In this document: in pieces, positions 1 to 64,000 of the stretch | How positions within the stretch are numbered: position 1 is the stretch's first letter | How the letters are laid out: each line of letters starts with the position of its first letter | Source: Octopus sinensis | Taxonomy: Eukaryota | Direction of reading: 5' to 3' | NCBI RefSeq assembly: GCF_006345805.1 | Contig: NC_043015.1 | Location: forward strand, 2,914,001 to 2,978,000 | DNA length: 64,000 bases | Notes under the pieces: model-generated | What the model was told of the DNA's origin: nothing | The model's database searches: none | What the model saw: only the letters and a program-made list of their open reading frames with translations | Translations under genes and position numbers: made by a program

Positions 1-886
1 AAAATCTACGTCAGTAATACTTAATCGCCAACACTTAAATGGTAAATACTCGGGACGTTATGTTTTAAGACTTCTTTGATTTCACGTACTAATCAATTCA
101 TCTAATTTCTACACGAAGATATATTTAAAAGAAAATGTTATTGAACGCAGTTTGTTTTCCTTGGGGAACGTAAAATATATTCCATTTTAAACCCGTGTAC
201 TTCTGGGTATTCGGCCATTAATGAATTATTGTATAGTGGAAAGGAGAGGCGGAACATCTAGTATTATTAGAGTTCTACATTATAATCTGTTTTATCTTTT
301 TATATATATATTTCTAAATCATTTCACCAGGAAGCCTCTGCCGCAATCATCTATTGTTGTGTCAAGAAATAAGGAACATCCAACTGTTGCATTGTATAGC
401 CTGCACCGATATTCATTGTTAGTAAATGAACGCGAAAAGTGTTTTGTTACGAATTTTATAAATCTACAATGAACATATGGGCAGAAAGTAAACCCGATAT
501 AAAACGTACGTTCAAACCTTTCATTGGCATGCGTTGGTAGTCCCTACCGTTGTCTATTCAATCAATAAATATTTAACACATCTCTAATTTACAGAATGAT
601 TATTAACAAGGGATCAAAAAGAAAAATTGATAGCATTTCGTATTGTAGTGTTTTGAGTTCTATGAAAGTGAATGTTAACGGAAGCAACCTCTGATTATAT
701 ACTGGCATTTATTTTTTGTTTTGTAATTTTTTCTGGAATTCGAAAGTACGAAAGTGTTGCAAACTACAACAGGACTAGCTAAGTTTACACACACTTTATT
801 TAGCATTGTAATTTCAATTCTTTAATGCATATTCTCTGAGTCTCGCATTGCTTCTTTTACTATACTATAGTATCAAAGAATCGTTC

Positions 887-887
<1 letters not shown>

Positions 888-958
<71 letters not shown>

Positions 959-967
959 ATGTGTGTA
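888..967. repeat. (TA)n/(TG)n microsatellite, representative of many similar tracts (e.g. 10545-10880, 12830-13040, 15170-15300, 16715-16810, 17050-17220, 36420-36540, 37500-37700, 44915-45183, 52110-52290, 53275-53510, 61450-61630)
   Basis: Directly visible dinucleotide arrays. They generate most of the IYIY/CVCV/THTH ORFs in the ORF track. Confidence 0.98.
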
Positions 968-3826
968 TCAACATATTTGTGCACGTTTTCATATAAGTAA
1001 CTTGGTCAGGCATAGGCAACGAAAGTAGATATACGATTATCGTCAGGAACAATGTATGTTCCGAGGTTAGCAGGAACAGCTGTAAGCATGTGACTCTGCT
1101 TGTATTTTAGAGGCTTATGAACGACATTTTCGTGCATGCAAATGCACACTTCATGAAAACCCGAAATTATACATTCTCAAAATCATTTACTTCAATATTC
1201 AATGACAACTCTGTTAGGTTATCATGTACGATATTGCTGTAGTTTAGATTCGAAACTTATTCGATGTCAACTGTTTATTTTAGTGCATGTTACAGATAAA
1301 GTGTCAGAACGAAGTTTATATATCACTTTATCTTGGTTCTAGAGCGTTAATTTGAAGCCGTATGATCGGTAAGCGTATGAACATTTTTTGTGTGCATGTG
1401 TTTGCGTAAATTTTTATAGTTTCATATATATATATATATATATATATTCATATATACGATCGTATACAAACGTACGCATACACATACGTATAAGTGTGTG
1501 TAGTGGGTGTTTGTGTGCATTTACGTACGCATTGCGTACTTACAAACATGTGTACATACATGTATTGTTTTTTACCTATGATTCTTCTTTATTCTATAGT
1601 GATAAAACTCGGATTTGTATTTTGAAATTCATTTCGGAATTATTCGCGATAAAAGCCAAATAACTAATCAAAAATCACATCCAAAATTATCAGATGTCAG
1701 CCAATTATTAGAATATTAATGTAAAATAAAATTTCAGGGAGAAATGAAAATATAGAGATAACAAGTTTTAATGCAAGAAAATAATTTAAACTCGCCTTAC
1801 GTTAATAGAAGGATCGTCCGTTTAACATTCTGCAATTACATACATGTGCTATAGAATCAGAAGTATAAAAATTTTAATTATCCTCCTACTTGCATTATTA
1901 AAGAGAAATTTTAATGAAAGTATTTTGCGGGAAATACTTTGTCGAACGTGTTACATTCCATACGAGGATATTTTGATGGTCTATATCCTATATTATGATA
2001 ATAATCTAAGGATTTTTCTCGTTCACAACATATAAATGAGAAAAGAAGGGGTGATAGATGAATGAGGAATGAGGGGTGATGGAAGACTGGTAGTAGAATG
2101 GTGGAGATTCTACGGTGAAAAAAAAATCAGCGTTTCAACGATGTGTCAATATATTTAAGTGTATATAAAAGGGAGATATTTGAATGTGTGTGTGTGGGGG
2201 TGTATGTGTGTGTGTGTGTCTTTCTGTCTGTGTGCGTGTGTGCAATGGAAGTGGGAAGGTGAACATACAAACCTGAAAAGAAAAATCAAACGGATTTTCC
2301 ACTCTGTATATATGGTATTTATATGCCAGCTCCCGTATTTATTCACGGTCGGCTTTATGTGCCCTTAAGTAATACAAGAAGGAAGGAAAACTAAAATTCT
2401 TGTGAAGAAAACAAGCAGTCAAACGATGTTCGTCGCTGATAGATTTTTCATGAAATATTTGGTAATAAAAGAAATATCAAACTAAAACTTTTGCTTTGTA
2501 CCGTATTTATATATAAAATACTACATTTAGCCGTCATATTTGACAGCATGGGTTCAGCTAATATTAGTATCATAGCTCTATTTGCTGAGTATGTAAGCCA
2601 CTATGGAGATGCGGGAGGAATATATTTTATTTTAATTCTGAGTTGGTGTACTTATGTACGTAAATTGGATTTTAAACTTTACTAGTTTATAATTAGCTTT
2701 CTGATGTCAGAAAGACTATGGTCACTATGAAGAGATGGCGAAAATATTTTGTTTTCACTTACAAAGTGAGTTTCCAGACTTTACAACTTGGAACAATCAA
2801 ATTAAACCAGCTTAAACAATGATTAAATCATTTGAATTTCAATAAATAAACACATTTCATAATTAAAACAAGCGTGTCTGAAATTGAAAGAAATGATGAG
2901 CGGTTTAAATTATATGAACTTTAATTGAAATCAGGTGAACTCTTATTTAAAAAAAATTAATATTTATTTACAATATATATGATGCTCATATTGAAATAAT
3001 TAATGTCTAAATGATTATATTATATTTGGATATTATAATCTACACAAAATAGGACATTTGGAGATTGGTATATAAAATATTGAAAGTAATTTCACGTATC
3101 GTATTGCTTATTATTCCATAAATAAAGGAACACAGAAGAGAAAAATGAATGTTCTGATGTCATTTCGCTGTTACTCCATATAGATATATGCAGTCCTTTT
3201 GTCTATGTTATTCCACATAGTTATACAAAGAAAACTGTGTAATGCTGAATCTGTATTTCTAATTTGTGAATACGAGGAATCAGAGAAAGCAAACTATGAT
3301 GCAATATTTAATGGCCATATATTTTGTTTATCCTCAGAATGAGATAAAATCACCTTGTGCCTGCGTCTCACCAACAAAGTAATTTTGGACACGGTTGCAA
3401 GTTCTCAGACACAAATTTGATTGTGATAGTTGAAAATTGCATTATGAATGTAGCATCATTTGATCTGATTTCAACACACTGTTTTATCCCAACAGATGGA
3501 AATTGATTTTAGTAGATTGTAGTAAACCACACGCCATTGCCATTTTCATGACGATCCAACTGTCATTTATAAGCTTTACACTGTGTGATTTTAATACAAC
3601 AGCACCGTACAAAACTTCCTTCCCAACAAGGCCTGTATGAGTACGCAGATTTTCTCAGATAATAACATTTTCGAGAAAAGGATCTATTATTGGGCAACAG
3701 ATTCGTACAGACGATTTATAATGAACTTTTTTTATTGACTTGCCACCCCTGTTCCCTACTTTATTTTACCAACATATTTATTATCGAAAAATTAGGGTGT
3801 TCGGGCTAAATCACATACTTGTTGTT

Positions 3827-4237
3827 ACTCTTTACTCTTTACTCTTTTAATTGTTTCAGTCATTTGACTGCGGCCACGCTGGAATACCGCCTTTAGTCGA
3901 GCAAATCGACCCTAGGACTTATTCTTTGTTAGCCTAATACTTATTCTATCGGACCCTTTTGCCGAACCGCTAAGTGACGGGGACGTAAACACACCGGCAT
4001 CAGTTGTCAAGCAATGCTAGAGGGACAAACACAGACACACAAACACACACATACATATATATATACATATATACGACAGGCTTCTTTCAGTTTCCGTCTA
4101 CCAAATCCACTCACAAGGCATAGGGCCGGCCCGGGGCTATATCAGAAGACACTTGCCCAAGATGCCACGCAGTGGGACTGAACCCGGAACCATGCGGCTG
4201 GTTAGCAAGCTACTTACCACACAGCCACTCCTGCGCC
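3827..4237 (-). mobile_element. Full-length tRNA-derived SINE, family A (octopus-type, CORE-like box, internal (TA)/(TG) tract)
   Basis: Minus strand begins GGCGCAGGAGTGGCTGTGTGG (A box) ...GGTTCAGTCCC (B box) ...CTTGGGCAAGTGTCTT and ends in a (GTAAAAGA)n-like tail. Flanked by a 7-bp direct repeat TGTTGTT (3820-3826, 4238-4244). At least six other copies are in the window. Confidence 0.92.
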
Positions 4238-6433
4238 TGTTGTTTCCTTTTTTTCTGGACAACTTCATGCATTGGTGAACAACTAGTGGCGTTGGAGAAG
4301 ATGACGCGAAATGTTCCAGTTAAAAAAAAATTAAGCTGACATGGAAGAGAGGAAGTCAGCGGAATACTGGAAATGAGTTAGGTGTATCATAATGATTCGA
4401 GATTGGTCTAAAAATGCTGATATCATGACAGATGCTCCATGCCCTGTGAACACTGTAAAGTCTGTAAGACCTAACACGAACAAGTGTTAGGAAAGGAAGC
4501 CGTTGACAGTAGGAAGAGCCAAAGCAAGTGTTTAGGCACTCTCAATTATTCCGGAGAACGGAACCTTTCCCCGCATCTTTGAATAAGGCCTTCATTTCAA
4601 TTCAAAGCCGTTTTTATACTGTCGTTAATGCTTGCGCTTATTCCGTAATGTCAATGTTAACGATCTTTAAATTTTATTCATTTTATACCTTAGCCTCTTT
4701 TATAACATCAACATCAAATTGTAATTAAACCATTAATTGTCGTATGGGACGATCAAACTACAGTTTCATAAGTGTCAACGATTCATCTAATTCATTAAGA
4801 AAGAGTCACTGGCCCTAACGTAATTATGTAAATTAAACCGGTTATTTGGTTTGTTAATATACTTTAAATTTGATAAATACTCTTAGATATTTTCGTTGCA
4901 TGCTAGATCGGCAATCAAAAAATTTTTTCGCCAAAAAAGAAGGTAACAAATAAAAGACCTGTCTAACTTTCTTTCTAATTTTTTCTAATTATACTAGCTT
5001 TCTTTATATTACCTTCCGACGTGAACTTCTACTTCCGTAAATGTCCGTTTATCACATAAACGAACCTACTTCTCTTAGGCTTATTTATGTAATAAGTTTG
5101 TGCACGCAATAGATTAATATTAAATTCAATGTAGAGGAAAGCATGCTCCACATCTCTGGGCCGTCTTGACTCTATAGGGAAATTGATGGTGGCTACGTTG
5201 AGCAAACTGTTGTGTCCTGTTCGCCACAATCTAGTTGATAATTTGAGATGTTTCAAATATAATTTAACTTTTTGATATATAAGTGTATTTTCTTTACTTT
5301 TTGTACAACCTATCAATTTCCACCCGAATACCTTGTACAAGAATTCCTATATTGTAATTTCGACACTAAATTCCACACCTATCCAATTATTTAAGAATAC
5401 TTTTCATTCTCAAAATTTTCAGTGATATATAATTGTTGTATTTTTATATTTTAGTTTGAGACAACTCCTTTCAAAAAAAAAAAATCCCATATGGTTTCCA
5501 CTGAAATTCATATAACTTAAACAGTATTTCAGTTATTTAAATTTGTGAGAGAACTAGCTTATATTTGGATAGTCATATTCAAGATGTTTCGCAATGCAGA
5601 ATAAAAATCATCCTATTTACAGACATATCAACGTGTTCGTTGCCATAACCGTGCCATAACTAAATGCACAAACACAACTTCAAGAAGAGATTCATTTACA
5701 CATATACACATACATAAGAGAGTATTAATTACAAGCCATGAAACAGATCAACACATAATAATCTGCAGGAGTTGGTGCAACTATAGTTAGATTGTGTAAT
5801 AAGTTGGAGCATGGAAGAGTGTGCTATTTTTTCGAGCGTTATTATATATCGGAAAATGTACAAATCAATATTTGTTATCTTCTATGATGTAATTTTATTA
5901 GAACTGTTTGTAACATGCTCACATATTTATTCACCATTTTTGTCCCATAACCTCTTTATGCATTTACATTTGCAACGGGAATCACGAATATGGACTTTAG
6001 TGTCAGACACCTGCAGAAGACTGCAGAGATCAGAGACTCTATTCTACTAAGATTTTAGTGAATTAAAAAAAGCCTCGACAACTGAATAGAAAGAGAAAGT
6101 TTAGACAGTCGCCCTTCTCGCAAATGTTGAATCCTTTCTCTAATTAGACCCTATACAATATCACACCTGAATAGTAACGTTGCGTTTTCAGAATCTATTG
6201 CAGACAAGATGGCGGTAAATACACCAGTATGCTTTTGGCTGTTGGTTTTTATATACTTTGCACCATTGATTTTGCATGCATTTAAGAACTGAGATGAAGG
6301 CATTTCATACGCTGCGTTAGGGATGCTAACTATTTCATATGAATTATCTAAACTTTCGCACACACACTGTTGGAATCTTTGTCTGCGATGTATACTGTCT
6401 GCGTTTTTCTGCGTTGTATACTGTTGATTGTGA

Positions 6434-7174
6434 CTAGAGCTCGCCCTTCGAATCACGGTATTCGAAAATAATTGACACCTTTACACTGTTGTTTTTCCAA
6501 TAAAGACTGGGCTATAATTTGATAATATATTTACACCCACCTGCTGCAAGACAATCAAAATACCAAGTTTATAAATTTAAAAAAAGAATTATTTTCTATA
6601 TTTGGGGAAATTTGTCGATTCAGATGGATCCCGGGATTCCAATATCGGCTTCTCAACTGAAAGTGTTCAGTTGATATTAGACACTAAATTCATCATTGTG
6701 GTTCAAAGGGATTTGAATCTATTCAAACACAGTTTGTGCTAATGATATAAGTTTTATCCCAACAATATTCGTCAGGAAATTCCGATTTGTAGACGTAAAA
6801 CGCCACGGTCCAATGGACGGTGCTGAGTTGTCAAACATTGAAACCAAATTCTTTCAAAACAACATGCCCGACCGTCCCATAGGTCTCCCCTTTAAGAAAC
6901 GTCGATATAACCTAAATTTGAGACACCAGCAAAAGAAGAAATAAAGATAGACTTTTTCTATTCCAAGAAAAACGATTTTGCAAATGCACGTTCCCACGGA
7001 CTAACCGACCGCATTCTCACCTGGAATCGATTTTTGTAATTTTTTTCAGGACGTATACACGTCCTGATACCGTCGGTATCTACATATCAAATTTGAGTGA
7101 AACCAGATCGAGGATGCCCGAGATTCGAGAAGACACAGCCATACACAAAGACAAACCGGATTTTATATAATAGA
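6434..7174 (-). mobile_element. Non-autonomous Helitron-like element (~740 bp)
   Basis: Minus strand starts A|TCTATTATATAAAATCCGGTTTGTCTTTGTGT, a typical Helitron 5' end. It ends CTAG|T at 6434-6437, with a decayed subterminal hairpin at ~6443-6459. Inserted between A and T with no TSD. Confidence 0.65.
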
Positions 7175-8434
7175 TCTGTATATTGTGTTAAACACTTTAC
7201 ATACAAGCGAAATGAGAATTTTTGAGGTAATGTTTTGTAAAACCATGTACGATCAATTGTTCGTACCACCTTTCTTAAAAGAATCGCTTTCGAATGTTAT
7301 TTGTTGCGCATGTTCACAGCATAAGCACCCAAAGTTCTAATCTGAAATTACGAAGATAGAACTAACGGTGAATATTAATGCAACTATCAAGTCATATGTT
7401 GCAATAAAGAATGAGCTATAGCTGTCATAATTAGAGAAGGTGGCTTGCTATCAAATTTAAAGTAATTTATGCATTGAATATGAAATGCAATTCCCTATCA
7501 ATGCTGGCTTCTGAATTAATGTAACAGAGGGTTCATAGAGTTAGACATCTTCCCGGAAAATAATCATTGCTCTTGAAAAATCCGATGCTTTTCCTCAAAA
7601 TGTCGGTGTACGAGCTTGCAATCTATATGCTTCGTGCTACAGTGTCCCTGTGTAGCAATTCTCTGGATTTTAGCCAAAACCACATTTAATTGGGCTACGT
7701 TAATATACTATTTCGACACTTGCGCAACATGAGAACTGCTGCTGGCGTGAGACATAACAAATAATGTACTGCATCTACCAATGATAAGATAATAGATGTG
7801 CGTAATATAGAGATGCAATAAAGTAGAAATGCGATGCATTCTGCTAGATTGATATTTCTGCAATAAATTTTGTTTCTGGAAGTTATTACATTTGTCCATA
7901 TATTTGGTATCTGTCAGTGTATTTATCTATGAATCAATCATTAATTCAAACACAAAACAATAGATCTATTTATCGACTTGTCAAAAAATCAGTCTGTCTG
8001 TCTGCTTCTTTCTCTCTCTTTCTCTCTCTCTCTTTCTCTTTCTCTTTCTTCGGTATCTATTTATCTATCTTGTTGGATATCTGGCCAGCTCTTCGTTTAG
8101 TGTTCGTAAAAAAGGCCTACAGAACTCGGAAAATGCCTACTTAAACTGAAAGCAGTAAGCGACAATTGTTTTAAGACAATAATTTGTGTTCTCACATTTT
8201 TTCGAAAACTAAAATGTCCCTAGTATGCGACAATATAAATGACGAAGAAGTGTAAAAAAATAGGAGTGTTAAAAAAAACTTTTTATTCGCCATATTTTAG
8301 ATTTAAATGTATGGCAATAATCATCTGATGACATTCAGCTAATTATGGAACACGAGTAAAATATTATCAATAACAACATAGATTATATAAACACATAGAA
8401 CGCACACAGATAGAATAACAATCAAAACACGATA

Positions 8435-8472
<38 letters not shown>

Positions 8473-8585
8473 TAATAAATAATATATATGCATACATACA
8501 AACATATATTTACGTACCTACATCTACATGTATATATACATGCATATATACATATATATACACGTGAGTACATGGCACCACAACT

Positions 8586-8717
8586 AGACGTAGACGTCAA
8601 CGAGAAACGAAAAACGAAAACGGAAAAACCATATTTTTACAACAAAAAAACAGAGACGTAGAACTCAACGAGAAACGAAAACGGAAAAACCATTATTTTA
8701 CAACAGAAAAAACAAGT
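8586..8717 (+). repeat. Two-copy ~67-bp tandem repeat
   Basis: AGACGTAGA..TCAACGAGAAACGAAAA..CGGAAAAACCAT..TTTTACAACA occurs twice in tandem. Confidence 0.85.
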
Positions 8718-9627
8718 ACAGGACATACTACACAAGGAAAAATACCCTATCATCAGCTGTCACTAGTTCGGCCCCAGCGTGTTTTGAAGGCAAGACACGA
8801 CACGACTCGCTAACCTAGTCCTTCCTGCGAGACAACTAAAATAAAATTGCCTCGCAGAGGGGTAAAAACAAGCAAGAAAAATATGTATCACAAACAGGAC
8901 GTAAAAACGATACAAATAAAACTACAAAATAAAATACAAGATAAAAATACATGTACAGGAAAATACAATACGAGAAATAAAAAGAAAATACAATACGGGA
9001 AGTAAAAATTAAAATAAACAAGAAAACAAACAAGAATACAAACGAAAATGCCTTTTTTCTGGCTGAGACGAAGGAGATTCTAGCAGCGCATGAGAACACA
9101 AATGTGTGTCTTTATAGTTTGAAAGCCGCATGTAAAAGGAAGTAGTTTTGGCTAGCAGTGGCAAAGATGAGGAGAAGTGAAAGAGAGAGAGAGATGAGGA
9201 AGAGTGAGAGAGAGAGAGAGGGGGGAAGGTAAAGCAAAGAGAGAAAGAATATATATATATATATAAATATATATATGCACGCACATGTAATACGCAACAC
9301 ACAAGGCCGCACTCAGACACATGTTTATGCGGACGTATGTATGGATGTGTGTAGGTATAGCAAAATTATTTCGGGAAGGAATTGGGCTAGTTTCATCGCA
9401 TGTTTAGGAAATGCAAGTCATAATACAAATAAATAGTTTTTGCCGTTTAACTTTGTAGAAACAGTAGTGAAATCTTATGTTACAAAAAGGAAACGTGAGA
9501 TTGAATATTCGGTAGGAACAACTGAATATCATATTTGCACACGATTGCTATTCCGTGTTTGATGGTAGGCTGACTATTCCCGGTCTAACGTGACGTTCAA
9601 CATCATAAATAACTGAATCATCCAATG

Positions 9628-9638
9628 CACTACTACTA

Positions 9639-9709
<71 letters not shown>

Positions 9710-9960
9710 GATGTTGCTACTGCTGTTACTACTACTACTATTACCACCACCGCCACCACTGCCACATCCACCACCACCACAACCACCACCACCACCGCCG
9801 CCGCCACCACCACCACCACTACTATTACTACTTCTACTACTACTACTACTACTAATATTGCTACTACTACTACTAATACTACTACCACTACTACTAATAC
9901 TAATACTACTACTACTACTTCTACTACTACTATTACCACTAATGATGCTGCTGCTGCTAT
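9628..9960. repeat. Compound trinucleotide repeat (ACT)n/(ACC)n/(GCT)n
   Basis: Directly visible. The poly-V and poly-L/P ORFs are translations of it. Confidence 0.95.
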
Positions 9961-10575
9961 CGCTTCCGTCGGCATTGGTTCAGGAGAGAACACGAAAAGG
10001 AAAGATATTACTATCACCTTGAATAAAGACCTACAAGAAAAAAATTTTTACTGAAACATCATACATAATAAGTATAAATAAACAACACGAAAATCTGCGT
10101 GTAAAGAAGGCAGAAACAAAGCTGTTATATTAAGAATCTCCAATTCAGCAAACAAGTTAATAAAAGGGTTTACTGCTAAAGCGATTATGGGTCATAGTTA
10201 TTTGAATTCCTGATGCAATTTATGATAAAATTTGCATAGATATCGTGTTGTAATAACCATGTATCAACAGACTTATAAGGTTATATAGAATATAGATTTG
10301 CGTGTTGTATACTAGAGTTATTTTTTAGGTAATGAGAAATATGCTCTTCTTACGGTAGGACATCATATTGAACAATTCACTATGCTATAGGCTTTTATTT
10401 AAAGTAGGGTATAGCATTATCTCTCTCTAAATCTATATGTAAATACTTACGCCAATGCCTACTAATACCAAAACACCATGTTTGTACATACATGCATACA
10501 TACATATATATGTTGCGTGTGCAATTTCTAAATATCGCCCTGTGTATATATATATCTATATATATATATATATAT

Positions 10576-10633
<58 letters not shown>

Positions 10634-10649
10634 CTATATATATATATAT

Positions 10650-10683
<34 letters not shown>

Positions 10684-10754
10684 GTATATATATATATATA
10701 TAAATATCTCTATATCTCTATATATAATATATATATATATCTATATCTATCTGT

Positions 10755-10830
<76 letters not shown>

Positions 10831-10831
10831 G

Positions 10832-10865
<34 letters not shown>

Positions 10866-11802
10866 GTGTGTGTGTGTGTGTCTATAGGATTGTCCGTCCC
10901 TGTATTTTTGCGCAGAATCCCCCTTTAGAAATATACGTATTAAACGCAACATGCATTTTCTGAAGCCCAATCTGCATTGAGAACAAAAACACATTCTTTT
11001 AAAATCTGTGAAACGTAACAGAAGTCGGTGACAATAATGAAGAACCGAAGTGAAAATCCTAATTGTTATTACTTTTATGGCATTCAGAGTAAATTGAGTT
11101 CCATTGTCATATGTAGAACGAGGAAGGAAAGGAAAGAAATAGAATCATGTTTTTACGGTTTATTATAATTTGTGGCATGTGCTTACAGAGATAACGCCAT
11201 TTCTGCTGGATCCTAAGCTAATGCATATATGATAGGATTATTTATTGAATAAAGAACAACGTATTTGTACAAGAGAAAACCCATGGTAATCGGGACTCAT
11301 ACAACTAAAACCTGTTTCATACTGCTTACAATTTTCTAGGAAATATATCATTGATCTAATTTCTGATCGAATGACCTAACCATATATGATGTGCATGTTA
11401 ACTCATCTATTGGCAGCAATGTACAATAAGTCAAGAAAGTCAGAAAACAAAATGATACATTAGGAGAAAAATTATTGTAGAAGATATATTTTACCATAAT
11501 AAACACGATCATAATTCATATGGGAAGAAAAGGTTGAGGTAATTGGCTTCCTTCTAGTAAAATGTGCTATTGAAATATTGTTTGGAAATTAGTGTCGTTA
11601 TACCAAGTAAATGCTAAAGCATTACATATGAGCATATTCTGTGAGAGCGCGTATGTAGGTAGGGACATATTTCTTTCTATCTACACACATACGAACACAC
11701 AGACACATATCGATATACGTTTGCGAGTGTGTATCTGCTTGCGCGTGTCTGCGTATGAGTAAGTGAGTGTCTATAAATAATTGCTTCTATATAAACGTTA
11801 TA

Positions 11803-12027
11803 TTGGGTTGTCCGGAAAGTTCGTGCCGATTTTATAGTAGCTTACCTATCGACTCACCTTCCCAGGAATCTCAATTCCGGGAAGAGTTATTTTCAAGTTA
11901 AAAGGAAGAGGTAGACGCATTGTGCAACAAAATGGTTCATATTTTGTTGATTAAAAATGTAATGGCAAATATTCATTGACCTTTTCCTTTCCTTTAAAAA
12001 TCGGCACGAACATTCCGGAAACCCTAA
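11803..12027 (+). mobile_element. Mariner-derived MITE (internally deleted, 225 bp)
   Basis: TIRs TTGGGTTGTCCGGAAAGTTCGTGCCGATTT / AAATCGGCACGAACATTCCGGAAACCCTAA with TA on both sides (11801-02, 12028-29). Keeps only the end of the transposase (RRIVQQNGSYFVD*). Same family as 51502-52063. Confidence 0.9.
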
Positions 12028-12673
12028 TATATTTCGTTTTGGTATTTGGTTTGCAAGATTCTTTATGTGAGTCGAGTGTTGGACCATATTCCGTTGTGCC
12101 TGAAGAGAGTCATTCTCTTGTAGTACCTTATAATTTAATACACTCCCAGGTAAACTTCCCATTCATTTACTTACATATTTTTCTAAAATCTTCGTTGCGT
12201 CTTGCAAACATTTTGCAAAGCCTTTTTTTGTGCGCATGCGTATGGGTCAGTGTGTGTACGCATACACATGTATGTATGTATGCATGCATCTAAGTGTATG
12301 TATCCATGTATGTATGTGCGTGTGCATGTATATATTTATGTATATTGCATATTCATGTGTTTGTGTGGTCGTGTCTGTTTTTATGTGAGTCTGTGTTTGC
12401 ATGTGTGGTTGAGTGTGTTGACTTCCATCTCCTTGTGTGCGCATCTCTCAGTGTGTCTGTTAGTGTGAATGGGCTTTTGTAACGATGCATTGTGTCTTTA
12501 TGTATGGATGTGTATCTCTATATATGTGGGCGTGTCTCCATATGTGTTTTTGCGTGAAGTGAAGTGGGTGTGTATAAGGTCATGTGTTTCACTCTGCATT
12601 ATTCTACGTTTATCTGTTAATACCACCTGTATGTCTATCTGTTTACTTTCATATCCATTTGCACTAACATATA

Positions 12674-12831
12674 GGCGTAGGAGTGGCTGTGTGGTACGTA
12701 GCTGCTTACCAACAGTGTTCTGGGTCCAGTCCCGCTGCGTGGCACCTTGGGCAAGTGTCTTCTACGATAGCCTCGGGCCGATCAAAATTTGTGAGTGGAT
12801 TTGGTAGACGGAAACTGAAACAAGCACGTTG

Positions 12832-12930
<99 letters not shown>

Positions 12931-12959
12931 TTATATATATAATATATATATATATATAT

Positions 12960-12997
<38 letters not shown>

Positions 12998-13240
12998 CGT
13001 GAGTGAATGTTTGTGTGTGTGCGCGTGTGTGCGTGTTTGTGTGCCTGTTTTTGTCTCCCTAACATCGCTTGACAACCAATTCTGGTGTGTTTACGTCCTG
13101 GTTACTTAACGGTTCGGAAATGGTGACCGATAAAATAAGTATTAGGCTTACAAAGAATAAGTCCTGGGGTCGATTTACTCGACTAAAGGCGGTGGTCCTG
13201 CATGGCCGCAGTCAAATGACTAAAACAAATAAAAGAGTAA
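12674..13240 (+). mobile_element. SINE family A with expanded internal (TA)n(TG)n tract
   Basis: GGCGTAGGAGTGGCTGTGTGG head, CCTTGGGCAAGTGTCTT box and 3' end GGCCGCAGTCAAATGACTAAAACAAATAAAAGAG. Confidence 0.9.
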
Positions 13241-15194
13241 CAGGGGAAAAGAGTATACACACGAACCCCTCCACATATATATATATACACATACATACAT
13301 TCATCTACATAACAGCTTACTTACCATACTACCTGAATAAAAATATAAGTATGATTATCTACTACGTATATTTCCTGTTTAGTATTTTGGATATGGTATG
13401 TTTTAACTGTTATCGTGTAATTGTTTCATTTATTAGAGTATGGCCATGCTGGTGCATTGTTTTGAAGAATGTTTAGCCGAATATACCAACCCCAAGCAAA
13501 AACCTGGTATTTATTATATCGGTGGATATAGCTGAAACGCGAAAACGCACCATAATCAGTCACCAAGCGAGCATTGGGTTGTAAGGCAATATTTACAAAA
13601 GCAAATGCATGTTATTATGTAATGAATGAATACATCAGTTACTTTATACCGAAAATCTTTCGCTAGATTTTAAACACCATTTGTATTTCGATTTTAAAAG
13701 CAAGTTACACTACGATGAACCTAGATTAAACCACAGAGTGGGATCTACGGTTTATGTTAGATTTGGTAGTATCATATCTGCAGTATCCTGCCAACATTTG
13801 ATACATTCATTACCATTTACATCACACTCAAATCTGTTATTGTACCTAGCGATTTATGGCGTGCTACGTGTTGTTGTGTCTAGGTTGTATTGGATCCTTA
13901 TAGGTAATTCATATCTATCTATCTGTTTATCTGTCAACATACATACACTTATATATATATATATACATAATAGTTTGGGTGTTGTATATGTTTGCTTGAA
14001 ATGATTGTGGTTATGTGAGACTGAGTGAATAGCTATGAAGTTATGTTGAATAAGTCACAGACAATCAACTAGGCGGCGTAAATCATTTTCCACCATTTTG
14101 AATTAATCATAAGTTTCCTTTTCACTGTCGCGACATCATGCTTCAAATACAGATAATTTTGCTCTGTATTCAACTCTTAATTTCAAAACGATTTTCTACA
14201 CACTTATTTAATCTCTACATCTAATTTTGCATTAGTAATATGCTAGTTCAGAGGCGTATGATTTCTAAATATTCATTTATTATTACATATATCAATACAC
14301 CAGTAACATTAGTTTATATGGACTTAGTGATATAATACGACTTAATAACAATGTAATATGATTAACAAATTTCCATACATGCATTTATTTGTGAGCATTA
14401 CTTATGAAGTGCAGTTGTTATTTATTTCCGGTAGATATGTCTTGAAGATACCCTGGAAATATATTAGCGAAACAATATTTATCTCATCTTGCATAATTTG
14501 TTTTATATCCGTATCAACACATTTCCTGCTTCAATAATATTGGTTTTTCAACATATTTAACACCACGATAAAGGTATTCGTGTGAACTGCACGCCTATAA
14601 CAGTTTTGTTATATTTTTATCTAAGCCTCTGATATTCAGAAGCATATTACATTATTTCTCAAGTTATATAATCAGTTTGAGAAGTTTATTTTATCACAGA
14701 ATACTGCTGAGAGGTATTGACATGTTGATTTAGGTAATATACGCTGATATCAAGACAATCAGAACGCATTCGCCGTTCGTTTATGTTAGGTGGGGATTTT
14801 TTCTATCAGGGTCTATAAAATATCTCTCAAACACAGAATTACCACAACTGAGTCAAAAGCACAAACGTATATGTCTTTTATACACATAAATATTTCCGCG
14901 TTTCAGTGATTGGACAGCGGTTGTCTTGAGGCATGTTACAGTAGAATTTTAGGCAGATTAGTCGACACCAGTACTTCAGTTTTAACGCTGGTAATTAATC
15001 AATAGATTGTTCGCCACATGGACAAATTAAGAGTTCGTAAACACACGAACATCGGTTGTGAGGCGGTGGCGCAGGAAGGAACAAAGGCACAAACACACAC
15101 ACGTACGCGCGCAGCGGCGCACGCTCATAAATACACGCATACACAAACGAACAATCACGCACAGACGTATACATACACACACACACAAACACAC

Positions 15195-15301
<107 letters not shown>

Positions 15302-15471
15302 CGGGGCGAATGGTATTGTATACGGTGCCGAGTATACAATTCTGTAAATAATAATACTGAATTTCTTATATAAGCTTAAGGTTTTTGGCGATCACAGTGC
15401 AATGACTAAGGAAAATAGTCGAATAAATGGGCATATGAGCCATCGAAAGAAAAAATTATTTCATATCCGCG

Positions 15472-15552
<81 letters not shown>

Positions 15553-16203
15553 GGGCTATAGTAGAACTCATTTTCCCAGGGTGCCGCGGAAACCATGTTG
15601 CACGAAATTATACACTCCTGGGAATGCAGAGTAAGTTGGGAACTCTTCCTTATTCATTTACCTGGTATAATTGTCAGGTAATTAACCAGGCACTATCTCA
15701 TCTATTATCCAGGACCAGTGGAAAATGCATTCGACTTAAAGCTCACATACAAAAAATTCATGTATAATATCTGGAATATATATGAATATATGTCGGTGAA
15801 TGCTGAATTTCTATAAATTCAGTAATAAATACTAGATATGAATTTTCTTTAGAAAACCCTGCTCTATAGATATCTGCATTTCATCCCAGTTTCATACATT
15901 ATTATTTGTTTTGTATATAGTAAATTTTTCCTTCTTTGTTACTCTTTTGTGTTGCGAGCAAACAAAATATGACGGAATCATTGAAAGCTTCTCAGTTTAT
16001 TCTTCACAGCTTACTTGCATACATAATGGAGCATGTTAACAGCTATAACTCCTCAACAATTGTCTATTTTACAGGTATTTCACGAAATCCCGTAACAGGT
16101 CGATCGGCAAGCATATACGTTTCTGCATACGCATATACACACACACATATGTGTATAATATATGTGTGAGTGTGTGTGTACATGTTGATATATATATATA
16201 TAT

Positions 16204-16623
16204 AATTATAAAATAGGGTATCTACGAGATACCACCATGCTGAAAATAGCAGCCATGAACCGACTTTAAAAGCACCTTAAGTTTTCTTATACCAGCATGG
16301 AGAATAGAAAAAGAGACAATATGGAACTACTAAAAAATTACAGGATAATTCTAGATCCCGGATTATTGACTTTGAATTTAGAAATGCTTTGCCTCATTAG
16401 TAGAATATCCGTAGAAAGAAACATAAATACATATATATATATATATAAATGCAAAGGTAGACATCCGGGATCTAGAATAATCCAATAATTTTTTACTAGG
16501 TTCATCTTGTCTCTTTTTCTTTTCTCCATGTTGCTAAATGAAAACTTAAGGTGGTTTTAGAGTCGGTTCATGGCTGCTATTTTAAGCATGGTAGTATCTC
16601 GTAAAATACCCTCTTTTATAATT
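16204..16623. mobile_element. Fold-back MITE-like element with ~175-bp inverted arms
   Basis: 16204-16380 is the imperfect reverse complement of 16446-16623 (e.g. AAAATAGCAGCCATGAACCGACT / AGTCGGTTCATGGCTGCTATTTT), with a ~65-bp spacer. TSD not resolvable because the left flank is (TA)n. Confidence 0.85.
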
Positions 16624-16716
16624 TTTATGATTATTATCTTTGAAGGTTAATTTTTCCATGCTGACCACTGGATAAGTTCGTTATTTTTTTTTAATTAACG
16701 ATCTTATCCGTATTGA

Positions 16717-16770
<54 letters not shown>

Positions 16771-16771
16771 T

Positions 16772-16809
<38 letters not shown>

Positions 16810-17057
16810 GGTATATATGCATTTACATATATTATTGTGTGGTGGGGAGTGCTACTGTCTTTTAGTGCCTTATCATTTAACACTCTCACAGGTTCGATTT
16901 CCACTCATGTATTTGTCTAGTAAAAGAGAATGACTCTCACCAGACAATAATACGTGCTTCAACACACGAATTCTCATAAAGAATTTTGCTAACCAAATAA
17001 AAAACCTAAATGTATATGAATATGTGTGTGAGTGTATGCACATATATATGAATCCAT

Positions 17058-17089
<32 letters not shown>

Positions 17090-17095
17090 TATATA

Positions 17096-17139
<44 letters not shown>

Positions 17140-17161
17140 ATGTATATATATATATAATATA

Positions 17162-17209
<48 letters not shown>

Positions 17210-17448
17210 GTATGTGTATGTATTAAAATAAAATTTTAATTTTAGTCATAATTAAAAAACTACATTAATTTGATGTGCTACGCTATAATTAGTTAATGTA
17301 TAAATTGATTATTGTGAAACTAGACCATTTTTGACAGTGAGATTCTGTTTTCCGACAGGTGACTAGCAATATATTTATATGTATACATATATATATATAT
17401 TTATCTGTATACATATTTATATATTTATTTATATATATATATATAATA

Positions 17449-17492
<44 letters not shown>

Positions 17493-19457
17493 TATATTTA
17501 TATTTATATATGTATATATTATAAACAGTATGTTTATCAAAATAAGACATTGGTACATTGCAATTTAACTTCACCCAGGAAAGCTCACTTATATATTATG
17601 TGATAAGAAACAAATATAACAACTTTATTTTGACACACAAACAGACAAATAATTGTGTCTTGCTGATGGTTTCATCCCAAAGGCTACGCGCACATAACAT
17701 GAGAAAAATAATACACACCGAAAATTATCTCTTGAAAAATACAATTATGTACTAGTTGAAAACTGGCATCCATGACATCGGTTACCAACCTTCACAAAAT
17801 TGTAATCGATATGTAAATACAAAGCAATATTTATGATTTGAAAATATTGTAAGGTAATAAAGAATCAAAACATGATGCAATGTGAAAAATGATGCAACAA
17901 TATGAATATTGTACTATGTACTTCTATAACAACCAGTTTTGATGGAACCTTTTATAATTTCCGGTACAAGAAAAATGCAAATTTACAAGGTTAATCTATT
18001 AGGTGTATGAGAATTGATAACAACGCTGTACATCAAATCTTCAGGAATGGTTAAGGTCATTAGGGTGAAATTATTTTGATATGCTAGGAAATGTCATGTT
18101 TACTGAAGATTCCTCTCATTTATACCGCCTGATATTAACTGATCAAAATATTATCAAAGATGACTGTCCTTTTGTTATTTACTGATTTTATGATTTCACG
18201 ACTGTCATTTGAATATTATAAATGTTTAAATAGCAGTTCTTTCGATAATTCCGTAAACTCAGATTTAACGATCTTCCGAGTTATATTCATATTATAACTA
18301 GGCTACTTCTATGACATCAACGTCAAATTGTAATTAAACCATTAATTCTTGTGAAGGGTGATAAAAGGCAGGGTTCCTGATATAATTTATGTGAATTCAC
18401 TCTTCCGCTCTTGATTAAATGTCATCGGGTATTACTTCATAGTTTCCTGGATGTCAAACATTCATCTCATTAGTTCTGAATGCATAATTGGATCTAAAGT
18501 AATTATATAAGTCGAACCAGTTATTGATTGGTTAATTAATAATATTTTAACACTGGTAGATATTCTTGGATATTTTCTACCATGCTAATCTATTAATGAC
18601 ACTTTTTTCTCCGAAATACGTATCAGAATTGAGAAGTTCATATCATTCAAATAACTTTCTTTATATTACATTCCGATGTGTGTTCTACTGAATAAGAGCC
18701 TTTGGTCCATTGAGCTGTGAGTTTTCTGTATGTATCCTATTTGTACTAAATCACTTGTAGTAGAAATTCTGAACCAAATGTTGACGATCTTACACAACTT
18801 ATTCCAGTTATTCTCCATATGGGTGGATAAATTGAACTGAGACATCTAGTATCAAATATGAATTCCTTGTGTGTCACATTTGGTAAGGGAATATAAGAGA
18901 TTGCAGCAAAAGACAATGGAGAGATTAATGAAATATTTTGTGTCCAGATTTCAAGCTCCGTTTATATTTAAAATATCCAATTGGTTACTAACAGAGAAGG
19001 TCTTTGTGATGCGGTTCATCTCAGGGGTAAATTTATTAACGTCAGGATGATTTATTTTACTGAATACTCAACTTTCGTTTTTCAGAATTACGGAAAATTT
19101 CGTGAGAATTACAGAAATGATCATTTGGATTTTATGAGATAAAAATACTAAATATGACATTAGAGGGAATATCATAGGTACTTATTCCCATCATAGTGTT
19201 GCAAATAGCAAATAGGATATTGGCCTTGAAGAAATATTACATACCATTACCTTGAAATATATTATTTTAATAGAAAATAATAAACAATAAAATATTTATA
19301 TCCACAGAGAAAAACATTTCCATACATCCCAAAGTAATTGCGTTTTATGATATGATGTATGTACATAGTAGAATTGAACGAGTAGAGACAGTTAACATCG
19401 CTTTAACATTAGTATGGATTAAAAGACGCCGCTCGGGTAAAGGATTCAGTGGGAATT

Positions 19458-19507
19458 CCAAAGTGCATACCAAAGTGCATACCAAAGTGCATACCAAAGT
19501 GCATACC
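19458..19507 (+). repeat. Perfect 12-bp minisatellite (CCAAAGTGCATA)x4
   Basis: Four identical units are directly visible. Confidence 0.95.
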
Positions 19508-21380
19508 TCTAATGTGTGTGATACTCTCCCCCACCCATCTCCTTCTCTGCCTGTCTGTCTGTGTATATATATGTAAAATACGTTAGGATTCAAGTGAATC
19601 AGACGCTCGAGCGTTAAGCCACAGAGTTGGGCCAAAATTAAAATGCGTACACAACAAATATAGATGAATACATACGCGTATACCAAAGTAAAGGCAGCGA
19701 GTTATTCAGATTATGTATAAATTTAATTGACTTCGACTGAATATATGACTAACCCTTTACATTTATTGTTATAGTTTTTACATATATTTTTTATATTCTT
19801 ATGATATTTCCTGTATTATATGTTCTATCACTCTACTGTTATTTCGTTATCACCATTATTTTTTCCCATCGACAATTTATTTGCTATTGTACATTATCCA
19901 AATATATTACCTTATTTTACTTTATTTTACTTTTCTTCATTCCATTAAAATTCCGGTGATATCATTTACAAATTCAGTATATATCAGTTCCATTTTTATT
20001 ATTATCCATATTCTTTTATCGTATCCCATATTGTCATTATATTTTTTATTATAATCTTTCCTTTACCATTATCGTTTTGCTTTCATAAATGTTTTATTGA
20101 ACGCTCTGTATTGTATACTTCTTGGTTTATCTGTCTATTCATAGGATGACCACCATTATTCCTACCACACTCAGAGTAGAATATCAACCCATGTATCTCT
20201 ATTACATATCCTTCGGGGAAAAAATAATTGTTAAATAAGTAAATATTGAATTCAAAGATAAATTGAAATCACTCTATCTCAATTGTGGATGACATACTTG
20301 ACTGTCCGATCCTTAACCAATCTTGTAACGTACATCAATGCTATAAATCGTAGGTCCCCTTACCATCTCATAACATGCCGTTGTCTTCTAGTACAATACT
20401 ACCAACTGAAATAACAAATCCATTCTACGATATCAGTAACTCTCGTGAAATCATGAAGATGCATATGCCGTTCATTTTTCAATGTTTTTAAATGTTTTGG
20501 TGCATGTACTTACTTGATAAAACGTTTTTTCCTAACGGTTTCAAGTTATTAAGTTAAAACATAATTGGAAATAGCTATAATCAATTGAAGTATTATTCAT
20601 AAGTTATCATTTTATTTTTCGTCTTTTATGTGAATATAAATCATATGTTTTTTTTTTATATATGAACGTTTATTTTGAGGAAATTCATTTTATCTAGTCT
20701 TATTTTTCATTTCAAACATACATTTTTTAAAAGTTAGTAAAAAAAAAAGGAAAAGTCTGAAAATCTCGTAGAACAATGTAGCCTTCCAGTCTCATCGCTT
20801 TGAAGGTATCATGTTGTGGAGAACGCAATTAGAGATAAATTTACAGAGGTTTAAAACTAGAAAATAACTATAAGCGGGACTGAAATTTTCTGCGTTTAGC
20901 GGAGAAGTGTCAACATTAATCTTGTACTCTGTGAAATTTAGAGATAGCGCCTGACCTGTTCATTGTAGATTTCTAAATAAGCAGAAATATTTAGTAAAAG
21001 CAACATGTATCATCTTTCGTCTCTTCATTTTTTGTATGGTTTTATTATTTTTTTAAAATATTAAAAAAATAATATTTGTCTGCATGTGTTTGCATTATGC
21101 GTACTTCTGTATTATGTATATCTGTAATGTATTTGTGTACATCATTTATACATAAGTGCATGTGGATGTATGTACCCATACGTGTGATTGTCATGGTAAC
21201 AACCTGCTAATGTCCCTCTGTCTGTTGATAAATACGAAAATTAAAAGGAGCAGCACATATGCTAGGACAAAACAACATCCTAAGCCGAATGAGCGCAGAT
21301 ATAAACAACTAATGGGAACCCGTATTAAGGAAAGATAGGAGAATATTAGATTTATAAGACCTAAAATTCACTCCATATTT

Positions 21381-21612
21381 GCGCATGGGCATGTAGCATA
21401 GTGGTTAAGAGCGCGAGCTACTAACTCCAAGATTCCGATTTCGTTTCCATGCAGGGACCTGAGTAATAATAATAACAACAACAACAATAACAACATCGAA
21501 TAATAACATGGGAATGAGAACACAGGTTCGAAATTCTCCCAAGACTGCCGAAACGTGTTAGCAAGAGACAAGATGAAGACAAATGTCCGCCAAATATAAA
21601 TAATGTAAATAA
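21381..21612 (+). mobile_element. tRNA-headed SINE, family B (decayed)
   Basis: A box TAGCATAGTGG (21394-21404), tRNA-like head with decayed B box, internal (AAT/AAC)n tract and AAATAATGT-like tail repeats. Confidence 0.65.
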
Positions 21613-22696
21613 TATTTACAAACTTGTTTGTCAATAAAATAACTGTTCTTGATAGATGTTTTTTTTAAATACTTTTTGTATAAATTTACTATCTTCTAAC
21701 ACCTGGATCCTTGTATCCTACCTTTACAAAGAATTATACAAGAACACACACACACACACACACACTTATATTTATATATACTAACAGAGACACGCATGTG
21801 CATCTTAACACCTTTTGTTCCGTTTCTACAAAATATTAACAATCGATAATTTTTGACGCTGAAGAAAGCTTTAACGTTCTTGTACGTAACAGCTAAATTC
21901 TATCACTCCCAGATTTACATAACTTTTGTTGCAGATGAAAATGTTTTGCGTAGTTGCAAATTTAATAGAAAAAATAAATCCCATTTGATTAGAGTGTGTC
22001 AATCAAATTAAGGAGAAAGAACACGCTTAGTAAATATTATTTGGCTCACTCTAGATGTCAATATTCTCATACTTCAACTTACTATTTGAAACTTAATGCA
22101 TATTTACTTATAATGTATACAATTTACGCGTGCTCTTTTTTTTTTACACGTTAACTGTTTTTAGGGGTTTTTTTGTTGCTTTTCTAAGAAAAGAAATTTG
22201 TACGTAGTACGAGTCTTTTTGTTTAGTACTTTATTGAATAACGTTTACACAAATATGAAATTAGATGTGTTGCATATAAGGATTATTACTTCATTGTCAA
22301 AATGTGCCGTTTGAATGTCGCAGACATTACAAGTGGCATTGTTTTTACAGAAGGTATTTTTTCTTTAGAAATGACAGATAATAATGATGGAGACGCATAC
22401 AAACACTCACACACATACTTCCTCATCCTCTGTCTGACTGTTGGTCTGTCTCTTTCACTCTCTATCTCTCTCTCGCTCTCTCACTCTTACACACACACAT
22501 CACACACGCACACACGCACGCACACACTAACGCACACGTATATTTATGCATATCCAGTGAAGATTTATTATGTTATTTTGTGGAGAATAGTGCACTGTAT
22601 AACCTGAAATCACATATACCTTTCTTTCGCTTTCACACTGTTGAAAACTCATTACCCTTCCTGACCCTAGTCATGTCAGGACATTACATATTTGCA

Positions 22697-22912
22697 TTAC
22701 TCTTTTACTCTTTTACTTGTCTCAGTCATTTGGCTGCGGCCATGCTGGAGCACAACCTTTAGTCCAGCAAATCGACCCCAGGACGTATTCCTTGTAAGCC
22801 TAGTACTTATTATATCAGTCTGTTTTGCTGAACTGCTAAGTTACGCGCTCTTAAACACACCAGCATCGGTTGTCAAGCGGTGTTGGGGGACACACACAAA
22901 CACACAAACATA
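22697..22912 (-). mobile_element. SINE family A, 3' half
   Basis: TACTCTTTTACTCTTTTACTTGTCTCAGTCATTTGGCTGCGGCCATGCTGGAGCAC matches the 3' end of the other copies. Confidence 0.85.
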
Positions 22913-23475
22913 TACGTATTTCTGACCACCTTCAATTGCGTTACACATTTGGCAACATGCCAAATATCCTATCGTTAAAATGATCAAATGCCCTATTCAG
23001 TCGCCACTTCTAATGCTTTGGTCAGTGCCTTAGTGTATGAACCTGCAGGCATGTGTACTCGAATGTATATATGTGTATTTGTGTGTGTATGTGTGTGAGT
23101 GTGTGTATGCTACAATGAAAAGTGTATAAATATACACGTGAAAGAATTATTGCAACGTATCATCACTTAGTGGTTTTTCAACAATAGTGATTTAGTTAAA
23201 AGCGATTTTATGCCACATAATAAAATAGAAATATCAGAAATTAAATTAAAGTGACTTCAAGCGCTAAAACCTTGTATTGATTAATATATCAACATTTTAT
23301 GCTAATATTTAATGAGAAAATATATATATAGAACATATTTCACGACTGACTTTTGTTTTTATAATAAAAAAAATTAATAGGAAGCAGAATTTATAACGTT
23401 AAAATGAATGGGTATAGCTATTTCAGTCAATAAGAGAGTCTGATTTTCAAATGGAAATGTTGAATATGCTTTGTC

Positions 23476-23541
<66 letters not shown>

Positions 23542-23705
23542 GGCAGTGGTACGAACCACATAATGAAATCATAAAATACGAGATACAATAGTTGACGACT
23601 ACTCAAAAATCTTAAAGCACACCCCACAAGAGCAAAATTCACATCAGAAATGAAAACAGAATTCTCCATAAAAGAATGTGGAGATAGCAGATATCGAATA
23701 TGCAT

Positions 23706-23747
23706 CAATAACAACTACAACAACAACAACAACAACAACAACAACAG

Positions 23748-23815
<68 letters not shown>

Positions 23816-23822
23816 TCGTCTT
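23706..23822. repeat. (AAC)n-(TAC)n compound microsatellite
   Basis: Directly visible. Confidence 0.95.
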
Positions 23823-23971
23823 CTTCTTTAAACACTTAGAAAGTGGTTTCCAATTCAAATTCAAGCGCAAATTTCCGTTCAAAATTTATGCAGATATGTA
23901 AATATGCAGAATTTCATATACTGCATCACTTGCCTCACCTACCAGGAGAATATAAACAATAAGCATGTATG

Positions 23972-24010
<39 letters not shown>

Positions 24011-24039
24011 CATGAAAACACATCGATATGTGTTTGATA

Positions 24040-24420
24040 CATATGATAATCGATGCAGCATATCTCGGTGATAAAAAGTACAATGTGAAAGAAGAAGAAA
24101 AAATAATCAACTATGACGATTTGAAGTGGGAAATACGAAGGATGTGGTGAATGAAGAGAGTAGACGTGACACCAATAGTAATTGGTGCACTTGGAAGTAT
24201 GAGCAGTCGACTACCGAAAGGTTTGTTGCAATTTGGAAGCAAGAACACCTGGTAAATCAATATTGATTGGAACAGCAATATTTCTTCACAGTGTTCTTCA
24301 AGTATGTCGAGTAAACAATTGTCACCGTAATCTACTGGGTACATACAAGTGGTGATTTCCATCATTCTCAGCAACGTACACTATACGTTTCCGTAAAATA
24401 AGGACAAAATGATTATAATA
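24040..24420 (+). mobile_element. R4/Dong-clade non-LTR retrotransposon 3' remnant (restriction-like endonuclease region)
   Basis: Translates as IIDAAYLGDKKYNVKEEEKIINYDDLKWEIRRMW*MKRVDVTPIVIGALGSMS, the D...E..K..Y..L...W....VVPIVIGALG signature of REL-endonuclease LINEs, with an in-frame stop. Confidence 0.8.
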
Positions 24421-27400
24421 ATCTACACCTTTACCTATTCTCTTCGTAACGTAATTATCTCCAATTTTGCAGCTCATAAAGTTAAGCACATTGTATTATG
24501 TATCATATTTCAACTGGCTCTCATACATATATACACCATCAATGTCTAATACATGCCTTGTGTCATGGGCACTGCTGCTCTATCGTTCATCAAAAACTAT
24601 ATAGGCATTTATAATATTGACATGACATTCATGCATTTGGAATGATAATATACTTTCATAGCAGCGCGATATAGTTTTGATTGCGCTTGTCGGTGATAGA
24701 AATTACAAGAGCTCATTGATGTGTAACCAATTATACCTAAATCAAATCAGTACTGATATATTGATAATTGATTGAACCGGTACTGTTCGAAATCGGGATC
24801 AATGAACCAATAATTGTTTCTTTGCATAGCAATCGTTGGGTTTCAATAAAAAATAAACAGAAATATCTAGACACCGTGATATATTGAAAACAATAAAATA
24901 TAAAAGGATAAGTAGAAAATAAGTTTTAAAATGCAAGTAATTGGTATTAGATATCATGTTGCTTTCTTTATTTTAGCACACAGCCGTAGTTTTCAGTTAG
25001 AATATTGGTACTTCAGGATATATTCAATTTATTAAATTTCGCATTAAATGTATTATCGCATTCATGGGAAGTTAGATTTCTATCGCTTTCATTGCGATTC
25101 CGATATATATACAAATACGTCAATATATTAAAAAAATCATATTTTCTAAGACATCGGCGCATAATACACGCAAGCACACATATATAATTATAATAATGTT
25201 AGAAGTAGAGAAAAAGATGAAGCACGCACCTCAGAAGCAGAAACGCGCAGCACCTGATGTAATAGAAATTTATTTCAAACTACCATGTTTCAAATAATGA
25301 TAGTCGTGATGTCGATGATAACGGACGTTACATCTGTTGAAAGCAGAACGGCTGATGTCTCTCATTAGCACCGCAGACATAGTAATACATGAAATTAGAA
25401 TAGGCGTCATTAGATATCTGAGTATTGGTGTTAGGCACATTGTAGAAAGCGTCCGACTACAATTTCTCACTATTTCCGGAGATATGGCGAGGTTCTGGAC
25501 CTTACTACCGCAAATATAGCTTTCTTGCAGGCATCCCTTGAAGACAGGAATTGATCATAATATCATATAAACACCTAAGATCAACCTAAGGATCTCTTCT
25601 CAGATGTAGTGTGGCATGCTGTGAAACTCACTGGTGATATACATAAAGTCCATCACAGTTTGAAGGAAATTGGTGCGTGACACGTCTTACAACCTCTCAC
25701 AGAGCACTCAGTAGCTGTCATGATGTCGGCAAGTTGATATCGTCATTGAAACGATGAGAAGTTTCCAATCTTCAAGTGTCTTCATGTCATCGATATCAGC
25801 GAATTTTTCACAACATCACGTTTAAATTTTATGCTCTCAAACGCCGTTGATATTTCATGAATATATTAGCTGATCCTGAGAAAAAGAAGTTATATAACAA
25901 ACCGAGAAACCTGTACGTTGTAAAATATTTGAACTGTATATTAACAGTTATTATCCGAAGTTAGGAATAAGAAAGTGCCATGTCTTAAATTTAGTCTCCT
26001 TAGACTCAATGTACCGGACTTGAAAAATATCGGGCGGTACATATGAAAGAGAGTGCATTTTTTATTTAACATGTTTGTTTAAATCTTTTCAAAATGTGGC
26101 ATGACAAAATATTCACGAAATCACGTTTATATATAGCGTCAGCTTATGCAAACTAGTTCCGTGTGTTTAGGTTATTAATGCAATTTGTTTTCCGATTACA
26201 ACATTTAGTTCTTCATATATTGATATTTTTTTTCTTCACTCTACCCATTACATACGGTCCGCGCCAAAATTCGATTTCATATCTACATGCTTACTGAATC
26301 ATAGTCCCAGTCAAAGGGTTTAGATTAGTGGACTTACTATTCATTTGGAGGTGATGGCTTGCCGTACGTGTTCTAGATATAAGACTACGGCATTCATTTT
26401 GTTTTATATTGTTCCACCAATCCATTTATCGGTATCATATTTTCATTGCGTTCAATTCCATAAGGTCCTGCCGTTGCAACCAGTTATCACTATTACAAAA
26501 TGATATAAAAATCCTGAAAGCAGAATGTTGATTTTATTCTGTTTTACAATGGAAAACCGCCCGGATCCTGCAATGAAGTATCTGTACATTTGTACAAATA
26601 CTTCATTCGCATTTAATTATTAGATATCCTGAATATGAAAATCTGTTTATATCCGTTCGTCAATAATATAAAGGCATTGGCTTTTCCGTCCCTTAATATT
26701 TCATGATATAAGCGAGAAAAAGAGACGCTAAACATTTAATTAAATACTATGCTCATATATATCACAACTTAAATATTTGAGACCTTACCTTAAACCTAAA
26801 TGAAAACTATACTGTTTGACCAGTAATCCAATCAGCTAATACTAACACCTACAATCTTTATATGTAAAGTAATCTGAATATTTTCAACATCCGCCCGGTT
26901 TTCAAAGAGGCACTTGATATGATGGCAGTGAATTTAGGATGACATTTAGTAAAAGAAAAGACTGTTTAAAATAATATTTAAACCTTTACAATGTCCTTTG
27001 ACATTTACAATACAAACCACATTGTAACAAATTTTGCATCAGCTGTTTCATTAACTATCAATTCTCATATCATCAGAAACCGTAAGCCAAACTATTGAAG
27101 ATTCTCGATATAGTATTATTATGATAAATGCTAAAGCACCAATGACAGTTACAGCTGCATACATTAATACGATAAAACATCATACTCAGTTGCCAACCAT
27201 ATCAAATGAGACAGGTTGTGCAGGAATATAACCGTTCCATACTCTCCCGATAATTCAGAGAGCGCCGACGCAATACTACATGATATCGCATGACATAATT
27301 GCCATCAATGAAATGTCTAACAAAACGTGAAAGCTTAAACATGATATATATTTGGTAAAAGGTAAATACGGATATAGAAATACAGTAATTTAGCCATATT

Positions 27401-27960
27401 GCGTTTTGCAACCACACTGGAATGAGGAAGATAACATCTTCATTTGAACTTAATATAAAATATCAATGAGTATAATATATAAAATGAAGGAGTCCTAAAG
27501 TGAAAGAGACGTTGTATGCAGATGATATTGAAATGATGGATATCTTTACACACGAGACATCTAAATTGATAACACAAATGTCTCCATGAATTAAGTAATT
27601 GCACGATCGTGTTTTCTCAAGAAGCGTACTGAAATAAAATTGCTGTCAATTAATTTATACAATCACGTTCCTTAACAGGTTAAGCATATGTATATGAACG
27701 AAGTATGCACTCATGCCATATAGCTCATTTAGCAAAATATTTGTTCCCTCTATGATTATGTTCTTAATACAATACTTCTCGAAAAATTACCCCTTCTTTA
27801 CTTTTGCTGCTTCCAGTTCGGCGTCTTGATACCAATTACTTGATAGCAGCTAATATTTAGCATTGGTGTTTTATAGATTATATTCGAAGCTGTTTGCTAT
27901 TATCCGGAATACTACTTAAGGGAGATCCCTACCAAATAAGCAGGACATCTCTACACACAT

Positions 27961-28361
27961 ACTCTTCACTTGTTTCAGTCATTTGACTGCGGCCATGCTG
28001 GAGCACAGCCTTTAGTCGAGAAAATCGACCCCGGGACTTATTCTTTGTAAGCCCAGTACTTATTTTATCGGTCTCTTTTGCCGAACCGCTAAGTGACGGG
28101 GACGTAAACACACTAGCATCGGTTGTCAAGCAATGCTAGGGGGACAAACACAGACACACAGACATATACACACACTTATATATATATATACATATATACG
28201 ACAGGCTTCTTTCAGTTTCCGTCTACCAAATCCACTCACAAGGCATTGGTCGGCCCGGGACTATAGCAAAAGACACTTGCCCAAGATGCCACGCAGTGGG
28301 ACTGAACCTGGAACCATGTGGTTGGTTAGCAAGCTACTTACCACACAGCCACTCCTGCGCC
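27961..28361 (-). mobile_element. Full-length SINE family A
   Basis: Highly similar to 3827-4237 over head, body and tail. Confidence 0.92.
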
Positions 28362-28830
28362 TATATATAACAACCGATACTCTTCGGCTTTCAAGGTATA
28401 TCATATATGTAGAGAACTGTGTTCTGTCATCCATCGGGTAAATATATGTTATGAAATCGAGGATTCTATGGATAAAATGTTTTGAGTAATAATATTTAAG
28501 CTTCACAAGGAATATAAAATGATGTAAAAGAAGATAAAGATGCGTATGAGGAAATTTACCATTGCTCAATATAAATGAGTAATAAATATTTAATCAACAG
28601 AATGATTTCAAATAACTGTCTATAAAGGATAATCTAATCAAAACTTGAATTGCAAATAGTTTCCTTCTAACTTAACGAACAATTCCACATCATAAAACGG
28701 AGAGTAGATAAACGAAAAACTTTAAATAGTTAAATCGAAGGATATTCAAGTGAAGACCCGGGTTTGAAATTACAATAGTCACTAATCGATGCAGTAAAAC
28801 CATGTATAAGTCTATTTGGGAATGTATATA

Positions 28831-29347
28831 CAGGGTGGGGCAAAGAAGGCGGACGTTTTTGAAATGGTTATTACTCAGCCCCAAGAGAGAGACATATGTT
28901 CGAAAGTTACCATTCGTTCTGTGGTGTTTTAGCATTTTTACTTCTTTGCAAGAGAAACTATGGCGCTGTGGACGATAGAGCATCACATGTTTGCCTACGG
29001 CAGTTACCTGAAAAAATGGCGAGTGTGTTACTGCAGTTCAGCTTGAGTTTCGGCGCCGCTTCAACATTCACTAAAATCAGTCTGTTCCCAGCCGCATCGC
29101 AATCTTACATGCACGATATACACTAATGAGACCGGTGGAGACCGGAGGAAATGTGGAACGCGTCAGACAAGCTCCCAGAAATCCAGCAATGAAAAGGAAC
29201 ACCGCATGCTGCATGTGGTTTTCCACACTTGATTTTGATAAATGCTAGTTTAATACAAATACATTAATAACAATAAAATTTCTGTGCAGCTAAAACTAAT
29301 AATTTTGCAAATTTTCCGAAAACGTCTGTCACCTCTGTACCGCCTTG
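28831..29347 (+). mobile_element. Internally deleted Tc1/mariner-superfamily element
   Basis: TA|CAGGGTGGGGCAAAGAAGGCGGACGTTTT ... AAAACGTCTGTCACCTCTGTACCGCCTTG|TA (decayed TIRs). Internal frameshifted peptide MALWTIEHHMFAYGSYLK/NGECVTAVQLEFRRRFNIH resembles the N-terminal HTH (DUF4817-like) of Tc1-type transposases. Confidence 0.7.
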
Positions 29348-29389
29348 TATTAAAAATCATTAAAGGTATACCACTTAGAAATAATTTTC

Positions 29390-30285
29390 ATTATTATCAT
29401 TATTATTATTTTATTTTTTCTCAAACGTTTTCTTTGAACACCTGAAATCTTGTATGCGTTACACGGTACCAAGCTATCCTTTCTTTTCATATAATACTTC
29501 CCTGATTATTGTGGCCGTGTCAAGGTGGCAAAACTTTTGTAACAGTTCTACTGCGCACTTTGTTCCAATTTCCTTTATATACTTTTTGATGTCTTCTGAG
29601 ACTGTCCCCAATCACCAATAATTGGCACTATTTTCAACATCTTCATTTTCCATAGCCGGCCTATTTCATACTGCAGAGGGTTGCATTTATCTATTTTCGC
29701 CTTCTTTCTTTCCTAATTGTGGGCCAAATTGTCATGCAACTATATTCCATGTGGTTCTAGTCTGTAATACTCTAGCACCTGATCTGTTGGGATTGGGATA
29801 TCCTGGATGAATTTGCTAGTTCCCGACTCAGCCAATATCTGTGATTTGTGCTCATATCACGTCTTCCCTTTGTCTAGCCTACACTTTTCTGAGTCTCCAA
29901 TGTAACATTTTCGCTACCTGATATTTTCGCTAAAACTTATAGTAGTTGTTTTCGGCAACTATAGGGCTGTTTGTTCCTGATATACGCAATGGTTTCATTC
30001 ATTATATTACAAATGCCTCAGAAAGGAGGCCCATCCTCATTCCTAAATTTGCCTCCCCCTACCAGTTGGTGGTTAAAGCTCGGTTTCAACTGCTAGTATA
30101 ATGCTCTCGCCGTCTCTTTGTTTTAGTGTCCCTTTCTTCAGCGAATCCCGCCTATAATTTTCAGCAACTTCTGTTGTGGCTACCTGGAATTGATTGTGTA
30201 CGTCTTTCTTGAGTAATTCATCTTTATGTCCTTTTTGTACTTCGTCCTTTGTTCGACAGTTATTTCTCTCCTTACTCCCGCATTC
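29390..30285 (-). mobile_element. R4/Dong-clade LINE 3' remnant with (TAA)n tail
   Basis: Minus-strand decayed peptides KKDVHNQFQ..., KKGTLK.../ESIILA..., and LWKMKMLKIVPIIG. The 3' end runs into a (TTA)n-like tract at ~29390-29412. Confidence 0.72.
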
Positions 30286-30301
30286 CTATATATATATATA
30301 T

Positions 30302-30705
30302 AGCATTAATAAATCTCCGAACGAGATGTAAACAGTAACTGCTCGACAACTTAAAGTGTACTAGCCATCTGAATGTGGCTAACCACTGGGGGTTGGTGTT
30401 ACTGACGCTTTTAGCCCCAGGAGATCGTCGTCTCCAGCTGGCTTTACACACAATTTCAGTGCCCTTCTGATATTTGCAAAGAGCGGTCATCCCCTCTCGG
30501 AAACCTAAGTGATACATACGGACTATAGTTTCGAGGTTTTTGCCTCTCGTCAACGTATGGTAAACACCGGTTTTCGATAAAGGAGACCTGTTTGCAAAAT
30601 CTATTTAATGTCTAAACTCTCTGAAAGCATTAATAAATCTCCGAACGAGATGTAAACAGTAACCGCTCGACAACGTAAAGTGTACTAGCCATCTGAATGT
30701 GGCTA
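30302..30705 (-). mobile_element. Retrozyme-like / Penelope-pLTR-like element: 324-nt unit plus 80-nt terminal redundancy, inserted in (TA)n
   Basis: 30302-30381 and 30626-30705 are direct repeats with 2 mismatches in 80. One hammerhead lies inside, there is no credible ORF, and (TA)n flanks both sides. Confidence 0.8.
30515..30559 (-). ncRNA. Type I minimal hammerhead ribozyme
   Basis: Minus strand reads CATACG-TTGACGA-GAGG-caaaaa-CCTC-GAAA-CTATAG-TC-CGTATG. Helix I is 6 bp, helix II is 4 bp, helix III is the palindrome ACTATAGT, and the triplet is GUC (predicted cut between 30521 and 30520). The only core deviation is C3U. Confidence 0.85.
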
Positions 30706-30707
30706 CG

Positions 30708-30754
<47 letters not shown>

Positions 30755-31599
30755 CATCCATCCATCCATTCATACATACATGCATACATACATACATACA
30801 TATAAACGAGTGGAAAATTACCTCGAAAATAATTGAAACTGAGAGAAACTAAAATAATTTAAAACTTTCCTCAAAGGAATTAATTAAAAGATCGAATTCA
30901 ACATGGAATATTGTCATACGCATCCTTAGAAAGAAACTCAATAATCAAGAGGATATGACGTTTTTAGAAACACATACGATTTCCAAACATGTTCCATTCA
31001 ATTCATGCCATCCGAGACACATTACAAAGTAAGTCGCTTATAAACTAATCATACCCTTTTGTACCTGCAAGAACTGTGATACAATTCTTGAGAGGAATTA
31101 CGTATCATCCTTAATAAACCACACAATTTAATGTCCCCAGAAATTCACTATACAGCAACTTACCCCACAAAACCAAATAAATTATCAAAATTAGAAGGCA
31201 TGAAATATATCTGCACCTATATATTTGTGTGTGTGTGTGTGTTTTATATGAAATGTCTGTGTGTGTGTTCGTGTACAGTTTTTTTTTTGCAACCGCGTGT
31301 AGTATATTTCAAGGGTACAACATGCCCAGCACACTGTTTTATAAAAAGTGTGTGTAGTTTATATGTAACATAAACGCGGTAACATAATACCGCAAATTTT
31401 CGTGTTGCTCAGATTTTAGTAGCGAAAGATGGCAGAACATGTTTAGCGCCTCATAAAAAGATTTCCAAAATGTAAATCGTTGTACAACAACACCTTTCCT
31501 ATAGAACAGTTTTACTCGTCATATTTCTTGTCTGAAAAATGAATTTCTGCCATTTTGATATAGATTTACATTCCCATTGAGGAATTATTAGATATGTAT

Positions 31600-32300
31600 C
31601 CATGTACAAGTAATTTCCAGTCACCTTCACCTCCTTTCAACATATCCATGTGCACGAAGACATAGTTTCTCTACATTAAAAACAGAAAATGCATTGAACA
31701 TGTATCGGTGCACTTGCCACAGGTAACGTTGCATGATGTGTTGCAAAACGTTATTCTGTTCACGTATTGTCATTGTGAATACATCTTTATTTGTGATTCT
31801 TCTTCATTGTCCAACGCCCGAAGTTTTCGTTTTTACATTTTGATATTGTGTGTGATTCACAGTTTGCCCAGAAAATTATGAAAGGCGGCAACATTTTCTT
31901 CCAATGAAATTCGCTGTAAATTTCTTTCCAGAGGAAAATTTGTGGTGATGGAAAAGCGACATGACAACATCACATGAACGGATGTTTCATGTACGGATAA
32001 TAATGATGTAACTTGTCACTCGATCAAATAAAAATGTACGTATCTTGAATGTGAATGCACCAAAATAACCACAGGAATATATCGGATTTCTTCCCGTCAG
32101 AATGCATGTCAACTTGAAAGATGCATATTTTTCAATAGCTTCTAATACTTAAATGCACTTATTGTCCTTCGTGTTGCTCTATAGTCCACTTGCACTGAAG
32201 GTTCACGTATGGTGATCCGTTTTCCACATGAACCTGTTCCCTACACACTTTTGTTGAAATTCAGTGGTTGCAGTTGATGATGTATTACAGATTTCATTGT
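31600..32300 (-). mobile_element. Possible highly decayed Mutator-like transposase remnant
   Basis: Minus-strand fragments GTGSCGKRITIREPSVQVDY and CNTSCNVTCGKCTDTCSMH loosely resemble the N-terminal and Cys-rich/SWIM regions of invertebrate MULE transposases. Many stops. Confidence 0.3.
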
Positions 32301-33204
32301 CGTCAATGATGAATTATGTTTCTTTAAAACCCTTCATGCTTTTCTCTTTATGTGTGAGTGTGTATGTATGTTTGTGCGGAAGTGTGTACGTTCATCTTAT
32401 TAGATAGAGTATAGCTTATCAATAAACTGTTTCTCATAAATACTGATTTCATTTCATAAACTACCATTGATTCAATATTACATCGTATAATAGCGGATGT
32501 TTGTTTTGTTTTTGCTACGCACCAAAAAACGTATTATTGTAATCACATCGTGTACAATTACAGTACTTCATATGATAAGACATCGGGCACATTTTTAGTG
32601 TTTTTGTAGTAAATAATGCAGCATTTCACGGCGAAATTTTAATGTACAGAAGTGTCAGTTTACATTATTTTGAACAGCAATAGCCCGTGTAGAATTAATG
32701 TAGTCAGGTAATCCTCATTCAAACAATGTCACAAAGTGTTAAAAGTCTTAGTATTTGTTAGCATTCTTAGCATTTGTTACATTGAAAAGACTATCTATAC
32801 GGACATATTTCATTGCAGATTAAAGTAGACTTGGAAACATGGGAATGGTCATGGAACCTACTTACCTCCTCATCCTTTCTAAATCTAAATATTTACAGAC
32901 ATCAAAATATATCTACATGTTTACGACATATCCTCAAAGAAGAATTGTAGTGCAAGTTCGTAAAGCACATAAGATTAATACCAGACTGTGTTAGGAATAT
33001 TCACATACTCTACAAATGAAGTTAAAGAACAAGAGGAGAGTCGATAAAAATGATTTATAAAGGTTTAGACGCAGAATTTAGTATGAGTTACTGCTGCTGA
33101 AAAGACGTGAATTGGAAGAGGAATGGGAGTGCGAGATCATCTGAACTATGGAAACTGATGAAATATCACATTCAGAAGTTCATAGGTAACTCGTTAAAAT
33201 ATAA

Positions 33205-33385
33205 TGGTTCCAAATTCTGGCACCAGGCCAATAATTCGAGTGAGTAGATAAGTTGTTTACAGCAACCCCTATACTCAATTACTAGGTATTTCATTGACCC
33301 CACGGGGACGAAAGTCAACTTCACTCTCTGCGAAATTCGAACTCAAAAGACAAAGACGTAAGGAATGTCCTGCTACCGATTTTGC
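33205..33385 (-). mobile_element. Decayed Nin/Deu-domain-type SINE (family C)
   Basis: GGTATTTCATTGACCCCACGGGGACGAAAGTC...GAAATTCGAACTC is the reverse complement of a B box followed by the GCCTTTCATCC..GGGGTCGAT.AA.TACC-type motif. Confidence 0.6.
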
Positions 33386-33771
33386 CTTAGCTTAGAAAAA
33401 TATAATTCCTGCAGTTTTACTGTTCATTAACTATATATTGTCCATCGGAATTTTAGGAGAGATCTTCAGATAGTACAGATGGGAAGGGAAGCATATATGA
33501 TTTCATTAAAAATGTGCTTCAGGTCTTGTTTTTATTTTGTCAGTTAATGTATGTGATATCGCAATGGGAGTTATGATATTCAAGATCTGGAACCGTTTTA
33601 CTAAAATGTATTTTGACGAGCAAAAATTGTTGATTTGATTTCATAAATGCTCCGTTGCATTTGAGGACTTTTTTGGTACCTAGGCTCCTCTCGAAAGATT
33701 TAAAAAATCTTGAACTGCGATCTAGCTTCTGATCACTTCGTGTTGTTCTTATGTTTTAAAACTAATTTGCA

Positions 33772-33985
33772 CGGTACTGAGATGGCAGAGTCCCTAGAAC
33801 GTCGGGCGGCCAAATGCTTAAAACATTTAATCTGCCTTCACGTTAAGTGTTCAAATAATATCGAGGTTGGTTTTGCTTTTTATTCTTTAGGGTCTATAGA
33901 TTAAGTACCAACCGAACACTGCGATCAATATAACCGACTTAATACTACCCCCGAATCTCCTGTCCTTATGACAAAACTTAGAGGT
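33772..33985 (+). mobile_element. Decayed Nin/Deu-domain-type SINE (family C)
   Basis: GAGATGGCAGAGT head, GTTCAAAT B box and TTTGCTTTTTATTCTTTAGGGTCTATAGATTAAGTACC motif. Confidence 0.62.
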
Positions 33986-34401
33986 ATTAGTATGTTAATA
34001 CTATTTCGAATTCAAACTCACGCGAAAAGCATATGGTCATCCTAATTACTTTTAAGGCGGTATAGGGAAGATATTCAGTTATTATCATAAAGGATGTAAC
34101 TAAACGGTAGTTCAAATGTTGACTGAATTATGATTAGACTCACAGCTTTCGTCGCAATAATAGAAAATGAAACATATTTCAGAAAGGAAAATTGCAATGT
34201 GAAATTGCAATGTGTAACTTTGTCAAAGGTTATTGAGAAGTTAAGTAAGAATAAAATAGTGGAATATCTACGCAACGAAATTTAGCCAGTGAACTACTGA
34301 CGTAATATAAAATTTGTTTTTTTTATTCATTTTCTATCTAATTCAGGTCTCTCAGCAATTATGAAATAGTGATTACAGTGAACGTATAGATAGGCATGGT
34401 G

Positions 34402-34465
<64 letters not shown>

Positions 34466-35651
34466 GACAAAATGCATTAGAAACGTATCGTGGTATTAGT
34501 TAAAGCATGTTTTATTATGTAGTTCTAGTGCCTTATATGAGGGTCCAATAGTGCAAAACAGTTTCATATACAATATTGAAAAGAAAACAACTTCACACAC
34601 ACACCCACATTTATATTTTTAAATGTGTGATTAACCCTGGTGAATTTGCAGAAATATGACATTAACCGTAATGGGTAATGTCAGTTTTCATATCTCCAAA
34701 TTAGAAAGTATAACGCTATTACAAAATTGAATTTCTACCAAAGGTATGGAAATTCACTATATTTCGACGTCCATTTCATGGTGGTGATTTAGTCACTCTA
34801 TTGTCGAAGAAATCTTCTAATTATATCAAACAACGGGAAATTCAGTTGCAAGGTTTTCCGTTAGACGCTATTCTCACGACATAATATGTACACACCAGTT
34901 AGAACATATTAATTTTTATTCTGCAAAATGTGAGGTTTTTCCTGAATTGAACAATTGTGGGGTTGTATAAGCTGTGATTTATTGTGTGTAATTCTAATAA
35001 TTTCAAACAAATTTATGTAATTTTCAGAAGTCTCGAAAATAAACGTATTATAAATATGATGTGTATGCATTTGTTTGTCATTATTTTCCTGATATGTTTC
35101 TTATAGATTTAACTATTTCTGTTACTTTACACGCAATCATTATCGTGGTTTGGAACGTCTAAATTGTATTTATTGAACATTCCTCTGCACCTGCTTAATA
35201 TTATATGTGTACGTTATTGCAAAGTAACGTAAATTGAAAATCAAATTCCCATTCAGAAGATTACGCTCTCTATTACATGAAAAAAATTGTTTAGTAAATT
35301 ACATGAGTAAAATACGAAAACGATCTTCTGAAACTGAAAACCAGAAGTGCTCATACCTCAAAAGAATAGAATAAAATTTTAATGCTAAAAGTGGGTACGT
35401 AGCAAATTCCTCTTATGTTGCAGAAGTGATATTTAATAGAATTGGTAATAGTGCCAAATTAGAGCGTATCAAACAAAGTTTAGTCGGTAATAACCTATCA
35501 CGAATTGCCTTTCTTAAACTGCACTGAAAATATAAAGATAAATTTGAATGATTCCAAATACATCGTTGTTTCGTTTTCCTATTGGCTTGATTTCAGATGA
35601 AATTCATTCCCAAACTGCTCGCCTGCAATACGTATTTTTACTATATTCCTT

Positions 35652-36035
35652 GGAGTGGCTGTGTGGTAAGTAGCCTGCTAACCAACCACATGGTTCGGGG
35701 TTCAGTCCCACTGCGTGGCATCTTGAGCAAGTGTCTTCTGCTATAGCCCCGGGCCGACCAATGCCTTGTGAGTGAATTTGGTAGACGGAAACTGAAAGAA
35801 GCCTGTCGTATATATGTATATATATATATGTGTGTGTTTGTCCCCCTAGCATTGCTTGACAACCGATGCTGGTGTGTTTACGTCCCCGTCACTTAGTGGT
35901 TAGGCAAAAGAGACCGATAGAATAAGTACTGGGCATACAAAGAATAAATCCCGGGGTCGATTTGCTCGACTAAAGGCGGTGCTCCAGCATGGCCGCAGTC
36001 AAATGACTGAAACAAGTAAAAGAGTAAAAGAGTAA
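35652..36035 (+). mobile_element. Near full-length SINE family A
   Basis: GGAGTGGCTGTGTGGTAAG...AAACAAGTAAAAGAGTAAAAGAG. The first few bases of the head are missing. Confidence 0.92.
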
Positions 36036-36436
36036 GATTTCTAAATCCTGGTACCTGGGTTCTATGAAGCATAAGACACCGAAATCTAATCATTCCCCTG
36101 AAGGAATCGTCTATACACTGGAGGGTTACAGAACCGTCACTCTGTGGAGGAGTGGTAAATTGATTTCTCCGTCGCTAATGCTTCACTGGTACACAATTTC
36201 CATGCGCTCAAACAGGTGAAGTGCGAAGTTTATATCAGCAGGATTTTTAATTAAGGACATAAAGAATAGGAATAAGCGGTTCTGAATATTGGTAACGAGG
36301 TACCGAATAAAATGTTAGCATCCATAACAAGCCGAAATGAAACTACTTGATGCTATTTTGCTATAAGCCTATAAATGATAAGGTCATCGTATTTCAATAA
36401 TGATATACAGAGTAAAATCATATATACATATATGCA

Positions 36437-36473
<37 letters not shown>

Positions 36474-36478
36474 GTATG

Positions 36479-36543
<65 letters not shown>

Positions 36544-36544
36544 T

Positions 36545-37046
36545 TGGCCTGTTAAGGCCATTCCTAAATTGTTATATATTTACATTTTAGTCTCATGACT
36601 ATTTTTCTTTTCCACTGGGCCGCTGGTAGTGATAAATTTCTATCGAATTTTTTACTACCCTAAATTGATTAATTGATTATTTTCTGACTAATTCTGAGAT
36701 TGATTCGGCAGTTTATATTTGCAGCTGATAAGATTGGCGCGATTGCGCGGGTCTTCGAAAATTTAAGACAGATATTCCGGAGGCTTCGATGCGTTAGCCT
36801 CGTGTATATTTGCCTCCACCAAAGGTTTCTTTACTGACGAAGCGTGACCTATGGTAGCTTAGCTTAATTTAATTTAATTAAGCTGGTCTATCATTAAAAA
36901 CGCAGAAACGATGCATCGTCTAAAAGATGAATTAGGGTAAACGTTTTTAATTTTTCACTTATTTCCGAATTATATTACTTTGCGGTTAGAGTTATGGCTG
37001 CTCTGTCTAGTGGACGAATGGCCTGTTAAGGCCATTCCTAAATTGT

Positions 37047-37053
<7 letters not shown>
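36545..37053 (+). mobile_element. Retrozyme-like / Penelope-pLTR-like element: 474-nt unit plus 35-nt terminal redundancy, inserted in (TA)n
   Basis: TGGCCTGTTAAGGCCATTCCTAAATTGTTATATAT occurs identically at 36545-36579 and 37019-37053. One hammerhead fold lies inside, and (TA)n flanks both sides. Confidence 0.72.
36828..36927 (+). ncRNA. Type I hammerhead ribozyme with extended helix II
   Basis: TCTTTA-CTGACGA-A-GCGT..[ATGGTAG..AGCTTAATT/AATTAAGCT..CTATCAT]..ACGC-A-GAAA-CGATGCATCG-TC-TAAAAGA. Both core boxes are intact, helix III is the palindrome ACGATGCATCGT, and the GUC cut is predicted after 36920. The base of helix II is a non-canonical A.A. Confidence 0.72.
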
Positions 37054-37088
<35 letters not shown>

Positions 37089-37095
37089 TACATGC

Positions 37096-37167
<72 letters not shown>

Positions 37168-37590
37168 TATATATATATATATGTATCCATAAATAAGGCT
37201 GCCAAATAGCACTTGCAATTGCTAGAAATAACATCTAAAGTATAAATCAAACAGACAAAAAATCCCTAGCCTCACGTTGTGGCTTTCCGCTCGCGGACCT
37301 ATTTCTGCTCGCAGTCCCATTGAACTTCTCCTGAGGGTAGTGAGTTTGTGTGATTATTCGAGTTATATTTTTAGTTCTTATTTCTAGCAATATTTTGCAC
37401 CATTATTTATGTATTCTACCTGTTTGTCTTCTTAATTCTTGTAACCACATATATTATGACGTATTTAATATATCGTTACAATATCTTAGTACGCACACAC
37501 ACACACACACACATATAATATATATATATATATATATGAATATAAATAAATATATATATATATATATACATATATTATATATAAATATAA

Positions 37591-37703
<113 letters not shown>

Positions 37704-38009
37704 ATATACTCATACGCAGATATACACGTGTTAGAGGCATTATTTAGTGTTGCATAAATCTAAACCTCCTAATAAATGTATCGTGTTTTTATATGCGTAA
37801 AACCAAAAGTGATTTCAACAGTAATGCTCTTATTAACGTTCCTTTGATCTTCGAACATTCTGCGTTTTTTTTGTTTACCTAATCATCAGATATTCCTCGT
37901 AGTGGCCTACGTTAAATATGATGAAGTATGTTTGACCATTGAATATTCTGCGTTGTTGTGTTAGAAGATTAATACCAAAATTACCAACATATCATGTTTA
38001 TTATTTTAT

Positions 38010-38480
38010 TGTCTTTGCACAGTTTCTAACGCTGGATATGTAATAGGGTGTTAGCTGTCAACTACGCCCCTTTTTCTCGAGCACTAGCAGTGCATTCCAT
38101 CAAAGTAACACTGGAATAAAATTCTGCGAAGCCCAGTATATACAACGTGACTACCCATCAGATAAGTGTTGTCTATGCATCACAACCATATGTGCACGAC
38201 ATTGTGATCTAATATCAATATATACAGCATATGACATTCGAGGTGATGCCCAAGTTGAACTTTCTTCGGGTTAAGTAACACACACCGCTCAAAAGGTCCC
38301 TGAATAAGGATTGTTTAAGGATGATGAACAAAACACCTATATTTTCAAAGGTGAATAATCCAAACCCCATAGATTTCCTATGATATTCTATAGCTACTTC
38401 TGCTCGTGATCAGAATGCACATAGAAACAAGCTCAAATAAGGGACATGATCAACTGGTCAAGGTCAAGCGACTGGTACAG
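38010..38480 (-). mobile_element. Decayed LINE fragment (RTE-like)
   Basis: Minus-strand fragment IILKQSLFRDLLSG and the surrounding composition resemble a recurrent RTE-like LINE segment. Recognised from memory only, and heavily mutated. Confidence 0.4.
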
Positions 38481-38581
38481 CCTTACTGTTGATATATCGT
38501 GCAACCAATAAAATATCCATTACAATTAAATCGCGTTCTTCAATGTTAACATTTTGGAACAATTGCTTCAATCCTTTTTGA

Positions 38582-38585
38582 AATA

Positions 38586-38671
<86 letters not shown>

Positions 38672-38692
38672 ATTATTATTATTATTATTATT
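38582..38692. repeat. Head-to-head (AAT)n(ATT)n microsatellite forming a spacer-less palindrome
   Basis: The strand switch is visible at ~38640. Confidence 0.92.
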
Positions 38693-39509
38693 TAAACCCA
38701 GAATATGCTTTTCTTCCCCCTCTTCACATAAAGCTTGACCTCATGAAACAATTCGTGAAGACAGTTGCCAGGAGAAGCTAAAAATGTTTTGAATATGTGA
38801 AAGCCAAATTTCCAAAAATCACCGAGCCAAAACTGAAGGAGGGCGTATTCATATGTTTGCAGATAAAAAGGACTTCTGAAGGACAAACACTTCCTCACAG
38901 CACTGGATGAGATTCAGCTTAAAGCCTGCGAATCCTTCAAATAGCTCTGTGAAACATTTCTTAGGCAACAAGAGGTCTCTAGAGTTTAGAAATGGAGGGA
39001 AATATTTTCGAGACTCTAATGGGCTGTCGGATGTCTCTAAATGTACATTTACTTGGTTCACATCCGGACTTGTTTGCAGAGAACTTTGGAGCAGTGTCTG
39101 ATAAGCAAGGAGAAAGCTTGCCTCAAGATATTGCATCGATGGAACAACGATATCAAAGATTTCAAATGCAGGAATCTTACCTGACTACTGTTGGAAGTTA
39201 TACGGGGATGAACCTGAGACAAAAGACCATAGAAGATCAAAATCCGAAAGATTTTAAGTTGTTATACATTTGAGTGTATTCCGACTTATTTATACATAAT
39301 AATTCTTATTTTGTACAATAAAAAGCCATCAAATTACCGTATCTTGTATTTAATATATTTTATATAGACATGCTTTACGTATCCTATACGTTAAACAATA
39401 ATTATAATTAACATGAAATTGGACTTCAGATTCGAAACAGCAGCAAAAATTAACCCAGAAATGTCAATCAGCAACTCTGATGATTAAAAAAAAAAATTGT
39501 TGACTAGCG
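38693..39509 (+). mobile_element. Chapaev3-like (CMC group) DNA transposon, 3' part, with transposase pseudogene
   Basis: Peptides NPEYAFLPPLHIKLDLMKQFVK and MSLNVHLLGSHPDLFAENFGAVSDKQGESLPQDIASMEQRYQ match the LPPLHIKLGLMK.FVK and H.L.SH.D.F..N.G.VSDE.GE...QDI..ME.RYQ motifs. Right end AAAAATTGTTGACTAGCG|TAA resembles a decayed ...TTGACCAGTG TIR. Frameshifted and 5'-truncated. Confidence 0.8.
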
Positions 39510-40143
39510 TAATTGTATTTGCACAATTCCCACTAAACCTCAGGGAGAGATTAGGGTTTGCATTATTCATGATATTATTTACTTTGTATATTCCGTCCTC
39601 AAATAGCCATGTTAATTCCTTAGCTAAGTCGGCAAATTAATTTTCATGATGAAATGTGTGGAACCCTTTTAGTTTCTTTTTAATGATAACGTTGATAAAA
39701 AATATGATAAATATCTTATTTGACTTAACACATTTTTTTCTTTTTACCAGTTGAAGAATGTGATATCTATTTGTAATAATTCAATGTAGTTTACTATTGA
39801 GATGCTAGCGCAACATCGCCTTCTCTTGGTACATTGTTCTAAATAGTATTTACAATGGTATTTGTATTAATCTAACATCGAAAAAGCAAACTTTTACGAA
39901 GTATTTGAATTATTTATTGGACGCTTACCATCTTCGGTAATGTTCAATATTATATTTTTGTAGACACACTGTATGGGTAAAATGTGCCACAAACAAATTC
40001 TTTCATACCACTTGTTAAATCATATCCAAATGTTTTGTGACAGGAAGCTTCATCCCTGATTGAGGCGTAACATTACTAATTTAGCTAGATTCGTCTATCA
40101 TGCTTGCGATCATCTTTCCTTAATAATGCATACGTCTATATAT

Positions 40144-40144
<1 letters not shown>

Positions 40145-40201
<57 letters not shown>

Positions 40202-40275
40202 CGATAATAATAATAATAATAATGATAATAAAAATAACACAAACTACAATAACAACAACACTAATATTAATAATA

Positions 40276-40334
<59 letters not shown>

Positions 40335-40591
40335 TTACTAATAATATAATAATAATAATAACCAGCGAAGAACACGTGCAACCTCTGTCACGTCTAATAT
40401 TATTATCCAACAGGACCACTTTAAAAAAATAACTCTAAAAGCCTGGAATATCTATATCTACAGTGTTCTATATTTTGAATATCCCTCAAAACAAGTTAAG
40501 GAATTTACATATCTACAACAATAATAATAATAATTATTATTATTAACATTACTTCTACTTCTGATACTTCTACTACTACAACTACTACTAC

Positions 40592-40660
<69 letters not shown>

Positions 40661-40675
40661 TATTATTATTATTAT
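40145..40675. repeat. (AAT)n tract (40145-40360) and opposite-strand (ATT/ACT)n tract (40535-40675)
   Basis: Directly visible. Confidence 0.92.
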
Positions 40676-42174
40676 CGTTGTCGTCATTCTTATAATATAT
40701 CGAATCTCTTTATCGTTGTAACTGCAATTCATTCATAAATACATACCATGTTTACATGCTTGAAATGGCCTTCGATACTTTTTTTTTTCTTTGTTTTAAT
40801 CCTATGAATGTAATGAGCGATGGCCCCATGTCACCTTTTGTGCATTTGGAATATATTTTCCATCACTATTTCTGATGTCCTGTTGCAAAACATAATTGTT
40901 TTCTATTGATTTAATATCCTGAATATTAAATTTAGATATTCCCCTTGAGATCAACTTATCAACTGCTCATACATTAAGTTACAATTTACATATTTTATAT
41001 CGCGTTGTATTGTTGAATACAGCATGATCTGCATCGATCTATTATATATATTCATCAATTATCGACGAACCGTGAACAGTTTTTCATCAGTAATTGTTCT
41101 TAACGAGCCACAGTAGTTGATGAGGGAAAGGAGATTAGATATATCATTACCATGCAATTAAGAAGTAATAAATTATTAAGTTCATCGAAGCATGTAAATG
41201 TGCTGAGCAATCATCCCGTATCCCACCTACATCTCCGTCCTCCCGCTAAGATACAAATCAACTACTTCAACGTTAATGACCAGCAGATGAACGGATAAGT
41301 GCAGTGCAATAAATAGGAACCTAACTAACTATGAAATACCGAACCAATTGTGAAGCAATAGATCGAAACTAGACAATGTCGATTTTTATCTCACGTATTT
41401 GATACTAAATATAGCTGCTATATTTTCCATTGGAATGATTTCCATTAAGTATTTCATTATCCTGTTTCGGTAAACAGCTTGCTTCCTCATGGCACTTAAA
41501 TTTAGAACTCAAAATGTCATCTTATTCCAGGACTGACTGAGCTACTAAAACCAGGCTGACCAACAATGCACTAAATACGTTAAGAACTAAATTACACTTT
41601 CCAAGCATTCTTATCCAGAGGCATGCCCAGAATATTTTCCATGTATTGTATATCAAACGTTGAAACTCGAAAGCTTGAGAACTATTCTTGTGGGTCGCTT
41701 TCTTTTAAACTTTACGAAGTACATATTATGCTTAAGAATACGATATCAGTTGTGTGACATAATTCAAGTGTGGAAACGTCTCGTATTACATGTATTATTG
41801 CCGTTTGTCGAATGTTAGAATCTTCCGGATAATTTCTTCATGGGATTTATTGGCATTTATTCAAATCCTGTGACGAAATACAACGAGTGATTCACTTCAG
41901 AGACGCTAAGCGCGCGAATATTTGTGCAAATATATAGAATGTTTGATTTATTTGAATAAAATATTTCGTCAAAGGTTTGCTTTCGATATTATCAGACTTC
42001 GATATACGAAAGAAAATAACGTGTATCCCACGAAAAGAAAAATAAAGCCCAAATATTTGAAAGAAACAACAACTAATGTCATAAAATTACTAGAAAGTAA
42101 TCTCCAATAATCTGCTTTCATAATCATCCTTATGTATTTTATTAGAATATTATTTTGTATATCAACGCAAATAA

Positions 42175-42400
42175 TCGGGGGTTGCTAAAAAATTCCTAAT
42201 TTTAGGTAAAAGAAAATGAAGGAGGATCTGTTATTTATGAATTTATTCGGCATATTCTCCTCGTAAATTCGTAGCCTTATTGCATTGATCCATCATATTT
42301 TAAGCCATTTCAAAGTGCTCTGAATGTAAGGCCTCCTCCAAAGTCTTTCGCAATACCTTGAAAGCTAGGATATATCCAGCAAACCCTCGAAAAATTTTCG
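42175..42400 (-). mobile_element. Decayed mariner-like terminal fragment
   Basis: CGGGGGTTGCTAAAAAATTCCT resembles a TA-CGAGGG...AAAAGTTCC mariner TIR. The following sequence resembles the reverse complement of a transposase C-terminus (GEYAE*). Confidence 0.4.
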
Positions 42401-42474
42401 TGTTTCGCAGCAAAAATTTATTATTATTGTTATTGTCATCATCCTCATCATCATTAATAGTAGTAGTTGTAGTA

Positions 42475-42515
<41 letters not shown>

Positions 42516-42857
42516 TGCATACGATGAAGTTATTCGATTCCTATATATTTAGAATCAGGTTTCGTTTGTCTTATAATTTGGAAGGACATTACATATGCTA
42601 AATTCCAACGCATAAAATGAAAACAAAAATTGTCATTAAAATATCTCGTATTTCATGGAAAGTTTTCTTGGGAAGGAAAGATTATTTCCCTCAAAATATT
42701 ATAGCTTTACCGTTATAAGTTGTTGAAGACTGAGTTACCCAATGGCAAATGCTTGAGATTTCGATGAAATATGTCATAATTGATTATAGAAACTTTATTG
42801 CAAGAAACATGTGTTTATGTAGATCAATCACGTTACAGTTATTCTTAAAGTTGTTTT

Positions 42858-43032
42858 CAAGGGATAAGTCGATTACATTCATCCCAGCGCTTAATTGGTA
42901 CTTAATTTATCGTCCCCAAATGAACGAAAAGCCAGACCGATCTCGGCAGTATTGGAAGTAAGGGAGTAAAGACGCACGAATGCTGCTGCTTATTTTAGCT
43001 GGCTTGGAAACTATTCTGCCAACTTGCAGCGT
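42858..43032 (-). mobile_element. Decayed Nin/Deu-domain-type SINE (family C)
   Basis: GGTACTTAATTTATCGTCCCCAAATGAACGAAAAGCC...ATTCTGCCAACTTGC is the reverse complement of the family C motif and head. Confidence 0.6.
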
Positions 43033-44024
43033 AAAATTATTTCTAATATTAAAATGCCATCCAAATGTATTTGGCCACTTACGCTATTGGAAATTTCTAC
43101 TAATTGCCAACTTATAAGTGGATGTTTCGCATTGCATTTTTACCAATGAAACATTGATTCTGTTAGAATTCCATACCTAATCCTTATATTTTGTAATACA
43201 TGAATCGGGGCAATGATGCGAGACGACCGCCAAATATAGACGTGCAAATGTTTTCGGCCATCTCACTAAAACCAATCAAGGTATGGCATTTTCTAAAATA
43301 AAAAAAAATATCTATAATGAAAATTCATTAAATACCGTTCATTTTAAGAAATTAATGTACGTTGTTAATATTTCATGTGGCTTCCTTGACCCTGAATAAT
43401 TGATTCAATGCCACTGAGAAGAGATACTAACATATCCTTTACTATCTATACAAGTGTGAGATGCCCGTTCTATGTACCTCAGCTTCCGCAATTCTTCAAG
43501 TTTGCGTGGAGTTTTCTGACAAACGATTGTTTGTAATTCTGTCCACATGTGCACGATTGCTTTTAAGTCAGAGATCTAACGTCGCAAAAATTTCAATTTG
43601 TTGCATTGCATGCGATCTGCAGCTTGGATATCTGGCACACTTAAAAAAATTCCCCTTCATGCAATTCAGGTAACAAATTCTGTTATCAGCAACATGATGT
43701 TTTGCCATTATTCAAGATACAAAAAATGTTAACTAACTTTCTTGAAATCATTACATTTTATGTCTCCCTTAGCATTAGAATCTTACCCCCAAACTGTTTT
43801 CGTCGTGTAACGTGGGTCGGGTTTGATTTCTAATAAGTGAGAATTTATCAGAAAGATTCCAGGCAAGCACAGCGATATCAACAAGGAACCAGTTTAAGCA
43901 AAGTGCCACCACCACATTCCCCTGACAGAAGTAAAAAGTGATAAATAGACAGCAGTGGAAATTCAACTGCGATATTAATGCAGAGAAGTCTTCGAAGGGG
44001 ACATATAATATATATATATATATA

Positions 44025-44224
44025 TGACCGCGTGTGTACCGTTGGCGATTTTTTCCTCGGTTTCCCTTCTCTGGATCTTTCCTTCTCCTATGTTTCCGAC
44101 GAAGAGCTCCGCTCGAAACGTTAAACCCTCCTTCATTCCTTCTTTCCTGATCGTCCAATAATACTATAGTTGTTCCACGTCCTAGCGTTGTTGTGCTTTT
44201 TGCTGCTTTCTTGTTTGGATTAAC
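44025..44224 (+). mobile_element. ~200-bp Penelope-pLTR-like insert in (TA)n with a variant minimal hammerhead (44092-44126)
   Basis: GTTT-CCGACGA-A-GAGC-tcc-GCTC-GAAA-CG-TT-AAAC. A second copy lies in the opposite orientation at 48989-49205. Confidence 0.7.
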
Positions 44225-44912
44225 TATATATATATATATATATAAATATATATATACATATATTTGTGTCTCTGTGCCCGCGTGTATATTAGTGTGCCTT
44301 GTTGTGCATGTTATGCAATAAATGTCTGGGTACCATGTTTTCATTTTGTTCCAGCAAGAACAAGAATTATATATGTTTTAACTTAAAAATTGATTATATT
44401 GTGATACGTTAATCAGTTGCTAAGAGGAATTGTGCAAGTATGATTGTTAGACAAATTGCTTCTACTGTACGTTGTAAATAGCAGGGAATTAAGAATTACA
44501 ACATTGTATTTCTAATTGTATTAGGACGTTTACATACACACCAACTTGCTCATACATAAACACCTACAAATATATCTACAAACATAGATGAAAAAATATG
44601 TGCTTACACAAACGCACTCAATCACTTATACACACACACATATTAGACTTATACACGTTGACGACTTAAGGCTGTTTACAGCTAATCTAGAGTTCATGTC
44701 TATATCTGATTGTTTTGGAAGCAAATCAACATTGCATTATAAAAATAGTTACATATGTTTTGATATATATATTTGCTTTTAAAAAAAATAGATTGCCCAA
44801 CAATTCTAACAGCACAATGTTATTAGTCATATTATTTCCCGGCAATCCTTAAAACATTTTGCTCAGATAAACACAGCTTTATGTCTCTAGCTGCAAAACA
44901 CTATATTTTTTG

Positions 44913-44944
<32 letters not shown>

Positions 44945-44945
44945 A

Positions 44946-45035
<90 letters not shown>

Positions 45036-45036
45036 A

Positions 45037-45079
<43 letters not shown>

Positions 45080-45115
45080 TATATATACACACACACACCA
45101 CACACACACACATAG

Positions 45116-45171
<56 letters not shown>

Positions 45172-45172
<1 letters not shown>

Positions 45173-45520
45173 ATATATATATAAAACTGAAATGCGTTTT
45201 TGCCGCTTGGATCGCTTTCAATGCCACTACATCCCGTACGATTCACTCAAAAATTTACAGGGACATGTAAAATGAGGTGACGATGCCCGTGGGTTACCTT
45301 AGAAATCCCTATCTTAAAAGGTGTCGTTGCTAGGGGCCAAAAACCCACTTTGACAAGTCCACCCTCGTTCTTTAATGTATCCGTCTTCCTCACTCACTCA
45401 CGCCCTTCCCCTCTAACTCACCTTCACTTTCTATTTATAACTTTGTGAAACGGCGTTCTTTCCTCTCTTCCCATCACTTTTTCACTCACTCTATTTGCTA
45501 TCACTTCGGCGTTCTTTTAT
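45172..45520 (+). mobile_element. Probable Helitron-like 5' segment
   Basis: TATATATATAAAACTGAAATGCG start merging with (TA)n, followed by CCCGTACGATTCACTCAAAAATTT, which resembles the TTCACTCAAATTTG block near the 5' end of the 6434-7174 element. Confidence 0.5.
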
Positions 45521-45876
45521 ATATATGTCTGCATTCATAGAGAGAATTGCCATCGCCACGACTAACACATATCATGACACTAAATATAACGTAGTTTTTT
45601 CGTATCTGTTACATTTTAACATTTATTTAGAACACTGCAACTTTTTCGTGCTAAATTTTCATTTTTTTATACTTTATTATTTTTTCTTAAATTGATGCTT
45701 TTATTAAAATTAATTCTAATTGTCTGGGTCAACAGTTCGTTTTCTCGGAGGATATGGAAATTCATATAACCCTTCAGACAAATAATTCCAGCACCTCACA
45801 ACTATTTCAACATGCACAGCGTTACCTGCTTACCAGTTGAATTCAGCGTCAACGCTCACGTATGAGAGAGGTTCCA

Positions 45877-45907
<31 letters not shown>

Positions 45908-46529
45908 TATATATATATATAATGTGTGCATTATGTGGTCGCTTGAGCTGAAAATATGCAGACCTATGTTAAAAGTGCTGGCAAGTTTGCATGACAACTA
46001 TTTTTTTCCTCAAATGAAAGGACAAAATCCTCTAGGACAAAACTCCTCATCTTATAAATGTGGCCCCAGTACACCCGAATGAAATCGGGGTATATTAACC
46101 AAAATGTCAAAAGGGGTCTAAATGGGGCTGGAAGGGGATTAAATTTTAAAGGAGCGGGTGTTTAGGAATTCTCTGTTACATCAAGCTAGAAAATTTGCGC
46201 CAGCCTTTTAACCCTTTCGTTACTATATTTCTGACCAAAATACACCTTATGTGTTTCAATTAATTTCTAACATAATCATAAACATAGTCTGGTTTCATTA
46301 AACAACTATAACTTTTTTATTTATCAATATATTTATGTAATATTTGGAAGATAATTTAATGAAATGTTCTCAACAAATCCTATACTATAATTTTTGTCAC
46401 AAAGTTACTCTAATTGCAGGTAGATACAGGTAAATTCAACAAAATATAAAATTATTAAAATTTCTGTTCAAACATCGCTATAGAAAATGGGTTATTAGCT
46501 AATATTCAATTGGGTATACAACAAAATTT

Positions 46530-47376
46530 GGCACTGTCATGCTATTAGCTGTCAGAAGTGGAAGTACGTCAACTTCGTGTATTTACGTCAGGTTTTATAC
46601 CTTCGTTAATTTACGCCGTTTATTTACGTACCAGCACGCTGTTAGGTTTATAAAACAATTGAAGTTCAGTTTAAAGTTTATAAATAAATACATTTCATTC
46701 CATGTTCTGTTTAAACTTTATAAATAAATATATTTTGCATTATTCATTATTGTTTATAAAAAAGAAATCACACCAAATCTGCACAAATATATATACATGT
46801 GTATACATTACACATGTATATATATATATATATATACACATGTATATATATATATATGTATACACATGTATATATACATATGTATGTTTATATATATATA
46901 TATATATATATAGTTAAACTATTGACCGCCTAAAAACGGATTTCAACAGACAAATATTACTATAAATGATAATATAAGCATATAACTACTTATACACACA
47001 TACAATAAATACAGACACACACACATTAGTCAGACATATAGCCACATATACACACATACACACGTGTGTATGATCGGTGTATGTGATCGCGGTTGTGGTG
47101 GTGGGTTGGTGGTGGTGATTTGTTCAGATTTGGTGTGATTTCTTTTTTTAAAAACAATAATGAATAATGCAAGAATATATTTATTTATAAAGTTTAAACA
47201 GAACATGGAATGAAATGTATTTATTTATAAACTGAAACTGAACTTCAATTGTTTTATAAACCTAACAGCGTGGTGGTACGTAAATAAACTGCGTAAATTA
47301 ACGAAGGTATAAACTCGACGTAAATACACGAAGTTGAGATACTTTCACTTCTGACAGCTAATAGCATGACAGTGCC
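46530..47376. mobile_element. MITE with ~260-bp TIRs and an 8-bp TSD (Merlin- or Mutator-like)
   Basis: TIRs 46530-46788 / 47118-47376 (GGCACTGTCATGCTATTAGCTGTCAGAAGTG ... CACTTCTGACAGCTAATAGCATGACAGTGCC). Perfect TSD CAAAATTT at 46522-46529 and 47377-47384. Confidence 0.93.
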
Positions 47377-47384
47377 CAAAATTT

Positions 47385-47868
47385 CATTATAGAATTTGTT
47401 ATTCTGGGTAACTTTCTGATACCCATAATAATATTTATGGCAAAATAAGCCTTAATTTCATTTAAGGTTGTGGGAAACCAAAGTATCCTTTCTTTCGCTT
47501 TGTTTACATTTAACGTAACGGTCGTTTCCGCTGTAATGATTTCAAATAGGCTCATTCGAAAAAGTAAAAAGAAATAGTCTAAGGCTTTACTCTCCTGGGA
47601 AAGATGGTGGCTTGGTCCAGTTTCTCAGAAAAATCACTGAAAGAAATAGTTTTTAAATTTTCACTCCATTCAGGTGCCAATTCATTTTCTTTATTGCTGT
47701 CGGAACTCTCGGATTCTCTGTTTCATTTTCGGAAAATGATACATGGGATTCATTATCAAATACCACGTGCTTTTTTTTTTCAGTCATAGAGTTAGATTTA
47801 TCAAGGTCTTCAGTAGAAAAGCCTTCGAAATCTGACTCGCTGCTTGATATAATGAAATTCGTAACCAT
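47385..47868 (-). pseudogene. piggyBac transposase N-terminal fragment (frameshifted)
   Basis: Acidic N-terminus MVTNFIISSSESDFEGFSTEDLD, then DYFFLLF and LFEIITAET...WFPTTLNEIKAYFAINIIMGIRKLP, the W..TT..EIKA.F.I.I.MGI.KLP motif of PGBD/DDE_Tnp_1_7 proteins. Confidence 0.85.
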
Positions 47869-48567
47869 TTTTTGTCAGAATTACAAATAGGAACAAATTT
47901 CGGAAAAAAATCTCCCAAAATTCACGGAATTAAAATTACACTTCGATCGTTGTACAACAAATGTACTAAAGAGATTTGCTCTGATATTCTCATTTAAATA
48001 TGAATAGGTAAATACGGGCGGGTTTGGTCGGTTTGGTCACATAAACCTAATTTTTTTTCGGGCGTTGCCGTCCATGATGAAGAAGTTTTGAATGATTGCA
48101 ATGGTGAGTCTACTGTCGCTAGAAAGAATCACTTCAAAACTTGGTGTTTACGAATTTTCTGTTACATCAAGTTCATAATTTTACGCCAGTCATTAAACTG
48201 TTGCTGTCCGTCGTTAAGAAATGCCAGCCATGGTAACTCTACTATCCTCAGATTCTATCCCTTCAATCTTTGGTTTCCAATATTTTATTATTTTTATTCA
48301 GCTCGCATGTTCGTCTGTCCCTTTTAAATATTAGCGTTTTGCTGTCTGCCTTGAAGCAGACCTGTCCGTTGCCACTGCCTGATATTTATGATTGATCTTT
48401 CTAAATATTTTATTTCTCAACTTACTCAAGATCTTTTCTTGTTTATAAATGGGAGAGAGATAGATAAAGATAGAGAGTAAGAGAAAGCGAGGGAGAGTCC
48501 TAGAGAAAAGAAAAGTAAGAAAGTGGGGAAAGTGAGAGAGAAAGGAGAGAGAAACAAAGAGGGAGAA

Positions 48568-48878
48568 TCATCATCATCATCATCATCGTTTTACGTCCGT
48601 TTTCCGTGTTAGCACGGGTTGGACAATTTGACCGGGGTCTGGGAAGCCACGAGGCTGCACCAGGCTCCAGTCTGATCTGGCAGTGTTAGAAGGTGGATGA
48701 CCTTCCTAACGCCAACCAATCTGTGAGTGTAGTGGGTGCTCTTTCGTGCCGCCGGCACTGGTGCCAAGGGAGCTCGCAGCTGCCACGATCGGTTGGTGCT
48801 TTTTACATGCCACTGGCACAGAAGCCAGTCAAGGCAGCGCTGCAATCGGCCACGTTCGGATGGTGCTTTTTACGTGCT
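48568..48878 (-). mobile_element. SINE with Meta-like core and RTE-type (ATG)n tail, 5'-truncated
   Basis: Minus strand contains GGTTGGCGTTAGGAAGGTCATCCA and ends CAACCCGTGCTAACACGGAAAACGGACGTAAAACGATGATGATG. Internal GGTGCTTTTTACRTGC-like repeats. Confidence 0.75.
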
Positions 48879-48879
48879 G

Positions 48880-48945
48880 AAAGGAAGCAACAGAAAGTAA
48901 CAACCACAAACCTACCCGCGCGTAGAGCGGGTCACCTTCAGTTAG
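48880..48945 (+). mobile_element. Helitron-like 3' terminus
   Basis: GC-rich hairpin ACCCGC-GCGTAGA-GCGGGT (48914-48932), followed 9 nt later by TTAG|T, a variant of CTAG|T. Confidence 0.6.
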
Positions 48946-48983
<38 letters not shown>

Positions 48984-48988
48984 ATATA

Positions 48989-49205
48989 GTTAATCCAAAC
49001 AAGAAACACAGAAAAAAACACGGAAAAAAACAGCAACGCGAGGACGTGGAACAATTAAAGTATTATTTGACGCTCAGGAACGAAGGGAAGGAGTGTTTAA
49101 CGTTTCGAGCGGAGCTCTTCGTCGGAAACAAGAAGGAAAGATCCGACAAGGGAAGACAGAGGGAAAAATATCTTTGCTGGTGGTGCTCAAGAGATCACAG
49201 GTTGA
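48989..49205 (-). mobile_element. Second copy of the ~200-bp hammerhead-variant insert (motif at 49094-49130)
   Basis: Reverse-complement homolog of 44025-44224 with an identical 35-nt core. Flanked by (TA)n. Confidence 0.7.
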
Positions 49206-49274
49206 AAGATATATATATATTATATATATATATACATATATATAGATATTATATTTTGATATACATGTATATAT

Positions 49275-49404
49275 AAGCGCATGTAAGACTATGTGTTAAG
49301 AAGCTTGTTTCCCAACCACATGATTCCGGGTTCAATCACAGTGTGGAAACTTCGGTAGGTGGATTTGATAGACGGAACTGAGAGAAATCCGTCGTATATA
49401 TATT

Positions 49405-49439
<35 letters not shown>

Positions 49440-49532
49440 TATGTATATATTATGTTTTCTGCGTCTTTGTGTTTATGTTTCCAGCTCAAAAGTGGTACTC
49501 CTGCATGGCTGCAGTCAATTGACTGAAACAAA
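49275..49532 (+). mobile_element. Decayed, internally deleted SINE family A relative
   Basis: CCAACCACATGATTCCGGGTTCAAT...GGATTTGATAGACGGAACTGA...GCATGGCTGCAGTCAATTGACTGAAACAA. Confidence 0.7.
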
Positions 49533-49669
49533 CAGCTGATTAAAGAATATGTATGTAAGTATTTATGTATGCATAAAAAACTTCATATGTCAAAGTAATA
49601 GTGAGATGCATCTATTGTAATTACAAGCAGAATAAGACACAATTCTTTCAAGTGGTTAGTCTTTTTCGA

Positions 49670-49853
<184 letters not shown>

Positions 49854-49893
49854 ACTTGCATAGCGAGTGACTTGATCTGGAACGAAAACGATA

Positions 49894-50125
49894 GCAGCGT
49901 GGAAAGTGTTTATAAGCCACTTCAGAAACACACAAAACCGTTAGATTCACTTCAACATTTAAATTTAATCTGTTCAAATATTTTCCTCGCTTTGAGCCCG
50001 CGAGCTGTTCATTGACAAAGCTTCATTTCAGCGACGAAATTATTTTGACAAATTAAATTTAAATGTTGAAGTGAATCTAAAGATTTTGTGTTTCTTAAAT
50101 GGCTTATAAACACATTCCACACTGC
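49894..50125. repeat. Inverted repeat with ~97-bp arms and a ~38-bp spacer
   Basis: 49894-49991 is the imperfect reverse complement of 50030-50125 (TTAGATTCACTTCAACATTTAAATTTAAT / ATTAAATTTAAATGTTGAAGTGAATCTAA). Confidence 0.9.
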
Positions 50126-50262
50126 ATTTGTTTATATATATATATATATATGTATGCATGTATGTATATATGTGTGTGTATCCCGATCCATTTCAAGTTA
50201 TATATTTGTGTATACACACACACACACATATATATACGTATATATATATATACGTATACATA

Positions 50263-50426
50263 GGCGTATGAATGGCTGTGTGGTAAGTAGATTGCTAACC
50301 AACCACATGGTTCCGGGTTCAGTTCCACTGCGTGGCACCTTGGGCATGTGTCTTCTGCTATAACCCCGGGCCGACCAATGCCTTGTGAGGGATTTGGTAG
50401 ACGGAAACTGAAAGAAGCCTGTCGTA

Positions 50427-50466
<40 letters not shown>

Positions 50467-50664
50467 TGTGTGTGCGTGTTTGTGTGTCTGTGTTTGGCCC
50501 CCTAGCATTGCTTGACAACCGTCACATAGCGGTTCGGCAAAAGAGACCGATAGAATAAGTACTGGGCTTACAAAGCATAAGTCCCGGGGTCGATTTGCTC
50601 GACTAAAGGCGGTGCTCCGGCATGGCAGCAGTGAAATGACTGAAACAAGTAAAAGAGTAAAAGA
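50263..50664 (+). mobile_element. SINE family A with a small internal deletion
   Basis: GGCGTATGAATGGCTGTGTGG head through the AAACAAGTAAAAGAGTAAAAGA tail. Confidence 0.9.
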
Positions 50665-51501
50665 ATATACACATATAATTGTTTGTGTGATAAACAGAAA
50701 ATATAGTCTCAGTCATTAAATGGATGCAATCATCCATCCACAGAAATTACTAATCTTCGAAAGATTAATGAGTTTTTATCACCTCAGGTAATATTTTAAA
50801 AAATATGATTAACGGAATAATTATTTCTCCGTATTACAGTCATACCTTTTTCAGTTGATTGTGCAGCGTATTTGCGTATGTCTCAGTAAAATTGCAGTTA
50901 ATTATTCAGTTGCGCTCACACATATTCAAACATATATTTCTTTTTCAGTGAGAAAATTTGGGGGAATGAGAACAAGTGGAAATAAATTTGAGAAAGTAAG
51001 AAATTTTCATTTCTGTTAATAGAAATTTCATATAACATAGTTATGTCATTGATCATGTGGTGAATCTAATGAGCACGTTCTTTTTAATTCATGCATATTA
51101 CCTACGCCACTAATTATTTCAATTCATTTACAGTAGGTTATAATCCCTTGGCTAGTAGATGTAACGCAGCATATTTCCCACCTATTGACTTACTAACATT
51201 TCTTCACGCCGCTCCATTTATCTTCAAAGAGTAGTTTCTTCATTTTCCGTTATTTTTGTATAGCGTTACACTGCTGAGATTATCTAATCTTCTCACATGT
51301 GCTGTTTTGCATTTATGGAGCCTATGTTTATTATAATATGTCTATAATGTATGTTGCATAGGAATCGATATGCATGTGGTTGTTTATATGTGTTCCATAA
51401 AGAACATAGGGCATTTAATTCAATCATTTATGCATCGGGAGAAAGTTTAGACGTTGCACCAATACCATAATTTGAAACCAATGTTTCTCTAAAGAAAAAT
51501 C

Positions 51502-52063
51502 TTGGGTTGTCCGGAAAGGTCATGCCGATTCATAGTAACTTAATTTCGACTTATTTTAGAATATGGTTGAGTCCATAAAATAGGATTTCACTTCACCTCC
51601 ATTTAGAGCACAGTTTGAGCTATATTTTCGTGGAGAAGGTTTACGTTCCTATAACCTGTGTTAAATTTGTAACCCTTTAAAATGGAAGATAAGAAAGTTC
51701 ATTTCAGGCACTTGATGCTTTGGAAACCAGACAAAAATTGCTGTAGCTAGGCTGGATGTGTTACCACACCCTCCATATTCACCAGATATTGCTCCTTCGG
51801 ATTTCCACTTATTCAGGTCTCTGAAGAATAGTTTTAATGGTAAACATTTCAATTCCTTGAATGACGTAAATAGATACCTTGATGTATTCCTTGCCATGAA
51901 ACCAACTCATTTCTTGGAGAGGGTATTTTCAAGTTAAAGGAAAGATGGAGACGCATTGTGCCAAAAAATGGTTCATATTTGGTTGATTAAAAATGTAATG
52001 GCAAGTATTTATTGACCTTTTTCTTTCCTTTAAAAATCGGCACAAACTTTTCGGACATCCCAA
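51502..52063 (+). mobile_element. Internally deleted mariner element with transposase pseudogene
   Basis: TIRs TTGGGTTGTCCGGAAAGGTCATGCCGATT / AATCGGCACAAACTTTTCGGACATCCCAA|TA. The start MEDKKVHFRHLML is joined to the C-terminal part ...WDVLPHPPYSPDIAPSDFHLFRSLKN...KLKERWRRIVPKNGSYLVD*, which contains the mariner YSPDLAPSD motif. Confidence 0.93.
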
Positions 52064-52149
52064 TACATAAAAATGCTTGGTTTCCAACAAGAACACGATA
52101 CGTTTGTGCTGTAATATATATCTATATATATAATTATATATATATAATA

Positions 52150-52250
<101 letters not shown>

Positions 52251-53265
52251 TATATATATCTATATTATATATATATATATATATATATTTTGTGCTGTTA
52301 TATATTTAGTAGGAAGAAACATCACGTATCAGCTGGATATTTCAGTTATTTAGTCATCGTGAAAGGACACTTCGATGCTTCCAGCATCAGTGCCAAATAC
52401 TTTACTGGCTCTTTTATCAGTGTCGATTTTGGAGATATAGTGATAACCAATCGAAAAATATTGGTGGATGAATACACCCCAGACTCGATATTAATGCTAG
52501 TTTATGTTTCAGTGTTTGCTTATATATGTGTCTGAGGTGCGTGCTTTATCATGTGATTGTACAATCGGAGAATGTGCTTACGCTTTTTGCGTGGAGATGA
52601 CACAACATGCAGTGGTATTTTGTCAGCCCTTACGTTTCAGAGAGTGGATATGCTGCGATCATTCCTATTGACGTTAAGCTCTTAAACTTGGTTACAAGCT
52701 CATGTTGCCATCGCGTGAGAGGAAATTGGTTGTATGGAGGATTGATTTGCAGAGCACAAATCCTCCGAGTGGCAGGTCGTCGGGTGTTGTCAGCAGTATG
52801 ATTGTGTTGAGGAATATGTGGCGATTTGTGATCTTTTAGAGTGAAGTATGCTTCAGGCATACTTTAAACATTATAACCATACAAAAATTGTGACCCAAAA
52901 AATTGTAACTATCTTTGGGTTCTACGGAAATTTATATATACCAAAATTATGATAACTTCAAGACAGCGATTCTGATATCACCTGGAATGGAACGAGTCCA
53001 ACATGAATTAAAGTATGACCCCAAAACAAAACAAAAAACACTAGCATACATACACGCATGCATGCAAACATACATACATAACGCATAAACAGAGCCCGAA
53101 TGATTATGTAAACGATATAAGCAATCATTAAAGCAACAACGATGTATTCGCTTAAAAGATGCTTATTTTGTACACCTGGAGTGAATATTTGCAATGATAT
53201 ATATATATATATATCAATGAAAGACAGAAGATGGAATATTATACGATAATATATTATTAATCACA

Positions 53266-53338
<73 letters not shown>

Positions 53339-53391
53339 ATATATACATACATATATATATATATATACATATTATATATATATTATATATA

Positions 53392-53444
<53 letters not shown>

Positions 53445-53480
53445 CCTATATATATATATATATACATACATATATATATA

Positions 53481-53512
<32 letters not shown>

Positions 53513-55496
53513 GTACTAGAAATAGAAACCCAAATCGAAAAATTAAATAATTTATGATAATTCAATTGTATTAATTTACACGAACAAATGACACACCCAC
53601 ACACATACATAGTCACACATGAATCTATGTAGGATTTAAATATGTCTTTTAAATGTGTGCATAAAAATATTGATAAAGTATTTTTAATTACTTAATTCAA
53701 TTTATATGCAGATATTTAACAATCTACATCAGCAGTGTTTATATCAAATTAAGATCGAGACTATATTTTCTGTTGTTTGTTTTTTTCCCTTTCATACACT
53801 ATTTACTTTTTATTTCCTAACATTTTCTATTATGCGTTATTATCATTTAATTTCCGTTCTTAGACTGACACCATGCTTGTACAAGACATTGCACAGTTAT
53901 TTTAGTCGAACAAATACACTACATTTCCATAAGGCTTTTCCAGATACGTATCATGAAGGTATTGCATTTTAATACTTTTTTACTGAACCGGTAAGTTACG
54001 GGGTCATCAACACAAGAAAATTTTGTGAGGCAGTGGTAAGAAATCTACTTACTTGACAGCCACCCTGCGCCTAAATATATATAATACTTACTATTTATTA
54101 ATTAACTAAACGCGAATCATCCTTTTCTAAGTAAATTTGTATTTTATCTTGTTGATGCAGCACTGCTCTAAACTGTTTTCTTCCTTCATCCTTGAATAAT
54201 TCCCTTTTTCATCGCCTCCCCTTTCTTTCTGTCTCTCCTCTCTTCTTCTTTCTTTCTTTCTCTCTCTCTCTCTCGTTGCACACACGTCATCATCTGGCAT
54301 CTTCCTTTCCCGCACGAGCCCATCTTTCTTGATAGTTCTAAGTAATATACCCAACCGACTGATGTAGTAATGAAATTCCACATTCGATTCTAATGTAACC
54401 AATATATACTCTAAGAACATTTGTAGCTGAAACACAGTTTTCTGGATGTAAATAGAACAGGTTAGATATATTTTATCCATATCCATCTTTTACGTGTGAT
54501 ATGCCTGTTTTAGACGGGCATTATGTTTTTCTACATTGTTGTCTATGCTCATATATATGAAATGAACACATATAATAACTATCATGAAATAAAAATTAAT
54601 TCAGTCGTCAGATAGATATTGTAGCATACTAATATACATGTTTGCTATTCCAGAAGATTGCATGATAAAAAGATATAGAATTATATACAAATAAATCAAA
54701 ACGAAATTTTACACATTAGACCATATATTAAACATCCTAAATAATTATATCCATATTGCGACAAGATCACTTTCTTTTAAAATTACAAACATACACATAC
54801 TCACAAATGCATACATACACATATTAGTGCACATAAAAATACATCAAACAAATACGCACACACACACTCACACATATACACATACAAGTGCACACGCACA
54901 TATAGCATGAGATGTTCGATACCGTAGAGTACGGGAGTATTTGAAAGTGTGGCTTTATGCATAGAACTTAGACACAGGCACGCAATCATCTTACTATGCC
55001 TTCATTGTATAAATGTTTATGTTCTAATTTATCTTCATAAAAACTGACTTTGTATAAATGGCACAAATTCATGAAGTGATCAATCAAGTGTAAAACAGGC
55101 ACTTTATTTTTACTTTCACGCTTGAGAAGCAGAACTAAGTGACTGAGAGCCAGTTAATTTATCATGACACACAGATTAGAAGACATTTGCTCCATTGTCA
55201 GAGTTATTGATTTCTAAAAATAGATTAATTCTCCGACCAGAAAAAAAAATGTAAATATTGGTATATACTTCATTGGTGTCTTGCTTAAACTTATCATTGT
55301 AAATGGTTTACGATATAAACTTTGTTCCTTTCAAAGTAAAAACAGGAGCTTTGATAGTTCTGCAGTGAAACTGCCATGGATCCTGTAATATTACACGCAA
55401 CGCGTTAGAATATTTTGGAAAATGCTTCGTTCAAATGTATAAAATAATTATATATTTCGGAATGAATATCCTAAGGTGGATATGAAACGCAAAAAA

Positions 55497-55665
55497 GGCA
55501 GTGACGTAGGTGGATCATCAGCGCAATTCGTTCCGCTTTACGTTCTGAATTATAATTCCGCCAAGGTCAACTTTGCCTTTCATTCTTCGGCCTCGATTAT
55601 GCAACTACGAGTTGAGTTTTGGGGTCGATACTATAGAATTAACTGCTCCCTCGAAATTGCTAAGC
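55497..55665 (+). mobile_element. Decayed Nin/Deu-domain-type SINE (family C)
   Basis: TTTACGTTCTGAATTATAATTCCGCCAAGGTCAACTTTGCCTTTCATTCTTCGG...GGGGTCGAT. Confidence 0.62.
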
Positions 55666-58600
55666 TTATAAATGTGCTAAGCTTATAAACCGATATGACA
55701 CATGAATGAAAATCATCCAGTAAATCTGCTTGCTCGCATGCGCGTGCATATATGCGTGTGTGCGTATATTTAGAAGGATGAGTAAATCTAGGAAAGATGT
55801 TTTGGAATATATATATCTGTATTTGAATTTGAAATCACGCACATATTATTACCATGGTGGACTGTCCCATATAGAAATATTTTGAGGTAGAGCTATTCCA
55901 AAAATGTCGAGCTGAGTTGGCGAAGGTCGAGTTTTTTTGCTTGATTATCATATTTTTGTGTATTTCACCCCGAACGACGTACATTGGCCAAGATACCCAT
56001 AGATCGTTCTAGGACGACAGCAATTCAGCTTTAGGTGACAATAATACCTTCTGACTGCCCCCACACCATATGGGCTTAGCACACGCTACATGATAATGCA
56101 TACTTTGGTTTTGATGCAATATTGGTCTAGAGGAAGCAATATTTTCAGTGATGTATTGAGTGATGATATTTTTACAGATGCAATATGACAAATGCAGTCT
56201 AAGAAAGTTCTGAGAAATATCGTAACACATTGATATCTAGAAAACAAACGACTCACACTAAGATGTACTGCTTGGGCAAGTAGGTCTAGTTGAGTGGTAT
56301 TGATCCTCAGGAGGAATTTTATAAGTGGATACAATCGAAAAGTAACTCGTTTACACGAAAATGCCCATTTCCCAAACATTCCAAACTGCTCATGATATGT
56401 GAAACAGTTGGAAACAGCAGTCCTGAAATTCATTCAGTCGAGATAATCCATTCTGAAAATCACATCGTAACCTCCTTCGGCCAGGAAGGGGAAGTTGTTC
56501 CCCTCTAAATAGGACTTAGATGAAATAGTTTGCGTGGCGGGCCCCTCTTACTCATTAAATGTTACAAGTTTTATTTTAAAAGGAAAATTAATGTGGATAT
56601 GATTGCACGCTTTCATAGGAAATTTTTTTAGAGCTGAAACATAACGGCGTGTGAGGCGTGAGCAAACGTGTCTAGGCGTTGAATACTCGTCATACATAAA
56701 GAAGGTCGGTAATTGCGAGGAGGCAGTTATCCCAATATGCTAGGTTATCGATATTATTTATTTAATTGCCTCCAATAAACCCGCGGTTACGATTTCCCTT
56801 TTACGTTCTTTTATTTTTCTACTTTTGCTTAAAAATATTTTTTGGATGTATTCCCGCACCGTACGATTCATGGTCCTTTCTCAGAGTATGGGATCACGAA
56901 ACACCGTATTAGTAGTAGTAGTTATTGTAGTACTAGTAGTAGTTATAGTAGCAATGATAATGACAATGATAATAATATGCATATATGAATATATATATAT
57001 AATGTTTTTATTATTATTATTATTATTGCGATGTTTCCAAACCCATATATATGTATATATATATATATTGAAGTTCGTTCCTGATAGGTCTGTCTGGCCT
57101 CTTACATCTTCCCTTGATGTACTTCCTCAAATTTTCTATATACGTGTGTGTGTAGTCTGTATGTGTGTAGTATATGTTAAAGAAGGAAATGTAGGTTCTA
57201 AACAGATAACATAACTTTAGTAACATATTTTCAATTTTGATATGCCTATTATTGTTCAAATATCTAACTCATTCAGATTACAAATTTATAAATTAAAATG
57301 GCATTTTGAAAATTGACACAAATGGAAGTTACCTCTTAATTGATTTAGCTATCTCAACAGACAAAACATATAATCATTCGTACATTAATATGTGCATGTG
57401 TGTTTAAGTATTGTTACAAAAAATGAAACCGCTGTAAGTAGGTATGTTTTTTGTTTTTATTTCGTTTGTGTGATTATGTATGTTAACTTGCTTGATATCG
57501 AAGAAGCTATTAACTTGGCAGGTATATTATTTTCTACTATGGTTAATAAGGCTGAAATAAATAAAATGGCAGATTGGCAAGACCTGGGTAATAAATTTCA
57601 TGAACACAAACTGAAACGATATACCCCAATACGTAAATACAATTATCTTAAAAACAGATAACTAATAAAATTACAAATAAAACAATATTACGTAGCTGAC
57701 AATTTCATCTGCAAAAGAAATAAAATGTATCTTAGTCAAAGTTCTGTACAGGTTTATTTCGAAGCACTTCACTAAAGGTAAGAAAAACGTGATGATTAAC
57801 ATTAATAAAATTGAAATTGGCTTCTACATCTCACAGGACCTTTCTCAAATTAATTATTCAATTAATAATACAAGATTGAATAGTTTCTATAATAACACGG
57901 ATAGCAACAATACCGATATATTGCAAAGCAACCGTGATTAATCCAACTATAGAATAAATACGATGAAACCTTCGAGTAGAGAAAGGGTAATAGCCAACGA
58001 ATTTAACCATAAAATTAGAAATAATTAAAACGGAACTAATGATATGGACATGAATGATATTGGCCACAATCTTACAATGACAAATGTAAATAAAATTTGT
58101 ACTTCAAGATTTTAAAATATTTCCCCGTTAAAACATTTTCGCAAGCAAAAACACATAATATATAGGTATAAAATATAATCAGAGGAAATAAATCATTATT
58201 ACATTGGTTATACGAAAAAACATAGTAAGAGAAGAATTGCCGACCTCGAAAACACATTTCGAAACAGAAATAAATTAACCAGCACCAGTCTAAGTCAAAA
58301 GTAAATAAGATAACATAAATTGGGGAAAATCCTATAACATAAGGAATAAACGCTGTAATTTATACACAAATGAAATTAGTATTCCTCCAAATGTTAACAT
58401 CGAAACAAAAATTACTTAATAGTAAAGAAGAAAGAGAATACCCTGCAGACATTCATCTAAATATGTGTTATAAAAGTACATTTAAAAATTAAAATAAAAT
58501 ATGCAAAAAGAATCGAATAAAATATACGTTAAGTAATTGATAAATATAATTAGATAGTTTAATGATATATGTTCTTGAATATAGACCTGTATCACGGATA

Positions 58601-59010
58601 GGAACAATACCGATATCTTCCAAAGCAAGCGTGGTGAATTCAACTATAGAATAAAAGCGATGAAACCTTCTGGTAGAGAAATAATGAAAATAACTGTAAC
58701 ACAAATTTTGATCTGGCGGAACGTGAATGTGGCATTCAAAATAAACAATAACAAAACTAGAAAATAGATATTAAATGAATAAAATGAGTATAAACTAAAC
58801 CTTAGTACCAGCAATTATGCTAATTAATTTCGAAAATAGTTTAATTAATTAAAAATCGTGACACCTGGCTATTTATCTATTTATAGGATTCAACCGGGGT
58901 TACTTGAAAGCTGACATCCCTTTTAAGAGAAATCTATATGCTTGGAATAACATATACTTGTATGTGTGTTTATACAGACAACGAAGTAGAAAGATTATTA
59001 GTGGCAGTAA

Positions 59011-59248
59011 TACTACTACTACTACTACTAATAATAATAAGAAGAAGAAGAGAAGAAGAAGAAGAAGAAGAAGAAGACGAAGAAGAAGAAGAAGAAGAAG
59101 AGAAGAAGAAGAAGAAAAAGAAGAAGAGGAAGAAAAAGCAAAAAAAAGAAGAAGAAGAGGAAGAAGAAGAGGAAGAAGAAGAAGGAGAAGAAGAAAGAAG
59201 AAGAAGAAGAAGAAGAAGAAGAAGAAGAAGAAGAAGAAGAAGAAGAAG
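59011..59248. repeat. (ACT)n(AAT)n-(GAA)n compound repeat
   Basis: Directly visible. It is the source of the poly-R/E/K and poly-F/L ORFs. Confidence 0.96.
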
Positions 59249-59249
59249 G

Positions 59250-60160
59250 TATTGACGAGTGGTTGACCCACAGGCCTCTGCATCGTCAATATATACTTCG
59301 AAGCCGAAATACTTCTGTAGACCAAGGAACAGACCTTTCAGTTGCGTTGAAGCTTAGGACTGAAACCGAAGGCTGAATGTTTAATATTGGCAGCATAAGA
59401 TCAAAGGTTCCTTAACAAATCTATCAGGATAATTTTCTTGGAAACGCTGCTGACCTTAAATGCATTTTCTGCGACAAATGTACTGAAACAATCTGGTCCC
59501 GGGATGACATTTCCTCACACCAAACGGATTAGAAAATCGGACAGTATACAAATTGGAAAATATGTAGACATTACAAAATCAGCATCCATGCTTGCTGGTA
59601 TAAGCATCAACCTAAGCAAGCTTTTGAAAGTAATAATGTCATAATGCACTGGGATTTTCCAGTCAAATCTCATAGAAGGATCTGAGATAATCGACCAGAA
59701 ATAATTATTAAAAACGGGAAATACTTATAGATGCAAGAGTTCACACTGATAAAAATATACCTGTTAAGGAATTTGACAAATCAAATAAATATAAGAACCT
59801 GAGAATTGACGTAAAAAAGATGTGGCATCTTAATGCGAAAACTGTCCCTATTATTATGGGTGCCCAAGCTATGATAAGAAAGGGATTTCAGAAATATCTA
59901 TACGATATCCCAGGAGAACCATGCCTCAGAAATATCATAAAGATTGTGCTGACAACTACTGCCCACATCCTTAGAAAACCCTATCAATTTGAATGTCTGT
60001 GTTGTATTACATGAAGATATTTCGCAACTGCTCCTGCACCGTCCCGTACCCAAACACCCAGTCAAACTGTCACAACTCTTAACTTTCACGCGCCATAGGA
60101 TGCTGGGTGAGTCTCGGCAAGTTTGAATAATAATAATAATAATAATAAAATAATAATAAT
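59250..60160 (+). mobile_element. R4/Dong-clade LINE 3' remnant with (TAA)n tail
   Basis: Decayed peptides LGLKPKAECLILAA*DQ and KYKNLRIDVKKMWHLNAKTVPIIMGA...KIVLTTTAHILRK. Ends in (TAA)n at ~60126-60160. Confidence 0.82.
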
Positions 60161-61489
60161 CAGTGTTATTAATATCATTAAGTTTGCTTTTTTGTTCTGT
60201 CATCAATATTTGCATCATATACTAAATACATCTCTTAGATAAAATACGTCTTTCAGAGAATTTTCTTCCGGAACTGTATTCTGTTTGAAATGTTTTCGAA
60301 CATGGCTTCTAGTACATGAACAGTAGTAAAATTTATACACAGTCATTTAATCATCATGTACACGAAATCAAATTAAGTAAAAAGATTAAATGATTTCAAT
60401 AAATATTGAACAAAAATAAAGGACGAAAGAAAAAAAATGAAAATACACTCAATTAGGAATAGTTACAGCTGAATATTGGAAAATGTGTACGTGCAGCAAT
60501 TAATGAAACACACACATACACATATGTACAAGCAAATACATTCACACACACACACACGTGCACACTCACGCACGCACACACAAGCACGAACAGACTTGCA
60601 AACATGTCAAATAAGAATATCGAAGAAGACAGTAAAAAGTTATCAACAGGAAATAGCTAAAAGTTTTCCAGCTTTATTTTATCGGAAGAAATGCGTCATG
60701 ATTTCTCGTTTTGTTGGGGCTCCTTCCTGCCTGCTTCCGTCTCCGTCTGGCTGACTATCTTTCTTTGCCTTTATATCAACCATTTGCTAAGTAGTTGGCT
60801 AAGTAAATAGTTTCTGCCTTTCAACGCCGTTTGACAAGGGATGTCACTTGAATGCGACATATATTGCTAATACATGGCTAGGCCCCCACATTTTCAGTAT
60901 ATGACTAGGTGTCTCCATCTAAAATGTTATGGGATTATGGATCTATAATTGTTTTAAAATTGAGTGTGAGCAGGAGAATCATCTGGAAATGTGCCGCATA
61001 CCCGGAAGCAGGCCATACATCCGGAAGTAGGCTAAAGCAACAATATTTAAAATGAAATATACACAGCATCAATTTGACGGAAATTCCCTGACGATGTTTA
61101 TCTTAGATTAATGTACAATTCTTCTGGCATATATCGGAAACCACCATAGGATAGAGGTAAAAAAAAAACAAGAACGGACGACGACAATCATAAAAATAAG
61201 TTCTGTATATTGTTACATAAATATTCGTATACATAACACGTAGACTATTTATTATGTATTAAGCTCATAAACGATTTACCAAATGCTTTACCTGATGATG
61301 CAAAATATTTCACGGAACAGTACACCCTCACTTATTTACCTTTAATGTGGATGAAAACTTTAATGTATGCTTACATGCATGCATACATATACTTACATTC
61401 ATGTATATATCTATATATGAACATCTGATAAGAAATTCGATAATATGTGTATATGTGTGTGTATGTACGTATGTATATATGTATATATA

Positions 61490-61545
<56 letters not shown>

Positions 61546-61580
61546 CTGTGTGTCTGTGTATGTGTGTGTATGTATGCATG

Positions 61581-61622
<42 letters not shown>

Positions 61623-63570
61623 ATATATATCAGTGATATCCGATTCAATACAACATGGTCAGAGAAAGAACGAGTAAACAATCCTCACATAGATGGATCA
61701 TTGTTGTTAAAGCCAGGAAATAAACATCTTGGGTCCGTATCACTGTAAAGCTAAAAATCATACAGTCAACAGGCATATTTTTAGATATTAGGGGTGAATT
61801 CTTCTCTCCCTGCACAGAAAAGCAATATTACACAATCTGGAAATCCAGAGACGGACCACCACACTCTCAGGATAAATGGAGTATATACAACACCGTATAC
61901 CCACATACAGAGGTAACATTGCTCCTGATGAACTCTTTCAGCTTACAAACACACGAACATCACATATGCCCGGAATATAATATGATATAATGCAAACAAA
62001 TTCACCGTCCAACACATTTTCTGAGTACCGAAACACCAGGGCGATAACCGCAAAAGGTGTCATCCATGTTTAATGTCTCTTGATTTATTGTTTTCTTTAC
62101 AACACATGTTCTGAACTCCCAGGATATTTTGAGCTTTCATCGAAAAGGGAGACGGCCACCGTTGCTTCTTATAATCGGTTCGAAAATTGTTAAGATATAA
62201 ATATATATTTACATGAAACCAATCGTAGACTTAATACACAAACAAAGAAACTTTCCACACCAATCCGGTATTAAGCACTTATTTTCCTTGTTCGACATTT
62301 ACGTTTACATGTGCACGTGTGCGTGTTTGTGTATGCATGTATGTGTGTGTGTGTTTGTGTGCGTGTGTTTGTATGTGTGTTTGTGTGCGTATGTGTGTTT
62401 TTCTGTCTAGGTTAAAAATGGTGTACAAATTTTATATATGAAGAAAAAAAATTTACATTCCGCGTGATGTTATCCACATATTCCAAGACATATATGTATA
62501 TACGCGTGAATTATTTGAAAAAAATCCGGAATTGAAAATGTTTTCTTGAGGTTTAGAAAGAGGTGGCTTATGCAAATATGATAGCAAATTCGGAGCATTG
62601 CGTAAATATATGTGTCCATGTATTTGCCTGAAAGCATGTACGCGTGGTAAAGTTCAGAAAAAAAAGGAAACGAAAGAAAGACAGAAAAATAACAGAGATA
62701 AGGAGAGCGAGAATGACAGAAAGTCTGCAAGATAGGTAGAGAGCAACAATGAAAGAAAGAATGGAAGAAACAAAGAAAGAAAGAAGAAAGTCAGAAAGAA
62801 AGAATAAAGAACAAAATAAAGAAACGAAGAAATAAAGATGTGTTTTTTCATAGATTGTAGAAATTGATGATAGGCCATGGAGACCAACAGTCTTAAGAAT
62901 TACAATTAATTGTATTAAGTTATTGTAGAACCACTTCTTTCATCGTGTTAAGTGTCATATTGCCCTGCGTGCGTATATTCTGTCTTCACTCTTTTTTCTT
63001 TTCTCTAGACGTTATCCTTCCCCTTTTCCGCCTTCATTTCGTCCCCTATTTTTTCTCTATTCTCTCCTTTTGGCCGTGTTTCCCTTTCTCCATTACCTGT
63101 TATTGATACGTGACCTGCTTTTCTTCTTTCACCCCATATATTCAACCGATCGGGGGCCCAATATTTCTGTCTTGCTATTTCCATAAGCGTTACACACCAT
63201 TATTCTCTTTTGCGCCCGAAGGCCGTATTCCACTCTTTTCTATTTATTCCTTCCTTGTCCATCGTCTTCAATTACATTTTTCTGTTATTATCGTATGTCC
63301 CCCCTGTATTGTTTTGTTTTCTTGAGGCACAACAATATCTGCAGCTTTCGCAAGCACCACCAATATGGGACATTCTCATTGTTATCATTAATGGTGCGAA
63401 ACTGACTATTACCACTTTGGTTGATAACTGATAAAGATTTCATACATACATACACACTCACACACATATATATATGTGTGTGTGTTTATGTATGTATATA
63501 TATATATATGTGTGTGTGTGTATATGTTTATGTATATATATATATATATATGTGTGTGTGTTTATGTATG

Positions 63571-63605
<35 letters not shown>

Positions 63606-63633
63606 ATATGTTTATGTATATATATATATAAAT

Positions 63634-63772
63634 ATACCAAATCAATTCACAAGGCTTTGGTCTTCTCGAGGCTATAGCAGAAGACACTTGCCAATGATGC
63701 CACACATTGGGAATGAACCCGGAACCATGTGGTTCATAAGCAAGCTACTTACCACACAGCCACTCTTACGTC
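63634..63772 (-). mobile_element. SINE family A, 5' half
   Basis: GAACCCGGAACCATGTGGTTCATAAGCAAGCTACTTACCACACAGCCACTC is the reverse complement of the tRNA-like head. Confidence 0.85.
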
Positions 63773-64000
63773 AAAATATTTCATTTTAGCATATGTACAA
63801 TATATTCGAGCAGCAAAATTCTTATTTGTAATATTATAACTTTGGAAATATTTATTGATTTCTACAGTTTAGTTCCCTACGCTTGTATATTGGTAATCCT
63901 GAATGTATGAGAATTTATAATTTACATTCCTTATGACGTTATCCACATATTCCAAGACATAAATCTAAAAGAAATTCCTTTGCAGCGAATGTGAAATTAA

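What the first reader, a model, noticed from the sequence alone, without database searches (positions are those of the whole stretch)
30302..30705. Retrozyme-like unit: 324-nt structured monomer, near-canonical hammerhead and 80-nt terminal redundancy
Seen: (i) 80-bp direct repeats with 2 mismatches that define a 324-nt period, so the insert is ~1.25 units; (ii) a minus-strand type I HHR at 30515-30559 with perfect helices I and II, palindromic helix III (ACTATAGT) and a GUC site; (iii) helix I continues as an interrupted long stem (TCGGAAACC/GGTTTTCGA, GGTC/GACC, TTTGCAAA/TTTGCAAA spanning 30473-30598), with further hairpins (TAGCCA/TGGCTA, CTGGGG/CCCCAG, GGAGA/TCTCC); (iv) no ORF, and insertion in (TA)n. 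Established: metazoan non-LTR retrozymes are few-hundred-nt HHR-bearing repeats that yield circular RNAs, and Penelope-like elements carry minimal HHRs with palindromic helix III thought to act as dimers. Inference: this is a retrocopy of a small self-cleaving, probably circular, RNA reverse-transcribed slightly more than once around, i.e. a cephalopod retrozyme family that I do not recognise as described.
Basis: partly seen in the sequence, partly recalled or inferred. Interest (0 to 1): 0.85.

Follow-up and report, generated by a model that had tools for sequence, protein, structure and literature searches.

The report
Hammerhead-bearing Penelope-type mini-retroelement (retrozyme-like)
A 404-base non-coding insert carrying a self-cutting hammerhead RNA motif is one copy of a many-copy parasitic repeat that lands in TA microsatellites, a kind already known from many animals; cutting and RNA circles are untested here.

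Summary
The 80-nt repeats match at 78 of 80 (period 324). A minus-strand type I hammerhead lies at 30515-30559 (Rfam HH9, E 1.6e-8, below the gathering score), inside a long stem, in (TA)n.

Contigs of four public runs (three organism labels) show a dispersed many-copy family, so a single-copy duplication is refuted. Variation respects the fold: helix III occurs as three different self-complementary 8-mers, as expected of dimer cleavage.

- The core is U3·G8, not C3-G8, and C3 stays under 5% in the three DNA-type runs, so activity is uncertain.
- This locus has one ribozyme and cannot release a circle in cis.
- Insert ends are not at the cleavage site.
- Copies share a 3' end beside (TA)n, as Penelope-like elements do, rather than being freely permuted.

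Best reading: a non-autonomous Penelope-type element (non-LTR retrozyme), copied 1.25 times from a circle or an uncut multimer. Unit closure is shown at this locus only; attachment to a Penelope ORF elsewhere is not excluded. The host is not identified by any search. A new member of a known kind.

The parts
30302..30705 (-). Whole insert, 404 nt = one 324-nt period plus an 80-nt partial copy at the sense 5' side (partial tandem)
   Evidence: single copy in the 64-kb window; many-copy family in public runs
30626..30705 (-). Upstream (5'-truncated) copy of the last 80 nt of the unit
   Evidence: 78 of 80 identical to 30302-30381
30302..30381 (-). Sense 3'-terminal 80 nt; its end at 30302 is the end shared by other copies (inferred reverse-transcription start)
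   Evidence: records 1, 9, 10 run from the TA tract into the element with 7-17 other letters; 17 contigs in X1 have unlike AT-rich loose ends before 30625
30515..30559 (-). Type I hammerhead: helix I 30559-30554 with 30520-30515; core 30553-30547 with U3 and G8; helix II 30546-30533; GAAA 30532-30529
30522..30529 (-). Palindromic helix III (8 nt); three self-complementary versions in the family
   Evidence: tables 3 and 7; duplex energies
30520..30521 (-). Predicted cleavage site after C17 (30521); 185 nt from the sense 5' end, 219 nt from the sense 3' end
   Evidence: hammerhead numbering on the sequence; distances; cleavage not tested
30469..30601 (-). Interrupted long stem extending helix I, with an internal loop (30564-30560 opposite 30514-30512) of the HH9/Schistosoma type
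   Evidence: loop contact nucleotides compared with PMC2632901
30602..30625 (-). Linker that closes the period at this locus; its last 12 nt (30614-30625) also adjoin the repeat in three divergent contigs
   Evidence: table 8, records 8, 15, 16; closure across the whole linker not shown in other copies
30313..30327 (-). 5-bp hairpin 11 nt before the sense 3' end
   Evidence: P 0.9; the common variant 30318 lies in its loop
30361..30382 (-). Hairpin within the repeat
   Evidence: P 0.91; variants 30371, 30373, 30375 in the loop; 30382 (98-100%) turns a U·G pair into C-G; 30381 (X10 only) breaks a pair
30420..30435 (-). Hairpin GGAGA/TCTCC
   Evidence: P 0.92; variants 30425, 30427, 30428 all in the loop
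30287..30302 (.). (TA)8 target tract at the sense 3' junction
30706..30750 (.). Three extra letters, then (TA)21 at the sense 5' junction; no target-site duplication can be told

Best explanation
The insert is a young genomic copy of a short non-autonomous Penelope-type retroelement, the kind called non-LTR retrozyme in animals. Shown: a many-copy, non-coding unit with a conserved minus-strand hammerhead fold, a shared sense 3' end in (TA)n, and a 5'-truncated partial copy in front of a whole period. Inferred: tandem source loci are transcribed into multimers. Neighbouring hammerheads pair through the palindromic helix III and cut, and monomers may be closed by a host ligase into circles of about 0.3 kb. 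A Penelope RT/GIY-YIG protein nicks TA-rich DNA and starts reverse transcription inside the RNA, at a fixed site 219 nt downstream of the cut site. It copies across the cut site through one period plus 80 nt and drops off. The template was a ligated circle or an uncut multimer (about even odds), not a cut linear monomer. This locus has one ribozyme and is probably a dead-end copy.
For: Many copies: 1460, 1490, 562 and 65 contigs laid in X1, X5, X7, X10, mostly under 95% alike. Canonical-size type I fold with Rfam HH9 match. Loop 2 reads CAAAAA here (the HH9 consensus) and CAAAUA in 65-86% of depth in the three DNA-type runs, the Schistosoma loop (PMC2632901). Linked double change 30525+30526 keeps the palindrome (equal depth and equal contig counts in 4 of 4 runs); a third version, seen in 4 contigs of X5 and 3 of X7, self-pairs on the minus strand only (-9.8 versus -4.8 kcal/mol). 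The double-hammerhead core is 13 kcal/mol below two monomer cores. 20 of 34 variant positions are unpaired where 114 of 324 positions are, p 0.003. The cut site is internal to the insert. Both repeats carry the minority letter at 30318/30642, as expected of one template lineage. Partial tandems, AT-rich targets and internal fixed RT starts downstream of the hammerhead are PLE traits. Size and 43.5% G+C fit retrozymes.
Against: Closure of the unit is shown at this locus only. Only one hammerhead lies here; the 2026 preprint counts as active only repeats with two. The core has U3·G8, and C3 is under 5% in X1, X5 and X7 (read from the change counts); U3-A8 makes up 5-27%. The monomer's active fold has probability 3e-7 in the nearest-neighbour model, which ignores tertiary contacts. 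Of 36 variant rows, 7 break a predicted pair against 8 that keep one. In the anole PLE, hammerhead cleavage was not needed for insertion and uncut RNA was the main template; 8 of 9 Xenopus retrozyme dimers did not cleave. No autonomous partner has been seen.
Confidence: 0.65

Rival explanations
1. The insert is the doubly 5'-truncated end of an autonomous Penelope-like element: an 80-nt copy in front of a roughly 300-nt copy of the pLTR region, with the ORF present in longer copies elsewhere.
For: Shared 3' end, partial tandem and (TA)n target are what PLEs leave. The 12 nt shared past the main end could be a PLE 'tail'. A related subfamily keeps the hammerhead but has a different outer stem (loose ends before 30528). 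RNA-guess record 14 (94% alike) goes on for 53 unplaced letters past 30595.
Against: The hammerhead has canonical dimensions and contact loops, not the minimal PLE form (helix II 7-8 bp, extra base before helix II, no helix III). The long stem is closed within the period. No RT or GIY-YIG match among the 140 frames scanned in the window. In X1, X5 and X7 the share that runs on into unlike sequence is 0-0.01, though most pieces are short.
Confidence: 0.2
2. A linear SINE-like element with fixed ends (like the Schistosoma Sm-alpha kind), moved by a LINE such as the restriction-like-endonuclease elements seen in this window; the 80-nt repeat is a one-off template jump or second priming.
For: Three remnants of RLE-type non-LTR elements lie in the window, one ending about 400 nt from the insert on the same strand. 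A second, different junction was seen in one X7 contig (30448 to 30674).
Against: No tRNA head, no A or B box match, no poly(A) signal on the sense strand. No similarity between the insert and the rest of the window, RLE remnants included. The neighbour is old and broken while the insert is young. Selection on a dimer helix needs tandem transcripts. The 12 nt past the 3' end recur in divergent copies.
Confidence: 0.1
3. A single-copy local duplication with a chance hammerhead look-alike.
For: Only one copy in 64 kb; Rfam score below the gathering threshold.
Against: Hundreds to over a thousand divergent contigs per DNA-type run and structure-preserving variation; compact descriptor 0 of 60 shuffles.
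Confidence: 0.01

Closest known systems
Metazoan non-LTR retrozymes (Cervera and de la Pena 2020, PMC7229834; mussel repeats of 350-390 bp, about 5000 hammerheads)
   Same: Non-coding unit of a few hundred bases, G+C under 50%, canonical-size type I hammerhead with 2-bp helix III and tetraloop, highly self-paired, many copies, no LTR
   Different: One hammerhead at this locus, not a dimer or multimer; core U3·G8; keeps the loop-loop contact bases that the mussel motif is said to lack; cleavage and circles untested
Non-LTR retrozymes as PLE derivatives (Li, Clavereau and Pollet 2026, bioRxiv 10.64898/2026.07.22.740005)
   Same: Dispersed monomers are common offspring; unit length near the reported averages (313-363 bp in several classes); proposed mobilisation by PLEs
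   Different: No mollusc among the classes sampled (31 vertebrates, 3 insects, 1 coral); homology to a PLE pLTR could not be tested here
Penelope-like elements and their non-autonomous forms (PMC4209133; PMC8557442, with MRC1; anole PAc, PMC11167929)
   Same: 5'-truncated copy in front of a whole copy, AT-rich or microsatellite target, shared 3' end downstream of the hammerhead, U3-A8 core variant known from Schistosoma PLEs
   Different: No RT/GIY-YIG ORF at this locus; hammerhead is canonical in size, not minimal; 3' end lies 219 nt from the cut site against about 85-92 nt in PAc
Hammerhead HH9 (Rfam RF02275) and the Schistosoma mansoni type I hammerhead
   Same: 6-bp helix I, internal loop ending UAC opposite a U, 4-bp helix II with C...A hexaloop
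   Different: U at position 3; helix III too short to form in a monomer; score 37.5 against gathering 52

Membership tests
Metazoan non-LTR retrozyme | Type I hammerhead of canonical dimensions | tested here: met
   with the U3 deviation in the core
Metazoan non-LTR retrozyme | Non-coding unit of about 150-450 bp, G+C under 50% | tested here: met
   324 nt, 43.5% G+C; the one long frame is broken by a majority variant
Metazoan non-LTR retrozyme | Many genomic copies | tested here: met
   1460, 1490 and 562 contigs in three DNA-type runs
Metazoan non-LTR retrozyme | Head-to-tail dimers or multimers with two or more hammerheads somewhere in the family | tested here: inconclusive
   1.25 units and one hammerhead here; short contigs neither show nor exclude arrays; no genome held
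Metazoan non-LTR retrozyme | Stable, highly self-paired predicted circle | tested here: met
   65% paired, -88.4 kcal/mol, 0 of 100 shuffles as stable; the linear fold is similar, so this does not show circularity
Metazoan non-LTR retrozyme | Self-cleavage of the transcript | not testable with these tools
   needs an in vitro assay; U3·G8 makes the outcome uncertain
Metazoan non-LTR retrozyme | Accumulation as circular RNA in tissue | not testable with these tools
   only contigs were available; they cannot show ends, strand or level of an RNA
Autonomous Penelope-like element | ORF with telomerase-like RT and GIY-YIG endonuclease | tested here: not met
   no such Pfam match in the 140 longest of 234 low-complexity-free frames of the window; applies to this locus, other copies not seen
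Autonomous Penelope-like element | Partial tandem (pLTR) with a hammerhead in the repeated region | tested here: inconclusive
   partial tandem present, but the 80-nt upstream copy stops short of the hammerhead
Autonomous Penelope-like element | Insertion in AT-rich DNA or microsatellites with a shared 3' end | tested here: met
   (TA)n on both sides; other copies start in TA or AT-rich flanks at the same end
Autonomous Penelope-like element | Minimal hammerhead form (helix II 7-8 bp, extra base before helix II, no helix III) | tested here: not met
   helix II 4 bp, no extra base, 8-nt helix III; some PLEs carry less atypical forms
Autonomous Penelope-like element | Homology of the unit to a PLE pLTR of the same genome | not testable with these tools
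   no genome and no repeat library on hand

The most novel reading that the evidence does not exclude
A young, very abundant retrozyme family in a lineage where none is described (cephalopod, if my recalled impression of the host is right), whose normal ribozyme core is a U3·G8 wobble. It would be a damped or protein-assisted dimer ribozyme that cuts multimers but spares circles, with subfamily-specific helix III palindromes that favour pairing within a subfamily, and with one subfamily supplying most of the RNA.
Probability: 0.15. Interest if true: 0.65.

Novelty: new member of a known kind. Interest (0 to 1): 0.35.

Why it matters
If confirmed, it adds a retrozyme family in a group for which the searched library shows none. 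It also gives a clean natural record of how such elements insert: fixed internal start, more-than-unit copy, TA target. That bears on the open question of whether Penelope proteins copy circles or uncut multimers. The family offers a ready test set, since three helix III palindromes and two cores (U3·G8, U3-A8) occur naturally. Otherwise it is one more parasitic repeat of a kind known from corals, mussels, insects and amphibians.

Tried and rejected

Pattern scans found nothing: 0 matches in metagenome contigs and 0 in viral contigs. No look-alike among earlier scan windows and no notes for this genome.

No RNA holder listed among the 24 runs; this is no evidence on expression. 20 of 24 rows hold part of the stretch (5 organism labels, 10 studies); I laid 4 of them and draw nothing from the rest. 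X5 holds the left flank and TA junction with no other letter (record 17) and may be the source of the window, so it is not independent.

Thin cover at 30592-30623: 0.2-4% of the hammerhead depth in X1, X5, X7, and 3% and 30% in the two bins in X10. No listed record bridges the linker with 31 letters on both sides, but 3567 pieces and 342 loose ends were not shown, and both arms of the long stem are thinly covered. I therefore use this neither for nor against closure.

Idea that the linker is an extra short copy of the 3' end: 570 of 2000 shuffles scored as well, rejected.

Idea that the 324-nt circle (a multiple of 3, one stop in one frame) codes for a protein: no Pfam match, 27 of 36 variants non-synonymous, and a majority variant makes a stop, rejected.

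Idea that the insert is the 5' ribozyme of the neighbouring RLE element: a TA tract separates them, the neighbour is truncated and decayed, and other copies have unrelated flanks; rejected. A word-based homolog search with that remnant found nothing; the full HMMER search gave one hit.

The CTGGGG/CCCCAG pairing is not in the predicted folds, and the helices that close the circle (30399-30409 with 30302-30312, P 0.5-0.6) are broken by common variants.

A motif search to name the host's SINE found no paper. Lunse et al. 2017 on PLE hammerhead variants is not held and may already cover U3·G8; the supplement of PMC7229834 could not be read and may list cephalopod examples.

Full report
Observation. 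The insert spans 30302-30705 between (TA)8 and, after three extra letters, (TA)21. Its first and last 80 nt match at 78 of 80 positions with a spacing of 324. No second copy lies in the window. On the minus strand a type I hammerhead runs from 30559 to 30515. It was the only hit of my descriptor on both strands; a relaxed descriptor hit 3 of 60 shuffled windows and a compact one 0 of 60. Rfam listed no hammerhead in a 2-kb scan but matched HH9 at 37.5 bits, E 1.6e-8, below the gathering score of 52, when given 151 nt. Helix I continues as a long interrupted stem to 30469/30601, with 40 of 44 pairs Watson-Crick, 3 G·U on the minus strand and 1 mismatch. The period folds better than 100 of 100 shuffles as a circle and than 98 of 100 as a linear minus strand, so folding does not argue for a circle.

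The ribozyme. Its dimensions are the canonical metazoan ones described in PMC4209133 (6-bp helix I, 4-bp helix II, short palindromic helix III), not the minimal PLE form. The contact bases match those described for the Schistosoma hammerhead in PMC2632901: a U just 3' of helix I, UAC on the other side, and a hexaloop ending in A. One core position deviates: position 3 is U opposite G8. C3-G8 is a Watson-Crick pair in the active core, and U3-A8 is a known active covariant. I found no report on a natural U3·G8 family in three searches, but the most relevant paper is not held. The predicted cut after 30521 lies 185 nt from the sense 5' end and 219 nt from the 3' end. The insert therefore crosses the cut site, cannot be a copy of a cut linear monomer, and holds only one ribozyme.

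The family. No genome is held, so I used public runs. I laid 4 of the 24 runs on 30240-30712 at 85% likeness: 1460, 1490, 562 and 65 contigs were laid in X1, X5, X7 and X10, under three organism labels. Most are under 95% alike. Summed depth over the ribozyme in X5 is about 3200 times that of the contig holding this locus's flank. The tool warns that this is no copy number, and overlapping contigs overcount; hundreds to thousands of copies is my rough inference. X5 may be the window's own source.

Variation follows the minus-strand fold. Of 34 variant positions shown within the period, 20 are unpaired where 114 of 324 positions are (p 0.003; four rows were not shown by the tool, four more lie in the second repeat and were left out). 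Of the paired rows 8 keep the pair and 7 break it, three of the seven in the 30347-30395 region and two in the weak circle-closing helix. In helix III, positions 30525 and 30526 change together (0.1%, 22-23%, 36-38%, 93% of depth; equal contig counts in all four runs), turning ACUAUAGU into ACUGCAGU. Loose ends in 4 contigs of X5 and 3 of X7 give ACCUGGGU. All three form 8-bp self-duplexes, the third only on the minus strand. The central pair cannot form within one molecule, so this is the signature expected of dimer cleavage, though two events alone are modest evidence. G8 changes to A in 5-27% of depth. C3 is not among the listed changes, and the change counts leave no room for it at 5% or more in X1, X5 or X7; only copies at least 85% alike are counted.

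Ends. Other copies begin at the same place: records 1, 9 and 10 run from the TA tract into the element with 7-17 other letters, and 17 contigs in X1 have unlike, AT-rich loose ends before 30625. A few copies stop elsewhere (30307, 30348). Three divergent records (8, 15, 16) carry 12 more letters, to 30614, so the template seems to continue past that end as it does here. None is shown to cross the whole linker. The two 80-nt copies share a minority letter (30318/30642) and each has one letter of its own, which fits one template lineage and a recent insertion.

Mechanism. A truncated copy in front of a whole one, microsatellite targets and a short optional tail are PLE traits. The anole PLE protein nicks AT-rich DNA and starts reverse transcription inside its RNA, downstream of the hammerhead; cleavage was protein-assisted and not needed for insertion. 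Circles as templates for more-than-unit copies were proposed in PMC4209133 and circular retrozyme RNAs were shown in coral, mussel and axolotl. I infer that a PLE protein copied a circle or an uncut multimer from a fixed internal start through 1.25 periods. The double-hammerhead core is 13 kcal/mol below two monomer cores and 4 below the monomer misfold. Transcription, cutting, ligation and the partner element are all inferred.

Rivals. A doubly truncated end of an autonomous PLE remains possible (0.2). No RT or GIY-YIG match was found among the 140 longest of 234 low-complexity-free frames in the window, but other copies could not be followed outward. A LINE-driven SINE-like element is less likely (0.1): no tRNA head or promoter boxes. 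The left neighbour is a decayed non-LTR remnant: P0001 matches 29614-29892 (minus) at E 1e-8, and its long relatives carry RVT_1, a zinc knuckle and an RxPD-D motif; the label R4/Dong is my recall. It shows no similarity to the insert.

Comparison and novelty. It works like a non-LTR retrozyme, and five defining features were met or not contradicted by sequence; arrays, cleavage and circles are open. A 2026 preprint reports that such elements derive from PLE pLTRs and often occur as dispersed monomers. Three searches listed no paper on a cephalopod retrozyme. The giant squid genome paper counts 235 Hammerhead_1 matches. The main text of the Octopus vulgaris repeat paper never mentions ribozymes, though its unclassified families may hold this one. 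No call names the host; the octopus impression rests on my recall of the SINE-like repeat and the microsatellite density.

Papers seen. Long parts: 10.64898/2026.07.22.740005 (parts 1-3 of 5), PMC4209133 (1-2 of 4), PMC11167929 (1-2 of 4), PMC7229834 (parts 2 and 4 of 6, section 14, passages; supplement unreadable), PMC13282606 (part 1 of 3, passages). Passages only: 10.1101/2021.04.23.441226, PMC8557442, PMC2632901, PMC3088659, PMC6155905, PMC6765202, PMC3884650, PMC7151607, PMC6962438. Lunse et al. 2017: title in a reference list only.

Verdict. Real, well-formed and many-copy; a new member of a known kind, with an unusual core as its one point of specialist interest. Interest 0.35.

Noticed in passing
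window 29470-30286, minus: Decayed 3' part of a restriction-like-endonuclease non-LTR retrotransposon (match 29614-29892; wider extent read by eye; R4/Dong label recalled), ending in a TAA-rich tract and abutting the TA tract of the insert.
   Followed up: partly
window 59269-59978 (+) and 24043-24243 (+): Two more remnants of the same kind of element (tblastn E down to 6e-17), each near trinucleotide arrays.
   Followed up: no
window 46524-47890: A piggyBac-like DDE_Tnp_1_7 match at 47361-47624 (minus; E 3e-6) beside a 94%-alike inverted pair, 46524-46788 and 47118-47384.
   Followed up: no
window 3832-4238, 12669-13243, 22688-22919, 27960-28369, 35652-36035, 50255-50668, 63452-63779: A roughly 400-nt interspersed SINE-like repeat, 78-91% alike between copies; it resembles octopus SINEs by my recall, not confirmed.
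   Followed up: partly
run X10 laid on window 30240-30712: X10 (RNA by guess only) shows the second helix III version in 93% of depth against 22-38% in X5 and X7 and 0.1% in X1, from 2 contigs. Its other variants resemble X5 and X7 more than X1 despite sharing X1's organism label. A possible hint of one expressed subfamily, not shown.
   Followed up: partly
runs X5 and X7, loose ends before window 30528: A subfamily or sister family with the same hammerhead, the third helix III version and a different outer stem; a candidate for the autonomous partner's pLTR.
   Followed up: no
run X7, joint window 30448 to 30674: One contig shows a different head-to-tail junction, so partial tandems of other geometry may exist.
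   Followed up: no
run X10 record 16: A 320-nt contig, close to one period in length, of which only 79 nt fit the repeat at 89%; could be a divergent whole unit. Its letters were not available.
   Followed up: no

Follow-up and report, generated by a model that had tools for sequence, protein, structure and literature searches.

We conclude that the insert at positions 36545-37053 of the 64-kb stretch of Octopus sinensis DNA analysed here (the window) is probably a solo copy of a non-LTR-retrozyme-like, non-autonomous element of the Penelope-like (PLE) type, which likely moves as RNA and borrows the reverse transcriptase (RT) and endonuclease of a PLE. Its membership in the non-LTR retrozymes, known here from the sequence, from contigs and from predicted folds, is probable rather than proven. 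The insert (509 bases) consists of one 474-nt unit followed by an exact 35-nt terminal repeat, so that the locus is a solo unit carrying one hammerhead ribozyme.

The window looks like non-coding animal DNA. Its GC content is 26-38% in 2-kb steps, microsatellites and interspersed repeats are dense throughout, and it contains 80 (TA)n arrays. No host genes were found in it: a Pfam search of 148 of its 207 open reading frames gave a single match, to a transposase fragment that is unrelated to the 474-nt element, and none to an RT or endonuclease. ARAGORN detected no tRNA-type genes, and an Rfam scan of the whole window returned 96 weak matches, none of which was to a hammerhead. An interspersed repeat of ~400 nt with an internal microsatellite, which we take to be an abundant octopus SINE, is present in seven places (3832-4238, 12669-13255, 22688-22918, 27960-28369, 35652-36035, 50255-50676 and 63635-63779), its copies being about 77-90% alike. 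Inverted repeats of 269 nt (94%; 46524-46788 and 47118-47384, within 46524-47624) adjoin the transposase fragment (DDE_Tnp_1_7, 47361-47624, minus strand, E 3.3e-6). Two long imperfect palindromes, MITE-like and about 76-78% self-complementary, are located at 16204-16623 and 49894-50125. A direct repeat of 92 nt (87%; 57893-57984 and 58590-58681, spacing 697) has no hammerhead descriptor match.

The features of the element, together with a neighbouring element discussed below, are as follows.

30302-30705, minus strand: neighbouring element with a 324-nt period and 80-nt repeats (2 mismatches)
36421-36540, no strand: left (TA)n target array, imperfect, with pure runs at 36436-36461 and 36484-36539 (from sequence)
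36541-36544, plus strand: four extra T at the 5' junction, missing from the internal repeat copy (junction comparison)
36545-36579, plus strand: 5' copy of the terminal repeat, a short pLTR or tail-like redundancy, with the TGGCC/GGCCA hairpin
36545-37018, plus strand: 474-nt non-coding unit, 36% GC, 61% paired as a circle (predicted)
36611-36620 with 37005-37014, plus strand: arms of a 10-bp stem (predicted P 0.93; a variant at 37009 preserves the pair)
36625-36673, plus strand: second hairpin, then the 9-nt motif of the terminal-repeat end; candidate second 3' end
36824-36833, plus strand: 5' strand of hammerhead helix I, 6 bp with one bulged A on the 3' side; four more pairs possible
36834-36840, plus strand: CUGANGA core box (CUGACGA; descriptor)
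36841-36904, plus strand: helix II domain, 64 nt
36905-36908, plus strand: GAAA core box (descriptor)
36908-36919, plus strand: palindromic helix III, 12 nt, weak as a hairpin (-1.0) and strong as an intermolecular duplex (-18.7 kcal/mol)
36920-36921, plus strand: predicted cleavage site after C17 (GUC), from the hammerhead consensus position
36921-36933, plus strand: 3' strand of hammerhead helix I
37019-37053, plus strand: 3' copy of the terminal repeat, 98-133 nt past the predicted cut; its final 7 nt merge with the target
37047-37185, no strand: right (TA)n target array, imperfect (from sequence)

The initial annotation had described identical 35-nt terminal direct repeats with a period of 474 nt, and 36545-36579 indeed matches 37019-37053 exactly. 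Since the final 7 nt of the repeat are TA letters that are indistinguishable from the target, its distinctive part is 28 nt long, for which the rough chance is 1e-11. The TGGCC/GGCCA hairpin seen within the repeat is predicted with a probability of about 1.0. The (TA)n noted on both sides is likewise there, the arrays ending at 36539 and starting at 37047; given the 80 arrays of the window, the chance of abutting (TA)n at both ends is about 6e-5. The four extra T at the 5' junction are likely untemplated or were added by repair. For this copy, a solo pLTR plus tail was ruled out because the extension equals the unit's own beginning. A 27-nt piece of the terminal repeat was searched for in metagenome, viral and prokaryotic collections and was not found, which is what an animal repeat would give. 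The longest ATG frame of the unit is 22 aa, and the RT plus GIY-YIG frame by which an autonomous PLE is recognised is absent; the element is not an autonomous PLE. What it has in common with PLE derivatives is the head-to-tail redundancy of 28-35 nt and the AT-rich, microsatellite target. A polymerase III promoter was considered by eye, an A-box-like sequence lying near 36735, and was dropped, the B-box-like sequence near 36784 not being kept in the variants.

A plus-strand hammerhead with CUGACGA and GAAA boxes, a GUC site and a 12-nt palindrome had also been reported; all of these were located, and a relaxed type I descriptor agrees. The descriptor matched at only two places in the 64-kb window, in this element and in the element at 30302; in 60 shuffled windows the mean was 0.13 matches, and 0.03 of equal strength. 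The canonical core (C3-A9, G12-A14, A15.1-U16.1 and H17) is present in full. As C17 is at 36920, the cut is predicted to fall after this position. The internal loop of the helix II domain and the bulge of helix I sit where a loop 1/loop 2 contact would fit. An Rfam scan of 171 nt gave no hammerhead at the element even at E 10. On the minus strand of the unit no ribozyme was found by the descriptor.

Helix II had been described as ~60 nt long and made of three stacked stems. All three stems exist, and we refine their extent to a domain of 64 nt. Stems 2 and 3 form one hairpin, and stem 1 is parted from the rest by a 5x5 internal loop. The order within the domain is thus A.A, a 4-bp stem, the internal loop and a 19-position hairpin (36851-36894), whose single C.U mismatch, at 36858, is replaced by A-U in nearly all family contigs. 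The A.A at the base of helix II (A36841.A36904) is as originally described; alternatively, 36842/36903 can be taken as the usual G-C pair, each strand then having an additional A. The canonical G10.1-C11.1 pair next to the core and the 4-bp, short-loop helix II are absent from the element. PLE hammerheads have been described with an extra base between positions 9 and 10.1 (PMC4209133), which corresponds to the additional A on the 5' strand. At 10.1-11.1 a U.U mismatch has been recorded, and a mismatch beside the hammerhead core should slow cleavage (PMC3088659); U.U is found at the helix II base of an axolotl retrozyme family (PMC7229834).

Folding was predicted for the circle, the monomer and the dimer. 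The circular plus strand reached -131.4 kcal/mol (z -5.3), with none of 60 shuffles as low, and the 111-nt hammerhead region had a z of -4.5, with none of 200 shuffles as low. In the predicted monomer fold the GAAA box pairs with 36825-36830, and the pair probabilities of helices I and III are 0.04 and 0.02 or less; the hammerhead fold is therefore not preferred in the monomer model, where a lone ribozyme is predicted to misfold, by which monomers would be protected. When two copies were folded together, the 12-bp intermolecular helix III formed and helix II was kept (-71.5 vs. -64.8 kcal/mol); this minimum-energy fold is without helix I, the full dimeric hammerhead being at -65.9 vs. -71.5. 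The models thus predict a ribozyme that is inactive in the monomer and released in the dimer. Animal type I hammerheads are established to cleave in a dimer-dependent manner (PMC7229834; PMC6765202). The 10-bp stem (36611-36620/37005-37014) is predicted to close a local domain round the terminal hairpin only in circular or tandem RNA.

Parts of the unit are present in 20 of 24 listed public runs (9 studies, four organism labels), the best share being 0.48. Four of these runs were examined, with contigs placed on the unit at 80% likeness: X1, whose kind is not on record, X4, which we guessed to be DNA, and X9 and X10, which we guessed to be RNA, none being recorded as RNA. They yielded 665, 406, 26 and 17 contigs, respectively. 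Depth summed within the unit is very uneven, from thousands to about 490,000, and was taken neither as structure nor as a copy number. The hundreds of variant contigs and the depth show that the family is large; other copies of the element, on which the initial annotation had made its reading depend, thus exist (665 contigs in X1 and 406 in X4). Between one X10 contig and this copy there are only 2 differences in 262 letters, which, together with the identical terminal repeats, makes a young insertion likely.

Variation in the ribozyme bears on whether cleavage matters to the element. One could suppose that a non-autonomous PLE-type element is copied from uncut linear transcripts, by reverse transcription from the 3' to the 5' repeat, and that its hammerhead is a weak or inactive relic with a structural or protein-binding role. 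The A.A at the base of helix II and the misfolded monomer would fit such an element. In vitro, cleavage-dead anole PLE RNA still inserts (PMC11167929), and 8 of 9 Xenopus retrozyme dimers tested were without cleavage (10.64898/2026.07.22.740005). Against this stands the variation in the family. Among the 40 of 63 variants listed, the only change in a core box is at position 7 (36838), which is free in the hammerhead consensus; two length variants in helix I keep it paired; and in one X10 contig end (a loose end) 36910 and 36917 are altered together so that the helix III palindrome is kept, a double change seen in this one contig. We consider copying from uncut transcripts unlikely, though it is the alternative that fares best. 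The A.A itself is not a private decay of this copy. This was ruled out by record 24 of X9, which spans 36869-37018 with four differences, all elsewhere than 36904, so that A36904 is shared by at least one other contig. The X10 contig end with the double change in the palindrome also has U at 36904, so that A-U stands at the base of helix II there.

The contigs also speak to the extent of the element. All 29 of 29 bins of the unit are covered in each of the four runs. The share of contigs that continue into unlike sequence is 0 in X1 and X4, 0.14 in X9 and 0.35 in X10, and most loose ends, among the 24 of 96 listed, resemble diverged family members. One contig in X9 and one in X10 continue from 37018 at 36545, a step back of 474 nt, the shorter flank being 150 and 98 letters long, respectively; in each of these runs the circle is covered completely by two contigs. 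This head-to-tail joint fits tandem or circular molecules, and the contigs show neither strand, circularity nor level; the joint spans the 35-nt repeat, which is longer than the 31-letter assembly word, so that assembly alone could create it. Were the insert what a deletion had left of a long coding PLE, or the solo pLTR of one, with the depth coming from the ends of the parent and the 474-nt form a rare by-product, one would expect room for a reading frame, yet in X9 and X10 the two contigs close the whole circle and leave none. The complete coverage, the absence of continuation into unlike sequence in X1 and X4, the structure-sparing variation across the unit and the lack of any frame over 22 aa argue against such a parent as well. 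In its favour are the very uneven summed depth and, among the 24 of 96 loose ends listed, one in X1 before 36976 (3 contigs) that is unlike the element; moreover, contigs break at forks, so that the evidence against it is not conclusive. On balance, we regard derivation from a long coding PLE as quite improbable.

Variation across the unit is compatible with an RNA fold. On the plus strand, 6 of the 40 variants listed (of 63) break a predicted pair vs. 15.1 +/- 2.6 for random placement (P about 0.001), and 2 vs. 6.1 expected do so when high-confidence pairs alone are counted (P 0.04), compared with 11 of 40 for the minus-strand fold (P 0.07); these P values are optimistic, because the variants are linked by descent, come from 40 of 63 rows and are judged against a fold predicted from this copy. 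At five sites that differ from this copy in nearly all contigs, the family letters improve the predicted fold by 11.9 kcal/mol, which none of 150 random sets matches. Helix II shows a C-G/U-A exchange: the pair 36843/36902 is C-G in this copy, while U at 36843 makes up 49% (X1) and 92% (X4) of the depth and A at 36902 makes up 96% in both, and one X10 contig has U36843 and A36902 together. At 36885 and 36888 the family switches between Watson-Crick and wobble pairs. Taken together, the data support a constraint on the predicted plus-strand fold, with family variants compatible with its helices.

A constraint that favours G.U-tolerant pairing on one strand argues against a repeat propagated as DNA, whether a dispersed satellite or a Helitron-like rolling-circle element that bears its hammerhead motif by chance or as a passenger. 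A terminal hairpin and AT-rich targets also suit rolling-circle DNA elements, and (TA)n arrays are common, with 80 in the window. The rarity of descriptor matches in shuffles and the presence of a hammerhead in a second, unrelated element of the same layout nevertheless make a DNA-level repeat highly improbable. That the insert is a genomic copy of a viroid-like circular RNA which also replicates from RNA to RNA can hardly be right: the size, the self-pairing and the heterogeneity of the family would suit it, and RNA-to-RNA steps have been raised as a possibility for mussel retrozymes (PMC7229834), but the minus strand is without a detected ribozyme, the fold is branched and not rod-like, and retrotransposition explains the abundance in DNA-type runs.

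The second element, at 30302-30705, has a minus-strand hammerhead of canonical size (Rfam HH9 match, E 1.4e-8), whose core position 3 is U in the copy at hand. The RNA 5' end of this element starts in the arm of a GC-cored hairpin with a few extra junction letters, as in the 474-nt element, and at its 3' end there is hardly any match with the target. The initial annotation had found no sequence similarity between the two, and words shared by them are indeed only 8-9 nt long. It had suggested that the 474-nt element represents an independent family, which agrees with the many related copies, the helix-compatible variants, the plus-strand constraint and the head-to-tail joint in two contigs. For the 474-nt element the evidence supports an RNA-based mechanism resembling that of the 30302 element, "the same mechanism" being read from the architecture alone.

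According to the retrozyme-like reading that we prefer, head-to-tail source arrays would be transcribed on the plus strand, and two hammerheads, joined by their 12-nt palindromes, would cleave behind 36920; the resulting 474-nt monomers may then be circularised. A PLE protein would nick (TA)n, and cDNA would start near 37046-37053, just 3' of the terminal hairpin. Reverse transcription would copy across the ribozyme cut site and stop 28-35 nt into a second round, leaving the terminal repeat. Since such cDNA crosses the cut site, its template must be circular or uncut. A copy with one ribozyme, such as this one, would not release unit-length RNA by itself, and the presence of the ribozyme inside a solo copy, together with a redundancy of the size of a tail, implies copying across the cut site.

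Partial tandems (pLTR), tails and a (TA)n bias are PLE traits (Craig et al. 2021; PMC3846280; PMC8969392). In the anole PLE, cDNA synthesis begins at an internal stem-loop of the RNA, 111-118 nt into the frame, and the ribozyme cuts at +26 (PMC11167929), which by our own subtraction places the start 85-92 nt past the cut; in the element studied here, the terminal repeat with its hairpin lies 98-133 nt past the predicted cut. Two start sites flank the 30-40-nt tail of the anole PLE (PMC11167929). In the octopus element, the 9-nt motif found at the end of the terminal repeat recurs after the second hairpin, at 36659, all three of its occurrences in the window being within the element, and two X4 contigs pass into TA repeats behind 36673. 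The motif and these contigs hint at a second start site of reverse transcription. A bolder proposal is that these are a very abundant family of ~474-nt circular RNAs whose hammerhead has a new architecture, with a conserved 44-nt hairpin inserted in loop II and A.A at the core, switched off as monomers and on by dimerisation or by a bound Penelope protein, whose copies record fixed starts of reverse transcription on a circular template; we think of it as speculative and rather unlikely.

The class of the element, a non-LTR retrozyme or non-autonomous Penelope-like element, is already published; for the family and the shape of the ribozyme we found no description. With metazoan non-LTR retrozymes (Cervera and de la Pena 2020, PMC7229834; 10.64898/2026.07.22.740005) it shares a type I hammerhead, a short non-coding unit of a few hundred nt with less than 50% GC and a strongly self-paired circle (predicted here), as well as membership in a multi-copy family and proposed mobilisation by PLEs; retrozymes have a high copy number and occur as solo monomers beside arrays, and the terminology of Li, Clavereau and Pollet 2026 (10.64898/2026.07.22.740005) would make the locus a solo monomer. 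Such retrozymes are known from a mollusc, the mussel, at 350-390 bp (PMC7229834). The 474-nt unit is longer than the 170-400 nt given for invertebrates and within the 51-972 bp of the 2026 survey. It differs from them in helix II, which is a 64-nt domain with A.A here and a 4-bp stem with a short loop there, and in the form of this copy, a solo unit that lies in (TA)n and has a redundancy of 28-35 nt.

With endonuclease-bearing PLEs (PMC4209133, PMC11167929, PMC8557442, PMC3846280) the element shares a partial tandem end, an extension of the size of their 30-40-nt tail, an AT-rich or (TA)n target, an extra base between 9 and 10.1 followed by a G-C pair, a palindromic helix III and a 3' end that lies roughly 100 nt past the ribozyme cut, at a stem-loop. 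Unlike them, it has neither an RT nor a GIY-YIG frame and bears a second extra A, between 11.1 and G12; its helix II greatly exceeds the 6-8 bp of PLE ribozymes, and its helix III is 4 bp. Canonical type I hammerheads (Rfam clan CL00010, such as HH9) have the same core and topology, and the first 4-bp stem and loop of the element are placed like their helix II and loop 2. The chrysovirus hammerheads said to have a "long helix II" have only 6-8 bp, as opposed to the 64-nt domain (PMC13725137). Non-autonomous Chlamys PLEs, such as MRC1, are similar in being non-coding, pLTR-forming, microsatellite-targeting PLE derivatives, but Chlamys and Naiad elements are almost all without hammerheads, and the usual Chlamys target is (CA)n (Craig et al. 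2021). In full-text literature outside subscription journals, Repbase, Dfam and supplements, no description of the family, of an octopus retrozyme or of a 64-nt helix II domain in a retroelement was found. A giant squid paper, in its accessible text, only counts 235 Rfam hammerheads, and the accessible parts of PMC8967140 and PMC10886601 contain nothing on the 474-nt family.

Since Rfam misses this ribozyme, hammerheads are probably undercounted in such genomes, and a natural hammerhead that tolerates a long insert in loop II is useful for RNA engineering. The element touches on two open questions, namely how animal retrozymes return into DNA and what purpose the ribozyme serves in Penelope elements, and its large young family makes copying across the cut site testable. 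If the circular-template reading is true, the family would provide direct genomic evidence that retrozyme circles are the substrate of PLEs, and the PLE "tail" and the terminal redundancy of retrozymes would be the same thing.
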